Of a stretch of DNA of 64,000 nt, positions 1-64,000 are shown one piece after another. Location of the stretch: positions 318 to 64,317 of the forward strand of contig DAOVDU010000002.1 in the NCBI GenBank assembly GCA_030669305.1, read 5' to 3'. A program made the position numbers and the translations under genes. Below the pieces are notes generated by a model that had not been told where the DNA came from, did no database searches, and saw only the letters and a list, made by a program, of their open reading frames with translations. Origin of the DNA: Candidatus Aminicenantes bacterium (lineage in GTDB: Bacteria > Acidobacteriota > Aminicenantia > Aminicenantales > Aminicenantaceae). The stretch's first letter is position 1. Every line of letters starts with the position of its first letter.

Positions 1-2223
1 CGGCGTGTCCCTCACATTTTCGCCAAGAATGATCATGATCTATATTTTGCCCAAGGATATATCACTGCCAAGGATAGGCTCTGGCAAATGGAATTTCAAA
101 CCTACGCCGTTGCAGGGAGGCTGTCAGAAATTGTTGGGAAAAGAGCGCTTGAGTATGATCGCTTTCAGCGGCGCATCGGGATGGTTTATGCCGCTGAAAA
201 TTCTGTTAGAGCTCTCAATGAAAATCAGGAAAGTAAAGCAGTCATCACGGCTTATACAAGCGGCGTGAATGCATATATTAAAAGCTTAAACAGAAAAACA
301 ATGCCGTTAGAGTATAAAATATTAGACTATTTTCCTGAAACCTGGACTGTGCTCAAATCTGCCCTGTTATTGAAATATATGGCATGGGATTTAACAGGCA
401 GTAGTTCAGATTACATTATGACCCAGACTCGTGAAGCACTGGGAGATTCTGTTATGGAGCAATTATTTCCCTATTATCCACCCTTTATGAACCCAATCGT
501 TCCATCAGGAACACTCTGGGATTTTAAATCCAACATGGATCAGGAACAGAGGGAAGAATATATCAATGTCCATCGAATGAACACAAATTCAAAGGAGTCC
601 CAATACGAAAAAGGCAGCAATAATTGGGCGGTCTCTGGAAATCTGACAAAGAGCGGGTATCCGATTCTCTGTAATGATCCACATTTAGGATTGAATCTCC
701 CTTCGATCTGGTATGAGATTCAGTTGGTGTCGCCTGATGTCAATACGTATGGTGTCTCAATTCCCGGTGCTCCTGCTGTGATTATCGGATTTAACAGTGA
801 AATCGCCTGGGGACTCACGAATGCTGGATCAGATGTTCTGGACTGGTATAAGATTAAGTTCAAAGATTCGATTCGAAAGGAATATTTTTATGATGGGGAG
901 TGGCATGGGACAAAATTACGTGTCGAAGAAATCAAAGTTAGAGAAGAGAAGACGGTCCTTGATACGGTTTGTTATACACGCCATGGCCCGGTTGTATATC
1001 ATGAGGGAGAAAAGCCCTTTTATAATAATATTCCAGCAGGTTCTGCGATGCGATGGGCAGCACATGATCCATCAAATGAGCTGCAAACATTTCACATGCT
1101 TAACCGCGCAAAAAATTATAAGGACTACCTTGAAGCGTTGCGTTTTTTAGATTGTCCTGGGCAAAACCTTGTGTTTGCAGATAAGAGTGGTGATATTGCT
1201 ATCTGGCATAACGGAAAATTCCCGTTAAGATGGAAGGGCCAGGGACGCTATCTTCTTGATGGTAGCAATCCTGATGATGAATGGAAAGATTGGGTTCAAA
1301 GGGAACACAATCCTCATGTGAAAAATCCTAACCGGGGATTTGTAAGTTCGGCAAATCAGATTCCTGCTGATTCTGACTATCCCTATTATCTGGGATGGGA
1401 TTATGTGTCGTTTGAAAGGGGGACACGGATAAACGAACTCTTGTCAGCTATGAAAGACATCACTCCAGAGGACATGATTGAAATGCAGAGCGATGTAATG
1501 AATCTTCGTGCAAGAATGTTGCTTCCTCGCCTGCTTGATATATTGAAAGCAAAGAGTTTGACGCCTGAAGAGAAGCAGAGTTATGAAGAATTGAAAAACT
1601 GGAACTGTAAAAATCGAGCCGAATTAATTGCACCGACATTTTTTGAATACTTTTGGCAAGAACTCTGTGAACGTATCTGGAATGATGACATGAATACTGA
1701 TTCGGGTTCGTTGAAAAGGCCTAATAGTGGAGTTACTATTGATCTCACTTTAAACCAACCCGAGTGTCCGTATTTTGATGACAAGACTACGGCTGATAAA
1801 GAAACGCTGGATGATCTTGTATATCAGGCGTTTCAATCTGTAAATAAGAAGCTGGCAGAAGAGTTTGGATCGATTGGGCAGGCCTGGGTTTGGGGAAAGG
1901 CGCGAGGTACAGATATTCGCCACGTGGCTCAAATTCCGGGTTTAGGACGGATAAACCTAAAAACAGATGGCAATTCCTATATCATCAATGCTATATCAAA
2001 GTACTTTGGGCCATCCTGGAGAATGGTTGTGACTTTAGGCCCTGAGGTCAGAGCCTGGGGTATCTGTCCAGGAGGACAGTCTGGGAATCCGGGCTCACGA
2101 TTCTATGACAATGCTGTTAATGATTGGGTTAAGGGCAAAGCCTATGAATTGTTGTATCTTAAATCTCCGGATGAAGAGAATCCAGATGTAGCCGGGAAAA
2201 CAAAACTGAGAGGTGTGAAATGA
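1..2223 (+). CDS. Penicillin acylase family Ntn-hydrolase, 5'-partial (reading frame is open from base 1)
   Basis: Frame 1 from base 1 reads ...AQGYITAKDRLWQMEFQT, the conserved DRLWQM acylase motif. The GSNNWAV Ser-nucleophile motif follows about 180 aa into the ORF. At >710 aa the length fits the acylase family. Confidence 0.85.
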   Translation, partial: RRVPHIFAKNDHDLYFAQGYITAKDRLWQMEFQTYAVAGRLSEIVGKRALEYDRFQRRIGMVYAAENSVRALNENQESKAVITAYTSGVNAYIKSLNRKTMPLEYKILDYFPETWTVLKSALLLKYMAWDLTGSSSDYIMTQTREALGDSVMEQLFPYYPPFMNPIVPSGTLWDFKSNMDQEQREEYINVHRMNTNSKESQYEKGSNNWAVSGNLTKSGYPILCNDPHLGLNLPSIWYEIQLVSPDVNTYGVSIPGAPAVIIGFNSEIAWGLTNAGSDVLDWYKIKFKDSIRKEYFYDGEWHGTKLRVEEIKVREEKTVLDTVCYTRHGPVVYHEGEKPFYNNIPAGSAMRWAAHDPSNELQTFHMLNRAKNYKDYLEALRFLDCPGQNLVFADKSGDIAIWHNGKFPLRWKGQGRYLLDGSNPDDEWKDWVQREHNPHVKNPNRGFVSSANQIPADSDYPYYLGWDYVSFERGTRINELLSAMKDITPEDMIEMQSDVMNLRARMLLPRLLDILKAKSLTPEEKQSYEELKNWNCKNRAELIAPTFFEYFWQELCERIWNDDMNTDSGSLKRPNSGVTIDLTLNQPECPYFDDKTTADKETLDDLVYQAFQSVNKKLAEEFGSIGQAWVWGKARGTDIRHVAQIPGLGRINLKTDGNSYIINAISKYFGPSWRMVVTLGPEVRAWGICPGGQSGNPGSRFYDNAVNDWVKGKAYELLYLKSPDEENPDVAGKTKLRGVK

Positions 2224-2561
2224 TTGACCTAATAATTTGCTTTTTGCTCATGCTGCTGTTGCAAATTTTCACTCCATTCTGGTGGTGGATCATGATCGTT
2301 CCTTTTGTCTACAGCTTGCTTAAATCCAAATCAGGATGGGAGGGGTTCAGGATTGGAATGTTCAGTGCGGGATTGTTATGGTTAATCATGAGTGTCTACG
2401 CTTATTTAACTGGGAGTAAAACAATTGCTGCACGAATTTCTCAGATGTTTCAATTGGAAATCCCCTGGTTAATGATAGCTGTCACTGTTTTGGTGGCTGC
2501 GATAGCTGCTGGGATTTCTGGTATGGCAGGATATTCTGTAAAGACTCTTTTACGGCGATAG
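2220..2561 (+). CDS. Small hydrophobic membrane protein, hypothetical
   Basis: 113-aa ORF with 3 predicted TM helices and a 4-nt ATGA overlap with the acylase stop. No recognisable motif. Confidence 0.45.
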   Translation: MIDLIICFLLMLLLQIFTPFWWWIMIVPFVYSLLKSKSGWEGFRIGMFSAGLLWLIMSVYAYLTGSKTIAARISQMFQLEIPWLMIAVTVLVAAIAAGISGMAGYSVKTLLRR

Positions 2562-2666
2562 GCTAAATTTCTGATAAAATTGATAAAGATGTTTTTAAAA
2601 TGAAATAAAACAGTCCATACTCTCTTGTGTTATAATCTTAATGTTGACATAATCCGAGAGTCTAAA

Positions 2667-3185
2667 ATGGATAGAAGGTCCTTTTTCATAAGTTTCGCTA
2701 AAGTTATCACAATCGGAGCAGCTGCGGCACATGGCTTTAAATCATATGCTAAATCAACAGTTTATGAATCTTTCATAAAGAAACCCGAACAGAAAAAAGA
2801 CTCCATAGAGATTTTGAAAGAAATTTATAAAGAGGTAAAAGAGCTGGGAGCCCGTGATAATGAAGACTTTATAAAAAGAGAATTTCATATAGACCTAGAC
2901 GGAAATGAAAAAAACAGAGAAGAACATGTTGTTGTCTTGAGTTATTGCGATGGAGACAAGGAGAAAATGATAGTCCAGGTGACTTATTTCAAATCCGGTA
3001 AAAGCAGCCGTTTAATAAAGTATGCTAAAGATACAAAGAAAGTCTTATGCCACATAAAGGAAGCCCAATTAGAGATTATAAATAGTGACTATAATGAGTG
3101 TGAGATTAAGTCCTTGCTGCCAGAGATACTCAAAGGCATACGCGAAAAGAAAAAATTTCTAAAGCTTATCAACCGTAAAAAATAA
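2667..3185 (+). CDS. Hypothetical secreted protein with Tat-type signal (MDRRSFFISFAKV..AAAAHG)
   Basis: ORF 2625-3185. The likely start is the Met at 2667, which gives a twin-arginine RRSFF motif. Lys/Glu-rich, no known domain. Confidence 0.5.
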   Translation: MDRRSFFISFAKVITIGAAAAHGFKSYAKSTVYESFIKKPEQKKDSIEILKEIYKEVKELGARDNEDFIKREFHIDLDGNEKNREEHVVVLSYCDGDKEKMIVQVTYFKSGKSSRLIKYAKDTKKVLCHIKEAQLEIINSDYNECEIKSLLPEILKGIREKKKFLKLINRKK

Positions 3186-3267
3186 AAGCGAAAGTCCCCA
3201 TTATCTTTTTATTGACATTCAAATTTTGATTGAATAGAATCGGCTTGCTTAAATCCAGGAGGAAATC

Positions 3268-3690
3268 ATGAGTACTGAACAGACACCTCAGCCAATGACA
3301 AATGATGCTCACAGGCAAATATCTGGTCCTGCCACAGGACTGCTTATTACAGGAATCCTTGGGGCCTTATTATCTGTGACAGGTTTTATTGTAAACATTA
3401 TTGGCACAGGTATAAGCTCAATGGTTGTAGATTATATCCCTGATCGTTATGAAGAGCTAATCGAAGGAACAGTTGGTATTGGCATTTCATTTGTAGGAAT
3501 CTTGATAGCAGCATTTGTCATTTATGCCTCTTTGAAGATGAAGGAACTCACTCAATGGGAATTAAGCGTTGCGGCAAGTGTTCTTGCCATGATTCCTTGT
3601 ATCAGTCCCTGTTGTATTGTGGGCTTGCCTATAGGAATCTGGTGTCTTGTTGTATTATTAAGGCCTGAGGTTAGGGCAGCATTCCATTGA
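3268..3690 (+). CDS. Hypothetical small membrane protein
   Basis: 140 aa with two hydrophobic hairpins. GGAGG RBS 8 nt upstream of the ATG. Confidence 0.5.
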   Translation: MSTEQTPQPMTNDAHRQISGPATGLLITGILGALLSVTGFIVNIIGTGISSMVVDYIPDRYEELIEGTVGIGISFVGILIAAFVIYASLKMKELTQWELSVAASVLAMIPCISPCCIVGLPIGIWCLVVLLRPEVRAAFH

Positions 3691-3746
3691 GATTACCCTT
3701 ATTGTGTCATGTTAAATGGCATAAATAACTGTGTAACATTTGCTCA

Positions 3747-4178
3747 ATGAAGAGTAGTGAGCTTTCCTCACATTTTGTTGTCCTCATAATATGCTTTTGT
3801 ATTCTTGTAGGAGCTCTGATTCTAAGGCCGACAGAGCTTGGAAATTCTCATATCAGACTTGGCCGCTTTGCTCTACCTGACGTATGCATTTTTCGAGGCG
3901 TGACAGGATTGCCGTGTCCAGGGTGTGGCCTTGTTCGATCGCTTGTAGCGGCCACACACGGAGATGTAAATCTGAGTCTTTCTTATCATCGGTTGGGATT
4001 ACTGACCCTTATTTATATCTTCCTTCAATTTGTGTATCGTTTGGGATTTATTATGATCCCGAACTGGTGGACTCGAATCGTCCGTTACGAAAAGTTCCTC
4101 AATCTTGGGATAATTGTTCTCGCCATTCTTTTTATGCTGAATTGGATTCTCACTCTTTCCCTAATAATATTTTCATAG
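3747..4178 (+). CDS. DUF2752-like membrane protein (CPGCG motif)
   Basis: GLPCPGCGLVRS motif between TM helices is typical of the DUF2752 family. 143 aa. Confidence 0.5.
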   Translation: MKSSELSSHFVVLIICFCILVGALILRPTELGNSHIRLGRFALPDVCIFRGVTGLPCPGCGLVRSLVAATHGDVNLSLSYHRLGLLTLIYIFLQFVYRLGFIMIPNWWTRIVRYEKFLNLGIIVLAILFMLNWILTLSLIIFS

Positions 4179-4247
4179 ATTCTATAATATGAATCCTCTT
4201 TATTAGTATTTCAGCGCATCCAAAAAGTAAACTTCACGTGATAAGCA

Positions 4248-5189
4248 TCAAAGATATGATATGATTCCTTCCCTGTATAACTGGTTGGAGTCCTTGATTA
4301 CAAGTCCGGATGATTCTACAAAATCAATGGCCTTGTTTACAGTCTGAAGCATTTTGTCTTTGTCGCTGGGAAGGCTGCCAGCTATCCCTCTATAGATGAT
4401 GCTATTCCCGGCCCATAAGTAGTTTGTCAAGTGGTCGCTGGCAAGGAAACAGTCCTCCAGATCCAGGTTTTCGACAAATAGTTTCACCTCCTTTAACTTT
4501 TCAAGGGGAGGAGTGATGGTAAATTCGCCCTTTTCAAGCTTTTTGTCCAAAGGAGTTCCATGCTGAATAGTAAGTGTCCTTAGCCTAATAAAATCTGCTC
4601 CGGCTGCATTAAGAACCTTGGCGCTGTTTGTAGCATGTTCCTTCCATCTTTCCTTTCCGCCAGCTCCGATTAGGACATAAAAAGATACTTCGAACCCAGC
4701 TTTCCTAGCTTTTTGTCCAGCCTTAATCATTTCCTGAGGATTGGCACCTTTGCAGAGCTTCTCGAGAGTAACAGCATCTCCAGATTCAAGGCCGATGTGG
4801 ATTCTCTCGAGGCCTGCTTTCCTTACTGCTGTCAAGAATTCCATCTTGCGGTACAGAATGGTTTTTGCCCGTGCATAGGATGTTACTCGCCTGGCTTCGG
4901 GAAATGTTTCTCTGATGAAAGCAATTATCTCAGGAAGGGCTTTATGGACAAGATTGTCACTGTCTCCAAGGAAAATGGTGTCTGAAACGCCATAGATTTC
5001 CCTTGCTTTTAATACGTCGTTTCTGACTTCTTTGAGTGCTTTTGTCTTGAATTTTATTTGCTTATACATGGCGCAGAATGTACACCTGTTCCAGGGGCAA
5101 CCCCTTGTGATGCGTATAAGTGTGCTGCTAGCCTCGTTGGGAGGACGAAATGGGGGATAGTCGTATGTGTTTAAATTGCCAATCATCAT
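4248..5189 (-). CDS. Radical SAM protein (CxxxCxxC near N-terminus)
   Basis: CPWNRCTFCAMYK cysteine triad plus TIM-barrel-like length (313 aa). Subfamily not determinable by eye. Confidence 0.8.
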   Translation of the reverse strand: MMIGNLNTYDYPPFRPPNEASSTLIRITRGCPWNRCTFCAMYKQIKFKTKALKEVRNDVLKAREIYGVSDTIFLGDSDNLVHKALPEIIAFIRETFPEARRVTSYARAKTILYRKMEFLTAVRKAGLERIHIGLESGDAVTLEKLCKGANPQEMIKAGQKARKAGFEVSFYVLIGAGGKERWKEHATNSAKVLNAAGADFIRLRTLTIQHGTPLDKKLEKGEFTITPPLEKLKEVKLFVENLDLEDCFLASDHLTNYLWAGNSIIYRGIAGSLPSDKDKMLQTVNKAIDFVESSGLVIKDSNQLYREGIISYL

Positions 5190-5249
5190 CCTACAAGATT
5201 AGCGGAAAAAATGTTTACAAGCAACTTTATGCTATTATTTTTTAAAAAA

Positions 5250-5352
5250 AATTGGGGTCAAAAAAAATTGGGGTCAAACCTTGACATTTGACGGTTCGCT
5301 CCCCAATTATTCACTTATTTGTCAAATGTCAAGGTTTGACCCCAAATAATTT
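5250..5352. promoter_or_regulatory. Large perfect palindrome (about 33-bp arms, 30-nt spacer) in the divergent intergenic region, overlapping the first ATG of the downstream lipoprotein ORF
   Basis: aaaaaaaattggggtcaaaccttgacatttgac ... gtcaaatgtcaaggtttgaccccaaataatttttt. Arms contain tandem TTGAC half-sites. The spacer carries ccccaatt, the complement of the aattgggg direct repeat. Confidence 0.5.
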
Positions 5353-5372
5353 TTTTGAGAGAATATAAAACA

Positions 5373-6635
5373 ATGTTTGATTTTCTGAAAAAATCTTCTC
5401 TAGTTCTGTTGGCAGGATTGGGACTCTGCCTGTTTCTTGTCATGAGCTGCCAGCTGTTTAAAGAAAAGGAACAATTTGAATGCAGCCTGGTTGAGCTTGT
5501 GAAAAATCCTGACTCTGGATACTATGATGCCATTATCAAAGTAGAGCGCCTCATGATAGACAATGCCCAGAAAACAAGGTTTTCTTTGCTTACTCCGACC
5601 AGCTCCTACGAGATATCGAATCTTTCTTTTATTGATGATGGCCAAGATCCGGAACGGCTGGAAGCAGGAGATGTTTTTACTGTTCCCTTGTGTAAGCCTG
5701 ATTGGAAATTTTATGTCAGAGGGCAGAATGATATCTACTGCTCACACAATTTTTGGGAGATGCTGCCTGTCAGTGACCAATGGCACCCCACGAAATCAGA
5801 TGCGATGGAAATAGCCCAAAGCATTGAAGTTGAATTAGTTGAAGGCCTTCCGAAACCTGTGGCGAAAAATCTCCCTGAAGAGTGGTACCTGGTCGATGAG
5901 AGACTTCCGGATTATGATGATCCCTGCGGATATGTAATTTATCAAAAGCTGCGGGCGGAAGAAGTCAAAGAAGAAGTGAATATCAGGTATTGCTTTTTAA
6001 CTGAGCCTGAAATCAAAGAACTTTATTCAGGTTCAGATACCGAATTTCTTTCCGACTGGACAGATTGGACAAAAGAATCTGGGAAATCCGAGACAATTGC
6101 CGGGCATGATGCCATTTATTGGGACATGCAAGAGATGGGTGAGTTTGACTGGACTTACAGGTATGCTTACATCGATTCAGAAATGGTTATAGAAATTGAC
6201 ATCTATGCAGATCCCCTGGAGCTCTTCAAAACTGAACAGGAAAAGATTCTGGAAGGGAAGTCAAGAAAATTGTTGCTTCGCTATGGATATGGCCCGAAGG
6301 GAGATTCTGAATGGCAGATCATGATCGAGATCTGGATGAATGGGGAAGGAGCCTTCCATAAAAGGTCTAAGGAGGGAATTATCATACAAAAAGTCTTTCG
6401 GTTAGAGAATAGAGAGCTTGAGGAGATTCAAATATCTATTAGGCAGAATCGATTTAGGGAGTTACGTTCCCAGTCTGGCGTCCCCGGGGGAGCTACATCC
6501 TACCTCTCAGTGAGGTATGGGGACCAATACCATACAGTAGAACTGAAGAATGTTACAGTTTTACTCTATAAAAACATAGAACAGACGATAAAAGGCATCG
6601 TGTTGCCCAAGGTGGCTGAAACAGGTGTAAATTGA
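5373..6635 (+). CDS. Hypothetical acidic lipoprotein
   Basis: ORF 5355-6635. The second Met at 5373 gives a classical lipoprotein signal (LLAGLGLCLFLVMSC). No known domain recognised. Confidence 0.55.
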   Translation: MFDFLKKSSLVLLAGLGLCLFLVMSCQLFKEKEQFECSLVELVKNPDSGYYDAIIKVERLMIDNAQKTRFSLLTPTSSYEISNLSFIDDGQDPERLEAGDVFTVPLCKPDWKFYVRGQNDIYCSHNFWEMLPVSDQWHPTKSDAMEIAQSIEVELVEGLPKPVAKNLPEEWYLVDERLPDYDDPCGYVIYQKLRAEEVKEEVNIRYCFLTEPEIKELYSGSDTEFLSDWTDWTKESGKSETIAGHDAIYWDMQEMGEFDWTYRYAYIDSEMVIEIDIYADPLELFKTEQEKILEGKSRKLLLRYGYGPKGDSEWQIMIEIWMNGEGAFHKRSKEGIIIQKVFRLENRELEEIQISIRQNRFRELRSQSGVPGGATSYLSVRYGDQYHTVELKNVTVLLYKNIEQTIKGIVLPKVAETGVN

Positions 6636-6876
6636 ATCTGAGTGGAGGCAGATTCTTACTGTCAACGTCTGGTCCGGTCTGGATTACAAGGGTGCAATGC
6701 GGATGGACGAATACGAGACTCAGGAAAGAAGAGATGCACGGTATCAGGCTCTTATTGCACAAGTTAAAGAAGTTGATCCGGATGTTATTTTTATCCAGGA
6801 GGCTAATCCTGTCACAAAATATTCAGCCAGGCTTGCATCGGATATTGGTTTTGACAAGATCCATCAGGTTTTATAA
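6634..6876 (+). pseudogene. Remnant of an endonuclease/exonuclease/phosphatase (EEP) family gene: N-terminal about 80 codons only, no start codon
   Basis: Frame-1 translation ...VNVWSGLDYKGAMRMDEYETQERRDARYQALIAQVKEVDPDVIFIQEANP... matches the EEP N-terminal signature (NVW..G....R...I....DPDV..LQE). The frame opens right after a stop, has no ATG before the conserved core and ends after about 80 aa. Confidence 0.5.
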
Positions 6877-6899
6877 ATGTTGACATTTGATCCCAATTT

Positions 6900-7688
6900 T
6901 TATCTTCTAGTTTTCTTATTTAACAGATATAAAGTGAAGGATCTTCCATCAAGCTTAGTATACTTGAAATCTACATCATCATTGAAAGCTGCGCCATTAA
7001 AATTTATGGGTTCATGAAACTTAGTATATTTAAAACAAGCCTCTCCATTAAATTCAGCATTTTCAAAGTTCACGCCTAAGGGGAATTCTGTGTATTTGAA
7101 ATTCGCTAGGCGCCGGAATGTCGCTTTATCAAAATTTACAGCTTTGGGGAAATTTGTATACTTGAAGTTCGCATCATAGTAAAAATAGGCGTTTGAGAAA
7201 CTGGCTTTTGTTGAAAATTTTGCATATTTGAAGAATGCTTCTTTATGGAATTGAGTATTTTCAAAATTGGATTTTCCAAAAAATTTTGCATACTTAAACG
7301 CTGATAGCGCCTGAAAATTGCATCCCTGAAAGTCCACATCTTCATGAAAGACAGCATTATGAGTTTCATTTTTCCAATCATCATGTACATAACCAATTAC
7401 ATCCCCTATGAAAACGCAATTTATGAAAGATAAAAGGGATTTGATATGACATGAATAAGTTTTTGTCGTGTTTCTGCTCCTTAGATAGGGTTTATCCAGA
7501 GTAATGTCTTTAATGGACGTGAAATCAAGATCACCGATGATTTCTACATTTTCATATTGGACGGGTTTTCCATCATTGATTTGATCGATGATCTTGCTTG
7601 CCTTTACTTGTGATTTGGCAAAGGAAAATACAGGAACTAACATCATGACGGCCATCATTACGGTGTATGAATTTTTTGCTTTTTTCAT
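6900..7688 (-). CDS. Secreted pentapeptide-repeat protein
   Basis: Many A(N/D)FxY(A/T)xF pentapeptide units (ANFKYTEF, AYFYYDANFKYTNF...). Likely start MKKAKN at 7688, preceded by AGGAGG. Signal peptide present. Confidence 0.75.
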   Translation of the reverse strand: MKKAKNSYTVMMAVMMLVPVFSFAKSQVKASKIIDQINDGKPVQYENVEIIGDLDFTSIKDITLDKPYLRSRNTTKTYSCHIKSLLSFINCVFIGDVIGYVHDDWKNETHNAVFHEDVDFQGCNFQALSAFKYAKFFGKSNFENTQFHKEAFFKYAKFSTKASFSNAYFYYDANFKYTNFPKAVNFDKATFRRLANFKYTEFPLGVNFENAEFNGEACFKYTKFHEPINFNGAAFNDDVDFKYTKLDGRSFTLYLLNKKTRR

Positions 7689-7818
7689 TTCTACCTCCTT
7701 TTTTCCAATAAAAAGCAATTGGATTCTTTAAAGTTAGTTTATAAATATCCCATAAATATATACGGATTAACTATAAAAAGGTTTACCTTTTAGATATTCT
7801 CTGCTATAAAAAAATTAT

Positions 7819-9462
7819 TTGAAAAGGAGATCCTATATGAGGAAATTTTTATTAGAATCAAGATTGCTCGGGATTTTTCTTTTTATATCCTTTCTGGTAT
7901 CCCTTGCGGCTGCAGACGAAAACACAGACAAGGTTGATAAGCTTTTTTCTAAATGGGATTCGACTGTCTCGCCAGGAGCGGCCCTGGTAATTATCAAAGA
8001 CGGGAAAATCATCCACAAGCGCGGTTACGGAATGGCAAATCTGGAGCACAACATTCCTATCACTTCAACTTCTGTTTTTCGTATTGGGTCAACCTCTAAA
8101 CAATTTACAGCATCGTGTATCGCTATTCTTGCCTTAGAGAGAAAGATTTCTCTTGATGATGATATACGCAAGTATGTCCCTGAACTTCAAAAGCATAAAA
8201 GGCCCATTACTATCAGGCACCTGGTTCACCATACAAGCGGTATACGCGATTACCTCACGCTTGCAGATGTCGCAGCTTTGACGGAAGATCATTTCTATAC
8301 TCCAGAGGATACAATCGAACTCCTGGGCAGACAGAGAGGGCTGAATTTTCCTTCAGGTGAAGAGTTTCTCTATTCCAACTCAGGATATTTCTTGATGGGT
8401 ATTATCGTAGAGAGAGTAAGCGGAAAATCTCTTAATGATTTTGCCCAGGAGCATATTTTTAAGCCCTTAGGTATGAGGAATACTCATTTCCACGATGATC
8501 ATACAATGGTTGTAAAAAACCGTGCCGATGGCTATTCGCCCACAAAAAAGGGATTTCTCATTGCCATGACTACGCTTGACCATGTAGGCGACGGCGGCGT
8601 CTTCACCACGGTTGAAGATTTGTTTCTCTGGGATCAGGCATTTTACAACAACAAATTGGGGAAGGAACTCATGGAGCTTATTCAGACTCCTGGCGAGCTG
8701 AACAGTGGTGAAAAGCTCAATTATGCTTTCGGACTCAACATAGATGATTATAAAGGATTAAGAAGGGTGCATCACAGTGGTGGGTTTGTCGGATTCAAAG
8801 CCCAGATGATTCGTTTCCCTCAGCATAAGTTTTCTGTTGTCTGCCTAGCTAACTTTGGCACTATCAATCCCTCCAGGCTCTGCATCCAGGTTGCCGACAT
8901 TTACCTTGCCAGTAAGTTCAAAAAGACCGAAGAGGTACCTAAAAAGAAAAAGGAAATTGAGCCAGTTACTCTATCCAGGGAGGAATTAGAAGAAAAGGCA
9001 GGAAACTACCAGAATAAAAAGACCGGTGAGTGGACTATTATCTCGATAAAAGAGGACAAGCTGGAGATAGGAGAAGGAAAAAGAAAGTATGTCCTTTTGC
9101 CAGTGAGTAAGACAAGCTTTCGAGCATTGGACGCCCCATTCGATATCTCTATCGATTTTTTCCCTGAAGATAAGCAAGGAATACGCAGAGCCAAGATAAC
9201 CCTTGAAGGAGAAAAAATCAACCTGGTGAAAGCTCCCAGGCTAAAATCGCTGACTCCTTCTCAGCTCGAGGAGTATGCTGGCGAATATTATAATGACGAG
9301 CTTCCAGCTATCTATAAGCTTGTCGTTGAGAAAGGATCGCTGCTTTTCAAACACAAGAATGCTCCTAAAGATGCTTTAAAAGCCATGAGCCGGGATAAGT
9401 TTACTGTAAGATGGATGAACATAGAGTTCATCCGGAATAAAAGAAAAAAATCACAGGATTAG
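7819..9462 (+). CDS. Serine hydrolase, beta-lactamase/PBP4*-fold (SxxK, YxN), with extra C-terminal domain
   Basis: IGSTSKQFTA (SxxK), YSNSGY and HHSGG motifs. Signal peptide. 547 aa. Confidence 0.8.
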   Translation: MKRRSYMRKFLLESRLLGIFLFISFLVSLAAADENTDKVDKLFSKWDSTVSPGAALVIIKDGKIIHKRGYGMANLEHNIPITSTSVFRIGSTSKQFTASCIAILALERKISLDDDIRKYVPELQKHKRPITIRHLVHHTSGIRDYLTLADVAALTEDHFYTPEDTIELLGRQRGLNFPSGEEFLYSNSGYFLMGIIVERVSGKSLNDFAQEHIFKPLGMRNTHFHDDHTMVVKNRADGYSPTKKGFLIAMTTLDHVGDGGVFTTVEDLFLWDQAFYNNKLGKELMELIQTPGELNSGEKLNYAFGLNIDDYKGLRRVHHSGGFVGFKAQMIRFPQHKFSVVCLANFGTINPSRLCIQVADIYLASKFKKTEEVPKKKKEIEPVTLSREELEEKAGNYQNKKTGEWTIISIKEDKLEIGEGKRKYVLLPVSKTSFRALDAPFDISIDFFPEDKQGIRRAKITLEGEKINLVKAPRLKSLTPSQLEEYAGEYYNDELPAIYKLVVEKGSLLFKHKNAPKDALKAMSRDKFTVRWMNIEFIRNKRKKSQD

Positions 9463-9705
9463 TCGTAGGGGCAGGTCGTGCCGCCAATATAGAGTTTATT
9501 AAGAAATAAACCGGAGAGAATCTAGATCTTTGAAAAAGTGGTATAAACCATAAGCAAGGTCGGCTGAAAAGGAAAAATCAGCTGATTAAAATCAAATAAA
9601 ATATGGATAAAAGCATTGCAAACCTATTTATAACTCTGTGTAATAAAATTGATGATTTTTTAAAATTTTATAACAGGTAGTTATAAAGAAGGAGGAAAGA
9701 GAAAA

Positions 9706-11361
9706 ATGCAAAATAAAAAAACAATCTTAATCGCAGGCATATTTTTTGTCTCTTTTATATTTTTGGGTGTTTTCGTAAATGCTCAAGACCATTGTACTGA
9801 CATAATTGTTGGAAAGAATGCCTCTGTGGATGGATCGGTCATAACCTCCCATACAGGTTGCTGTCCCGAATGCAGGGTCCATGTGGTTCCCGCGCAGACT
9901 TTTAAGAAAGGGGCCATGGCTCCTGTTTATTATGGACTACAAGATGTCAAAAAGCCTTTGTATAAATACGGAAAGATACTCGGATATATACTCCAAGTGG
10001 AAAAAACCTATGCCTATTTTCACACAGGATATCCCCAGATGAACGAGTTTCAATTAGCCATCGGTGAGAGTACGCTCAGCCAGAGGGATGAATTAAAGGT
10101 TGATGAAACGATAGGTAAGCAGATAATGACTATTGAACAGGCTCAATTGTTTGCGCTGCAGAGATGCAAGACGGCAAGAGAGGCAATTAAATTAATCACA
10201 TCATTAGTAGAAAAGTATGGATTTTTGCCATCTTGCGGGCCTGAATCAGAGGCCCTCTGTATAGCCGATCCTAATGAAGCCTGGGTATTAGAAGTTTTCA
10301 GCGTTGGAATGGACTGGGAACCCGGGAAAGGAGAGCTTGGTGCGATATGGGCTGCTCAAAGAGTTCCGGATGACCATGTGGCGATTGTCCCCAACTGGAG
10401 TATTATTAAAGAAATTGACCTAAACAACCCAGACTACTTCATGGCTTCAGAGAATTACATGCAGGTGGCTATTGATTATGGCTGGTATGACCCGAAAAAA
10501 GGGAAGCCCTTTATCTGGCAGGAAATCTATGCACCAATACCTAGAGAATGGGCCGTTAACCGTTTGTGGCTGTTTTACAGCACGGTTGCTCCTAATTTTA
10601 AGGAATGGCCCAAGAAAAAGCTCTCCACAGCTTTCAGCGGATACAATGCATACCATCAGTATCTTGAGGATATTTCCTATTATCCCTTTTCCGTAAAACC
10701 TGAAAAGAGACTGTCAGTGCAGGATGTCATAGCCTTTCAGCGCTCTGTTTTTGAAGGGACAATCTATGACATGACTGCAGATGCTGACTGGTTTGTTCCA
10801 GATGGAAAGGGCGGAATGGTAAAAAGTCCGCTGGCTACCCCTTTTCCTACTAAGGACATGAGGGAGTTGCTGGACATAACCTGGCGTCGTATGGTCTCTA
10901 GAGGAGGCTACGGCATGGTTGCTCAGGTGAGAGGCTGGCTGCCTGATCCTATAGGAGGCGTTTACTGGTTTTACCTCGATAACCAGCATATCAGTACTTA
11001 TGTACCTATTTATGCGGGAGTTCAAGAGATTTCTCCCCTGTATAAAAACTACGACCCCGATAAATTTAGCGAGGATTCTGCCCGTTGGGCGATCGATTTT
11101 GTAGATAACCTTCTCTATCTGAGATGGCAGGATGCCATAAAGGATTTACGGGCGGTTCGTGACCCGATAGAAGCTGAATTTTTTGAAAAACAGGCATCCA
11201 TCGATGCAAAAGCTCTTGAGTTATACAAGAAGGATCCAAAGCAAGCGAAGAAATTCCTGACTGATTACACAAGATCGAACATGGAAAAGATTGTTAAAAT
11301 GTATAAAGATTTGAGAAATTTCCTTATCACAAAATACACAAATAACAAGCTAGGATTATAG
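9706..11361 (+). CDS. Peptidase family C69 dipeptidase
   Basis: Signal peptide then ...AQDHCTDIIVGKNASVDGSVITSHT, the Cys-nucleophile N-terminus typical of C69/PepD-like dipeptidases. Size 551 aa. Confidence 0.85.
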   Translation: MQNKKTILIAGIFFVSFIFLGVFVNAQDHCTDIIVGKNASVDGSVITSHTGCCPECRVHVVPAQTFKKGAMAPVYYGLQDVKKPLYKYGKILGYILQVEKTYAYFHTGYPQMNEFQLAIGESTLSQRDELKVDETIGKQIMTIEQAQLFALQRCKTAREAIKLITSLVEKYGFLPSCGPESEALCIADPNEAWVLEVFSVGMDWEPGKGELGAIWAAQRVPDDHVAIVPNWSIIKEIDLNNPDYFMASENYMQVAIDYGWYDPKKGKPFIWQEIYAPIPREWAVNRLWLFYSTVAPNFKEWPKKKLSTAFSGYNAYHQYLEDISYYPFSVKPEKRLSVQDVIAFQRSVFEGTIYDMTADADWFVPDGKGGMVKSPLATPFPTKDMRELLDITWRRMVSRGGYGMVAQVRGWLPDPIGGVYWFYLDNQHISTYVPIYAGVQEISPLYKNYDPDKFSEDSARWAIDFVDNLLYLRWQDAIKDLRAVRDPIEAEFFEKQASIDAKALELYKKDPKQAKKFLTDYTRSNMEKIVKMYKDLRNFLITKYTNNKLGL

Positions 11362-11453
11362 TTAAAGAGAATGTCTCCCTCTTTTTTGAAGGTAGATGGA
11401 TACTGAACTAAATTTTTTATATTTCGTACTATTTATTAAGGAGGCAAATCATA

Positions 11454-12161
11454 ATGAGATGTAAAAGAGTCCTAAAAATTTTACTTATAACTATAATAGT
11501 CGTAGGAATAGGTGCATGTGTAGAAGTTGGCGAGCTGAAGGAAGAAACTCATACTATTCAATTAGGTGAAGCAGAATCTGTAGAACTAGAATTACACATG
11601 GGAGCAGGGGAACTGAGACTTCAAGGAGGGGTAGGGGAACTTATGGAAGGGACATTTCTATACAATGTTGACCGATGGAAGCCTGAAATTGATTATTATG
11701 TCTCTGGCAACCGGGGAATACTCAAAATCAGACAGGGAAAAAAATCCGGTATTCCTGTGGGTAAGACACGAAATAAATGGGATATTAACTTGAGCAATGA
11801 TGTTCCTCTTGATATTGAAATCAATTTTGGAGCAGGAGAAGGAAAGCTTGATTTTAGAGGATTGACTTTATGTTCCCTTGACATTGATATGGGGGTAGGT
11901 AACCTGATTGTTGACCTTTCGGGTGAACAAAGACAGAATCTGGATGTGAACATTGACGGCGGTGTTGGTAGTGACACTCTTTATCTTCCTGAGAATATCG
12001 GTGTTCGAGTGCATGTCGATGGGGGAATTGGGTCTATCAGAACGAAAGGAATGAATAGGGATGGGAAAGTCTATACCAATGATGCATATGGAAAAACTGA
12101 TGTCTCAATTGACATTAAAATAGATGCTGGCGTAGGCAGTATTGATTTAAAATTGAAGTAA
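11454..12161 (+). CDS. Lipoprotein with repeated G-x-G beta-strand units (toastrack/LiaF-C-like, DUF4097/DUF2154-like)
   Basis: Lipobox GIGAC. Repeated (D/N)xxxGxGx(I/L) units, e.g. HMGAGELRLQGGVGEL, NFGAGEGKL, DGGVGSDTL, DGGIGSI, DAGVGSIDL. Confidence 0.45.
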   Translation: MRCKRVLKILLITIIVVGIGACVEVGELKEETHTIQLGEAESVELELHMGAGELRLQGGVGELMEGTFLYNVDRWKPEIDYYVSGNRGILKIRQGKKSGIPVGKTRNKWDINLSNDVPLDIEINFGAGEGKLDFRGLTLCSLDIDMGVGNLIVDLSGEQRQNLDVNIDGGVGSDTLYLPENIGVRVHVDGGIGSIRTKGMNRDGKVYTNDAYGKTDVSIDIKIDAGVGSIDLKLK

Positions 12162-12305
12162 GCTAATAACAATAAAAGAAGGCAAAAGAGGGAACAAAAG
12201 GGAACATTCCCCATTTTCTTGACGTTTGTTTTTTTCTGTGATAATAGCTTATTATAATAGAACCGTCCTCAATTTAAAAATTTAATAAAAGGAGAGAGGC
12301 TAAAA

Positions 12306-14015
12306 ATGTTAAAGAAACTATTGGCTATTTTAACTTCTGTTTATTTGTTATTCATTGTCATCGGGTGTACTAAGGCATACAAAGGAGAGCCTGCAGATCT
12401 TGTGATTAAAAATGCTGAGATTGTCACAATCGATAAGGACAATCCCAGGGCTGAGGCTGTTGCTGTAAAAGGAGAGTTCATAATCGCCGTGACTTCAAAC
12501 AAAAAAATTAATCAGTATATCGGCGAGGGAACCACAAAAGTGATCGATGCCAAAGGGCGCCTATTAGTTCCTAGTTTCAATGATGCACATATCCACTTCA
12601 CAAGCGGTGGACGCTCAATGATGAATCTGGATTTTCGCTATGTGCACGATGTAGAAACTATTAAACAGATGGTCAAGGAAAAAGTCGCACAGTCTAAACC
12701 CGGAGAGTTGATCGTGGGGAGAGGCTGGGAACACGAAACGTTTCCGGAAAAAAAATGGCCTACAAAAGAGATCCTAGATGTCGTTGCTCCTGACAATCCA
12801 GTAATGCTCAGCAGGGCAGACGGACATTCAGTCTGGGTGAACAGCTACATTATAAAAAGGTCCGAAATAACTAAAGATACACCTGATCCTCCAAACGGCA
12901 CGATTGTCAAAGATCCTGTTACTGGTGAGCCTACTGGCATATTTAAAGAGGGAGCAAGGCGCTTGTTGAAGGTTGAAAGTTCAGTTAAACTTACATCTGA
13001 AGAACAGGAAGAACGTGCTGACAGAGGTTTAGAACTTGCCCTGGGTGCGGCCAGGCGGACCGGCGTGACGAGCATCCAACAACTCAACGGAGAATATGAA
13101 CGTTTTCAAAGATTCAAGGACGAAAGTAAGCTTACCTTACGGGTTACTTTTAACATGGCCATGCCCGTAGATGAGCAAGGCCTTAAGAGGCTTGATGAAC
13201 TTCGCAAACGGTTCCCGCAAGAAAACAACTGGATTCGATTTGGATACTTGAAGATTTTCATCGACGGAACGCTTGGTTCAGGCACAGCTCTGATGTTTGA
13301 GCCTTTTGAAGATGACCCCAGCACAAGCGGGCTGCCTATGATGCCTTACGAGGAATACGAGCGGAGGATTGTTGCCGCAGATGCCATGGGATTTCAGACT
13401 GGCACGCATGCGATCGGCACAAAAGGAAATAACTGGGTTCTCAATGCTATTGAAAAGGCGCTGGAGGTTAACGGAAAACGTAACAGCCGCCACCGCAGCG
13501 AACATGCGCAGATTTTACTGCTCTCTGATATACCGCGATTTGCAGAGCTCGGTGTAATTGCTTCTATGCAGCCGACCCACTGCATCACTGACAAGCGGTT
13601 TGCTGAGAAGAGAATCGGCATGGAGCGGTGCAAAGGGGCCTATGCCTGGCAGAAATTTCTGGATGCTGGAGTTCATATTGCCTTTGGTACCGACTGGGCG
13701 GTTGAGCCGATCGATCCGCTGGAAGGACTTTATGCTGCTGTTACGAGAAAAGACCGTGCAGGCGAGCCGGGCGAAGGGTGGTTCCCGGATCAGAAACTAA
13801 GTATGGAAAAGGCAATCGAACTCTATACGCTTGGTTCTGCTTATGCCGAATTCATGGAAGACCGCAAAGGTATGATAAAGGTCGGGTACTTTGGGGATAT
13901 GGTCATTTTTAACAATGACTTGATGACTATTCCACACGATGAGATCATGCCTTCAAAAGTGGATTATACTATCGTGGGTGGCAAAATCGTCTTCAAAAGG
14001 GAAGGAGTAAAGTAA
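12306..14015 (+). CDS. Amidohydrolase-family metal-dependent hydrolase (amidohydrolase_3-like), lipoprotein
   Basis: VPSFNDAHIHF metal-binding HxH motif. Lipobox VIGCT. 569 aa. Confidence 0.85.
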   Translation: MLKKLLAILTSVYLLFIVIGCTKAYKGEPADLVIKNAEIVTIDKDNPRAEAVAVKGEFIIAVTSNKKINQYIGEGTTKVIDAKGRLLVPSFNDAHIHFTSGGRSMMNLDFRYVHDVETIKQMVKEKVAQSKPGELIVGRGWEHETFPEKKWPTKEILDVVAPDNPVMLSRADGHSVWVNSYIIKRSEITKDTPDPPNGTIVKDPVTGEPTGIFKEGARRLLKVESSVKLTSEEQEERADRGLELALGAARRTGVTSIQQLNGEYERFQRFKDESKLTLRVTFNMAMPVDEQGLKRLDELRKRFPQENNWIRFGYLKIFIDGTLGSGTALMFEPFEDDPSTSGLPMMPYEEYERRIVAADAMGFQTGTHAIGTKGNNWVLNAIEKALEVNGKRNSRHRSEHAQILLLSDIPRFAELGVIASMQPTHCITDKRFAEKRIGMERCKGAYAWQKFLDAGVHIAFGTDWAVEPIDPLEGLYAAVTRKDRAGEPGEGWFPDQKLSMEKAIELYTLGSAYAEFMEDRKGMIKVGYFGDMVIFNNDLMTIPHDEIMPSKVDYTIVGGKIVFKREGVK

Positions 14016-14052
14016 AGTAATAAAATTCCTATACGAATTTCCAAATGCCAAA

Positions 14053-14130
14053 CAAGCATCAAAATCCCAATGACCAAAACTAAAAAAAATTAAGATAATT
14101 AACCTTGTTTTGTAATCTTAGTAATTGAAA
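14053..14130. repeat. 78-nt repeat, copy A (second copy at 22951-23028)
   Basis: caagcatcaaaatcccaatgaccaaaactaaaaaaaattaagataatta..cttgttttgtaat.ttagtaattgaaa is near-identical at both sites. Each copy lies just 3' of a minus-strand gene stop. Confidence 0.8.
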
Positions 14131-14141
14131 CCGGCTTATTC

Positions 14142-14903
14142 CTATTTTACGATTTTTCCTTGAAGGATAAGGATCAAGGCTTTATCACCACCGTCAAGCT
14201 TGGAGACACCAACCACAGTCCTTTCTCCACTTTTTATTGTCAAAGGAGTATTAATAAGAGTTTGATATTTTTTTATTCCTTCATGGAAATAACCTGTAAA
14301 CTGCCTTAACCTCAATTCTAACTGAAAAACATCTTCTTTCTCTTCCCGGACATAACGAGGTACCAATCTAAGCTCTAAATCCAGGTCAGATCCGCCAATA
14401 CGGTGATCAGAATATCCTCCATCCTGAACTCTTAGGAAGGAAGAACCAACTTTATTGTAGTATTTGTAGCTTAATACTTTTTTTAATTCTTTTATCAGAG
14501 GATCAGATTCTAATTTCTTGTCTTGTTCCTTTGCCTTGAGAAATCGGGAAACATTGGAAGCATCCTTTGAACTTTCCCCTATCCCTAAAATCAGGTCCAC
14601 AGTGAACAGTATGTCTACAGGCTTGACGTCGATTTTCTTGAGGAGCGCAAGCATCTTCTCAACAATCTCCGGTGTATCCTGAACCGTAATTATATTCAGC
14701 TCACTCTGGATTCTAATACGGCCGAAGCCTAAGCTTTGATAACTCTGAAGAAGTTCATAGGCCTGTCTTGCCTTGATATATTTAAGCTTAACAAATTCCG
14801 TCTTCAGTTCGGGTTTTTTAGCCTGTCCGGATGAAGCATAGACATTTAAAGAAGCTCCAGCCAAAAAGCAAAGCACTAAAAGGCCTGCTAAAAATTTCTT
14901 CAT
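14142..14903 (-). CDS. Secreted hypothetical protein, possible secretin-N/NolW-like fold
   Basis: Signal peptide. The segment LKYIKARQAYELLQSY...IITVQDTPEIVEKMLALLKKID resembles secretin N-domain patterning (weak). Last gene of the ECF sigma operon. Confidence 0.4.
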   Translation of the reverse strand: MKKFLAGLLVLCFLAGASLNVYASSGQAKKPELKTEFVKLKYIKARQAYELLQSYQSLGFGRIRIQSELNIITVQDTPEIVEKMLALLKKIDVKPVDILFTVDLILGIGESSKDASNVSRFLKAKEQDKKLESDPLIKELKKVLSYKYYNKVGSSFLRVQDGGYSDHRIGGSDLDLELRLVPRYVREEKEDVFQLELRLRQFTGYFHEGIKKYQTLINTPLTIKSGERTVVGVSKLDGGDKALILILQGKIVK

Positions 14904-15421
14904 TTTTTATCCTCCAAATCGAAATTTTTATTAAAGAACCAGACTATTTTTAGCCCGGTATCTTTTGAAACTATTGTCATGGAAATTATGTCCTGTTCTG
15001 ATTTATCCTTAAAACTTTCAAAGAGCTTAGCTTGGGATTCTGCCACCATCCTTGTTCCCGGGATTACTCCCTCTTTGTAAAAACCAGGTCTTATAACAAA
15101 AAAAGTAAGCACAACGGCAAAAACAGCCATCATCACATAAGCCCAGACTTTCCTGAATGGCCACAGAGCAAGAGGCGATAACTCTGGTTCTTTGTCTCCA
15201 ATGGCTATCTTAACAACCTGCTGCCATTCCCTATCTTCCCAATCTTCTCTTTCTTTTGCGAGCCATTCCTTTGTTTTCCCCAAAGACAAAACATAAGAAT
15301 CATATTCATTCCGGCACTCCGGACATTTTTCCATATGAGCTTTAACCTCTGATACTTTGGATTTAGAAATATCAGAACCTACAATCAGAGGAAGATAACG
15401 CTGGACCTTTTTGCATTTCAT
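14900..15421 (-). CDS. Anti-sigma factor, zf-HC2 type with one TM helix
   Basis: HMEKCPECRNEYD zinc-finger motif near the N-terminus and a central TM segment. Translationally coupled to the sigma factor by a 4-nt overlap. Confidence 0.7.
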   Translation of the reverse strand: MKCKKVQRYLPLIVGSDISKSKVSEVKAHMEKCPECRNEYDSYVLSLGKTKEWLAKEREDWEDREWQQVVKIAIGDKEPELSPLALWPFRKVWAYVMMAVFAVVLTFFVIRPGFYKEGVIPGTRMVAESQAKLFESFKDKSEQDIISMTIVSKDTGLKIVWFFNKNFDLEDKK

Positions 15422-15990
15422 CTTTTTACATCCCTTACCTCTACAGGATATATTTTTTCGAATTGTGTCTTTATTTTTTGCCTGGCACGTAACAGATTAG
15501 TCCGGACACTTACAGATGAGCATCCAAGAATCTCTGACGTCTCTTTTATGGAAAATCCTTCTCCGTCCCGCAGGATAAAAACAGCTTTTTCTTTAGGACC
15601 TAAATTTTGAAGGCAGGCCTTGATTTTATTTTTTATCTCTTTATTCAGAAGCTGTTTTTCAGGATCCTGGTTTATGCTGGCAGCCAGACTTTTCTGCCTC
15701 TCTACTATTTCTTCATACTTTTTCTTCTTTCTCAAAAAATCATAGGTGGAATTCACTGTTATTTTGTATATCCAGTTTTGGAAGCTTTCCCCTTTTTTAA
15801 ATTTATAAAGATATTTATAAATTTTAATAAGAGTATCCTGGCAGACCTCTTTTGCTTCTTCCAAATTTTCTGTCATTCGATATGCCATGTTCAAGATCCC
15901 CTGGCGGTAAGGCCGGAGAAGAATCTCAAAGGAAACATCGTCTCCTCTGAGGACTTCCTCAACCAGTTCATCATCATTCTTCATCCACAT
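15418..15990 (-). CDS. RNA polymerase sigma-70 factor, ECF subfamily
   Basis: Region 2 (LIKIYKYLYKFK...QNWIYKITVN) and region 4 HTH (FSIKETSEILGCSSVSVRTNLLRARQKI) are present. Confidence 0.85.
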   Translation of the reverse strand: MWMKNDDELVEEVLRGDDVSFEILLRPYRQGILNMAYRMTENLEEAKEVCQDTLIKIYKYLYKFKKGESFQNWIYKITVNSTYDFLRKKKKYEEIVERQKSLAASINQDPEKQLLNKEIKNKIKACLQNLGPKEKAVFILRDGEGFSIKETSEILGCSSVSVRTNLLRARQKIKTQFEKIYPVEVRDVKR

Positions 15991-16086
15991 TAATATACTT
16001 GTCTTTTGCTAAAAATGTTAACCTAAATTATTCATAAAAACTGCCGATGCCATAATTCATTCTCAATAATATAAATTCTTGAGTGT

Positions 16087-16638
16087 TAGAAAAGGGGTCG
16101 CGTCTCAACATTCAACATTTCTGAGAACGGGTTCAGGTCCCATTTTTCCATACAGAGATTTAATTCATTTGTAAGGGCTTGATTTATCAAGCCCGCCGTT
16201 TATGAATAAATCAAATCCAGACATGTTATCGAAATGTAGGTTTGATGAATCAAACCCCTATATAAGTTGTTGTATTTTGAGAAACATTCTCTTATTTTTT
16301 ATTTTTCCTTTTCCAATAATAATAAACCGGTATTCCCAGTGCGGTTAAAAAGATGCCGGCCAGAGCTTCAACGGGTTTTTCTATCAGCGTATTGAGAAGA
16401 ATGCCTAGTGAAGCGAAAATGAATATAATGGGGACTGCAGGATATCCCCAGGTCTTATACGGAAAGATAAAAATTTCCTTTTTGCGATAGCACCAATTCC
16501 TCGCCATTTTCCTTTATTTTCGTCAGCTGAAATCCTGAAGTGAAAATATCACACTCAAAACGGCAGCGTCAATTGCCAGTGCTCTCCCTTCTCCTCGGCT
16601 GCCATCAGAAGTTCCTGCTGGAAGACCCGAGGTGGAGG
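16087..16638. repeat. 552-bp segmental repeat, copy 1 (copy 2 at 22453-22950, about 90% identical, lacking an internal 54-nt block)
   Basis: The two copies were aligned by eye and are in the same orientation. The repeat contains the hairpin gggcttgatttatcaagccc and a decayed permease 3' end. Confidence 0.85.
16292..16507 (-). pseudogene. C-terminal fragment (71 codons) of an APC-family amino-acid permease
   Basis: ...YKTWGYPAVPIIFIFASLGILLN...GIPVYYYWKRKNKK is a typical APC-permease C-terminus. No upstream transporter body. The copy-2 counterpart (about 22640-22800) has an in-frame stop. Confidence 0.55.
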
Positions 16639-17033
16639 AGGGCGTTGTGCATGAAAAGTGAGGTTTCCTCCTCAATTATGGGAGGATGAGCAGAGTTTTG
16701 CTCTTCAAAACCGGAAAAACATGAATCCGGCGTGATGGCAAGAGTTTCTTTGTTGAGCTCTTCCTTGAGTCTGCCAAGGGTGCTCTCCCAGCGATCTTGG
16801 AATATGTCTCCCATTGCCGTTATTACCACATTGGGCGAGGAGTTGATACAGTCGATGGCTGTGCCTGTACCCCTGCCGCCGCAACCGATGAGACCAACCT
16901 GAATTTTATCCGAACCAGAAGCACGGAGAAAGCCTGTTCTGGACACGGCGGCAGCCAGGGAAATTACTGAGGTTACTTTTATAAAGTCACGTCTGGACAT
17001 ATTCTGTTTTGTTTCCTTGCTTTTCTTATTCAT
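16605..17033 (-). pseudogene. N-terminal fragment of a Tat-exported Gfo/Idh/MocA-family oxidoreductase
   Basis: MSRRDFIKVTSVISLAAA Tat signal plus Rossmann motif VGLIGCGGRG. Terminates after 142 aa where the 552-bp repeat begins. Full-length members are about 400 aa. Confidence 0.55.
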
Positions 17034-17055
17034 GATCTCTCCTTAAAAATATATG

Positions 17056-17410
17056 GGTCAATGTTTCCTAAAAATTATCACAAGCCCGGTAGGCTTCAAT
17101 CACTGCCTTCTCTCCCTCCTTACCGGGCAGGCTTTTGCCATGATCCATGCACAGAACATCATCATACCCTTTGTTGTATATGTGCTTAAAAATATTCTTG
17201 TAATTAATCTCACCAGTGGTAGGCTCCTTACGGCCCGGTGTGTCGCCTAAATGGAAGCTGGCGATCTCCTCCCAGGCCCTGCACTATCAAAGTCCATTTT
17301 GCATAAACACGTTTGGCTGTCTCTATTGCTGCTTTCATCTTCTCTGCCAGCATCTTACGTATCTCTTTGTCCTGGGCGTATCCGGCAAATCTTTTTTTTG
17401 CTCTCTCACT
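17056..17410 (-). pseudogene. Frameshifted C-terminal fragment of a sugar-phosphate isomerase/epimerase (xylose-isomerase-like TIM barrel)
   Basis: Minus-strand translation gives ...EEIASFHLGDTPGRKEPTTGEINYKNIFKHIYNKGYDDVLCMDHGK* in one frame. The upstream part (…AKRVYAKWTLIVQGLGGD) is in another frame. Confidence 0.45.
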
Positions 17411-17712
17411 ATTCCCTCCTTATCATTTTGATTTAGATGTATTTAATAATGACCCATTATCACGAGTCATTCATTTTACGTAAGACAGAGTGACAGCCAA
17501 TCCTGTCACGGGAAAAAAGCTGCTTACTATGTGCAATTTCTTCTTGCTTTTCTGGATGGGATAATAAAAAATATAATGGCTATTTAGCCATCTAATGCAC
17601 GAATTTTTTTTAAACTCATCAAAGTCATATCAGAGAAAGGGGAAACTGATACCAAGAAAATACCGCTGATTGATAAGTTAAAATAGAAAAAACAACTAAT
17701 TGGAGGGAAGCA

Positions 17713-19650
17713 ATGAAGGTTTGGCGATTTGTTATCCTGTCTATGCTTTTTCTTTTTGCATCGAGTGTTGCTCTCGAAGCAGCACAGTTGACTCCAGAAC
17801 AAACTATGAAAAGGCGGCAGCTCTACGATCTTCGTCTTTCTCCCGATGGCTCCAGGATTGCACTGACAGTATCAGAGCCAGTTGAAGGAACCGAGCAAAA
17901 CAGAGACATCTGGGTCTTTGACATAAAGAGCCGCCATCTCAGGAAGTTCACAACTTCTCCAAAATCCGACACCCGGTCCCGTTGGTCTCCAGACGGAAAA
18001 ACGCTGGCGTTCCTGTCAGGACGATCCAAAACCACACAGATTTACATTTTAAGTATGCTTGGAGGCGAAGCAGAGGCCTTGACTGAAACCAAGACAGCAA
18101 TCCGAGCTTTTGAGTGGTCACCCGAGGGCAAACAGATTGCTTATCTCGCCACAGAGCCAGAAACGGAAGAGGAGGAGAAAAGGAAAAAAGATAAGGACGA
18201 TGCCAGAGTCGTAGATCTCGACGACAAGCATCCTCAACTCTGGATTTTAGATGTGGAATCGCGAGAAGTCCGGCAGCTTACCTATGGAAAATGGCGAATT
18301 TCAGAATTTAGCTGGGTGCCGCAGGGAGACCATCTTGTCATATCCGCAACAGATCATCCTCAACCCGAGCTGTTCACAAACCGGATCTATAGGGTCCAAG
18401 TGAGTGATGGAGAAATGAAATTGGTCTCAAGTCCACGCGGATCTTTCCATAGTCTGAAAGTTTCACCAGACGGAAAATTCATCGCCTATGTGGGGGCTCG
18501 TGTTGATGCTCCCATTGCCAGAGACATCTATCTCCAGCCTATTCCAGATGGGCAGCCACAGAATCTTACGAGTTCTTCAATCGATAGACAGATTAGGTCT
18601 TTTTTCTGGCGGAAGGACAGAAGCCTTCTGGCTCTGGTTCAGGCAGGGTTTAACAGCACGTTTTATGCCATTACACAAGACGGCAAGGCAGAAAAACTGG
18701 AAGGCTTTGATGTGAGTCCCTCGAGTTCGTTTGTAGTTGGCCCCGGGCTGCTGGCCTTTGTGGGTCAGTCGGCAACAAAGGCCCCAGAGCTATGGATTTC
18801 ACCACGGCCCGGGCATGCCGAACAGGTCTCTCACTTGAACAAGGAGTGGGACGAAATCGTTCTCACAAAACCTGAGATGCTTCGCTATTCGAGCTTCGAC
18901 GGAACTGAAATCGAAGCCACACTCCTAAAACCTGCAGGGTATAAGGAAGGCAGCCGGGTTCCTCTGTTAGTGCTGATCCATGGAGGTCCGTCAGGAGTTT
19001 GGTCCGACAGGTTCGAAGCTTGGGGCCAACTGCTTGCGGCTCGAGGTTTTGCCGTGCTCTATCCCAATATCCGGGGCTCAATCGGGTACGGCAACGCTTT
19101 TTTAGAGATGAACCGAAGGGACTGGGGTGGTGGCGATTTTAAGGACGTGATGGCAGGTGTTGATTTCCTGATCAAGCAAGGTATTGCTGACCCGGAACGG
19201 CTGGGGGTCGGTGGTTGGTCCTATGGAGGCTACATGGCCGCATGGGCTGTGACCCAAACACCAAGATTCAAGGCGGCTATCTCGGGAGCTCCGATGACCG
19301 ATCTAGCCAGTGAATACGGGACTGAATCCAGCTCCATCAACTCTTACGATACATGGTATCTCGGCACGCCCTACGAAAATCTGGACCTGTTTATCGAAAG
19401 GTCTCCCGTAACCCATGTCAAAAATGTTAGAACACCAACTCTTATTCTTTGTGGCGGGAAGGATACTACGGATCCCATTGGGCAGTGCCAACAGTTTTAT
19501 CGCGGGTTGAAGCGCTACGGTGTTAAAACCGAATTCGTCATATATCCGCGTGAAGGCCACGGAATCCGCGAGGAAAAGCACCGGATAGATTTGCTCAATC
19601 GTGTCCTCGGCTGGTTTGAAAAATATTTAGGAGGGGAGATCAGTCCTTGA
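17713..19650 (+). CDS. S9 family serine peptidase (prolyl oligopeptidase/acylaminoacyl-peptidase type) with N-terminal beta-propeller
   Basis: TolB-like SPDG repeats at the N-terminus. GGWSYGGY nucleophile motif and C-terminal D...H. Signal peptide. Confidence 0.85.
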   Translation: MKVWRFVILSMLFLFASSVALEAAQLTPEQTMKRRQLYDLRLSPDGSRIALTVSEPVEGTEQNRDIWVFDIKSRHLRKFTTSPKSDTRSRWSPDGKTLAFLSGRSKTTQIYILSMLGGEAEALTETKTAIRAFEWSPEGKQIAYLATEPETEEEEKRKKDKDDARVVDLDDKHPQLWILDVESREVRQLTYGKWRISEFSWVPQGDHLVISATDHPQPELFTNRIYRVQVSDGEMKLVSSPRGSFHSLKVSPDGKFIAYVGARVDAPIARDIYLQPIPDGQPQNLTSSSIDRQIRSFFWRKDRSLLALVQAGFNSTFYAITQDGKAEKLEGFDVSPSSSFVVGPGLLAFVGQSATKAPELWISPRPGHAEQVSHLNKEWDEIVLTKPEMLRYSSFDGTEIEATLLKPAGYKEGSRVPLLVLIHGGPSGVWSDRFEAWGQLLAARGFAVLYPNIRGSIGYGNAFLEMNRRDWGGGDFKDVMAGVDFLIKQGIADPERLGVGGWSYGGYMAAWAVTQTPRFKAAISGAPMTDLASEYGTESSSINSYDTWYLGTPYENLDLFIERSPVTHVKNVRTPTLILCGGKDTTDPIGQCQQFYRGLKRYGVKTEFVIYPREGHGIREEKHRIDLLNRVLGWFEKYLGGEISP

Positions 19651-19700
19651 AATTTGAATAATTCAAGATTCATAATTCAAGATTCAAGGGCTAACTCCAT

Positions 19701-19925
19701 TTGATAGGAGAATTCAAGATGCCGTTTTTTAGCATTTCAAAAATAGGGGCCTATGAGACCTGCCCTTTGCAGTATAAATACGCCTATATCGATAGAATAA
19801 AAGTCGAGGCAGAGGATACTGTCGAAACATTTCTCGGAAATATAGTGCACAAAGCGCTGGAGAAGCTGTACAGGGATAAGAGGTTCGAAAAATTGATGTC
19901 CCTGGAGGAGATGAGAGAGAATTGA
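19701..19925 (+). pseudogene. N-terminal fragment of a PD-(D/E)XK (Cas4/RecB-like) nuclease family gene
   Basis: MPFFSISKIGAYETCPLQYKYAYIDRI is the characteristic N-terminal motif of PD-(D/E)XK nuclease family proteins. The ORF stops after 74 aa and is followed by about 450 nt with no ORF. Confidence 0.45.
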
Positions 19926-20374
19926 AACAATTGAGGAAGTTTGGGGAGAAAGAAAAAGGATACAGGTTGAGTGTTTCGAAGAAATAAACTTTAGTTATAA
20001 ATTCTGGCGAAACAATATATAATAGAAAGGAATAATGGGATTATCGGTTCGAGGGAAAAGAGATTGTAGGATCTTCCCTCAAATTTGGAAAAAAAGTGAT
20101 TCATATGGCCTTCTTCAGGATCACCGAGAGTGAAAAGGTGGGAAAAATAGCTGGCTACAGGAGAAGAAGGGGATTTAGAACTGCTTAGTGAGCTAAAATG
20201 GAATAACTTGAAAAGAAGGGCGATTACTCTTATGTAATGTTCTTAAAGTGGCAACTTTACCCCCAAAATTGCTATTCTAAGGCCATATTTGACATAAAAT
20301 TTAGCTTTAACTCCGGAAAAATCAATGAGTTAGCGCAGTCTGACCGCATATCTTAATACGCATATCTTAATAAA

Positions 20375-21067
20375 ATGATTGGAGATGGAAAGAACAACGG
20401 AACCATCAGAATCTATAAAGTTCTTCAATTTCTGGAGAAAGAGCTTAAGGGGCCGAAGCCAGGTTTAGAAGCGCAACTTAAAATGATAACCAATCCCAGG
20501 TCTGGACATAAAGTGTATTATGAGGTGGAAGATTCGTGCAACAAGGCAGGAGTCCTTGTTCTACTGTACCCGTGGATGGACAGGCTTCATCTAGTGTTAA
20601 CTCGCCGGACTAAGCGTGTGGAGTTTCACCAAGGACAGATTTCCTTCCCAGGCGGACGTCAGGAAAAGGGGGAAAGCTTCGCACAAACAGCTCTCAGGGA
20701 AGCCCAAGAGGAGCTCGAAATAGATTCGAGCTCGACCCGAATTCTGGGGGAATTGACTCCTCTCTATATCCCGCCGAGCAACTATTGCATCTATCCAGTT
20801 GTAGCAACGATTGATGTGCGTCCTGATTTTCAGCCTTCAGCACTCGAAGTGGCTGATGTTATCGAGATCCCTCTGGATCATCTGGCCGATCCAAAAAACG
20901 CCCGGAAAGAAATGCGGACCATCAGGGGTGCTGAAGTCGAGGTCCCTTTTTATTCATTCAAAGAATATAAGATCTGGGGTGCCACCGCAATGGTATTGGC
21001 AGAGTTTGTCGAATTGCTAAAAAGGCACAAAGGAGTTAGGAGGAATAATGAAAACCAAAACCTTTAA
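20375..21067 (+). CDS. NUDIX hydrolase, CoA-pyrophosphatase (NudL)-like
   Basis: Nudix box GGRQEKGESFAQTALREAQEELEI. Upstream LLTRR..V..HQGQISFPGG is typical of CoA pyrophosphatases. Confidence 0.8.
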   Translation: MIGDGKNNGTIRIYKVLQFLEKELKGPKPGLEAQLKMITNPRSGHKVYYEVEDSCNKAGVLVLLYPWMDRLHLVLTRRTKRVEFHQGQISFPGGRQEKGESFAQTALREAQEELEIDSSSTRILGELTPLYIPPSNYCIYPVVATIDVRPDFQPSALEVADVIEIPLDHLADPKNARKEMRTIRGAEVEVPFYSFKEYKIWGATAMVLAEFVELLKRHKGVRRNNENQNL

Positions 21068-22424
21068 AATCATAATCTTTCTACTTTTTATAATGTGTTA
21101 TGTCTTTCCGGACATGGCTTTTGCAGAGGCAGAAAAAACACCATCATCCGCAGTATTTGATAAGATTCTAAAAATTATAGAAAAGGAGTATCCATCGCTC
21201 GAAACCCTGTACAAACATCTGCATGCGAATCCCGAGCTTTCTTTACAAGAAAAAAACACATCCAAACGGATCGCTTCAGAATTGGAACAGGCCGGCTACG
21301 GAGTAACCAGGAATGTCGGAGGTTATGGTGTGGTGGGAATAATGAAGAATGGAGAAGGTCCGACTGTTATGATCCGTACAGATATGGATGCACTTCCGAT
21401 CGAAGAGAAGACTGGGCTCCCTTATGCCAGTAAAGTCCGCGCCAAAGATGCACAAGGCAGGGAAGTCTGCGTGATGCACGCATGCGGCCATGATATCCAC
21501 ATGACAGTGTTCATCGGCATGGCGAAACTGCTCAGCCAGATCAAAGACCTATGGAAAGGGACGCTGGTCATGGTGGGACAACCTGCAGAAGAAAGCGGCG
21601 GAGGGGCAAGATCCATGATTGCCGAAGGACTTTTCACCCGTTTCCCCCGGCCGGATTATGCCCTCGCCCTGCATGATGCTCCATTCCCTGCTGGGATGGT
21701 TTCCACCTGTGAAGGCTATATTTTGGCCAATGTCGACTCTGTTGATATCACTGTCCGTGGAGTCGGTGGACATGGAGGGATGCCTCAAGATACAAAAGAC
21801 CCGATAGTCATGGCATCCCAGCTGGTGCTGGCACTACAAACCATAGTTAGTCGAGAAATGGATCCGAACATTCCCGCTGTGGTGACAGTAGGTTCAATTC
21901 ATGGAGGCACCAAACACAATATCATTCCTGATGAAGTTTTTCTTCAGCTCACTGTTCGTTCTTATGGAGACAATGCCCGTAAGAATATTTTGGCCTCTAT
22001 CAAGAGAATCACAAAGGGTATTGCTGTTGCTGCCGGTGTACCTGAAGACCGGATGCCGATCGTTAAAGTTGGAGAAATTCATACGCCTGCCACATACAAC
22101 GATCCAGAATTAACCCGAAGAATAACCAAGGCCTTTCGTGCCATCCTGGGGGATAAAAATGTGTTTACTAGCGAACCCGCCACGGCCGGCGAAGACTTTG
22201 CAGAATACGGCCGTGTAAAACCACGGATTCCTATATGCATATTCTGGCTTGGAGCTGTGGACTCAAAGCTCTTTTTGCGTGCTCGAATACCTGGAGAGCG
22301 GATTCCGACACTTCATTCTCCTTATTGGTCACCGCTTCCCGACATGACGATCAAGACAGGGATGAAAGCCATGGGCGCGGCTGTGTTGGAATTGATGGGA
22401 GATTTCATAGACAAGGAAAGGTGA
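21048..22424 (+). CDS. M20D-family amidohydrolase/peptidase (hippurate-hydrolase-like), secreted
   Basis: MHACGHD metal-binding motif. Signal peptide. 458 aa. Confidence 0.85.
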   Translation: MKTKTFKIIIFLLFIMCYVFPDMAFAEAEKTPSSAVFDKILKIIEKEYPSLETLYKHLHANPELSLQEKNTSKRIASELEQAGYGVTRNVGGYGVVGIMKNGEGPTVMIRTDMDALPIEEKTGLPYASKVRAKDAQGREVCVMHACGHDIHMTVFIGMAKLLSQIKDLWKGTLVMVGQPAEESGGGARSMIAEGLFTRFPRPDYALALHDAPFPAGMVSTCEGYILANVDSVDITVRGVGGHGGMPQDTKDPIVMASQLVLALQTIVSREMDPNIPAVVTVGSIHGGTKHNIIPDEVFLQLTVRSYGDNARKNILASIKRITKGIAVAAGVPEDRMPIVKVGEIHTPATYNDPELTRRITKAFRAILGDKNVFTSEPATAGEDFAEYGRVKPRIPICIFWLGAVDSKLFLRARIPGERIPTLHSPYWSPLPDMTIKTGMKAMGAAVLELMGDFIDKER

Positions 22425-22452
22425 AAAGATGAATCAAGCTCTGGATAAAGTG

Positions 22453-22950
22453 TAGAAAAGGGGTCGGGTCTCAACATTAGACATTTCTTAGAATGGGTTC
22501 AGGTCCCATTTTCCCATACAGAGATTTAATTCATTTGTAGGGGCTTGATTTATCAAGCCCGCCGTATCCCTACATAAGTTGTTGTACTTTGGGAAACATT
22601 CTCTTGTTTTTTATTTTTCCTTTTCCAATAATAATAAACCGGCTTTCCCAGTGCGGTGAGAAAGATGCCGGCCAGAGCTTCAACGGGTTTTTCTATCAGC
22701 GTATTGAGAAAAATGCCTAGTGAAGCGAAAATGAATATAATGGGGACTGCAGGATATCCCCAGGTCTTATACGGAAAGATAAGAATTTAATTTTTGCGAT
22801 AGCACCAATTCCTCGCCAATTTCCTCTATTTTCGTCAGCTGAAATCCTGAAGTGAACATATCACACTCAAAACGGCAGTGTCAATTGCCAGTGCTCTCCC
22901 TTCTCCTCGGCTGCCATCAGAAGTTCCTGCTGGAAGACCCGAGGTGGAGG
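22453..22950. repeat. 552-bp segmental repeat, copy 2 (498 bp)
   Basis: Aligns base-for-base with 16087-16638 except for a 54-nt deletion and scattered substitutions. Confidence 0.85.
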
Positions 22951-23028
22951 CAAGCATCAAAATCCCAATGACCAAAACTAAAAAAAATTAAGATAATTAG
23001 ACTTGTTTTGTAATTTTAGTAATTGAAA
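22951..23028. repeat. 78-nt repeat, copy B, directly abutting copy 2 of the 552-bp repeat
   Basis: 49 nt identical to 14053-14101, then near-identical for the rest. Confidence 0.8.
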
Positions 23029-23071
23029 TTTGTTTGGAATTTGGGATTTTGATTTTGGAATTTCATTTATA

Positions 23072-24838
23072 TCATTCCAGCGTAATTGTTTTTTCGATTT
23101 TTCCGGCATGCCTGGATTGATATTTTATTGTGACTTTTCCTTTACCCGAAATCAGGAATTGATGTTCCACTTTTCCGAAGCCGGGGATAGTCAAAAATTG
23201 AAGCTCTGGCCGGAATTTTTTATATACAACCTGGTTTCTGTAGATGTTCGTTAGCTTGCCTCCTGCTGCAACTTTAATGTTTTTGCCTGAAACAGTCAGC
23301 ATATCCTGAGCGTAAAGTTTGACTTTCTGTGCATGAAAGCTCATGGTTGGGATAGCTTTTGAATTGTGGAGTCTTGTGCGGATCCTGTAGAGATTCTTTC
23401 CTGCCTTTTTTATCTCAAAGACATCCAGGCTTACTTCAGGAGTGTGTTTTGCTGAAAAGATAATAGCAGCGGCATTACGATGAACCATGTCCTTTAACAT
23501 GAAAGGAGCAGGTAAACGGGAACTCATCTTGATCCAGCCTCCAATTTCAATATCAACGTATGTTGGGTGTTTATAAGGTTTCCACGGTTTAAACAGTTCT
23601 CCCTGAGCAAGGTGGTCATTGAATTTTAGCCTTTCTCTTTCAAACTCGTTGCCTCCTCCAAAAAACATCTCCTCCTCGGTCTGTGGTTTTGTTTTTTTCG
23701 CTTCTTTTATGCTCTTAAAAGTCTCAGCTGTGGCCTGAAACAATTCTCCTACAAAACCGTACGCTCCATTTATCATAAACATCCATTCTGAAAATTCACC
23801 GTAAGTTGCATACATGTCTTTCCAGCCGATGATATAACGGTATCCTGGAATAATCCGCTCAGATTGCTCTCCAAGATAATCATACACGGCAACATCCTGT
23901 GGAGGATACGCTCCCTGGCCTTTAGTGCTGGGTCCACGTACAAAGAGTCCACCTGAATTGTGGAAAGCCCATACCATGCAAATGTTGGGCCGTTTTCGGA
24001 TGTATTTTCCTATGGCCTTGATTCCAGTACCTGAAAAGGGATAATCACCTGCACCTTGCTGCACATACTCAGGCGCCCAGTCATAACCCCAGTTCCTGTT
24101 ACCATCCACATAGCCTTCAGAATCTTCGTTAATCTTCCCATCGCCGTCATTATCAATTCCCTCCTGACCGAGGATTGTCCATTCTCCTTTTTTGCCGGGC
24201 TTTACACGGATCATCAACCTGGGATCTTCTGGATCTGTCTTAAACTCTCCGAAAGGATCACGTTTCCTCATTGTGCAAATATTTCCATCCCCATCGAGAT
24301 CATCGGGAAAATCTTCATCTACCAGACCGTCTCGGTCATCATCCTTGGGTATGCGCAGGCTGCGATTGCTGCTCGGAGTATTGGCATCTTCAAAAAAATG
24401 AACGCGGCCGTCCACATTGACAACCGGAATCACATAAAAACATTTTTTATCTACAAGTTTTGTTATTTCATCATTCTTTCCATAATTTGTCAGGAGATAA
24501 TTGAGCAGATAGAGGGCCACTTCTCCTGCCTGAATCTCGTTTCCGTGAATATTGCCATCAACATAGATCCCGGGTTTGTCCAATTCCCTCCCGGTTTTGG
24601 GGTTATTGACCGTCAAAGCATAGATTTCCCGTCCTTCTTCGCTCTTCCCGACCATATCAAGCTTGGTCAAGTGAGGATAGGCTTTATTAAGTGCCTTAAC
24701 AGCTTCAACAACCGTCTCATAGGTGTAGTAATTATCGAAGCTGAGTGGTATGGTCACTTTATGTTTCTGATTACTTGAAAAATAAACAGCTGACAGGGAA
24801 AAAATCATTATGATTAAAAGAATAAATATTCTTTTCAT
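23072..24838 (-). CDS. M14-family zinc carboxypeptidase with Asp-rich Ca-binding-like inserts
   Basis: DGNIHGNEIQAGE (HxxE zinc site). TSP3-like DDDRDGLVDEDFPDDLDGDGN and DNDGDGKINEDSEGYVDGN inserts. Likely start MKRIFILL at 24838 (signal peptide). Confidence 0.8.
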   Translation of the reverse strand: MKRIFILLIIMIFSLSAVYFSSNQKHKVTIPLSFDNYYTYETVVEAVKALNKAYPHLTKLDMVGKSEEGREIYALTVNNPKTGRELDKPGIYVDGNIHGNEIQAGEVALYLLNYLLTNYGKNDEITKLVDKKCFYVIPVVNVDGRVHFFEDANTPSSNRSLRIPKDDDRDGLVDEDFPDDLDGDGNICTMRKRDPFGEFKTDPEDPRLMIRVKPGKKGEWTILGQEGIDNDGDGKINEDSEGYVDGNRNWGYDWAPEYVQQGAGDYPFSGTGIKAIGKYIRKRPNICMVWAFHNSGGLFVRGPSTKGQGAYPPQDVAVYDYLGEQSERIIPGYRYIIGWKDMYATYGEFSEWMFMINGAYGFVGELFQATAETFKSIKEAKKTKPQTEEEMFFGGGNEFERERLKFNDHLAQGELFKPWKPYKHPTYVDIEIGGWIKMSSRLPAPFMLKDMVHRNAAAIIFSAKHTPEVSLDVFEIKKAGKNLYRIRTRLHNSKAIPTMSFHAQKVKLYAQDMLTVSGKNIKVAAGGKLTNIYRNQVVYKKFRPELQFLTIPGFGKVEHQFLISGKGKVTIKYQSRHAGKIEKTITLE

Positions 24839-26862
24839 TTCATACCTCCTAACTCTATTTGCTTTGTATCTTGCCAAGCAATAGAGGTGAATGCCTTTAA
24901 ATTTAATCTCACTGGTTTTTCAGCATAAATGATCCAGCTTAATATTTGTTTTTTATTGCCCTCAATTCCTTTAATTAAACTCCGTTTCTTGCCTTCGACT
25001 ATTCTGAAGTTTTTTCCATCTATAGTCACAATAACGGGAAATATGCGGTTATTTCTTTTTCCCATGGCTGTGGGGTAGGGGAGATAACCAGTGTTTTCAA
25101 TCCATGCTTTTACACGATAAAGTCCTACTCCCAGAACTTTTGTTTCTGTTTTATTTATCTTGATTCGGGCCATTTTTTCTGCAATCTGAAAAACCCAGGG
25201 AACCTGTCCTTTTAAAAGTTTTTCTATCATTCGAGCAGGCGGTGTATTGGAAGCATATGGAACAACACCACCTATTTCAACTTCTCCTAAAGTCGGATGC
25301 TTATATGGTTTCCATTCGACAAATCCCTTTCCATCCAATTCCTTATCGCTGAAAGCCAGCAAGGCTTTCTCTTTCGGATCTCCGCCTTCCTTACTCTTTG
25401 GCTTGGGCATCTGCCTTAACATTTCTGCCATTTTTTTTGGTGTCATCATACCGTTTTTAACCGCATCCATGACCATCTTAGCCTTAAAATTCGAGGGAGC
25501 TCCAGATGATTTCAGGAATTCGGATATCTTTTCTTCTCCAAGTGCAATAAAATCTTCATTACTCATTTTTTCTAGTTTTTCAGGTGTGATTGCTGCCTCC
25601 TCTTTTTTTTCTTCTTTTACTTCAGGAAGTGTCCAGAAATCCATACTGAAAGAAGGCACACCAAGCTGATAATAGGCCCATAATTCAAAGGAACCGTCTT
25701 TTGCACCCGAAGTATCAAGTCGTTTGGCATCGAGTTTATTCTTTTTGAGGAATTCCTTGTATTTTTCTGAGAGCTCTTTATAAAATTTTAAATCCTCTGG
25801 AAGAGGATTCACCACAGCTCCCAGACCTAAGAAGCTTGCAATCATTGATTCTGTCACTTCCATACCAGCAGGAACAAACTGCTGGACCATATCCATGATT
25901 TCCTTCATGGTGTAAGTTTTTTCCGGGTCAATATTGAGAGCTGTAGCAAAGCGTTTCGGAATCTTGATCTTTGTAAGATCTACCTCACCCTTCCTGCCTC
26001 CTTTTGGCGGAGTTAGACAAAAATTGGTCTCTCCAAAAGTAAATGTCATCGCAATTTCTCTATGCTCTAATATGAATTTAATAAGATTATAGCTTTCCTT
26101 TTCGCTCCCTGCCCAGGAGCCCCCGGTTTTCGTAAAGAATCTAAAGAGATGTGGGAAATTAATGCCGATGTTGACACCCCCTGGGCCATCTTCATTGTAT
26201 TCTCCATCCCTGTCATTATCTATTCCTTCGGTGTAAAGCTTGTATATTCCTTTCTCACCCTTAGCCCAATCTGCCTTTTTCATCATTCTTGGGTCACCAG
26301 GTACAGGTATCCATTCTCCTTGAGGGTCCTTAACTCGCATCTGGGTAATGATACTGTTTCCATCAAAATCTTCGACACCGTCTTCATCAACTTTGTCGTC
26401 CATATCATCGTTATAAGGATGAGCGTTTCGAGCGTCCATCATCAAGGGTTTAGTGAAATATTTCTCCGCTGCATCAGGGTTTCCACAGGGTAGGATATAC
26501 CATGTTTTGTCTTTCCTGATTTCAGGCTTTTCGAGAATCAGTTGAATCAAGTACACCGCTGCTTCACTCGAGATGGGAACCGTGCCTTCCATGTTTGCAG
26601 CCACAAATACAGCAGGCTGGGTTTTCTTGTTTTTATTGACTTCAGGGCCAATCTCTATCATGTTTATTTCTATTTTGCCCGGACTTACCGAGATTTTGTG
26701 TAATGCTGTGATTTTTGGGTTTGACCTAACAAAATCTTTGAGAGCCTCATTCAGTTCAGCAGGAGTGTGATAACGGTCAAAATTGAATTTAGACTGGGCT
26801 GTCAAACCAGATAATGTGAGAAGAATAATACAGACTAAAATAAGTAGCTTTTTTTGTCTCAT
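24835..26862 (-). CDS. M14-family paralogue lacking the HxxE zinc-binding motif (putative pseudopeptidase)
   Basis: Collinear with the downstream M14 gene. The aligned site reads AANMEGTVPISSE, so His and Glu are replaced. Same Asp-rich inserts (NDDMDDKVDEDGVEDFDGN, DNDRDGEYNEDGPGG). Likely start MRQKK at 26862 after GAGGTG. Confidence 0.7.
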   Translation of the reverse strand: MRQKKLLILVCIILLTLSGLTAQSKFNFDRYHTPAELNEALKDFVRSNPKITALHKISVSPGKIEINMIEIGPEVNKNKKTQPAVFVAANMEGTVPISSEAAVYLIQLILEKPEIRKDKTWYILPCGNPDAAEKYFTKPLMMDARNAHPYNDDMDDKVDEDGVEDFDGNSIITQMRVKDPQGEWIPVPGDPRMMKKADWAKGEKGIYKLYTEGIDNDRDGEYNEDGPGGVNIGINFPHLFRFFTKTGGSWAGSEKESYNLIKFILEHREIAMTFTFGETNFCLTPPKGGRKGEVDLTKIKIPKRFATALNIDPEKTYTMKEIMDMVQQFVPAGMEVTESMIASFLGLGAVVNPLPEDLKFYKELSEKYKEFLKKNKLDAKRLDTSGAKDGSFELWAYYQLGVPSFSMDFWTLPEVKEEKKEEAAITPEKLEKMSNEDFIALGEEKISEFLKSSGAPSNFKAKMVMDAVKNGMMTPKKMAEMLRQMPKPKSKEGGDPKEKALLAFSDKELDGKGFVEWKPYKHPTLGEVEIGGVVPYASNTPPARMIEKLLKGQVPWVFQIAEKMARIKINKTETKVLGVGLYRVKAWIENTGYLPYPTAMGKRNNRIFPVIVTIDGKNFRIVEGKKRSLIKGIEGNKKQILSWIIYAEKPVRLNLKAFTSIAWQDTKQIELGGMK

Positions 26863-27088
26863 CTTCACCTCATTAATAAATTTATATTTATATACGAAAA
26901 ATCGCCCAATTTTGTTCACTTGATGAAAGATGTCCTTAAAAGTGGTAATTATAAAACAATTTTTAATGAAGAGGAAACAAAAACAAGCTACAGGCGGTTT
27001 TTATTTAATTGAAAAATTGAAGACAAGTTGATAAAGTAGATTTCAGAACTAAGCTTCATACTTAACGAAAAAAGAAGGAAAGAAACAG

Positions 27089-28630
27089 ATGAAGGCAAAA
27101 AAGCTATTTCCAGTTGTTTTGATGTCACTGATAATAGTGGCATTTACAGTTTCTTATATCTCTGCGGATTGTTTTACTATTTTGGTAGGAAAGAAAGCCT
27201 CGGCCGATGGGGCTGTGTTGTTTGGCCATAATGAACAAAATGGAGGCCGCAGGATCATAAATTATCGTTATATACCGAGAATAAAGCATAAACCAGGCGA
27301 TAGATTAACCCTTAAGAATGGCGGCTTTTTACCAGAAGTAGAAGAAACCTATGCAATGTTATGGCAACAGAACCCTGGTGTTGCATTTGGTGACTCATAT
27401 TTCAACGAATGGGGAGTCGTAGTCGCTTCAGATGGCTGTGGAACAAAGGAGAACTCTTTTGAAGAGCTGGTCGAACGAGGAGATATTACAGATGAAGGTA
27501 TAGGGTATATGCTCAGGCGGCTCGTTGCCCAGAGGGCGAAAACAGCAAGAGAAGGAGTAAGGATTGCCGGCGAGTTGCTCAATCGTTTTGGCTATTCTGC
27601 TTCGGGCAGGTCACTTATAATAGCAGATCCAAATGAAGCCTGGGTTTTGTCCATTGCAAGGGGTAAGCGCTGGATTGCGCAAAGATGTCCGGATGATGAA
27701 GTGGTAATGCTTCCAAACCTGCACATAATCGGTGCCGAGGCTGATTTGAATGATACAGAGAATGTGATAGCCTCACCTGGGCTTGTTGATTATGCCATAA
27801 AAAGAGGCTGGTATGATTCTGCCAGCGGTAAACCATTTAACTTTAGAGAAGCATTCAACAGGCCCCCAAGGAAAGGAAGCTTCATGTATAAATATGGCGC
27901 TGATCCGCGGCAGTGGTATGCTCAATCCATGGTGATCGGCAGGTTCATTGATTTGCCAATTAAAGAACAGCTTCCGTTTTCAGTAAAGCCCGCCCACAAG
28001 ATGACAGTGAATGATGTGGCTAAAATTCTCAGAAGCCATAGTGAAGGAACAGAGTTTGATACCTCAAAGAAATATAGTTTAGGTTCTCCACATAAAATAA
28101 GAGGTATGGCAGCAAATATTTGCAGCTCTGGCACACAGGAGGGGGCTGTATATCAGTTAAGAAGCTGGCTTCCAAAGGAGATAGGGTGTCTCGTATGGCG
28201 AACAACGGCTGCTCCATGTTCAGGTGTCCTTACTCCATGGTATCTGGGGATAACAGAAACGCCCAGGGCTTACTATAAACCAGGGGATATTGAAGGACAG
28301 ATGGATTTGAATCACCACTTCAATTATCCAAAAGAAAGCTTTGAGTTTGATCCAGAATTTGCGTTTGATGTCTTTAATGAGCTGGAGAATATGGCGGATA
28401 TTGATTATAAAAGAGCTATAAAAATTATCCGGGGTGTTTGGGATTCTTTTGAGGAGAAACAGTTCTCTGTGCAAGCGGCTATTGAGGAAGCTGCTTTTAA
28501 ACTGTTCAAAGAGGACAAGGCCCTGGCAAAGAAATTTCTGACAGATTATACGAATAGCCAGGCAATGCTTGCCTTGGATAAGGCTAAAGAACTTGTCAAT
28601 AAGTTAAAGACTCTGTTTTGGGCGAATTGA
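27089..28630 (+). CDS. Peptidase family C69 dipeptidase, second paralogue
   Basis: Signal peptide then SADCFTILVGKKASADGAVLFGHNEQ (Cys nucleophile). Collinear similarity to 9706-11361. Confidence 0.85.
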   Translation: MKAKKLFPVVLMSLIIVAFTVSYISADCFTILVGKKASADGAVLFGHNEQNGGRRIINYRYIPRIKHKPGDRLTLKNGGFLPEVEETYAMLWQQNPGVAFGDSYFNEWGVVVASDGCGTKENSFEELVERGDITDEGIGYMLRRLVAQRAKTAREGVRIAGELLNRFGYSASGRSLIIADPNEAWVLSIARGKRWIAQRCPDDEVVMLPNLHIIGAEADLNDTENVIASPGLVDYAIKRGWYDSASGKPFNFREAFNRPPRKGSFMYKYGADPRQWYAQSMVIGRFIDLPIKEQLPFSVKPAHKMTVNDVAKILRSHSEGTEFDTSKKYSLGSPHKIRGMAANICSSGTQEGAVYQLRSWLPKEIGCLVWRTTAAPCSGVLTPWYLGITETPRAYYKPGDIEGQMDLNHHFNYPKESFEFDPEFAFDVFNELENMADIDYKRAIKIIRGVWDSFEEKQFSVQAAIEEAAFKLFKEDKALAKKFLTDYTNSQAMLALDKAKELVNKLKTLFWAN

Positions 28631-28651
28631 TACTCGTTATTGGAGGCAGTC

Positions 28652-30418
28652 ATGTCGTATACAGGAAAGTGGATACATATCGATCTTTCTGCTGGAAAAC
28701 ATGAGGTTGGAGAGACTGATAGGAATCTTTTGGAAAAATATATAGGGGGAAAAGGATTAGGATTTGCATTGCTTGAGAGCATGGCTCCAAATCCAGAGCC
28801 ATTTGGGCCAGAAAACCCTTTGATTTTTGTCAACGGACCTTTCACAGGCACTAGAGTTCAAACAAGTGCCCGAACCTGCCTGGTTACTCGTTCTCCTCTG
28901 ACTGGCTCCATTCTTGATTCACACTGCGGTGGACACATTGGGCCGCGGTTAAAGGCGGCTGGATTCGATTATCTGGTTATCACTGGAAAAGCTGAAAAGC
29001 CTGTTTATATCTATTTGACCGACGAAAATGTAGAAATTAAGGATGCTTCTGATTTCTGGGGAAAGGGCATATTTTACACCCATGATGAATTGCTTAATCG
29101 TCATTCCGGTAGAAATCCAAGAGTGGCTTGTATCGGACCTGCAGGTGAGAATCTTTTAAAAATTGCTTGCATCGGTGTTGATAAATACCGCCAGTATGGT
29201 AGGGGAGGAGTTGGTGCAGTGATGGGTTCGAAAAACTTAAAAGCCATTATCCTTGATGGCAGTGCCCCGGTAAATTATTACGATAAAGAAAAATTTCAGG
29301 ATATAAACAGTAAGCTCACAAAAGATATCCTGAACAATGATGGTATAAAATTCCGCCGCCAAAAAGGAACGATGAAGTGTGTGCGCAGCGGTCAGGAATA
29401 TGAATTTCTCCCAACGAGAAACTTCCAAAAAGTCCAGTTTGATGACTTTGAAAGAATTTCATCCGAAACCTGCAGGGAGGAATTGAACTGGGTGGATACC
29501 GGGTGTTTTAATTGTGCAATTCAATGTTCAAAGATTGCAAAATGGAATGGACATGAAGTTGAAGGGCCTGAATATGAGACGGCTGCGTTTCTTGGCTCAG
29601 GATGCGAGATATCAGATTGTAAGGATTTAACTTGGGCAAACGAGATCTGCGATGATTTGGGTATTGATACAATCAGTGCTGGTGTAACTTGCTCCTTTGC
29701 GATGGAGTGTTTTGAGAAAGGTTTAATCAATGACTGGGGTGATTTGAAATTAGAATGGGGAAATGCTGCTGCTCAAAGAGAATTTTTAAAGCTTATGGTT
29801 CGCAGAGAGGGAATTGGTGATATATTTTCCAATGGAACAAGAATTGCTTCTCAACGGATTGGGAAGGGAAGTGAGGAATTCGCGATAAATATTTTTGGGA
29901 TGGAGATATCCGGTGTTAATCCGAAGGGCAGCCTTACAATGGGAGTCGTTCTGTCAGTCGCAGATTTTGCCAGCCATACACGGCTTTGGTGTACAGAGAC
30001 TGAGATGGGGACTGATTTCAAAATCGAAGATATTCCACAAACTGCTGCGGATGGATTGGACGAAATTAATACTCGAAATTGCCTTATCATTTGCGATTTT
30101 GTGCCGTATGGACTTGATAGATTAGCACCTATATTAAACGCTGTAACTGGCTTTAATCACACTCCGGAATCATTGAGAGAAATCGGAGCAAGAATAACGA
30201 ATTTGGCCCGCAGATATAACTTACGGAATGGAAGAAAGCATAAGGATGATATTCTACCCGAACGATTCTTTAAGGAAGAATCTCTTTCAGGTTTTATGAG
30301 AGGGAAGAAGCTTGATAAAGAATTTTTTAGGTCAATCATACAGAAATACTATGTTGTCCGCGGATGGAACGAAAAAGGTGAGCCGACAGAAGAAGTATTA
30401 AAAAAATATGGGCTTTAA
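28652..30418 (+). CDS. Aldehyde:ferredoxin oxidoreductase family (tungstopterin enzyme)
   Basis: N-terminal MSYTGKWIHIDLSAGKHEV...YIGGKGLGFALL is typical of AOR. Cys-rich central region. About 590 aa. Confidence 0.85.
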   Translation: MSYTGKWIHIDLSAGKHEVGETDRNLLEKYIGGKGLGFALLESMAPNPEPFGPENPLIFVNGPFTGTRVQTSARTCLVTRSPLTGSILDSHCGGHIGPRLKAAGFDYLVITGKAEKPVYIYLTDENVEIKDASDFWGKGIFYTHDELLNRHSGRNPRVACIGPAGENLLKIACIGVDKYRQYGRGGVGAVMGSKNLKAIILDGSAPVNYYDKEKFQDINSKLTKDILNNDGIKFRRQKGTMKCVRSGQEYEFLPTRNFQKVQFDDFERISSETCREELNWVDTGCFNCAIQCSKIAKWNGHEVEGPEYETAAFLGSGCEISDCKDLTWANEICDDLGIDTISAGVTCSFAMECFEKGLINDWGDLKLEWGNAAAQREFLKLMVRREGIGDIFSNGTRIASQRIGKGSEEFAINIFGMEISGVNPKGSLTMGVVLSVADFASHTRLWCTETEMGTDFKIEDIPQTAADGLDEINTRNCLIICDFVPYGLDRLAPILNAVTGFNHTPESLREIGARITNLARRYNLRNGRKHKDDILPERFFKEESLSGFMRGKKLDKEFFRSIIQKYYVVRGWNEKGEPTEEVLKKYGL

Positions 30419-30480
30419 AGGAATACTTAAAAGCTCAAAGCTCAAAACTCAAAAAAATAAAATTAGGAGGTCATATAGTT

Positions 30481-33366
30481 ATGAAAGCTCTGAGGATTTT
30501 TGCATTGTGTTTAATCATTTCGGTTTTGATCTTCTCAGTTCCGGGTTTAAACGGGAAGATTAAGAATTCAACAAAGCGTTCTCTTACTCATGAGGATTAT
30601 GACTCCTGGAAATCGATTGTGAGTGCTACAATTTCAGCCAATGGACATTGGGTCCTTTACCTCGAAACACCTCAGGATGGAGAAGCTGATCTTGTAGTGA
30701 AGAACTTGAAGAGTAAAAAGGAGTACCACCATACGATCGGCTACTCGGGCGAAGGCACAGATTCTGAAAGAGCCGCTAAAGCTCAATTCAGCTATGACTC
30801 GACTAACGTTGTATTCTTGATCTCTCCGTCCGAAGCAGAAATTAAAAAAGCCAAGAAGAATAAAAAGGAAAAGTCAGAGGAGAAACTCAAGAAAAAACTG
30901 GGAATCATGGATCTTTCTGATGGCAGTGTAACCATAATCAAGCGGGTGAAAAGCTTTGGGCTTCCCGGAGAGGCGGGAGGATGGGTGGCTTATTTAAAAG
31001 AGGCGCCTCCAAAGTCAGAGAAAAAAGAAGAAGAAAAAGAAAAGAAGGAAGAAGAGAAAGCTGAAGAAGAGAAGAAAGAAGAGGAGAAAGACAAGAAAAA
31101 AAAGGAATACGGAACTCAGATGGTTCTTCAATCCCTTAAAGATCAGGTCGAAACAGAGTTTGAGTCTGTGATGGACTATCGCTTTACTAAGAACGGGAAA
31201 TTCCTTCTTTACATCGTCTTTAGTAAAGAGAAACCGGAAACAGATGGTGTTTATAGCCTTTGTCCTGGAAAAGGCCCCAGTACGGCTCTATTGACTGGAA
31301 AAGGCAACTATAAAAAGTGGGCAATGGACAAGGAAGAAACCATCCTGGCTTTTCTTACTGACAAAGATGACCAGGATGCTGATGAGCCTACCTTTAATTT
31401 ATACGGTTGGAAGGCAGGGGGCCAGGAGTCTTCCTTATGGGTCTCTCATACTTCCTTTCCTGGCTTTCCAGAGGGAATGGCTGTCAGTGACAAATCTGAT
31501 ATTTCTTTCAGCGAGGATGGCCGAGTTGTGATGTTCGGAATCAAAGAAATTCCTGAACCCAAAAAAAAGCACGATGAAGAAAAAGAAGATGATAAAGAAG
31601 AGGAAGAAGAAGCCAAGTTTGACCTTTGGCATTGGAACGACCCTTACCCCCAACCTCAACAGAAAAAGATGGCTGAAAGAGTGCGAAATAATACCTGGGA
31701 GTCGGTTTATTATCCTGACAGCAAGAGTTTTGTAAAGCTTGCTGATAAGGATATTCCTGATGTTCAGCTATCTAGGAATGGGAAAGTAGCTTTTGCTCAA
31801 AGCATTCTGCCTTATACAAAGCTCGTCTCATATGACAGCACTTATCAGGATGTCTATGTTATCGATCCGAAGAGCGGTGAGCGGGCTCTTGTGAAAAAAC
31901 AACTCTATGGAAGAGCAAGACTTTCGCCAAATGGAAAGTATGTCTGCTGGTTTCAGGAGAAAGACTGGTATGTTTACAATATTGCTGCAAAAACCACGGA
32001 GAATATCACAGCTTTGATGGATGTTCGATTTGAACGGGAAGACTGGGACACTCCGAATCCACCTTATGGTTACGGGATTGCAGGCTGGACCGATGACGAT
32101 GCATCGATTCTGGTCTATGACCGATACGATATCTGGGAGATTAAGCCTGACGGCTCAAATGCCTGTATGATTACAGAAGGATTTGGGCGCAAGAATGATC
32201 TTTCATTTCGGTACATAAAATTGGACCCGGAAGAAATTACAATTGACCCCAAAAAGACAATGCTGCTTCGTGCGACAAACGAGGAAACAATGGCCCAGGG
32301 GTTTTTCCAGGACCGTGTAAACGGTACGAAACTTCCAAAGAAACTAATCATGGCTAACAAGGGATTCATGTCGCTGAGGAAAGCAAAAAAGGCCGACAGG
32401 ATTTTGTTTGCACGTTATTCGTTTGATGAATATCCTGACTTGTGGGTGAGTGATGTTGATTTTAAGAACCCGGACAAGATAACTAATCTTGGTTCACAGA
32501 TGAATCCTTTCATCTGGGGAAAAGCTGAGCTTTGTTCTTTCTACAGCGCTGATGGAAAAGCATTAAAAGGCATCCTGATAAAACCGGAAAACTTTGATCC
32601 CAATAAGAAATATCCTTTGATGGTTTACATTTACGAGACCCTCCATCAAAGGCTGAACTCCTTCCGTCATCCCTCTCCTGGTTCATCTGTAAATCCCTCG
32701 TATTATGTCAGCAACAGCTATGTGATGTGGATGCCTGATATTGAATATGATACTGGCTATCCAGGGAAAGATGCTCTTAAATGTGTCTTGCCAGGTATTC
32801 ATATGCTGGTCAGGGAAGGATTTATCGATCCTGAAGCAATCGGGATACAGGGCCATTCCTGGGGTGGCTACCAGATAGCATACATGATTACTCAAACCAA
32901 CATATTTGCTGCTGTTGAGGCAGGAGCACCTGTTTCCAATATGACCAGTGCCTATGGAGGAATCCGGTGGGGGAGTGGTATGGTTCGGCAATTCCAGTAT
33001 GAGCGGACACAGAGTCGCTTAGGAGCAAGCCTTTGGGAAGTGCCGATGCGTTATATCGAGAACTCGCCGATTTTCTGGGCAGACAAGGTCCAGACGCCAA
33101 TCCTGATGATGCATAATGATGAGGATGGAGCTGTGCCTTGGTATCAAGGAATTGAGTACATCATGGCTCTAAGGCGCCACAGGAAGGAAGCCTATATGTT
33201 CAACTACAACGGAGAAGCCCATGGTTTGCGTAAGAGAGTTAACCAGAAAGACTGGACAAGACGTATGGCAGAATTTTTCGACCATCACCTGAAAGGAGCT
33301 CCAGCTCCAGATTGGATGACCAATGGAATAAAGGCCTGGGAGAAAAAGGAAGAAGAAAAGAAGTGA
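30481..33366 (+). CDS. Large S9-family serine peptidase with long N-terminal beta-propeller region and K/E-rich inserts
   Basis: GHSWGGYQ nucleophile motif with D and H downstream. 961 aa. Signal peptide. Confidence 0.8.
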   Translation: MKALRIFALCLIISVLIFSVPGLNGKIKNSTKRSLTHEDYDSWKSIVSATISANGHWVLYLETPQDGEADLVVKNLKSKKEYHHTIGYSGEGTDSERAAKAQFSYDSTNVVFLISPSEAEIKKAKKNKKEKSEEKLKKKLGIMDLSDGSVTIIKRVKSFGLPGEAGGWVAYLKEAPPKSEKKEEEKEKKEEEKAEEEKKEEEKDKKKKEYGTQMVLQSLKDQVETEFESVMDYRFTKNGKFLLYIVFSKEKPETDGVYSLCPGKGPSTALLTGKGNYKKWAMDKEETILAFLTDKDDQDADEPTFNLYGWKAGGQESSLWVSHTSFPGFPEGMAVSDKSDISFSEDGRVVMFGIKEIPEPKKKHDEEKEDDKEEEEEAKFDLWHWNDPYPQPQQKKMAERVRNNTWESVYYPDSKSFVKLADKDIPDVQLSRNGKVAFAQSILPYTKLVSYDSTYQDVYVIDPKSGERALVKKQLYGRARLSPNGKYVCWFQEKDWYVYNIAAKTTENITALMDVRFEREDWDTPNPPYGYGIAGWTDDDASILVYDRYDIWEIKPDGSNACMITEGFGRKNDLSFRYIKLDPEEITIDPKKTMLLRATNEETMAQGFFQDRVNGTKLPKKLIMANKGFMSLRKAKKADRILFARYSFDEYPDLWVSDVDFKNPDKITNLGSQMNPFIWGKAELCSFYSADGKALKGILIKPENFDPNKKYPLMVYIYETLHQRLNSFRHPSPGSSVNPSYYVSNSYVMWMPDIEYDTGYPGKDALKCVLPGIHMLVREGFIDPEAIGIQGHSWGGYQIAYMITQTNIFAAVEAGAPVSNMTSAYGGIRWGSGMVRQFQYERTQSRLGASLWEVPMRYIENSPIFWADKVQTPILMMHNDEDGAVPWYQGIEYIMALRRHRKEAYMFNYNGEAHGLRKRVNQKDWTRRMAEFFDHHLKGAPAPDWMTNGIKAWEKKEEEKK

Positions 33367-33400
33367 TAGGGGTTTTATCTGGAAAAAGTAAATGGACTTG

Positions 33401-34087
33401 CTAATCAAAGAATTTATACTTGAATATATGGAATATGGCAGAGACCCCGTCTTTCCAGCGTATTTTCTTTCCTTCGCTGTAGTCTCTTCCTGAATAAGAA
33501 ATAGGGACTTCATAAATCCTGCACTTTAATTTAGCAAGTTTGATTGTAATTTCTGGTTCAAAACCGAATCTTTTCGATTTAAGAGTGATTTTATCCAGTA
33601 TTTCCTTTTTGAAGACTTTATAGCAAGTTTCAATATCTGTTAGGTTCAGGTTAGATGTCATATTGGTAAGTGTTGTCAGAATTTTATTGCCCACATAGTG
33701 CCAGAAGAAAAGAACAGGATGTGGGCCACAGAGAAAACGGGAGCCGTAGACAGCATCTGCACGGCCATCCAGGATTGGCTCCAGAAGTCTGGGGTATTCT
33801 CTCGGGTTATATTCTAAATCGGCATCTTGGATGAGGATAATATCCCCTTCTACATTTGAGAATCCTGTCTGAAGAGCTGCTCCCTTTCCTTGGTTTTTTG
33901 AGTGGAAATAGACTTTTATGTTGTTTTGAGCAATTTTTTCTAGAATCTCACGGGTTCCATCATTAGAACAATCGTCAACCAAAATAATTTCTTTTTTTAT
34001 ACCTACATCTACTGACTGAATGCGAGAAATTATTTCTTCTATTGTGTTTTTTTCATTAAATACAGGCATGACAATTGAAAGTTTCAT
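33401..34087 (-). CDS. Family 2 glycosyltransferase (polyprenyl-phosphate sugar transferase-like)
   Basis: IVMPVFNE...DDCSNDGT...DADL GT2 motifs. 228 aa. Confidence 0.8.
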   Translation of the reverse strand: MKLSIVMPVFNEKNTIEEIISRIQSVDVGIKKEIILVDDCSNDGTREILEKIAQNNIKVYFHSKNQGKGAALQTGFSNVEGDIILIQDADLEYNPREYPRLLEPILDGRADAVYGSRFLCGPHPVLFFWHYVGNKILTTLTNMTSNLNLTDIETCYKVFKKEILDKITLKSKRFGFEPEITIKLAKLKCRIYEVPISYSGRDYSEGKKIRWKDGVSAIFHIFKYKFFD

Positions 34088-34365
34088 CGAATTTGATTAT
34101 CCTCTATAAAAATCCAATTATTCTCTGAAGTAAGCAATGGTTTTCCTTGATCAGACGAAACTATAAACTGAAATAACAGTAACAAAATCAGGAAATGAAA
34201 TCAAGGTCACTTTGGTTCTATTCTTATACTTGCTATGATTTTAGGGGTTTTTAAATTTTCCCATTAATAATTTTCTTATATACAATAATAAATTATTTAT
34301 TATCAATAATTATATATTGAATAACATTATAATATTACCATTTTCCATTAACCATTAACTATTTT

Positions 34366-35244
34366 CTAAGCAATGATTTGTGCCATACGCTTGATATAGT
34401 CCGGATTTGTCCCGCAGCATCCACCGATGATGTTAGCACCGTTTTTTATCATTTCAGGAATAAAACTAACATAATCATCAACATTCTGAGAATATGTCAC
34501 GTTGCCATCGGATAAAAGCACAGGCTGTCCTGCATTTGCTTGGGCAATGAGGGGTAGGGCAGTGGTATCTCTCATAATTTTAATCAAATCGACCATATCT
34601 TTGCTATCAAGCGTGCAGTTTGTTCCAACGGCAGGTACGTCTTTGGCTTCTAACTCTTCTATACATTGAGAAGCACTGTTTCCCATGAATGTAAAGAAGC
34701 CTCTTGGATTTCGGTTAAAAGTCATTGTGACAAAAACAGGTAAATTGGAAGATCTTCTAGCTGCCCTCAATGCACATAAAGCTTCTTTTAAGTCATACTG
34801 GGTCTCGATTAACAGAAAATCCACTCTTCCTTCTGTTAAGGCCTTGGCTTGTGTGGAATAGGCATCTTCAAACTCTTCTTCAGTGAATTCGCCTTGTGGT
34901 TTGAGGAATTTACCTGTAGGCCCCATGCTTCCTGCTACAAATTTGCCTGAAGGTTTTACTTCATTTGCAAGTGATGCAGCAGCATAATTTAATTCGTAGC
35001 ATTTTTCTTCCAAGCCGTGCGAGGCAAGTTTGATTTCACTTCCTCCAAAACTGTTTGTTAAAACCACATCAGAACCAGCATCATAATAGTTCTGATGAAT
35101 TTTTTTCACTATTTCTGATTTTTCTACATTCCATGATTCGGGACACTCTCCTTGGGATAAGCCGTGTCTTATAAGCTCTGTTCCCATGCCTCCATCAAGA
35201 AGAACAACTCTATTTTTTACTAATTCGAGAAAAGAGACTGTCAT
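34366..35244 (-). CDS. Homocysteine S-methyltransferase domain protein (MmuM/MetH-N-like)
   Basis: VVLLDGGMGTEL N-terminus and GGCCGTNP zinc-binding C-terminus. 292 aa. Confidence 0.75.
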   Translation of the reverse strand: MTVSFLELVKNRVVLLDGGMGTELIRHGLSQGECPESWNVEKSEIVKKIHQNYYDAGSDVVLTNSFGGSEIKLASHGLEEKCYELNYAAASLANEVKPSGKFVAGSMGPTGKFLKPQGEFTEEEFEDAYSTQAKALTEGRVDFLLIETQYDLKEALCALRAARRSSNLPVFVTMTFNRNPRGFFTFMGNSASQCIEELEAKDVPAVGTNCTLDSKDMVDLIKIMRDTTALPLIAQANAGQPVLLSDGNVTYSQNVDDYVSFIPEMIKNGANIIGGCCGTNPDYIKRMAQIIA

Positions 35245-35369
35245 TCGATTACTCCTTAAACAGAAGATATTTCACAATAATAGCTTTAGATAGATTGGAT
35301 GTCAAAAAAATAAAACTAAATTTCAAAAAATAAATGAATAGCAATTAGTGAAAAGCTCAAATCTGATTT

Positions 35370-35505
35370 CAGTTAGTCTGTTACTCGGTTAATCAGTTAA
35401 TCAGTTAGTCTGTTAAATATTTTAATTAAAATAACAGACTAACAGACTAACCGATTAACAGTTCGTTTTATCGCATTTTTAACTAGACAAACCAGATAAA
35501 CCAGA
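35370..35505. repeat. Composite inverted array of 8-bp TAAC-core repeats (YNGTTANT x6 / ANTAACNG x4) around a palindromic centre, followed by the caaaccagataaaccaga motif
   Basis: cagttagt ctgttact cggttaat cagttaat cagttagt ctgttaaa tattttaattaaaa taacagac taacagac taaccgat taacag. Member of a family also at 57262-57532, 63148-63276 and 49921-49965. Confidence 0.8.
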
Positions 35506-35634
35506 AAGACCTGATGATTAGAATATTTTTATTTTGAGAATTTGGACTATATCATTGACTAAATAACATTTAACCATACAATGTGATATAGAAAAAGTTT
35601 ACAAATGTAAATAAGTTCAGTTAAGGAGACAATC

Positions 35635-36405
35635 ATGCGTGGATTGAAAGACAAAAGAGTTCTCATTACCGGGGGAGCAAGAGGAATCGGGGAGGCTATA
35701 GCGGCTCGTTTTCTGGAAGAAGGATCGTGCGTGGTGATCCTGGATAAAGATGAAGCAGGATGTCGCGATATTAAACAAAAGATACCAGCTTTAACAGGGA
35801 CATTAGTTGCCGATGTCTCTAATCCTATAGAGGTTGAACAAGCTTTTATTGAAATGGACCAGATGATGAATGGATTAGATATACTTATCAATAATGCAGG
35901 GATCAGCATGCGAAAGCCATTTTTAGAGATTGACCCTAAAGAGTGGAGCGAAGTTATCCAGGTGAATCTTAACGGCTTGTTCTTTATTGCACAGAAGGCG
36001 GCCCGGATCATGCTGATTGGGGAGGGGGGAGTCATTCTAAATATGGGCTCAACAAATGGCTTAATGGGTTATCCGTTCTATGCGGCTTATAATGCATCGA
36101 AAGCCGGTGTCATAGAGTTGACAAGGTCAATGGCACTGGAGTTAGCTCCAAGCGTACGTGTAAATGTTATATGTCCTGGTTACATCTTGACACAGATGCA
36201 GAAAGCGGAATACACTTCTGAAATGCTGCGAGATTGTGAAAAAAGAGTGCCTCTCGGAAGACTTGGTAAACCAGAAGAAGTTGCTGCCCTTTTTGTTTTT
36301 CTGGCTTCCGATGATGCAGAATTTATCACCGGGCAATATTTTGTGATTGATGGAGGAGAGATTGCAGGAGGACTGGCAAGCCAAAGTCCAACAAAAAAAC
36401 TGTAA
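35635..36405 (+). CDS. SDR-family oxidoreductase (FabG-like)
   Basis: TGGARGIGEAIA Rossmann motif, NNAG, and the YAAYNASK catalytic Tyr-x3-Lys. Confidence 0.85.
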   Translation: MRGLKDKRVLITGGARGIGEAIAARFLEEGSCVVILDKDEAGCRDIKQKIPALTGTLVADVSNPIEVEQAFIEMDQMMNGLDILINNAGISMRKPFLEIDPKEWSEVIQVNLNGLFFIAQKAARIMLIGEGGVILNMGSTNGLMGYPFYAAYNASKAGVIELTRSMALELAPSVRVNVICPGYILTQMQKAEYTSEMLRDCEKRVPLGRLGKPEEVAALFVFLASDDAEFITGQYFVIDGGEIAGGLASQSPTKKL

Positions 36406-36499
36406 AATGTCGGCATGCCGACATTCAGAGAATTATTTTCTTGATATTTTATTTTTTTTCATATATTTTACATGTGGACATAAATGTTGGAGGAGATGT

Positions 36500-37264
36500 T
36501 TGATCATTGCAATTGCTAACCAGAAAGGTGGAGTAGGTAAAACAACTACTGCTTTAAACGTATCGGCTGCGCTTGCATTTATGGGAAAAAATACTCTTTT
36601 AGTTGATACGGATCCACAAGGACACAGCACTGTATCTTGTGTGAATGATCCTCATAGGTATGGAAAATCTCTCTATAATGTGATGGTTAACAGGCAGGAA
36701 AAGATAGAAAATATTATAGTAAAATCAACGATTCCAGGTCTAGATGTAGCCATATCAAAAATATCTATGGCTAAATTAGAGCCTTCTTTGCTTGGGGAAA
36801 TTGATGGACACTTTAGGCTTAAAGATGTGCTAGAGAATGTTAAAAAGAAATATAAATTCATTATTATAGATACACCTCCTACTTTAGGGCTGCTAACACT
36901 TAATGCATTAGTAGCTGCAGACGCAATAATAATACCGATTCAGTCATCATACCTCTGTTTAGAGGGAACAGACGACCTTCTGGAGACAATAGATAAAGTA
37001 AAGAGGGTAACAAATACTAATTTGAGGATTATTGGAGTACTAATAACTCTTCATGATAAAAGAACAAATATATCAAAGGATGTGGTAAAAAGAATAAAAA
37101 AGGTATTCGGAAAAAAAGTTTTTAATACATATATATCAAGAAGTGTAAAATTAGAGGAAAGTCCTGCATATAAGGAGTCAATTTTTACATATGCTCCTTA
37201 TTCTGTAGGGGTATTGCAATACAAAAAAGTTGTAGAGGAGATAATAAGACGTGCAAAGAACTAG
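36500..37264 (+). CDS. parA: ParA/Soj-family partition ATPase
   Basis: Deviant Walker A IANQKGGVGKTTT. The ORF track extends to 36347 over the SDR gene. The probable start is TTG at 36500, 7 nt after GGAGGAG. Confidence 0.75.
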   Translation: MIIAIANQKGGVGKTTTALNVSAALAFMGKNTLLVDTDPQGHSTVSCVNDPHRYGKSLYNVMVNRQEKIENIIVKSTIPGLDVAISKISMAKLEPSLLGEIDGHFRLKDVLENVKKKYKFIIIDTPPTLGLLTLNALVAADAIIIPIQSSYLCLEGTDDLLETIDKVKRVTNTNLRIIGVLITLHDKRTNISKDVVKRIKKVFGKKVFNTYISRSVKLEESPAYKESIFTYAPYSVGVLQYKKVVEEIIRRAKN

Positions 37265-38084
37265 AAAAAGCGGGTTACCGCATTATGTAGGAATGAGACA
37301 CGATGATCATTTCGTAGATCTCATATCATCAAGAAGTGCAGGGCCAAGGATACGAATGATTTCTTTGACAGAAATTGATCCAAATCCACATCAGGCGAGA
37401 AGTGAATTGGGGAATATGAAAGAGTTAATGGCTTCTATTAAGAAAAAGGGTGTTCTTGAACCGATACTTGTAAGACCTAAAGAGGGAAGATATGAAATAA
37501 TTGCAGGTGAAAGACGATATGTTGCATCACAAAGAATTGGATTGGGTGAGATTCCTTGCATAGAGATGAATGTTGAGGATAATGAAGCTATGGAATTAGC
37601 ATTGATAGAAAATCTTCAAAGAAGGGATTTAGATATGTTTGAAGAATCTGATGGTTTAAGATCACTTATTGAAATTTACGGATACAACCACAACCAGATA
37701 GCTGAAATAATTGGAAAAGCAAGATCTACAATAACAGAAATAATAAGTGTAGGAAAAATACCAAATGATATAAGAAAAATTTGTAAGCAGTTTGGGATAA
37801 CAAGCAGAAGCACTTTGGTTGAGATAGCTAAACAAAAAGACAAAGATAAAATGTTTAAGCTTATAACTGAAATAAAAGAAAGAGAATTAAGAAGAGAAGA
37901 TACGAGAGAATTATCTAAAAAGATAAAAGGAAAAACAAAAGGTTTAGGGCATTTTGTTTATAACTATAAGCCATCAAGTGCAGAATATTATAAATTAAGG
38001 ATTGAATTTAAAAGAAAAAGCGTAAGTAAGGATGAAATAATTAAGGTACTAGAAGAAATTATTAAAAGGTTAAAATCGAAATAA
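37251..38084 (+). CDS. parB: ParB/Spo0J-like protein (ParB N-terminal nuclease-like domain + HTH)
   Basis: LEPILVRP....EIIAGERRYVAS ParB box. Overlaps the parA end by 14 nt. Lys-rich C-terminus. Confidence 0.7.
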   Translation: MQRTRKSGLPHYVGMRHDDHFVDLISSRSAGPRIRMISLTEIDPNPHQARSELGNMKELMASIKKKGVLEPILVRPKEGRYEIIAGERRYVASQRIGLGEIPCIEMNVEDNEAMELALIENLQRRDLDMFEESDGLRSLIEIYGYNHNQIAEIIGKARSTITEIISVGKIPNDIRKICKQFGITSRSTLVEIAKQKDKDKMFKLITEIKERELRREDTRELSKKIKGKTKGLGHFVYNYKPSSAEYYKLRIEFKRKSVSKDEIIKVLEEIIKRLKSK

Positions 38085-38210
38085 TATAAAAGTTAATTTT
38101 TTTAAGATTAAAAAGTTAACATAATAACCCTTATGCGACGTTTTATCTTATCAAATATATCAAAATCCAATTAATTTTATTGTAAATTATTGATAATAAA
38201 GCATTAAAAT

Positions 38211-39491
38211 CTAAAGTCCTTTGCTCATTGCTCCTAAAAAGTCGGAATTTTTCTTTGTTTTCGATAATTTTTCAAGTAAAAGTTCCATTGCTTCGATTTC
38301 ACTTAGCTGGCTAAGAACTTTTCTTAGAACCCATATCCTTTTAAGATCTTGATCGTTCAACAAAAGCTCTTCTTTTCTTGTTCCTGATCGACTAATATCG
38401 ATTGCCGGGAAAAGCCTTTTGTCTACTAATCTTCTATCTAGATTGATTTCCATATTTCCTGTTCCTTTGAATTCTTCAAAAATAACTTCATCCATTCGGC
38501 TTCCTGTGTCAATGAGAGATGTTGCTATTATGGTTAAACTACCGCCTTCTTCAAGCTTTCTTGCAGATCCAAAGAATTTCTTTGGTTTATTTAGAGCGTT
38601 AGCATCTATACCTCCTGATAAAACTTTTCCAGACGGAGGAATGATTGCGTTATGGGCTCTAGCAAGACGAGTTATACTATCGAGTAAAATAGTAACATCT
38701 CTTTTAAGTTCGACTAGTCGTTTTGCCTTTTCTAGGACAATGTTTGCAACTTGAGCATTCCGTATAGGAGGCTCATCAAAAGTTGAAGCCACAACTTCCC
38801 CTTGTATGCTTCTTTGAAAATCTGTAACTTCTTCGGGTCTCTCAGCTACCAATAGAACAATCAAATATATCTCTGGATGGTTTTCTTCGATTGATTTTGC
38901 GATTGTTTTTAATAGGGTTGTCTTTCCTGCTCTAGGTGGTGAGACAATTAATCCTCTCTGGCCTTTTCCGATCGGGGTGAGCAGATCCATGACTCTAGCA
39001 TTTAAATTTTTAGAATCCGAGTCTTCTAAATTAATTTTTTCATTCGGATATAAAGGGGTTAAATTGTCAAATTTAAGATTTCTCCTGGCTTTAAATATGA
39101 AGTCAGGGTGGGAAAAGTTTATGGCTTCTATTTTAATTAGAGCAAAATATTTTTCTCCATTTTTAGGAGGACGCACAATTCCTGATATGGTATCTCCTGT
39201 TCGAAGCTGAAATTTTCTGATTTGGGAAGGAGAAACATAAATGTCATCTTGACTTGGAAGATAACTGAATTCAGGAGCTCTTAGAAATCCAAATCCGTCA
39301 TCAAGGCACTCAAGAACACCTTCAGAAAAAAGCAAACCGTTTTTTTTTGCTTGAGCTTCTAAAATCTTAAAAGAGAGATTTTGCCTGTTTGAATCATTAA
39401 TATCTTTGTCTTTGAGACCAGCTTCACTAGAAATTTTCAATAATTCATCAGTCTTTTTTTCTTCAAGCTCGGCTAAATTATAATCTTTCAT
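38211..39491 (-). CDS. rho: Transcription termination factor Rho
   Basis: [20 protein letters not shown] Walker A and an N-terminal RNA-binding domain. 426 aa. Confidence 0.9.
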
Positions 39492-39568
39492 TTGTTTACC
39501 TCTTTAATGGTTGATTTTGTGGTATTAATATTATATAAATTGAAAAATGTGCCTTAACTTATTAATTA

Positions 39569-41995
39569 TCAATGAGTTAAAGGTGGCTCTTGAGAGCCTT
39601 CTCCCCCATCTATTGCTTCTCTTGTTCTTGGAAGTTCTGGGGAAAGAGGAGAGGCTCCAGACTTTTTTGTAATTTTTTTTATTAGAGCAATTTTTAAAAC
39701 TTCATCCATATTTTCAACAAAGTGAATGGTAATATTATCTTTAATTTTTTTGGGAACATCTTTGAAGTCAGGCCTGTTTTTAAGAGGAAAAATGACCTCT
39801 TTAATTCCATCTCTGTGGGCAACTAATAATTTTTCTTTTATTCCTCCGACAGGTAAAACCTTTCCTTTTAGAGTAATCTCTCCACTCATGGCTATTTTTT
39901 TGCTCACTGGAATTCCCGTTAGAAGAGAAATAATAGAGGTTGCAAGTGTTATCCCTGCTGAAGGCCCTTCCTTAGGTATGGCTCCTTCAGGAACATGAAC
40001 ATGGATATCGAAGTTTTTATGTAAATCTTTAGCGATATTCAGTTCAAACATTTTTCCTCGAACATAACTAAATGCAGTTTGAGCAGATTCCTGCATGATT
40101 TCCCCGAGCTGACCGGTTAGAATGAAATTTCCCTTTCCGTAGACTTTAGTAACCTCGAAAGTTAAGAGTTCTCCGCCAAATTCAGTCCAGGCCATACCAA
40201 CGGCAACACCTATTTCGTCTTTTTTATCTATCTCTGACCGTTTAAATCTTGGGATACCTAAATATTTTTCCAAATTTTTGGGCGTTACTATCTCTTTATA
40301 ATCTTTCCCTTTTGTGACAACTTTCTTCACAATTTTACGGCATATTGAACCTATTTCGCGCTCTATATTCCTGACTCCTGCCTCTCTGGTGTACTCACAA
40401 ATGAGTTTCTTAATGGCTTGATCAGTGATTTTGATCTTATGATCTTTGAGGCCATGAGCTTTCAACTGTTTTGGTAAGAGAAAGTGTTTAGCGATCTGTT
40501 GTTTTTCATCCTCTGTGTAGCCTGGAATTCGAATAACTTCCATTCTGTCTAACAAAGGTTTAGGGACAGGATCGATTATATTCGCTGTTACTATAAACAT
40601 GACTTGAGAAAGGTCAAAATCGGTGTCAATATAGTGATCTAAAAAAGTACTGTTTTGTTCAGGGTCTAAAACTTCCATCAATGCTGAGGCAGGGTCTCCT
40701 CTGAAATCCATACTCATTTTATCCACTTCGTCGAGCAGAAAGACTGGATTTTTGTATCCAGCCCTTTTAATCATCTGAATTATTCTTCCAGGATAAGCTC
40801 CAATGTAAGTCCTTCTATGTCCCCTGATTTCAGCTTCATCCCTAACTCCCCCTAACGATAAACGAACAAATTTTCTTCCTGTTGCGCGGGCAATAGAATG
40901 GCCAAGAGAGCTCTTCCCTACCCCGGGAGGCCCTATAAAGCCTAAGATGAGACCTTTTGGATTTCTTACAAGCTGTCTAATGGAAAGATATTCTAAAATC
41001 CTTTCTTTAACTTTTTCTAATCCATGGTGATCTTCATTCAAGATTTTTTCCGCCTCTTTCAAGTTTCTTTTTTCTCTAGATTTTTTGTTCCAGGGTAAAA
41101 AAATGAGCCAGTCTAGATAATTGCGGCATACCGTTGCTTCTGCGGACATAGGGGGCATCGCTTCTAACCGTTCAATCTCTTTGTTGGCTTTTTCTTCAGC
41201 GTCCTTTGGCATTTTGGATTTCGCAACATTTTTTCGGAATTCTACTATTTCATTTTGTTGATCTTCTTTTTTGAAATTTAAACCCGAGGGGAATATTTTT
41301 TGTCCTGGTTCCCTAAAAGGAAGCTTGTTGCGGGCAGGTTTTTTGCCATCTTTTCCTAATTTTGAATGAATCTTTAAAATCTCATTTTCTAGAACAAAGT
41401 TAAGTCTTCGCATTCTTTCAAGGGAGTTTATAGTCTCAAGTAGATTTTGTTTTTCATCTAGGGGTAAGTACATGTGAGATGATATAATATCGGCGATTCT
41501 GCCTGGATTATTGTCCCTTAAAGCTGGTATGATTGACTCGAGGTTTGCATTTTGGCTAAGCTTTAAATAATCCTCAAAGAGAGTCAAGACTCTTTTTAAA
41601 ATCTCTCTTATCTCTACACTGTCGCATTCAACTTCTTTTACTTCTTTTGCAAGAACTTGGTAAAAGGGATATGTGCTTAGATATTCAAGGATTCGGGCTC
41701 TATTTTTCCCTTCAACGATGACTTTAATATTCTTATCATCCATTTTGATCGCACGGATAATCTTTGCATTTACTCCCATAGAATGAATATCTCTCGGGCG
41801 GGGGTTATCTAAAGAAGGATCCATCTGTGCTGATAGAAAAACAGTCTTATCTTTTTTTGAGGCTCTCTCAATTGCCTGGATTGAAGAAGGGCGGCCTATG
41901 ATAAAAGGCACAAGTGTTGAGGGGAAAACCACAAGGTCCCTCAAGGGAATTAAAGGAATGTTTTTGATGATTTCAGAGTTATTTTTTGTTTGCAT
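39569..41995 (-). CDS. lon: ATP-dependent protease Lon
   Basis: Lon N-domain, AAA+ motif GPPGVGKSSLG, and protease-domain active-site KDGPSAGIT-like PKEGPSAGITLATS. 808 aa. Confidence 0.9.
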   Translation of the reverse strand: MQTKNNSEIIKNIPLIPLRDLVVFPSTLVPFIIGRPSSIQAIERASKKDKTVFLSAQMDPSLDNPRPRDIHSMGVNAKIIRAIKMDDKNIKVIVEGKNRARILEYLSTYPFYQVLAKEVKEVECDSVEIREILKRVLTLFEDYLKLSQNANLESIIPALRDNNPGRIADIISSHMYLPLDEKQNLLETINSLERMRRLNFVLENEILKIHSKLGKDGKKPARNKLPFREPGQKIFPSGLNFKKEDQQNEIVEFRKNVAKSKMPKDAEEKANKEIERLEAMPPMSAEATVCRNYLDWLIFLPWNKKSREKRNLKEAEKILNEDHHGLEKVKERILEYLSIRQLVRNPKGLILGFIGPPGVGKSSLGHSIARATGRKFVRLSLGGVRDEAEIRGHRRTYIGAYPGRIIQMIKRAGYKNPVFLLDEVDKMSMDFRGDPASALMEVLDPEQNSTFLDHYIDTDFDLSQVMFIVTANIIDPVPKPLLDRMEVIRIPGYTEDEKQQIAKHFLLPKQLKAHGLKDHKIKITDQAIKKLICEYTREAGVRNIEREIGSICRKIVKKVVTKGKDYKEIVTPKNLEKYLGIPRFKRSEIDKKDEIGVAVGMAWTEFGGELLTFEVTKVYGKGNFILTGQLGEIMQESAQTAFSYVRGKMFELNIAKDLHKNFDIHVHVPEGAIPKEGPSAGITLATSIISLLTGIPVSKKIAMSGEITLKGKVLPVGGIKEKLLVAHRDGIKEVIFPLKNRPDFKDVPKKIKDNITIHFVENMDEVLKIALIKKITKKSGASPLSPELPRTREAIDGGEGSQEPPLTH

Positions 41996-42184
41996 GTTTA
42001 TACTCCGACTGCTTTTATCATGCTATAAAAATCCGTTTCACTCTTTTCAACTATTTTCTCTGTTATTTTAAGTGCGGTGTTTATATTTTTGTTGATTGCT
42101 CTTACACATGGTTGCTCTATTAATTTAGCTTTTTCCTTCTTGATCTATCATAATGGGGATAAATTAAAATCATGAGGAAACTAG

Positions 42185-43444
42185 TTATTCTATTATAGCG
42201 CATTCAACTAAAAAGTCAACTGTCTTTTTGATAAGTATATTGTCTCGCAATTCCTCTTTTTTTCCCTCTTTGTTAATACTATCAATAACTTGTGCTAAAG
42301 AAACATTATTAGTTTCTGCAATAGCTCTTAATTCTTCAGTAATTTCTTCTTCAGATACCTTTAAATTTTCATTTTCAGATATTTTTCTCAAAACTAAATG
42401 ATTTTTTAGATTTTTCTCTGCTTTCTTCTTCGCTTCACTTTTTAAATTTTCAATATCTTCTTTCTTTAAGCTCTGTTGAGGTTGTGAAGAGAGAAATTGT
42501 CTTAAAACAGATAACTGCTCCTGTTGGATTATTATCTCTGGTAATTCGAAAGATAATTTCTCGGAGATATTTTCAACAATTTCCTCTGCTATTTCTCTCT
42601 TCACAATACTTTCCTTCGATGAAATAAGATCCTTGTTAATTTTCGTTTTTAATTCTTTTAAGCTTTCAAATTCTCCAAGATCTTTGGCGAAGTCATCGTT
42701 AATTTCCGGGAGGCTTTTTTCTTTAATCGAAATGACTTTTAGATTATATTCGATTTTCTTTCCTGCTAACTTTTTGTTCTGATGATCCTTACCATAGTGA
42801 ATAGTAAAATTGGTTTCTTCGTTTTCTTTTAGTCCTATCAGGCTTTCGTTTAATATTTTTTCATTTTCTATATGACCAGCAAGTATGACTACCTTTTCTG
42901 TAGGAAGGTGTTTTTTTGTCTTTGTGTCTTTTCCCTTTATTTCAGCCACTACGTAATCTTCTTCAGCCACTCCCCTTCCCTCAACTGGTATGTATTGGGC
43001 TGATTTTAGCCTGAGTTCTTCTAAAGATTCGTTCACTTCTTTCTCTGAAACTGAAGTTATTTTCTTTTTTACTTTAATGTTTTTATACTCTGGAAGGCCA
43101 AACTCTGGCCATACTTCAAATTGCGCTTTGAATCGAAGAGGATGTCCTTCTTTGAAAGAAAAGTCATTGATTATAGGCATTCCTGCAAGGCTGAGATTTA
43201 ATGCTTTAAGCTCGTTATTCAAAGCCTTTGGCGCAAGAGAATTAATAAGAGATTCTTTTATTTCGGAATAATACATGCGTTTTATGATTTCTTTAGGGGC
43301 TTTTCCAGGCCTGAACCCTCGAATTTTTGATCTGGTTGAATACTGAACGATAATTTTTTCGAATTCTTCTGTGACTTCGTTTTCTGGGATTTCTAGTTCG
43401 ATTTCTCTTTTACATTCACTGAGTTTTTTTACATTTGATTTCAT
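42185..43444 (-). CDS. tig: Trigger factor
   Basis: N-terminal ribosome-binding domain (..EIELEIP..), central PPIase-like region and a C-terminal helical arm. 419 aa. Sits next to tRNA-Leu as in many bacteria. Confidence 0.85.
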   Translation of the reverse strand: MKSNVKKLSECKREIELEIPENEVTEEFEKIIVQYSTRSKIRGFRPGKAPKEIIKRMYYSEIKESLINSLAPKALNNELKALNLSLAGMPIINDFSFKEGHPLRFKAQFEVWPEFGLPEYKNIKVKKKITSVSEKEVNESLEELRLKSAQYIPVEGRGVAEEDYVVAEIKGKDTKTKKHLPTEKVVILAGHIENEKILNESLIGLKENEETNFTIHYGKDHQNKKLAGKKIEYNLKVISIKEKSLPEINDDFAKDLGEFESLKELKTKINKDLISSKESIVKREIAEEIVENISEKLSFELPEIIIQQEQLSVLRQFLSSQPQQSLKKEDIENLKSEAKKKAEKNLKNHLVLRKISENENLKVSEEEITEELRAIAETNNVSLAQVIDSINKEGKKEELRDNILIKKTVDFLVECAIIE

Positions 43445-43489
43445 TTTATAATTAAATTTTTCCTATTTTTTAACGAAATATAATAAAAA

Positions 43490-43574
43490 TGGGCAGAGCG
43501 GGACTCGAACCCGCACTCCTTCAACAGGAACTAGGTCCTAAGCCTAGCGCGTATGCCAATTTCGCCACCTGCCC
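43490..43574 (-). tRNA. tRNA-Leu, anticodon TAG (class II with long variable arm)
   Basis: Minus-strand sequence GGGCAGGTGGCGAAATTGGCATACGCGCTAGGCTTAGGACCTAG..GCGGGTTCGAGTCCCGCTCTGCCCA folds as a cloverleaf. Anticodon loop is CTTAGGA. T-loop is GTTCGAGTC. 7-bp acceptor stem. No encoded CCA. Confidence 0.8.
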
Positions 43575-43819
43575 TTAGTTTTGTTTTGATATTTATATTA
43601 AATAGAGACAATAATTTAGGCTCCAAATCACGTTGCTTTAATGAGATGAGGTTTAATTATGAAATTTGAGGCCTGATAATAGTATCTATTCCTACCATAA
43701 TCTTGAACTTTTGTCAAATTCCACATAAATTTAGTCAGTTTTAATTTAGTTTTTAGCTCCCTTCTTCTCTTTTTGCGTTTTATTTTTCTCCTTACTCCTC
43801 ACCCATTACTTAAATCTAA

Positions 43820-43900
43820 GTTTTGAGATTTGAGTTTATTTTACCTTAAACCTTCAACATTAAACCAAATATGTTTTGATTTTCTGCTTACGGCTTAAGA
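43820..43900. repeat. About 80-nt 3'-flank repeat, copy 1 (copy 2 at 45011-45099)
   Basis: gttttgag(atttgag)tttattttaccttaaaccttcaacattaaacc...aaatatgttttg.ttt.c..tacggctta occurs immediately 3' of both 43904-44911 and 45101-46513. Confidence 0.75.
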
Positions 43901-43903
43901 AAT

Positions 43904-44911
43904 TTAGAGCGTAACCGAAGTAGGAGCTAGATCTTTCATAACTTTAATACCCGAAGGAGCCTCTACTGCCTTAGGGATAGTATTAATAGTCACGGCTACT
44001 GTTCCGATATCTCCGTTAACTCCCCCGATGATCTTTTCATGAAGGTTAGGGACTCCTTTGATAATTATTTCATCATATTCTTCATCAACATCAGCATTGG
44101 CGTTGAATTCGAGAGTGATGATTTCTTTGCCTTTTTTCTTACCGAAAGCTATACTTTTTAATCCTATAACATTACCTGCCTTGACGGTACCTAAACCTGT
44201 ATTTATTTCTCTATCGCTTATGAATGGTTCAGGAAGTAGTTCTGTAGCTTCATCAAGTTCCAAACCAAGCCCTTCAGCAATCATGTTGATAGATTCCAGA
44301 AGTCCAACATGTCCGGTGATAATCTTATTGTCAATTTTTTTCCTGAATTCTTCTTGGGTCAATCCTGTTCCGATTTTAACCTGGAAAGGAATGCGCCTTT
44401 TTGCTGAATTCATCGATCGTGTGACTTTAATGGAATCAACCTTGAGACATGGCGCAGTTAGAATTAGAGGAAGGGTATCCATTAAATAACCTGGATTAAT
44501 ACCTGTACCTACAACAGTGACCCCATGCTTTTTTGCCAGTTTGTCGATCTTTTGAGCAAGCTCTGGAGAACGCTTCCAAGGAAAAGAGAGTTCCTCACAG
44601 GTGGAGATAATATTTAATCTTGCTTTTACACACTGAGTTATCTGAGGAAGAATGCTCTTGAGATGAGAAGTCGTTGTAAGCAAAACAGCATGAGCATAAA
44701 CTTTTGAAAAGAGTGAATTGGCATCTTTTTCAATAGTAATGCCCAATTTTTTTGGGGAGTCAAGAATTTCTCCTAATTCCATTCCAACAAGCTTAGGGTC
44801 TATATCTACAGCTCCGACAATCTCAAAACTTTTTTTATCTAAAAGAGCTTCAGTGATTTTGCGGCCCATGACACCACATCCATAAATTATAACGTTAATT
44901 TTTTTTATCAA
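43904..44911 (-). CDS. NAD(P)-dependent oxidoreductase, DapB-like/amine-dehydrogenase-like Rossmann protein
   Basis: N-terminal IIYGCGVMGRKI Rossmann motif. 335 aa. Family assignment is tentative. Confidence 0.45.
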   Translation of the reverse strand: MIKKINVIIYGCGVMGRKITEALLDKKSFEIVGAVDIDPKLVGMELGEILDSPKKLGITIEKDANSLFSKVYAHAVLLTTTSHLKSILPQITQCVKARLNIISTCEELSFPWKRSPELAQKIDKLAKKHGVTVVGTGINPGYLMDTLPLILTAPCLKVDSIKVTRSMNSAKRRIPFQVKIGTGLTQEEFRKKIDNKIITGHVGLLESINMIAEGLGLELDEATELLPEPFISDREINTGLGTVKAGNVIGLKSIAFGKKKGKEIITLEFNANADVDEEYDEIIIKGVPNLHEKIIGGVNGDIGTVAVTINTIPKAVEAPSGIKVMKDLAPTSVTL

Positions 44912-45010
44912 TTTTCCTCCTATTACGGTCTATTCAGTCTATATAAACAAGACAGGTAAGAGAAAAAACCAGTTTTTGTTCCTTGCTATTCATTCCTTGC
45001 TTCTCATTTT

Positions 45011-45099
45011 TTAACAAGTTTTGAGTTTATTTTACCTTAAACCTTCAACATTAAACCTTAAACTAAATATGTTTTGTTTTTTCGGTTTACTACTCACGG
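45011..45099. repeat. About 80-nt 3'-flank repeat, copy 2
   Basis: See 43820-43900. Confidence 0.75.
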
Positions 45100-45100
45100 C

Positions 45101-46513
45101 TTACGGCTTACTAAGATGTAAGTTGTATTTATGCCATTTCTTGACTATCCTTTCCACAGCATCCAGTGAAGCTTGAATTTCGCTTTCAGTGTGAGCATAA
45201 GAGATTGCACCATAACCGTGAAAGATGTTGAATCCTTCTTCGAGCATAGCTAATTTAAAAACTTTCTCCCTTATTTCACAATCGCAAACTTCTGGGTTCC
45301 AAACCTGATCAGGAGATGTAATCCGATCAATATGTTCATGAAGAAAATGCACGCCGATAAGGGAGCTGTGTTTAGTGATATTATCGCCGTAACCAGTGCA
45401 CTTCACGTTGAATCCGTAAGTCGAAAATACCTCTTGAATTCCTTTGCGGACTTTTGCTCCCAGGTGTCCTATTTTCGGATATATTTCATTCTCATGTTCC
45501 ATCAGATATTTAATAAATGTGATTCCAGCAAATAAAGAAGCCGGATGGGCGGAAAAAGTTCCGCCTTCAAACTTAACTTTTTCATCAGGTTTTGCTTCAG
45601 GGCTGCAGAGGGCCATTATATCATTCTTTCCTGCAATTGCACTGACTGGCATCCCGCCTCCAATAGCTTTCCCAAAAACCGATAGATCTGACTTGATGCC
45701 ATATAAGGTTTGAATGCTTCCAGCATGAAATCGAAGCCCTGATACAACTTCGTCTAATATGAGTAATGTTTTAAATCGGCTGGTTAATTCTCTGGCTCTC
45801 TGTATATATTTTTTATGGCCAAATATAAAGCCTCCAGCGCCCATAAAAGGTTCCACAATTAAGCAGGCAATTCGTTCTCCGTATTTTCTGAATTTTTCTT
45901 CAAGGTCTTCAATATCATTAAATTTGGTCATGATTATCGAGGAATCAATTCCTATGGGAAGTCCTGCAGATTCTAATTGATTTAAGCCCTGTTTGTAGAT
46001 TGATATTCCTTTTAATAAAAAGGGCTGGGAACCATGCCAACCTCCTCCTACTTTCATCACCAAATCTCTCTTTGTAAAAGCTTTGGACAACATGATGGCA
46101 TACATCGAGGCTAAAGTACCGCTTGTAGTAAAGCGGATCTTATCTGCATCAATTCTCTTGAGTATCAATTGTGCCAATTCCTTTTGGTAGATACCCGGGA
46201 ACCCGGTTGCTAACCCTTCTCCTTTTTTAAAATACTCGAGTAAAGTATCGAGGACTATTTTTGGATTATGCCCTAAGATATTGGCAAAATGCCCTTGCCA
46301 AAAATCTATATAGGTATTTCCGTCTATATCTGTAACTTTAGAACCGCTGCAAAAGACATCATAGAAAGGGAAAGGAGCAAAAAAACGAAGATTATGGCTT
46401 CCTCCTATGATTAGGTATTGGCTGCTTTCCTTGAAAAGCGCCTTAGATTTTTTATGACTCTGAATATAGTGTTCGATGAGTTTATTCATAATGCTTTTTT
46501 TATTCATGTTCAT
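45101..46513 (-). CDS. Class III PLP-dependent aminotransferase family (GSA-aminomutase/racemase-like)
   Basis: Typical class III layout (..FWQGHFANILGH.., ILDEVVSGLRFH.., GKAIGGGMP). 470 aa. Confidence 0.8.
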   Translation of the reverse strand: MNMNKKSIMNKLIEHYIQSHKKSKALFKESSQYLIIGGSHNLRFFAPFPFYDVFCSGSKVTDIDGNTYIDFWQGHFANILGHNPKIVLDTLLEYFKKGEGLATGFPGIYQKELAQLILKRIDADKIRFTTSGTLASMYAIMLSKAFTKRDLVMKVGGGWHGSQPFLLKGISIYKQGLNQLESAGLPIGIDSSIIMTKFNDIEDLEEKFRKYGERIACLIVEPFMGAGGFIFGHKKYIQRARELTSRFKTLLILDEVVSGLRFHAGSIQTLYGIKSDLSVFGKAIGGGMPVSAIAGKNDIMALCSPEAKPDEKVKFEGGTFSAHPASLFAGITFIKYLMEHENEIYPKIGHLGAKVRKGIQEVFSTYGFNVKCTGYGDNITKHSSLIGVHFLHEHIDRITSPDQVWNPEVCDCEIREKVFKLAMLEEGFNIFHGYGAISYAHTESEIQASLDAVERIVKKWHKYNLHLSKP

Positions 46514-46579
46514 TCCAATATTTAAATAGCCTCTATATTTATACTAATTGCCAATAGTATCACAAAGTCATTTGTAATT

Positions 46580-47689
46580 TTAAGGTTTAAATACTTCGTG
46601 TTTTAGAGTGGCCTTCTTGATTCTATTCTCCTGGGGTGATACACCTATTCCTGGTGAATTTGGAACCTTAATCGTTCCCTGACTGGATATTTTAATATCT
46701 GGCTCGATTAAATCTTCCGCATAGTATCTTTTGCTAGCTGAAAGATCATTGGGAAATTTGAAATTCTGCAGTGTGGCAAGATGAAGGTTATGTGCGCGGC
46801 CTATTCCAGACTCAAGCATACCACCGCACCAGACAGGGAGAGAATTTTCCTGGCAGAAATCATGAATCTTTATTGCCTCAACAATCCCTCCTACTCGTCC
46901 GGCCTTTATGTTTATGATCCGACAACTCCCCATCTCATAGGCTTTTCGAACAGAATCTGCAGAAAGTGCACTCTCATCAAGACACAGCGGTGTCTTCATC
47001 TCCATCTGTAATCTACTGTGATCCCACAAATCATAAGGCGGAAAAGGCTGCTCAAGCATCAATAGATTGAATGCATCCAGTTTTTTTAGGATTTCTTTTT
47101 CATTAAAGCTGTAAGCTCCGTTGGCATCTGCTTGAAGGAGAATATCAGGAAATTCTTTCCGTATTTCATTGCAGATATCAATATCCCAACCTGGCTTAAT
47201 CTTGATTTTAATTCTCTGATAGCCTTGGTTAAGAAACAAATGAATTCTTTCTAAAAGTTGAGTGACAGAATCCTGAATCCCTACACTGACTCCAGATGGA
47301 ATTTCTGTTTTTATGCCTCCATAAACCTTCCACAGTGGGTGATTTTCTTTCTTGGCTTGAAGGTCCCATAGGGCAAGTTCAAGTCCGGCTTTAGCCATGG
47401 GATGTCCTTTGTATTTTTTTACGCCTTCATAAAACTCCTGAGGATGAATAATGGATTTTTTAAACACATAGGGAATCAAATAATCCTTCAAGAGAAGCCA
47501 TGCGGTTGAAGTCGTCTCGTAACTATACAAGGGATCTGTTTCGGCTACTACCTCTCCATACCCACAAATTCCTTCAGCATAAGCCTTTACAAGGATGAAG
47601 GTCCGCTCTTCTTCTCGGCCAAAGCTTGTTTCAAAAAAATGAACAAAGGGAAGCTTTAAAAGTGATAATTCAATCCTCTCAATTTTCAT
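46580..47689 (-). CDS. Enolase-superfamily enzyme, MR/MLE family (OSBS / N-acylamino-acid racemase / dipeptide epimerase-like)
   Basis: N-terminal capping domain MKIERIELSLLKLPF..., KIK..., and the metal-ligand region DANGAY..EQP. 369 aa. Confidence 0.8.
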   Translation of the reverse strand: MKIERIELSLLKLPFVHFFETSFGREEERTFILVKAYAEGICGYGEVVAETDPLYSYETTSTAWLLLKDYLIPYVFKKSIIHPQEFYEGVKKYKGHPMAKAGLELALWDLQAKKENHPLWKVYGGIKTEIPSGVSVGIQDSVTQLLERIHLFLNQGYQRIKIKIKPGWDIDICNEIRKEFPDILLQADANGAYSFNEKEILKKLDAFNLLMLEQPFPPYDLWDHSRLQMEMKTPLCLDESALSADSVRKAYEMGSCRIINIKAGRVGGIVEAIKIHDFCQENSLPVWCGGMLESGIGRAHNLHLATLQNFKFPNDLSASKRYYAEDLIEPDIKISSQGTIKVPNSPGIGVSPQENRIKKATLKHEVFKP

Positions 47690-47928
47690 CTCAATCCCGC
47701 TTTTTTCCTATCTGATAAAGCCTTTTTTTTCCTTCAGTGCTTTTTCTTTCACTTTGCTAGAACATAGTAACCGGGTCAAAAGAGATGATGTAAAATACCC
47801 CAGTTTTTACATGTACGAGTAAATAATTTTATCAGCATAAAATCAGCAGGAAAAATCTCACATATAATCTTAAAGCTTTGTTTCCATATGGATATCAGAA
47901 ATATTTCGCTGTAAACCCTAGATCCTGA

Positions 47929-49761
47929 TCAAAATAATTTTAATAACTTTTGAGCAAGATTTGGATCAATAGTTTTCAATTTTTTATAAATTTCTCTTGC
48001 ACTGTATTTGTCGCGGAGGTTCAAGTATGTAATTGCCAGATTGTAATAGGCTACGCCGCTATTAGGATTTAGTTCGGTTGCTTTAAGAAAGGGTTCAACA
48101 GCAGACGAGAATTTTTTTTGCTGCATGTAGCCAATCCCAATGCTAAGCCAAGCACCAGCATTGTCAGGGAAAATTTCCAAAAGTTTTTCATAAGCTTTTA
48201 TAGATTCATTGTATTTTTTTAAATTGCTGTAGCAGAAGCCGAGATTTGAATAAGCATATTCAAAGTCTGGCCTAATTTCTACGGCCTTTTTAAAAGCTTC
48301 GATAGCTTCATCATATTGTTTAAGTTTAACATACATATACCCAGTGTTATAAAATGCATCAGCATCATTTGGGTCAAGCTCGGTAATTTTTTTTGAGGCT
48401 TCGATAGCCTTATCAGGCATATTGGCCACATCATACATTCTTATAATGTTGTTAAAATAAACCTTTGCATCTTCAGGGCTGAGTTCAGCGAGGAAATTGT
48501 AGGCTTCAGCCGCCTTATCAAACTGGGATGCTTTCTGATAGGCCTGGGCTAACACAAAATTCATCCTAATATCCTGAGGTTTTTCTTTTAATGCTTCTTG
48601 AAAAGAATTAATGGCATTCTCAAACTGATTGATCTCCATTTGACATAGGCCAAGGCGGTTATAGACTTCCCCTGAATTTTCAGGATTTAGACTTAGATAT
48701 TTTTCATAGGCTTCAGCCGCCTTATCAAATTCCTTGAGTTCTTCATAAACGCTTCCGATTTGGAAATAGGCCTCTTTATTATCGAGATTGAGCTCTACGG
48801 CTTTTTCTAAGGGAACAATGGCATCTTTCCAGCGCATCATCTTTATATAGACGGTCCCCAACCCTAAATGAGCACTATCCAAAGACGGATTTAACTCGAT
48901 AATTTTCTTGTATGTAGAGGCAGCGGATGAATAATTTCTTTGGTTTATGTAAACAGATGCTAATAGAATGTAAGTTTCAAGGTCGTTGGGCTTTTGTGCC
49001 GTGACTTTTTTCAAGAATTTCTCGGCATTGTTTGTATCCTTTAGCGCAAGAAATACCCTCCCCGCAAGAAAAGATCCTTCAAGAGTTGAAAAGTAATCCT
49101 CAGGCTTCCAATCTTTAAATTTAGTTGCAGTGCTTTTCTTCGGCAAAGTTTTTATCACATTAGACGGAAGAACAAATTTTGATCTCCTGTCGAGAAAGAC
49201 AATCATTCCAAATACCTGCCCATTTGAATCGATTAGAGGGGCTCCGCTAAAACTTTCTGGAGTTGCCAGAGTCGTAGCAATCATTTTTTGATTTGGAGAA
49301 ATTTCAAGAAGACTATGTATCTCTCCATCGAGGACTTTGATCTCTCCTGACTCATTACTTCCTATCACAAAGATTTCTTTACCTTCCTCTGCATCATCAG
49401 AATTACCAAACAAGAGTGCTGGTGCTTTACTTTTAATTTTTACAAGGGCTATATCGAAATTTTTATCAATAGCCACAATCCCTTCAACCTTTACTTTTTT
49501 CCCTTTAAAGTTCCTTCCTTCTACAGATTTAGCTTGACTGATGGAATGGAAGCTTGTTGCCATAATTCCGGCGCTTATTACAAATCCTGTTCCCCTGGAA
49601 ATTTCTTCTTTGTTTTCCCCTAAAGAAACAAAAGATATGATGCTTCCTTTGTTTTTTTCAAAAATTTTTAAGGCTTTTTCTGATTGAGAAAGAAGCAATG
49701 AAAATGGAATAAATACAAGAGTAAAAATTGAAATGACTGCTACTTTTTTATATTTTTTCAT
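47929..49761 (-). CDS. Secreted trypsin-like serine protease domain fused to a long TPR array
   Basis: N-terminal GTGFVISAG..H, D, GFSGAPL (GxSGxP) catalytic triad context, followed by more than 8 TPR repeats. Signal peptide. Confidence 0.7.
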   Translation of the reverse strand: MKKYKKVAVISIFTLVFIPFSLLLSQSEKALKIFEKNKGSIISFVSLGENKEEISRGTGFVISAGIMATSFHSISQAKSVEGRNFKGKKVKVEGIVAIDKNFDIALVKIKSKAPALLFGNSDDAEEGKEIFVIGSNESGEIKVLDGEIHSLLEISPNQKMIATTLATPESFSGAPLIDSNGQVFGMIVFLDRRSKFVLPSNVIKTLPKKSTATKFKDWKPEDYFSTLEGSFLAGRVFLALKDTNNAEKFLKKVTAQKPNDLETYILLASVYINQRNYSSAASTYKKIIELNPSLDSAHLGLGTVYIKMMRWKDAIVPLEKAVELNLDNKEAYFQIGSVYEELKEFDKAAEAYEKYLSLNPENSGEVYNRLGLCQMEINQFENAINSFQEALKEKPQDIRMNFVLAQAYQKASQFDKAAEAYNFLAELSPEDAKVYFNNIIRMYDVANMPDKAIEASKKITELDPNDADAFYNTGYMYVKLKQYDEAIEAFKKAVEIRPDFEYAYSNLGFCYSNLKKYNESIKAYEKLLEIFPDNAGAWLSIGIGYMQQKKFSSAVEPFLKATELNPNSGVAYYNLAITYLNLRDKYSAREIYKKLKTIDPNLAQKLLKLF

Positions 49762-49990
49762 CCTATCCTCCTTTTTTTATAATTTTTGTCAAATAACAAA
49801 TTAAACTAGGAATAAATTTACACTTTTGAAGAGTGCTCTGTCAAATATTTCGCAAATTCCTCAAAAAAAACTAGACTAGTCGCTAAATGTTTTTTGGATC
49901 ATTGCAATAATGGATACCTGTTTTTTTATTGATTTATCTGATTAAACTGACTAAACTGTCAAAATTGACTCAACGGAATTGCTTTATAGT

Positions 49991-50474
49991 TATGAAAGCA
50001 AAAAACAAAGTTCTTCTCGTATATATTTCTACACTTTTTGGAATAATCATTTGGTTAGCAGCAATTTTTCTTGCTCCTTATCTCAGGAGCCAATCATTAA
50101 ATTTAAACGATCTCATTTATGCTATATTCTCTTCAATATGTCATCAAATTCCTTCTCGCTGTTTTTCTGTTTTTGGACATCCTCTTGCTGTTTGCGCACG
50201 CTGTTTTGGAATCTATTTTGGATTCTTGATAGGCACCTGGATCTACCCCTTCATAAGAGGTTTCTCCTCGGTATCAGTGCCTAAAACAAGGACGTTTATC
50301 CTAATTTCTCTGCCCGTAGTAGTTGACACAGCAGGGAACATTTTTTCTTTCTGGATGACTTCTAACTGGTTAAGGTTCTTTTTTGGATTTATATGGGGAA
50401 TCATTCTCCCTTTTTATTTTATCTCTGGTATATCTGATGCTTTTATTACACAAAAAGATGCAAGAAAGATTTAG
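49991..50474 (+). CDS. DUF2085-like membrane protein
   Basis: CHQIPSRCF...CARCFGIYFG Cys motif of DUF2085 plus 4 TM segments. Start taken at MKAKNK. Confidence 0.5.
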
Positions 50475-50647
50475 GTCTTTAAAAAGATAAATTTTCGAGT
50501 TTCTTTCATTGGTGCTTGGGATTTTATGCTTTTTTTTCTTAGCAAACCCTCAATGGTCTATCCGGACTAAACGTATGTTAAAATATCTCTTGAAATTAGA
50601 ATATGAATCAAAATAGAATAATAGAAACAAATTAGGAAGGAGGAAAA

Positions 50648-51169
50648 ATGAGCAATCAAAGACCAGGAATGTTTGTTCCAGCTTTGACAGGTGGAGCTGT
50701 AGCGGGAGTTCTATCAGGGATTCCATTTGTGAACTGTCTCTGCTGTATCTGGATCATAGGAGGAGCAATGCTCGCTTCCTATTTACTTGTTAAGAATTCG
50801 CCCGTGGCTCTAAGTGCTGGTGATGGAGCCATCGTCGGAATTTTTACAGGGATTATTGCAGCAGTAGTTGATGCTATTGTCAGTATACCTTTTGGAGCTA
50901 TGAGCAGCGAATTTTTCCGAGATATCATGGAAAAGGTTAGCGAGTACGCTGATGAAATGCCTTCTGGGTGGGAAACCTGGCTGGAAAGAGGAGCTATCGG
51001 AACATCTGTTTCCTGGCATATGCTTGGATTTGTGATTTCTGTTGTTATTTTTTCTGCGTTAGGAGTTTTGGGGGGAATTATCGGTATCTCTCTCTTTAAG
51101 AAAAAGAAAGTTCAAGAGACTCAAGGAGCAATAGATGTTCCTAAAGACACAAGTGATAGTCAATCCTGA
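50648..51169 (+). CDS. Hypothetical membrane protein
   Basis: 173 aa with 4 hydrophobic segments and a good RBS (AGGAAGGAGG). No motif recognised. Confidence 0.45.
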   Translation: MSNQRPGMFVPALTGGAVAGVLSGIPFVNCLCCIWIIGGAMLASYLLVKNSPVALSAGDGAIVGIFTGIIAAVVDAIVSIPFGAMSSEFFRDIMEKVSEYADEMPSGWETWLERGAIGTSVSWHMLGFVISVVIFSALGVLGGIIGISLFKKKKVQETQGAIDVPKDTSDSQS

Positions 51170-51179
51170 ATCTCACCAG

Positions 51180-51560
51180 GGGGCTCATCACAATAATGAG
51201 CACCTAGAACAGTTTGGAATGTCTTACTACAGACAGAATCTGAGAAGGAGTCAGAGCGACATCGGAGGATTTAGCCTTTCCGAGTTGTTCCTCGAGGGAA
51301 GCCCGAAGGGCCCCGAGGACTGTCTGAGCACGCTAGATTCAACCGGGTGGTGTTAGGGATGGTTGAGGGACATCATTGCGGGTGTACGAATAAACAGGCG
51401 GAGTTCCACAGGGCCGAGAGGAATGGCGAGGGAATGGCGTTAAAAATCCGACTGGAGCGATACCCTTCTCAGATTCTTCGGTCATATTGGCATTGTTATA
51501 TTCAGGTATCCATTATTGCGAAGAACCCACCAGGGATATGTACTGGATTTGATTTTAGCA
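51180..51560. ncRNA. Candidate structured non-coding region (GC-rich island with nested hairpins) between convergent genes
   Basis: Local GC is well above the flanks. Nested stems include cctcgagggaagcccgaagggccccgagg. Only short ORFs with no recognisable product. Strand unknown. Confidence 0.2.
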
Positions 51561-51568
51561 GAGTGAGT

Positions 51569-52186
51569 TTAATTTGAGTTAGTGTTTTGTTTCTTTTTAT
51601 TTAACAAATAATAGGTGCGATCGTTTGTAAAGATCAATCTTCCTGATTTGTCATAAAATTTATAGATTATAGTTTTTCTTCTTATGGTTGATTTTTTGTG
51701 GGAACCATTCACTTTTTTTATATAATTAATTGTTTCGGGATAAGGAGGAATTCCGCCATACTTTTTTATGGCTTCCTGACCAGCATTATAGGCTGCGAGC
51801 ACTAAGTCTTTTCTGTTGTTATAAAGCTTGCATAAATAATCGAGGTATTTTACTCCCCCCTCGATATTTTCTTTGGGATCATATAAATTTTCCACTCCAA
51901 ATTCTTTTGCCGTCTCTGGCATTAGCTGCATGAGGCCTACAGCTCCTTTTGGAGAGACTGCTATACTGTTATAGTTTGACTCAGCACGTATTATTGAATG
52001 AATAAGCTTAGGATCAACATTATATTTTAAAGCAAGCGGTTCAATGATATCGTTATATTTCGATTTAAATTCTTGATTAGCCTGAACTTCCATTTTTAAG
52101 GATGGAAGAACAAAAAGCAAGAGAACTCCTAATGAGAAGATTTTCTTGTGAAAGAGAAGCCTTAAAACTGTTTTTCTTTCTTTCAT
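51569..52186 (-). CDS. Lytic transglycosylase (SLT domain)
   Basis: ES...AVSPKGAVGLMQLMPETA...AYNAG motifs. Signal peptide. Confidence 0.8.
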   Translation of the reverse strand: MKERKTVLRLLFHKKIFSLGVLLLFVLPSLKMEVQANQEFKSKYNDIIEPLALKYNVDPKLIHSIIRAESNYNSIAVSPKGAVGLMQLMPETAKEFGVENLYDPKENIEGGVKYLDYLCKLYNNRKDLVLAAYNAGQEAIKKYGGIPPYPETINYIKKVNGSHKKSTIRRKTIIYKFYDKSGRLIFTNDRTYYLLNKKKQNTNSN

Positions 52187-52304
52187 CGTCAGTAAAGTAT
52201 ATGTATAATGTCAGAATTTTAAGATTAAATCAATCCTCTTTTGGGGTGATATTTATAAAAGTTCCCTCCCATAATATTGAGTTTTTAATTTTATATTTGT
52301 GATT

Positions 52305-54944
52305 CTATTTAACCATATTTTTTAAAATTGAATAGCTTTTCTCTAATGCCTGGTTCAAATTATTTGGCTTTGTTCCTCCAGCCTGGGCGAATTCTGAACG
52401 CCCTCCTCCCCCACCCCCTATAATTGGTGCAATCTTTTTGATGAATTCATTTGCCTTTATACGTTTGGTTAAATCCTTTGTTACGGCTGTTATGAGGAAA
52501 ACTCTCTCTCCAGAAAAAGAACCTAAAACAACAATTCCAGAGCCGATTTTTTGTTTAAGAGAATCAGCCAGCTCCCTGAGTTCAGAGTTGTTCAACCCTT
52601 CAACCCTCTGGATGATGACGGAGATTCCCTTGACTTTCTGAACCAGTTCCTCTTTTTTTTGGTACCGGATATTTGCAAGTTTTTGCCTCAATGATTTGCT
52701 TTCTCTCTCTATCTCTTTTAAGGAGTCCCTTAACTTCTCAATTTGAATTAGAATTTCTTTTCTTGGAGAATTTAATGTCTGCTGAACTTCTGTCAAAATA
52801 TCCTCGATTTCCTGGATGTATTTTATGGCTTCTTCTCCTGTCAAAGCATCTATTCTTCTCATTCCGGCAGCAACACTTGTTTCTGATGTAATCTTAAAGA
52901 GACCGATTTCTCCTGTATTAAACACGTGGATGCCGCCACAAAGCTCTTTACTGAAGTCGCCGATTGTAATCATCCGTACTTTTTCTCCATACTTTTCCTC
53001 GAAAATAGCAACAGCACCATTTTTTATTCCCTTTTCTAGAGAAGTCACAGTCGTTTCTACTTTAATATTGTCTTGAATTTTTTCGTTGACAAGGGATTCG
53101 ATTTGTCTCAATTCTGAAGTGCTTAAAGGAGAGAAATGGGTAAAGTCAAACCTGAATCGTTTGGAAGATACTAAGGAACCGGCTTGCTTTACATGATCTC
53201 CAAGAACTTGTCTTAAAGAAGCGTGTAGAAGGTGAGTTGCTGTGTGATTTTTACTTATAGCCTTTCGCTGTGAGAGATTGATCGAAGCTTCCACTATATC
53301 ATTGACTCGAATTTTTCCTGAAATCACTTTGATTTTATGTGCTATAGCTCCAGGTATGGGGAAATAAACGGTATCTACCGATGCAGAAAAATGCGCATTT
53401 TTTAAAATCCCTGAATCCCCGACCTGGCCTCCAGATTCTGCATAAAAAGGCGTCTTGTTTAGGAATATTTCTCCGGAATCGCCTTCTTTAAGCTCCTGAA
53501 CAATTGTTCCATTTTTTACTATAGCGACCACTTTTGCCTCTGGAATTTTTACTTCATCGTATCCTACATATTGAGTCGGGCTATCTTTCAGTTTTTCGTA
53601 ACATTTTTTTTCTTTTTGTCTGGCATCTCCCTTCCAGGCCAGGCGCGCCCGCTTACGCTGTTTCTCCAATTCTTTAAAAAAGCCTTCCTCATCTACAGTC
53701 ATATTTTCTTCTTCTGCTAATTCTTTTGAAAGGTCAAGAGGAAAACCATATGTGTCGTATAATTTAAATAATTTTGATCCTGGGAGTATTTCTTGATTGG
53801 CTCTCTTGGTTTCTAGGACATACTGGTTAAAAGTACGAAGGCCTGAAGAGAGAGTGAGTGAGAAACGCCTTTCTTCAGAAAGACAGACTTTCGAAATGTA
53901 GTTTGAGGAAGACAACAGCTCTGGATAGGCATCTTTCATTGTGTCGCTTACTACTCCCACTATCTTGTACAGGAAAGGTTCTTTTATTCCTAAGAAATTC
54001 CCGTGACGAAAGGCGCGGCGAATCAGCTTCCGTAAAACATAGCCTCGTCCGTCGTTAGAAGGCATAATACCATCTCCGATTAAAAAGGAAATAGCTCTAA
54101 TATGGTCAGCAATAATCCTAACGGAAATATCTGCTTCCTCACTTGATGGATATTCTTTACAGCAAATATTGCTTATGGCTTCGATAAGAGGAAGAAAAAG
54201 GTCTGTGTCAAAATTGTTCTTTTTACCTTGAAGTGTAGCAGCTACCCTTTCAAGTCCCATCCCTGTGTCGATAGAGGGAGATGGGAGAGGATGCAATTGC
54301 CCCTTCTCATCTTGGTGATATTGCATAAAGACCAAATTCCATAATTCAAAGAAGCGGTCACTTCCATTCTCAATCAAGGTGCAGGGATCTCCTTTTTTGA
54401 TTCCTGGATCTAAGTCATAATGGATTTCAGAACAAGGCCCGCAAGGCCCTGTTTCTCCCATAGCCCAGTAATTGTCTTCCTTCCCGAAGCGAAATATTCT
54501 GTTCGTAGAAATTCCAATGTCCTCATTCCAAATCTTAAAGGTTTCCTCATCTTTTTCATAAACAGTTATATAGAGTTTGTCCTTTTTCATATTGTAGATT
54601 TCTGTGATTAGCTCCCAAGCATATTCAATAGCTTCTTTCTTGAAATAGTCACCAAAAGAAAAATTACCGAGCATTTCAAAAAAAGTATGGTGTTTATTCG
54701 TTTTTCCAACCTGATCTAAGTCGTTATGCTTGCCACTCACCCGCATACATTTTTGGACTGATGTGGCTCTCTTGTAGCTTCTTTTTTCAAGCCCCAAAAA
54801 TATGTTTTTGAACTGATTCATTCCTGCGTTGGTGAACAAAAGGGTAGGATCATCCTTTGGAAGGAGCGAAGAACTCTTAATTATTCTATGATTTTTTTTG
54901 GTAAAAAAATCTAAAAATGTTTCTCTGATTTCCTGAACATTCAT
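52305..54944 (-). CDS. alaS: Alanine--tRNA ligase
   Basis: N-terminal FLDFF..KNH..SSLLP.DDPTLLFTNAGMNQFK, editing-domain HxxxH, and C-terminal DHHA1 GGGGGR. 879 aa. Confidence 0.9.
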   Translation of the reverse strand: MNVQEIRETFLDFFTKKNHRIIKSSSLLPKDDPTLLFTNAGMNQFKNIFLGLEKRSYKRATSVQKCMRVSGKHNDLDQVGKTNKHHTFFEMLGNFSFGDYFKKEAIEYAWELITEIYNMKKDKLYITVYEKDEETFKIWNEDIGISTNRIFRFGKEDNYWAMGETGPCGPCSEIHYDLDPGIKKGDPCTLIENGSDRFFELWNLVFMQYHQDEKGQLHPLPSPSIDTGMGLERVAATLQGKKNNFDTDLFLPLIEAISNICCKEYPSSEEADISVRIIADHIRAISFLIGDGIMPSNDGRGYVLRKLIRRAFRHGNFLGIKEPFLYKIVGVVSDTMKDAYPELLSSSNYISKVCLSEERRFSLTLSSGLRTFNQYVLETKRANQEILPGSKLFKLYDTYGFPLDLSKELAEEENMTVDEEGFFKELEKQRKRARLAWKGDARQKEKKCYEKLKDSPTQYVGYDEVKIPEAKVVAIVKNGTIVQELKEGDSGEIFLNKTPFYAESGGQVGDSGILKNAHFSASVDTVYFPIPGAIAHKIKVISGKIRVNDIVEASINLSQRKAISKNHTATHLLHASLRQVLGDHVKQAGSLVSSKRFRFDFTHFSPLSTSELRQIESLVNEKIQDNIKVETTVTSLEKGIKNGAVAIFEEKYGEKVRMITIGDFSKELCGGIHVFNTGEIGLFKITSETSVAAGMRRIDALTGEEAIKYIQEIEDILTEVQQTLNSPRKEILIQIEKLRDSLKEIERESKSLRQKLANIRYQKKEELVQKVKGISVIIQRVEGLNNSELRELADSLKQKIGSGIVVLGSFSGERVFLITAVTKDLTKRIKANEFIKKIAPIIGGGGGGRSEFAQAGGTKPNNLNQALEKSYSILKNMVK

Positions 54945-54950
54945 TTACCG

Positions 54951-56156
54951 TTATGTTTTTTCTTTTTTTTCTTCTTCTTCAGTTTCTTCTTCTTCTTTTT
55001 TTTCTTCTTCTTTGGCCTTTTCTTGTTCTCTCCTGTCTATTTGGCCCATCTGTTTTTCCATATCGTCCATAGCAACATCCAAAGTCGAACGGATCCCCAT
55101 GACCCTTAATTTAAAATTATCAGGACTAGATGAATATCTCAACCCTTGTTCATAAGAAATGTAGCCTTCTTTGTAAAGATGGTAAATTGACTGGTCAAAT
55201 GTTTGCATTCCATACTGCGAAACTCCCGCAGAGATCGCATCTCTAATAAGAACGGTTCTTTCCCTGTCGCGTATACATTCTGCAATGTAAGGAGTGTTAA
55301 TCATCACCTCAATAGCTGGGACTCTTCCTTGTCCATCCTTTTTAGGAATGAGTCGCATAGAAATGCAGGCCTTAATAATAGTGGAGAGTTGAAGCCTGAT
55401 TTGTCTCTGATGATGTGGAGCAAAGACTGAAATTATGCGATTGATTGTTTCAGGTGCGTCCAGTGTATGAAGAGTGCTCATGACAAGATGTCCTGTTTCA
55501 GCGGCTAAAAGAGCTGTTTCGATTGTATCCTTATCCCTCATTTCACCAACGAGAATGACATCCGGGTCTTCTCTTAGAGAAGCCCTGAGTCCACGAGCAA
55601 AACCCGTTACGTCAACTCCAACTTCTCTTTGACTGATCGTACTCTTTTTATCGCGGTGAAGATATTCTATCGGATCTTCTATAGTAATGATATTTTCTTT
55701 CCTGCGTTCATTGATATAATCAATCATTGCCGCCAGAGTCGTTGTTTTTCCGCTCCCAGTCGTTCCAGTGACAATTACCAAACCTCTCTGCTCTGAAGCA
55801 ATATTCTCCAGGATTTCAGGCAGCAAGAGTTCTTTGATTTTTTTAACCTCCAATGGAATAATTCTCAGAACAATGGCTAAACTTCCTCTTTGGTAGAAAA
55901 TACTTCCTCTAAATCTTCCAAATCCTGGAAGACTATAAGCAAGATCCAAATCTAGCTCTCTTTTTAATTCTTCCTTTTGATAGTCAGATATGATCTGATT
56001 TGCAAGTTCGTGTGTGTTATTTGGACTTAATCTTGGGAAGTTGGTTAAAGGCTTTAGACGGCCATGGATGCGAATAATCGGAAAATTCCCTGCTTTTATA
56101 TGGAGGTCCGAAGCATCGCTTTCGATAGCAATTTTTAAAAATTCATCAATATCCAT
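54951..56156 (-). CDS. pilT: PilT-family twitching-motility ATPase with acidic/lysine-rich C-terminal tail
   Basis: Walker A GTTGSGKTTT and the Asp/His boxes. About 345-aa core plus a KEEEKKEEEETEEEEKKEKT tail. Confidence 0.8.
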   Translation of the reverse strand: MDIDEFLKIAIESDASDLHIKAGNFPIIRIHGRLKPLTNFPRLSPNNTHELANQIISDYQKEELKRELDLDLAYSLPGFGRFRGSIFYQRGSLAIVLRIIPLEVKKIKELLLPEILENIASEQRGLVIVTGTTGSGKTTTLAAMIDYINERRKENIITIEDPIEYLHRDKKSTISQREVGVDVTGFARGLRASLREDPDVILVGEMRDKDTIETALLAAETGHLVMSTLHTLDAPETINRIISVFAPHHQRQIRLQLSTIIKACISMRLIPKKDGQGRVPAIEVMINTPYIAECIRDRERTVLIRDAISAGVSQYGMQTFDQSIYHLYKEGYISYEQGLRYSSSPDNFKLRVMGIRSTLDVAMDDMEKQMGQIDRREQEKAKEEEKKEEEETEEEEKKEKT

Positions 56157-56177
56157 GATTACCCCCAGATAAAAAAA

Positions 56178-57104
56178 TTAATTTAAATATGTGAGCCATT
56201 GATACTTATCTCCTTTGTCTCCATTAATATAAGCAAAAAAAATGTCTTGAATTTTTTTGGTTATCGGGCCTCTTTTTCCTTTTTCGATGAGTATTTTATC
56301 AATAGACCGGATTGGTGTAATTTCTGCTGCAGACCCTGTGAAAAAAACCTCATCAGAAACATAAAGCATTTCTCTTGGGATGGTTTCCTCGATGAGAGGA
56401 ATTTCGAATTCTTTAGCTAACTGAATCACACTATCTCTTGTAATGCCAGGTAATACAGAAGAAGATAACGGAGGAGTATATATTGTTCCATCCATTACAA
56501 TAAAAATATTCTCTCCACTTCCCTCACTTACATGCCCTCTTACATTGAGAGCAATCCCTTCCACGTAGCCATCTGATATAGCTTCCATTTTTATCAACTG
56601 GGAGTTCATGTAATTGGCTCCAGATTTAGCCAAAGCGGGAAAAGTATTTGGAGCCATTCTCTGCCAGGAAGACACTCTAACGTCGACTCCATTCTCCAGG
56701 GCGTCTTCTCCCAAATATTTTCCCCATTCCCAAACAAGAATAGCACAGTCAACAGGATTTGGAAAGGGGTTAACTCCTAAAGTTGCATAACCTCTGTATA
56801 CTATGGGTCTGATATAGCAAGATTTGAGTTTATTTGCTGCAATAGTGTCTATGACTGCCTGGTTAAATTCTTCATGAGCGTAGGGAATTTCCATTCTGTA
56901 CATTTTGCAAGAATTATAGAGCCTTTTTATATGAGCTTTAAGCCTAAAAATTACACTTCCTTTTGGGGTTTCATAGGTCCTGAACCCTTCAAAAAGAGAG
57001 CTTCCATAATGGATAACATGAGAGGCGATATGGATATTAGCCTCTTTCCAGGGAACTAATTTTCCATTCATCCATATTATTCCGTTTTCGTTGAAAGGAC
57101 TCAT
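56178..57104 (-). CDS. ilvE: Branched-chain amino acid aminotransferase (class IV PLP)
   Basis: Fold-type IV motifs including EGxxxNxF and the GS.E.TP region. 308 aa. Confidence 0.85.
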   Translation of the reverse strand: MSPFNENGIIWMNGKLVPWKEANIHIASHVIHYGSSLFEGFRTYETPKGSVIFRLKAHIKRLYNSCKMYRMEIPYAHEEFNQAVIDTIAANKLKSCYIRPIVYRGYATLGVNPFPNPVDCAILVWEWGKYLGEDALENGVDVRVSSWQRMAPNTFPALAKSGANYMNSQLIKMEAISDGYVEGIALNVRGHVSEGSGENIFIVMDGTIYTPPLSSSVLPGITRDSVIQLAKEFEIPLIEETIPREMLYVSDEVFFTGSAAEITPIRSIDKILIEKGKRGPITKKIQDIFFAYINGDKGDKYQWLTYLN

Positions 57105-57261
57105 CTATTATTGCTCCTATTTTAAAATATAAATTCTATAAGCTCCATTGTTAATTTTTCGTAGTTCATAGGCAAAATAGGAAAAGATTGCCACTTTTTA
57201 AGATTATCAGGATTTTTATCTTATCTAAATTAGATTTTTAAGTCAATCTTATCCTTTTTAC

Positions 57262-57532
57262 CAGTTAGTCTGTTAGTCGGTTAATCAGTTAATCCGTTAG
57301 TCTGTTTATCTGTTAATAAGTTTAATTCATATAATTGATAAAAAAGAAATTATATCAAAATGACGATATCAATAATTACCTATTATCCCTACAAATGGAA
57401 GAAGACCCAAATAAGATAACCGACTAACAGTCTAACCGATTAACAGTCTAACAGTCTAACTGATTAACTGACTAACCGTCTAACCGATTAACTGACTAAC
57501 AGTCTAACTGATTAACTGATTAACCGATTAAC
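57262..57532. repeat. Largest inverted array of 8-bp TAAC-core repeats: 7 units, about 100-nt AT-rich spacer, then about 15 inverted units
   Basis: Left arm: cagttagt ctgttagt cggttaat cagttaat ccgttagt ctgtttat ctgttaat. Right arm: gataaccg actaacag tctaaccg attaacag tctaacag tctaactg attaactg actaaccg tctaaccg attaactg actaacag tctaactg attaactg attaaccg attaacaa. Confidence 0.85.
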
Positions 57533-57537
57533 AAATA

Positions 57538-58476
57538 TTAAACAGTTTCTCCACAGTGGGGACAATTTTTTGCTTTATAAGGTAAAGGTCTTCTACAGTT
57601 CCAGCAAAAATCTGCTTTTCTCCTTTCCCGTGCTTTTATCCTTCCCCATATGTCCTCAATTTCTGACTTTGCAGAGTTTTTTCCCTTAAATGAGGAAAGA
57701 TCTTTTATTATTCCTGAAGCCTTCTGATATCTTTCTTCAATCTTGGAGGAAAGGCATTTCATGATTATTTTGTCAATTTCTTTCGGAATTTTATTGTTTT
57801 TTAGACGAGGCGGTGTTATTTCCCCTTTTTGCGCCTTTTCCAGGATCTTAAAGGGGTCAGGATCAAATATGGGAGGCCTCCCGATAATCATCTCATAAAA
57901 AATGCATCCGATAGAATAAATGTCTGATCTAAAAGTTGCCTTTCCTAAAAATTGTTCTGGTGCCATATATGGAGGAGATCCAATTCGAGTTGATGCATAT
58001 GGAATATTGTTCAGCCAAGCTGAAGTTCCGAAATCCGTGATTTTAATTTTTCCTTCATCTGAAATGATTATGTTTGAAGGCCTTAAATCCCTGTGAACGA
58101 TCTTATTCGAATGTGCATGATTAACAGCATCTGAAATTTGTATGATATAATCAATAGCAGTTTCAGCATCGAGGACTTTATCCTTTTCTAATATTTTTTC
58201 CATTGTTTTTCCTTTAATATACTCCATAACCATAAAGAAAACTTTGTTTTCCTTTTCTGCAGAAATCATGCGTACGATATTAGGATGGTTCAAGGCAGCT
58301 TGAAGTCTTGACTCTTTAAGAAGCTTAAACAGCTCTGTAGATTGCTTGTGGGGAACCTTTATAGCCACCTTAATATTGAGCCAGGTGTCTTTGGCAAGAA
58401 ATACAGAACCAAAACCGCCGCTTCCAAGTGAGCGTAGAATCTGATACTTGCCTACTTTTTGACCTTGAAGAAACAT
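57538..58476 (-). CDS. Ser/Thr protein kinase with C-terminal zinc-ribbon
   Basis: GSGGFGSV, VAIK, HRDLRPSNI, DFG and APE motifs. C-terminal CWNC...CPHCG zinc ribbon. Confidence 0.8.
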   Translation of the reverse strand: MFLQGQKVGKYQILRSLGSGGFGSVFLAKDTWLNIKVAIKVPHKQSTELFKLLKESRLQAALNHPNIVRMISAEKENKVFFMVMEYIKGKTMEKILEKDKVLDAETAIDYIIQISDAVNHAHSNKIVHRDLRPSNIIISDEGKIKITDFGTSAWLNNIPYASTRIGSPPYMAPEQFLGKATFRSDIYSIGCIFYEMIIGRPPIFDPDPFKILEKAQKGEITPPRLKNNKIPKEIDKIIMKCLSSKIEERYQKASGIIKDLSSFKGKNSAKSEIEDIWGRIKARERRKADFCWNCRRPLPYKAKNCPHCGETV

Positions 58477-58515
58477 ATTATATATTCCAAAAATGAGATA
58501 TTATTGCCAAACTAA

Positions 58516-58710
58516 TTAGAGCCGCGTATCGCTTTTTCCAATTTCTTCAAATCTGGCCAAATAGTTGATGCCGTTTGCATCAAAGAGCCAAACTGTTTTT
58601 TTTGGTTTTATCCTGGCTACTTTGCTTAAATGGTGATGCTCATCTCCGTCTAGAAGAATGTAAGAAGAATGAATGTTGCTATCTTTTATAAAGAAACGAT
58701 TCGAAGTCAA
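58516..58710 (-). pseudogene. rsmE: N-terminal 64-codon remnant of 16S rRNA methyltransferase RsmE
   Basis: MTSNRFFIKDSNI...LDGDEHHHLSKVARIKPKKTVWLFDANGINYLARFEEI matches the RsmE N-terminal PUA-like domain. The ORF ends after 64 aa, only about 40 nt before the kinase start. Full length would be about 240 aa. Confidence 0.5.
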
Positions 58711-58718
58711 AATTTACT

Positions 58719-59852
58719 CTAATGAAATATATTTTTCACTTTGCCAATAATGCTTTTGTCAACAACTTCAGAATTTTCTCCTAAAGAATCAGCAAATTTC
58801 CGAAGCAATTGCTTTTGTTCGTTTGTTAAATTTTTTGGGGTCTCCACATTAACTTTAATAAATAAATCTCCCTTTCTATAGCTGTGAAGGTCTTTTATGC
58901 CTTTTCCTTTTAATCTGAAAGTTTCTCCTGGCTGGGTTCCTGGTGGAATTTTCAATATTTCATTTTCCTCAATTGTAGGAATTTCTACGGTTGTTCCCAA
59001 AGAAGCTTTAGAAAAAGATATTGGAATTTGACAATAGAGGTTATTGTCTTCCCTATTAAAAAATTTATGTTTTTTTACATGTATGATGACATAAAGGTCT
59101 CCACGCGCTGCTCCTTTATCTCCAACTTCCCCTTCTCCCTCGATTCTAAGCTTTGTACCGTTGTCGACTCCAGCTGGAATTTTCATATGTAAATATTTCT
59201 TCTCTTTTACTTTGCCTGTACCTTGGCATCTTTCACAGGGAGATGTTATTACCTCGCCGTGGCCATTGCAATTGGGACAGGTGCGGGAAATTGTAAAAAA
59301 ACCCTGGTTGTAGCGAACCTGGCCTCTTCCTTGGCAATGCTGACATACAGTTTTTTTTGATCCAGGAAGCATCTTCGAACCATGGCAAACCGGACAGAAT
59401 TCTAATTGGTTAAGCTTAATTTCTTTTTCTACACCAAGAGCAGCTTCCTCCAATGTGACTTCAAACTCAAGGGCAAGGTCTCTTCCCCTATTTGGATAAT
59501 TCCCTCTTCTTTGATGTCGGTTGCTAAATAAGTCTCCGAAGCCAAAGTTAAAAAAATTTCCGAGAATATCTTCAAAACCCTCAAAAATTGATGAATTAAA
59601 ACCTGAAAATCCGTTGAAACCTTCTCCTCGCAGCCCTTCATGACCGAATCGATCATAAATAGACCTCTTTTCTGGATCGATCAAGACACTATAAGCTTCA
59701 GCTGTTTCTTTAAATTTTTCTTCTGCTTTCTTATCTCCAGGATTTCTGTCAGGATGGTATTTGAGGGCCATTTGACGGTAGGCCCTCTTAATTTGTTCTG
59801 AAGAAGAATTGTGAGAGATTCCTAAAATTTCATAATAATCCTGTTTAGTCAT
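58719..59852 (-). CDS. dnaJ: Chaperone DnaJ (J-domain, G/F region, four CxxCxGxG zinc-finger repeats)
   Basis: HPD motif in the J-domain (YHPDRNPGD) and four CxxCxGxG repeats. 377 aa. Confidence 0.9.
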
Positions 59853-59877
59853 CCTACTCTACCTCAAGTTCTTCGAT

Positions 59878-61425
59878 TTAAGTTCTTTTGATGATCTTGT
59901 TAATTTCTTCTTGGGTAAGACCAAAAGAAGGTCTAACCTCAATCTTTTGTTCTTTACCAGTATATACATCTTTGGCGGATACCTTTGCTAATCCATCAGA
60001 GTCTATTTCAAATGTTACATCTATTTGTGGAACGCCGGCTGAAGCAGATTCGATTCCGACCAAATCAAACACAGCCAAAGGTTTGTTTTCAGAGCTTTTT
60101 TCACTTTCTCCCTGCAGGACTTTAACCTTCACTCTTCTTTGGTTATGTTCAACAGTCGTAAAGGAACGGCTCTTTTTACATGGGATGGTTGTATTTTTTT
60201 CAATTATTCTGATAAATATATCGTTTTCAGTATCTATACCTAACGATAAAGGAGTAACATCAAGGAGAAGAATGAGATCTTTCATTTTGCCCTTCAGAAT
60301 TCCTGACTGGATTGCTGCTCCCATAGCCACAATTTCATCTGGATTTATATGTTCAAGTGGTTCTTTCCCAAAAAATTCAGTAATTGTCTTCCTTATCAAT
60401 GGCATTCGTGTTTGTCCTCCCACAAGGATAACCTCATCAATGTTTTCGCATCCTAATTTACTGTCATTGAGAGCCTGCTCTATGAATGGAAGCGCTTTGT
60501 CTACAAGATCCCTGGTCAACTCTTCGAGCTTTTTTCTTGTGAGATTTTTTCTTATGTGTTTGGATCCTGATTTTTCTGAACATATGAAAGGAAGATGAAT
60601 TTCGCTTTCAAGAGTAAAAGAAAGCTCTCGTTTCGCTTTTTCAGCTGCTTCCTTTATTCTCTGAAGGGCCAACTTATCCTGAGAAAGATCGATATTATTC
60701 TCTTTCTTAAATTCATCTATCAACCAATCCAATATGCGATTATCAAAATCTTCTCCTCCAAGGTATGTGTTTCCGTTTGTTGCCAATACTTGGAAAATAC
60801 CATCATTGATTTCCATTAGTGTTATATCAAAGGTGCCACCGCCTATATCGAAAACAGCGATTGTAGCATTTTTTTTCGTGTTAAACCCATAGGTTAAGCT
60901 TGCGGATGTAGGCTCATTAATGACTCGAATTACTTCTAAGCCAACAATTTTGGCTGCATCTTTTGTTGCTTGCCTTTGATGGTCATCAAAGTGAGCAGGA
61001 ACTGTAATAACTGTTTCAGTGACTTTGTCTCCTAAGTAAGATTCAGCACACTCTTTCAAATATTTCAGAATCATAGCTGATATTTCCTGAGGGCTTATCA
61101 AGCGTGAATCGAGTTCAACTACAGCGTCGCCGTTTGGCGATTCGGCTAATCTGTAGAGTATCCTATTTTTCGTGTCGTTCACCTCTTCTGAATTGAATTT
61201 CTTCCCCATCAGCCTCTTTATAGCAATGATGGTATTTTCAGGATTTGTAATAGCCTGCCGCATGGCTAGATTACCGATGAGCCTTTCACCGGACGTGGTG
61301 AAACTCACAACCGAAGGCGTTGTTGAGAGACCATCAAGATTGGGGATAATTCTTGGTTCGTTCCCTTCTAGATAAGCAACGCAGGAATAGGTCGTTCCCA
61401 GGTCTATACCTATTATATGTCCCAT
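59878..61425 (-). CDS. dnaK: Hsp70 chaperone DnaK, ending right after the substrate-binding beta-domain (no helical lid)
   Basis: IGIDLGTTYSCVA, DLGGGTFD and the VLLLDVTPLSLGIDT linker are present. The C-terminus is ...VSAKDVYTGKEQKIEVRPSFGLTQEEINKIIKRT* at 515 aa, against about 610-640 aa for canonical DnaK. Only 25 nt separate it from dnaJ. Confidence 0.85.
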   Translation of the reverse strand: MGHIIGIDLGTTYSCVAYLEGNEPRIIPNLDGLSTTPSVVSFTTSGERLIGNLAMRQAITNPENTIIAIKRLMGKKFNSEEVNDTKNRILYRLAESPNGDAVVELDSRLISPQEISAMILKYLKECAESYLGDKVTETVITVPAHFDDHQRQATKDAAKIVGLEVIRVINEPTSASLTYGFNTKKNATIAVFDIGGGTFDITLMEINDGIFQVLATNGNTYLGGEDFDNRILDWLIDEFKKENNIDLSQDKLALQRIKEAAEKAKRELSFTLESEIHLPFICSEKSGSKHIRKNLTRKKLEELTRDLVDKALPFIEQALNDSKLGCENIDEVILVGGQTRMPLIRKTITEFFGKEPLEHINPDEIVAMGAAIQSGILKGKMKDLILLLDVTPLSLGIDTENDIFIRIIEKNTTIPCKKSRSFTTVEHNQRRVKVKVLQGESEKSSENKPLAVFDLVGIESASAGVPQIDVTFEIDSDGLAKVSAKDVYTGKEQKIEVRPSFGLTQEEINKIIKRT

Positions 61426-61427
61426 AT

Positions 61428-62039
61428 TTAATTCCCTTTTTTAGGAACAACAACTTTGACCAAGGCTGGGCGCAGCAGTCTGTTATGAAGGGTATAGCCT
61501 TGCTGTAATTCTTCAATAACCTCTGCATCTTCTACCTCATCAGATTCTTCCGTGATGAAGGCCTGATGGAGATGAGGATCAAATTTTTTCCCTTTGCTTT
61601 CAATAGGGGTAACTCCTTGTTTTATCAACAGACGTAGACACTGCTTATAGATCAATTCAATGCCTTCCTGGAAGCTTTTGGTGTCCCTTTGGTCTTTGCT
61701 TTTTATGGCTCTTTCAAAATTATCGAGTACAACAAGAAGCTCTTTTAATAGATCAATGAGAGCATATTGGTAGAATTCATTTTTTTCTCTTTCTAACCTT
61801 TTTCTTGCATTTTCTTTATCGGCTATGGCCCTTAAGTAGTCTTCTTTGATTTTTTTCATTTCTTTCTTGAGCTTCTTAATTTCTGTTTCTTTCTTTTTTA
61901 ATTTATTCTTCAATGTTTTGGTTTCATTCTGTTTATCTTTATGCTCTATATCTTTGTCGATTATATATTCAATCTCAATCTCTTTTTCCTGTTTTTCCCC
62001 TTTTGCTTCTACAGATTGCGTTCCGATTCTCTTTGGCAT
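61428..62039 (-). CDS. grpE: Nucleotide exchange factor GrpE
   Basis: Coiled-coil N-terminus and a C-terminal beta-domain. Position between hrcA and dnaK. 203 aa. Confidence 0.85.
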   Translation of the reverse strand: MPKRIGTQSVEAKGEKQEKEIEIEYIIDKDIEHKDKQNETKTLKNKLKKKETEIKKLKKEMKKIKEDYLRAIADKENARKRLEREKNEFYQYALIDLLKELLVVLDNFERAIKSKDQRDTKSFQEGIELIYKQCLRLLIKQGVTPIESKGKKFDPHLHQAFITEESDEVEDAEVIEELQQGYTLHNRLLRPALVKVVVPKKGN

Positions 62040-62048
62040 CTTTCCTCC

Positions 62049-63092
62049 TTATTGAGAAAAACTAATAGTTTGGCTCAACTTTTTGGCCATATAATCCACT
62101 AAAGGGATGATTTTTTTGTATGGAATTCTTTTCGGGCCTATTATGCCCAAGGAGCCTAATACCTGTCTGTCATATCCATAGTGGGAAAGAACAATGGAAC
62201 AGTCTGAAATATTTGGAAGATTCAGTTCTGTTCCGATCAATACTTTGACTCTGTCAAGAATGATAAAATCAGAAAGGAGTTTCGCGAACTTTGTCCTTTC
62301 CTCAAAGTTTTGGAAAAGGGACTTCAGGATTTCGGTCTCGAAAAGTTCAGGTTTTTCCAATAATTTTGAAGTTCCTCGTAAAAAGATTTGGTTTTCTCTT
62401 TCTTCCTGAAAAATATAAGCTCTAAGAAGGGAAATTATTTTACGAATGGTATTCTCGTATCTCACCCTAAATTTAGGCACTTCCCTTAGAAGGTAATTGC
62501 GAATAAAAACCAGGTTGTTTCCCCTAAAATTTTCATTAATGTAATGCGAAGCTCTATCAAGTTCGACTTGTGTAAAATAGCTCGTTGTCTCTACGATTTC
62601 GGTTAAAACGAGATTAGAGGATGTGATCAAAATAATCATGACCTTTTCTTCAGATACTTTGATAAAGCGGATATGATGAAAATTTATTCTAGATATTCTA
62701 GGTGAGAGGACGAATCCAAGATTATCAGAATGCTCTGATAGTATTTTTGAAACATGAACAAGGAGAGAGTTGAAATCGCCTTTTTTGAGAATAAAATCTT
62801 CGGTTGAGAAGTTGACTTGTTTTTCTGGAAAGATGGCTTCTTCAAACAAATTATTGACGTAAAATCTAAAGCCTTTATCTGATGGAATGCGTCCTGCGGA
62901 TGTATGAGGTTGATCAAGGTATCCTTGATTCTCTAGCTTGACCATTATATTTCTAACTGTAGCAGAGGAAACAGAGATACTGCTAATTTGAGCAATATAT
63001 CTTGAGCTTACTGGCTTTCCAATTTTAAGATAGCTCTCAACAATTAATTGGAGTATATGTTTGTCTTTTTGTCTTAGTAATTGTTCCTGCAA
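62049..63092 (-). CDS. hrcA: Heat-inducible transcription repressor HrcA
   Basis: N-terminal winged HTH (..ILQLIVESYLKIGKPVSSRYIA..) and HrcA C-domain. 347 aa. First gene of hrcA-grpE-dnaK-dnaJ. Confidence 0.85.
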   Translation of the reverse strand: MQEQLLRQKDKHILQLIVESYLKIGKPVSSRYIAQISSISVSSATVRNIMVKLENQGYLDQPHTSAGRIPSDKGFRFYVNNLFEEAIFPEKQVNFSTEDFILKKGDFNSLLVHVSKILSEHSDNLGFVLSPRISRINFHHIRFIKVSEEKVMIILITSSNLVLTEIVETTSYFTQVELDRASHYINENFRGNNLVFIRNYLLREVPKFRVRYENTIRKIISLLRAYIFQEERENQIFLRGTSKLLEKPELFETEILKSLFQNFEERTKFAKLLSDFIILDRVKVLIGTELNLPNISDCSIVLSHYGYDRQVLGSLGIIGPKRIPYKKIIPLVDYMAKKLSQTISFSQ

Positions 63093-63147
63093 TGTGTTTC
63101 CTCTGAATAAAATTATATCATTAAATCTTAAAAATCTTCAAATTACT

Positions 63148-63276
63148 TTAGTCGGTTGAGTCCGTTTAGTCCATTATGTTAATTCCCGTTTATCTGGTTT
63201 ATCTGGTTTGTTTTGTTTCTCTGCTTCATTAATTTACTTTGTTAAATAACAGACTAACCGATTAACCGACTAACAG
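63148..63276. repeat. Third composite inverted TAAC-octamer array, containing tctggtttatctggtttg (inverse of the motif at 35487-35504)
   Basis: tagtcggt tgagtccg tttagtcc ... cgtttatctggtttatctggtttg ... gttaaataacagactaaccgattaaccgactaacag. Confidence 0.75.
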
Positions 63277-63290
63277 AAATAAGTTTTGAG

Positions 63291-64000
63291 TTATTTTACT
63301 ATCCTGATTCCGGCGTAGCCAACGACTTCAAGATTATTTCCGGTGATATCCCCTGAAGTTTGATATTTTATAAGCTCTGCTTTTTTTGCACCTAATTCCT
63401 TTGAAGCAACTAGGGCTGCAGTAGTTGGTTGAAAGCCGCACATGCTGATTTCTTCAATTTTTACAACAGAGTAAAGTCCTTCTGCATCAAGCGTCATTAT
63501 TTTTTCGATTGCTGAAAAATCTTTTTTTTTCGCGACTTCCTGGCTTACATAATGACTCATATCTGTACTGGCTACAATCATAACTTCTTCACCAAGCTCC
63601 TTGATGGCTTTAGATATGGCTTTCCCTAATTCATTCATGTCTTCAAGAGAGGAATAAAACGCAATAATTATAGGGACAATAGAAATGTCGCTTTTGAAAT
63701 ATTGAATAAAGGGAAGCTGAACCTCAAGGGAATGCTCGTGGGAATGCGCTTTATCATCTTCTGTGATGAGTGCGGAATGTTTCATAATGAGCTTAGACAA
63801 ACGAGTGTCAACAGGAACATCTCCTAAAGGAGTTTCCCAAATGCCCTCTTTCATTATAGCAAGATTAGTTGCCACGTTTTTATGGCTGGGGCCTAAGATG
63901 ACGAACTTATTAGGAAGATAAACAGAAGAAAAAACCGCACCAGCAACACTTCCTGAGTATTCAAATCCTGCATGCGGGGAAATCACACAGACTGCTTTTT
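63291..64000 (-). CDS. MEMO1-family protein (AmmeMemoRadiSam system protein B-like), 5'-partial: the frame stays open to the window edge
   Basis: ISPHAGFEYSGSVAGAVF and ...MSHYV...H motifs of the MEMO1/dioxygenase-like family. The conserved HAG motif normally lies about 45 aa from the N-terminus, so the true start is beyond 64000. Confidence 0.7.
   Translation of the reverse strand, partial: KAVCVISPHAGFEYSGSVAGAVFSSVYLPNKFVILGPSHKNVATNLAIMKEGIWETPLGDVPVDTRLSKLIMKHSALITEDDKAHSHEHSLEVQLPFIQYFKSDISIVPIIIAFYSSLEDMNELGKAISKAIKELGEEVMIVASTDMSHYVSQEVAKKKDFSAIEKIMTLDAEGLYSVVKIEEISMCGFQPTTAALVASKELGAKKAELIKYQTSGDITGNNLEVVGYAGIRIVK

What the first reader, a model, noticed from the sequence alone, without database searches (positions are those of the whole stretch)
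59878..61425. DnaK lacking the C-terminal helical lid (515 aa), within an otherwise canonical hrcA-grpE-dnaK-dnaJ operon
The ORF has a complete nucleotide-binding domain, interdomain linker (VLLLDVTPLSLG) and beta-sandwich substrate domain. It terminates at ...GLTQEEINKIIKRT*, which is the position where E. coli DnaK continues with about 100 aa of alpha-helical lid plus a disordered tail.

Only 25 nt separate the stop from dnaJ, so the lid is not encoded in another frame. A naturally lid-less major Hsp70 would have altered substrate kinetics. Alternatively, a second full-length dnaK exists elsewhere.
Basis: partly seen in the sequence, partly recalled or inferred. Interest (0 to 1): 0.6.

Follow-up and report, generated by a model that had tools for sequence, protein, structure and literature searches.

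The report
Naturally lid-less DnaK in Aminicenantes
The main heat-shock operon here encodes an Hsp70 (DnaK) chaperone that really lacks its helical "lid", and the loss is an old, conserved trait of a whole bacterial lineage (Aminicenantes), giving a natural test of what the lid is for.

Summary
ORF 59878-61425 (-) encodes a 515-aa DnaK that aligns end to end with E. coli DnaK residues 1-519. It stops inside lid helix A, 25 nt before dnaJ, within hrcA-grpE-dnaK-dnaJ.

It is not an assembly error or pseudogene:
- Three independent metagenome assemblies carry the same gene and junction.
- All 120 best database homologues (71-98% identity) are 510-567 aa.
- All 40 complete orthologues among 43 Aminicenantes species genomes are 521-535 aa, in the same operon, with dnaJ following within 25 nt or overlapping.

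The clade is monophyletic (30/30 bootstraps) and sister to full-length acidobacterial DnaKs, which points to one ancient deletion.

Catalytic, linker and pocket residues are invariant, and the beta-basket is as conserved as the ATPase domain. Residues that normally touch the lid are replaced clade-wide: R467A, D431H/N, R445S/E/N, and arch M404E/A429V. The AlphaFold model matches ATP-state DnaK.

The best reading is a working DnaJ/GrpE-dependent Hsp70 that clamps clients with the beta-basket alone and exchanges them quickly. I could not test whether these genomes also hold a canonical lid-bearing DnaK. This is a new variant of a known kind, of moderate-to-high interest.

The parts
59878..61425 (-). 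dnaK, 515 aa, lacking lid helices B-E and the C-terminal tail
   Evidence: ORF. NCBIfam NF001413 DnaK scores 756 bits against a cut-off of 648, matching profile positions 1-509 of 625. Pfam HSP70 matches positions 1-512 of 599. Aligns to E. coli DnaK 1-517.
60289..61425 (-). Nucleotide-binding domain (aa 1-379)
   Evidence: K70, E171, T199, D201, R151, D148 and G32 (E. coli numbering) are invariant in 161 clade members. AF2 pLDDT is mostly above 88.
60259..60288 (-). Interdomain linker (aa 380-389, ...KDLILLLD)
   Evidence: L391 and D393 (E. coli numbering) are invariant in the clade. Alignment shown.
59917..60258 (-). Substrate-binding beta-basket (aa 390-503) with altered arch and latch residues (E400, V425, H427, A463)
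   Evidence: The AF2 model shows eight beta strands over residues 386-496. Pocket residues I401, F426, V436 and I438 are kept. M404E is seen in 161/161, A429V in 159/161, R467A in 158/161, and D431 is mostly H or N.
59881..59916 (-). Helix-A stub (aa 504-515, TQEEINKIIKRT), the only remnant of the lid
   Evidence: AF2 predicts a helix at 505-514. The hydrophobic face is conserved: the E. coli I512 position is I/V, M515 is I in 148/161, and V516 is I in 136/161.
59853..59877 (-). 25-nt dnaK-dnaJ spacer with a Shine-Dalgarno-like GAGGTAGAG; no room for a lid
   Evidence: In relatives the junction runs from +18 nt to a 23-nt overlap.
58719..59852 (-). dnaJ (377 aa, type I: J domain, G/F region, zinc-finger domain, C-terminal domain)
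   Evidence: NCBIfam NF008035 scores 488 bits against 338. Pfam DnaJ, DnaJ_CXXCXGXG and DnaJ_C all match.
61428..62039 (-). grpE (203 aa); its stop lies 2 nt before the dnaK start
   Evidence: NCBIfam NF010738 scores 159 bits against 137, and Pfam GrpE matches.
62049..63092 (-). hrcA (347 aa, TTG start)
   Evidence: TIGR00331 scores 295 bits against 197.
63112..63141 (-). Putative sigma-70 promoter of the operon (TTGAAG, 18 nt, TGATATAAT with extended -10); no CIRCE
   Evidence: Sequence. Related motifs TTGACAAT and TGCTATAAA recur upstream of hrcA in relatives; TGCTATAAA is in 17 of 35 upstream regions. This is an inferred feature, not shown.

Best explanation
This is the vertically inherited orthologue of DnaK in Aminicenantes (class Aminicenantia of the Acidobacteriota). 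A single ancient deletion removed everything from the end of lid helix A to the start of dnaJ, that is helices B-E and the disordered tail.

Inferred mechanism:
1. In the ATP state the beta-basket and linker dock on the ATPase domain, and the short helix-A stub packs on lobe I.
2. DnaJ plus client trigger ATP hydrolysis.
3. The basket undocks and closes on the client by itself, with no lid and no latch. Clients therefore bind and leave faster than in canonical DnaK, and bulky or aggregated clients are handled as well as before.
4. GrpE resets the cycle.

The basket surface that used to touch the lid has been remodelled. The latch and hinge partners R467, D431 and R445 are replaced, and the arch is Glu/Val instead of Met/Ala. 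One of the two salt bridges across the nucleotide cleft (K55-E267) is gone. Together these suggest a retuned, faster-cycling machine.

Shown here: the gene structure, clade-wide conservation, orthology, intact catalytic, linker and pocket residues, purifying selection, and an ATP-state-like predicted fold.

Inferred only: the kinetics, the DnaJ/GrpE dependence, and the idea that it is the cell's main Hsp70.
For: - The gene and junction are real.
- The same 515-aa gene and 25-nt junction occur in three independent assemblies, with dN/dS about 0.27 against the window.
- All 120 best homologues (71-98% identity, many assemblies) are 510-567 aa, and several are named Candidatus Aminicenantes.
- All 43 Aminicenantes species loci have hrcA-grpE-dnaK. 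The 40 complete dnaK genes are 521-535 aa. dnaJ follows in 41 of the 43 loci (the other two contigs end inside dnaK), and no locus contains lid-like DNA.
- The dnaK stop lies inside dnaJ in 33 of 41 junctions, counting the window.
- At 50% clustering the whole clade collapses to one representative, and the next-best full-length proteins are at most 54% identical.
- Those nearest full-length relatives are DnaKs of other Acidobacteriota that also sit next to hrcA.
- In a neighbour-joining tree the lid-less clade is a split in 30/30 bootstraps and is sister to the acidobacterial DnaKs.
- Within the clade the beta-basket is 71% identical and the NBD 68%. Catalytic, linker and pocket residues are invariant, while lid-contact residues are replaced.
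- The AF2 model has pLDDT 89.6 and pTM 0.88. It matches ATP-state DnaK structures 7kzu, 7ko2 and 4b9q at TM 0.94-0.97.
- Literature: engineered DnaK1-507 still binds aggregates, recruits ClpB and reactivates aggregates (PMC5895705). [quoted passage not shown] The latch, arch and salt-bridge residues are defined in PMC8215388.
Against: - There is no biochemical or expression data.
- I could not scan a complete Aminicenantes genome (for example OY970261.1, 4.28 Mb) for further Hsp70 genes, so a canonical lid-bearing DnaK could coexist and do the housekeeping work.
- The protein falls below the stricter TIGR02350 cut-off (733 against 823 bits) because the lid is missing.
- A 2026 review reports that in the genomes it surveyed, bona fide DnaKs always have a lid, and lid-deleted forms are always extra paralogues (PMC13580251).
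- The full-length comparison set for residue statistics is small (36 sequences).
- The kinetic predictions are extrapolated from E. coli deletion mutants.
Confidence: 0.65

Rival explanations
1. Specialised copy. Aminicenantes genomes also encode a canonical lid-bearing DnaK elsewhere. On this reading the operon-encoded lid-less protein is a sub-functionalised Hsp70, for example dedicated to aggregates or particular clients, rather than the general chaperone.
For: Lid-deleted Hsp70 'derivates' are described as paralogues that coexist with a canonical DnaK (PMC13580251). Other short Hsp70 lineages exist in the databases, such as the 508-aa P0136/P0272 cluster. The invariant Glu at the arch position hints at changed substrate specificity.
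Against: The lid-less gene occupies the ancestral hrcA-grpE-dnaK-dnaJ slot in 41 of the 43 species loci (the other two contigs end inside dnaK), and it is the phylogenetic orthologue of acidobacterial DnaK. An exhaustive search of 1.84 billion representatives finds no full-length protein closer than 54% identity. Any second copy would therefore have to be an old paralogue or a transfer, not a recent duplicate. No second Hsp70 occurs in the 64-kb window or in about 0.5 Mb of flanks from relatives. The other short lineage I examined is a stand-alone gene without grpE or dnaJ neighbours, unlike this one.
Confidence: 0.3
2. Artefact or decay. The lid is missing because of assembly collapse, a sequencing error or a recent inactivating deletion, so the gene is a pseudogene.
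For: The immediately downstream gene rsmE in this lineage is a true internal-deletion remnant. Deletions therefore do occur at this locus.
Against: The gene and junction are identical in three independent assemblies. Truncation at the same point is seen in 120 database clusters and 40 species genomes spanning 61-98% identity. dN/dS is about 0.27, functional residues are invariant, and the basket is 71% conserved. The predicted fold is confident.
Confidence: 0.01
3. Lid in trans. A separate small helical protein, or an extension of GrpE or DnaJ, supplies the lid function non-covalently.
For: None directly. GrpE here has a Lys/Glu-rich helical N-terminal region, and some dnaK tails are charged.
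Against: tblastn with three lid sequences finds nothing in the window or in 43 relatives' loci. GrpE (203 aa) and DnaJ (377 aa) have ordinary lengths and domain content. The basket residues that would hold a lid (R467, D431, R445) have been replaced.
Confidence: 0.03

Closest known systems
Canonical bacterial DnaK (E. coli DnaK, 638 aa; NCBIfam NF001413 / TIGR02350)
   Same: About 54% identity over residues 1-519. Same NBD, catalytic residues, LLLD linker, beta-basket pocket and GrpE-loop glycine. Same operon partners hrcA, grpE and dnaJ. It is the phylogenetic orthologue.
   Different: Lacks helices B-E of the lid and the roughly 30-residue disordered tail. The latch partners (R467, D431), R445 and the arch (M404, A429) are replaced, and K55 of the upper nucleotide-cleft salt bridge is lost.
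Engineered lid-less E. coli DnaK variants (DnaK1-507, DnaK2-517, DnaK2-538)
   Same: Almost the same end point as DnaK(2-517). These variants keep interdomain allostery. According to PMC5895705, they keep aggregate binding, the DnaJ interaction, ClpB recruitment and disaggregation. They are the best model for how this protein works.
   Different: They are laboratory constructs on a lid-adapted basket. The natural protein has had a long time to remodel the arch and the former lid interface, so its kinetics may differ from those of the mutants.
Prokaryotic 'DnaK derivates' with shortened or deleted lids (e.g. Myxococcus paralogues; the 508-aa P0136/P0272 lineage found here)
   Same: An Hsp70 NBD plus basket without a lid.
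   Different: Those are extra paralogues. They often have altered linkers and sit in stand-alone genomic contexts; P0272 has no grpE or dnaJ neighbours. They are reported to coexist with a canonical DnaK. This one has a canonical linker and sits in the ancestral DnaK operon.
HscC and HscA (specialised bacterial Hsp70s with shortened lids)
   Same: Natural bacterial Hsp70s with a reduced lid-basket interaction (PMC8215388).
   Different: HscA and HscC retain a lid, lack GrpE dependence, and have NBD deletions or an L1,2 insertion. Here the HscA models score below their cut-offs (546 against 620 bits) and the DnaK model scores best.
Eukaryotic lid-less Hsp70s HSPA14 / Ssz1
   Same: About 510-540 aa Hsp70s lacking the helical lid.
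   Different: They are non-canonical paralogues working inside the ribosome-associated complex alongside canonical Hsp70s, and they are unrelated in descent.

Membership tests
Bona fide DnaK (bacterial Hsp70) | Actin-like nucleotide-binding domain with catalytic residues K70, E171, T199 and D201 | tested here: met
   Invariant in 161 of 161 clade members including the window. The NBD region of the model has high pLDDT.
Bona fide DnaK (bacterial Hsp70) | Conserved hydrophobic interdomain linker (388-DVLLLD-393 in E. coli) | tested here: met
   The window has DLILLLD. L391 and D393 are invariant in the clade.
Bona fide DnaK (bacterial Hsp70) | Beta-sandwich substrate-binding basket with a hydrophobic pocket | tested here: met
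   I401, F426, V436 and I438 are kept. The model shows eight strands. Its fold matches DnaK structures at TM 0.94-0.97.
Bona fide DnaK (bacterial Hsp70) | Alpha-helical lid (helices A-E) covering the basket | tested here: not met
   Only about 12 residues of helix A remain. There is no counterpart of E. coli 520-638, no lid in other frames and no room before dnaJ.
Bona fide DnaK (bacterial Hsp70) | Arch residues: A429 highly conserved, position 404 Met or Leu (PMC8215388) | tested here: not met
   E at position 404 in 161/161 and V at position 429 in 159/161.
Bona fide DnaK (bacterial Hsp70) | Score above the curated family cut-off | tested here: inconclusive
   NF001413 scores 756 bits, above its 648 cut-off. 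TIGR02350 scores 733 bits, below its 823 cut-off.
Bona fide DnaK (bacterial Hsp70) | Genomic partnership with grpE and dnaJ | tested here: met
   hrcA-grpE-dnaK-dnaJ in the window; hrcA-grpE-dnaK in all 43 related species loci, with dnaJ found in 41 of them.
Bona fide DnaK (bacterial Hsp70) | Orthology by descent from DnaK | tested here: met
   The clade is monophyletic (30/30 bootstraps) and sister to full-length acidobacterial DnaKs that also lie next to hrcA.
Bona fide DnaK (bacterial Hsp70) | ATP-controlled client binding stimulated by DnaJ and reset by GrpE | not testable with these tools
   Needs purified proteins.
Lid-less 'DnaK derivate' paralogues | Shortened or deleted lid | tested here: met
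Lid-less 'DnaK derivate' paralogues | An additional copy coexisting with a canonical DnaK in the same genome | not testable with these tools
No second Hsp70 was found in the window or in flanks.
Lid-less 'DnaK derivate' paralogues | Divergent or missing linker and no DnaJ/GrpE association | tested here: not met
   The linker is canonical and the gene sits in the operon between grpE and dnaJ.
HscA / HscC | Match to the HscA/HscC family models; loss of the GrpE signature; NBD deletions | tested here: not met
   HscA models score 546 and 544 bits, below cut-offs of 620 and 709. No HscC-type model was hit. G32 and the GrpE loop are present.

The most novel reading that the evidence does not exclude
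Aminicenantes, a widespread class of anaerobic sediment and subsurface bacteria, may run their whole proteostasis network with a DnaK that lost its lid and tail hundreds of millions of years ago, as their only DnaK-type Hsp70. That would show that the lid is dispensable for the essential in-vivo functions of Hsp70. It would also suggest that a remodelled arch (Glu404/Val429) and a loosened nucleotide cleft can compensate. This would contradict the current generalisation that lid-less Hsp70s occur only beside a canonical DnaK.
Probability: 0.45. Interest if true: 0.7.

Novelty: new variant of a known kind. Interest (0 to 1): 0.58.

Why it matters
The role of the Hsp70 lid has been argued over for 25 years, using engineered deletions in E. 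coli DnaK, BiP and Hsc70. The candidate roles are kinetic trap, allosteric element, or binding surface for folded clients.

A whole bacterial class whose operon-encoded DnaK orthologue has lived without helices B-E offers a natural, evolutionarily optimised lid-less system. It comes with its own DnaJ and GrpE and with a short list of candidate compensatory substitutions: M404E, A429V, D431H, R445S, R467A and K55L. These can be swapped into and out of E. coli DnaK.

The finding also bears on genome annotation, because one of the two main DnaK equivalog models rejects these proteins. And it challenges the recent generalisation that bona fide DnaKs always carry a lid.

Tried and rejected
- **Lid elsewhere in the window or in another frame.** tblastn with the lids of E. 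coli, an acidobacterial and an alphaproteobacterial DnaK found no hit in the window or in 43 relatives' loci.
- **Assembly collapse.** Rejected by three independent assemblies and by all relatives.
- **CIRCE operator for HrcA.** No match with up to 3 mismatches in the window, and the core pattern hit only at chance level elsewhere. No inverted repeat was found upstream of hrcA. No CIRCE-like site with up to 4 mismatches occurs in any of 47 loci. The operon is therefore not 'canonical' in this respect.
- **The conserved '...GLL' C-terminal motif in some relatives.** I considered it as a functional tail motif and rejected that. It is the out-of-frame reading of dnaJ's conserved DYYE codons where dnaK overlaps dnaJ.
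- **Second Hsp70 in the same genomes.** I tested whether the closest full-length representative (P0124) might be an Aminicenantes paralogue. Its relatives are Blastocatellia and Pyrinomonadaceae, and it sits next to its own hrcA in non-Aminicenantes assemblies.
- **Other short Hsp70 clusters (P0136 etc.).** They exist, but the one I examined is a stand-alone paralogue, not an operon DnaK.
- **Literature.** Searches for 'Aminicenantes'+'DnaK' and for natural lid-less DnaK found no prior description.
Full report
**1. What is in the sequence**

On the minus strand the window carries four tightly packed genes:
- hrcA, 62049-63092
- grpE, 61428-62039
- a 515-aa Hsp70 ORF, 59878-61425
- dnaJ, 58719-59852

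All four match their curated families.

The Hsp70 ORF ends ...GLTQEEINKIIKRT followed by TAA. Exactly 25 nt later, after a GAGGTAGAG ribosome-binding stretch, dnaJ starts.

Against solved structures the protein aligns without large gaps to E. coli DnaK residues 1-517 at E=1e-180. By multiple alignment its last residue corresponds to E. coli A519.

The protein therefore has the full ATPase domain, the linker (LILLLD), the whole beta-basket and about 12 residues of lid helix A. It has none of helices B-E and none of the disordered tail, which is 119 residues in E. coli. tblastn with three unrelated lid sequences finds nothing elsewhere in the window.

**2. Not an artefact**

The 98%-identical protein P0002 is encoded on contigs from three independent assemblies: two JGI metagenomes and one Logan assembly. 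Each has the same 515-codon gene, the same stop and the same 25-nt junction, apart from one base change in the spacer, and the same neighbours. Between the window and those contigs there are 13 synonymous and 13 non-synonymous differences, giving dN/dS of about 0.27. That indicates purifying selection.

**3. The truncation is a clade character**

The 120 best hits among 5.8 billion proteins run from 98% down to 71% identity. Every one is 510-567 aa, and those carrying names are 'Candidatus Aminicenantes' or 'Acidobacteriota'. The single 567-aa protein has a Glu/Lys-rich low-complexity tail, not a lid.

In the species-representative genome collection, 43 Aminicenantes-type loci at 61-76% identity all show hrcA-grpE-dnaK, and dnaJ follows in the 41 that extend past dnaK. 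Every complete dnaK, 40 in all, is 521-535 aa. Alphaproteobacterial and acidobacterial gp2 loci recovered in the same scan have 636-645-aa DnaKs.

dnaJ follows immediately. Across 41 junctions, counting the window, the dnaK stop codon lies inside dnaJ in 33, with overlaps of 4-23 nt. The remaining eight have spacers of 5-25 nt. After the helix-A stub the clade has only 0-20 variable, charged residues (median 7). The window's lineage has the shortest form.

The '...GLL' ending seen in several species is simply the +1-frame reading of dnaJ's conserved DYYE codons.

**4. Where it sits in Hsp70 evolution**

An exhaustive HMMER scan of 1.84 billion 50%-identity representatives collapses the entire lid-less clade into one representative, P0035. 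The next-best full-length proteins are at most 54% identical.

The best of these, P0124, belongs to a group of 603-630-aa DnaKs from Blastocatellia, Pyrinomonadaceae and other Acidobacteriota that also lie directly downstream of hrcA.

I built a neighbour-joining tree on the shared 502 columns with 118 sequences. The 48 lid-less Aminicenantes sequences form a split in 30 of 30 bootstrap replicates, and their sister group is that acidobacterial DnaK group.

The simplest history is one deletion in the Aminicenantes stem lineage. It ran from the end of helix A to the start of dnaJ in an otherwise vertically inherited dnaK.

**5. Signs of function and of adaptation to life without a lid**

I compared 161 clade members with 36 diverse full-length DnaKs.

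Retained features:
- Catalytic and allosteric residues K70, E171, T199, D201, R151, D148, N415, P419 and Q442 are invariant, as are linker residues L391 and D393.
- Pocket residues I401, F426, V436 and I438 are kept.
- Mean pairwise identity within the clade is 71% for linker plus basket, 68% for the ATPase domain and 37% for the helix-A stub.
- The hydrophobic face of the stub is kept. The E. coli I512 position is I/V, M515 is I in 148/161, and V516 is I in 136/161.

Replaced features, all of which contact the lid in canonical DnaK:

| E. coli residue | Normal role | State in the clade |
|---|---|---|
| R467 | partner of D540 | Ala in 158/161 |
| D431 | partner of H544 | His or Asn in most (D in 20/161) |
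| R445 | in a contact cluster with N451 and helix-A M515 | Ser, Glu or Asn |
| M404 | arch | Glu in 161/161 |
| A429 | arch | Val in 159/161 |
| K55 | half of the upper nucleotide-cleft salt bridge | never Lys |

R56, E264 and E267 remain. The latch, arch and salt-bridge roles of these residues are stated in PMC8215388, which also notes that A429 is highly conserved and position 404 is Met or Leu in prokaryotic DnaKs. The residue communities are described in PMC5240922.

An AlphaFold2 model built on 121 clade sequences is confident, with pLDDT 89.6 and pTM 0.88. It shows the eight-stranded basket and a terminal helix at 505-514. It superposes on ATP-state, domain-docked DnaK structures 7kzu, 7ko2 and 4b9q at TM 0.94-0.97 and about 2 A rmsd.

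**6. How it most likely works**

The shown facts are an intact ATPase, linker, basket, helix-A stub and operon partners. They fit an ordinary Hsp70 cycle in which only the beta-basket closes on the client.

From work on engineered E. coli variants, the lid is not needed for DnaJ interaction, aggregate binding, ClpB recruitment or reactivation of aggregates (DnaK1-507, PMC5895705). The title of Buczynski et al. 2001, cited there, states that removing the lid raises peptide on- and off-rates. Truncating the lid abolishes DnaK's ability to hold folded intermediates against force (PMC8215388).

I therefore infer a fast-exchanging Hsp70 that is competent for extended segments and bulky or aggregated clients. 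Its arch has been re-tuned, and its nucleotide release is possibly faster because of the lost K55 bridge. These kinetic statements are inference, not results.

**7. The open point**

I could not determine whether these genomes also carry a canonical DnaK.

What can be said:
- No second Hsp70 lies in the 64-kb window or in about 0.5 Mb of flanks from relatives.
- No full-length protein anywhere is closer than 54% to the clade, so there is no recent lid-bearing duplicate.
- The lid-less gene holds the ancestral operon position.

A 2026 review states that, in its sample, bona fide DnaKs always have a lid and that lid-deleted 'derivates' always accompany a canonical DnaK (PMC13580251). If Aminicenantes lack a second copy they are an exception to both statements. 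If they have one, this is an unusual case in which the operon copy, not the extra copy, lost the lid.

**8. Comparison and novelty**

The protein works like the laboratory constructs DnaK(1-507) and DnaK(2-517). By descent it is a DnaK orthologue.

It fails two defining features of 'bona fide DnaK', the lid and the canonical arch. It passes one curated DnaK model (NF001413) and fails the other (TIGR02350). It is not HscA or HscC.

It differs from the stand-alone lid-less paralogues I sampled, namely the P0136/P0272 lineage of 508 aa with no grpE or dnaJ nearby.

Full-text searches found no description of a lid-less DnaK in Aminicenantes or of any natural lid-less operon DnaK.

I rate it a new variant of a known kind, with interest about 0.58.

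Noticed in passing
window 58478-58710 (minus strand): The gene after dnaJ is a deletion remnant of rsmE, the 16S rRNA methyltransferase. The first 64 codons (58516-58710, PUA-like part) end in a stop. Five nucleotides further on lie the last 10 codons (58478-58510, LAIISHFWNI*). About 170 codons, including the SPOUT catalytic domain, are missing. Most relatives have a 242-254-aa RsmE here ending ...ISHFWN. The same remnant is present in the 98%-identical contig L085.
   Followed up: yes
window 63093-63290 and the whole window; loci L002-L044, L058, L085, L088, L089: There is an hrcA-led operon but no CIRCE operator. No match to TTAGCACTC-N9-GAGTGCTAA was found with up to 3 mismatches in the window or up to 4 mismatches in 47 loci, including two non-Aminicenantes Acidobacteriota. 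No inverted repeat was found upstream of hrcA in the window. HrcA in this phylum may recognise a different operator, or act elsewhere, for example at groESL.
   Followed up: partly
window 63112-63141 (minus strand); upstream of hrcA in L007, L018, L030, L042: A sigma-70-like promoter with an extended -10 is conserved: TTGACA-like -35 and TGCTATAAA -10, with TGCTATAAA present in 17 of 35 upstream regions. In several species a short inverted repeat, AGATTTA-N6-TAAATCT, overlaps the -10 and could be a regulator site. The window has only a degenerate version (AGATTTAATGATATAAT).
   Followed up: partly
L011, L012, L024, L025, L026, L028 (dnaK 3' ends); proteins P0009, P0035, P0120: An apparently conserved C-terminal '(K/T)(G/R)LL' motif in many lid-less DnaKs is a by-product of gene overlap. 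dnaK reads GGA TTA TTA TGA out of frame through dnaJ's G GAT TAT TAT GA(A) (DYYE) codons.
   Followed up: yes
proteins P0136/P0272-P0277 (locus L082 6001-7527), P0147, P0192, P0218, P0235, P0244, P0266: Several other Hsp70 lineages of 497-536 aa, at 43-50% identity to the query, also lack most or all of the lid. The 508-aa P0136/P0272 group ends right after the last basket strand. It is a stand-alone gene among glycosyltransferase and dehydrogenase genes on contigs up to 626 kb. Their taxa and roles were not determined.
   Followed up: partly
window dnaK residue M55 (codon at 61261-61263, minus strand): The Lys of the upper nucleotide-cleft salt bridge (E. coli K55-E267) is Leu, Gln or Met in all 161 lid-less DnaKs, while R56, E264 and E267 are kept. 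In the literature, loss of these bridges goes with much faster ADP release, so the nucleotide cycle may be retuned together with the lid loss.
   Followed up: partly
window 57538-58476 (minus strand): A 312-aa Ser/Thr protein kinase with a C-terminal CxxC...CxxC zinc-ribbon-like tail starts 2 nt after the rsmE remnant's stop codon, on the same strand as the chaperone operon. The same arrangement is found in L085-L087. It may be co-transcribed with the heat-shock genes in this lineage.
   Followed up: no
locus titles (L002, L003, L005, L007-L009 and others): Many genomes that clearly belong to the Aminicenantes DnaK clade are deposited as 'uncultured Eubacteriales bacterium', and one as 'Terriglobales bacterium'. 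These public labels look like placeholders or mis-assignments.
   Followed up: no
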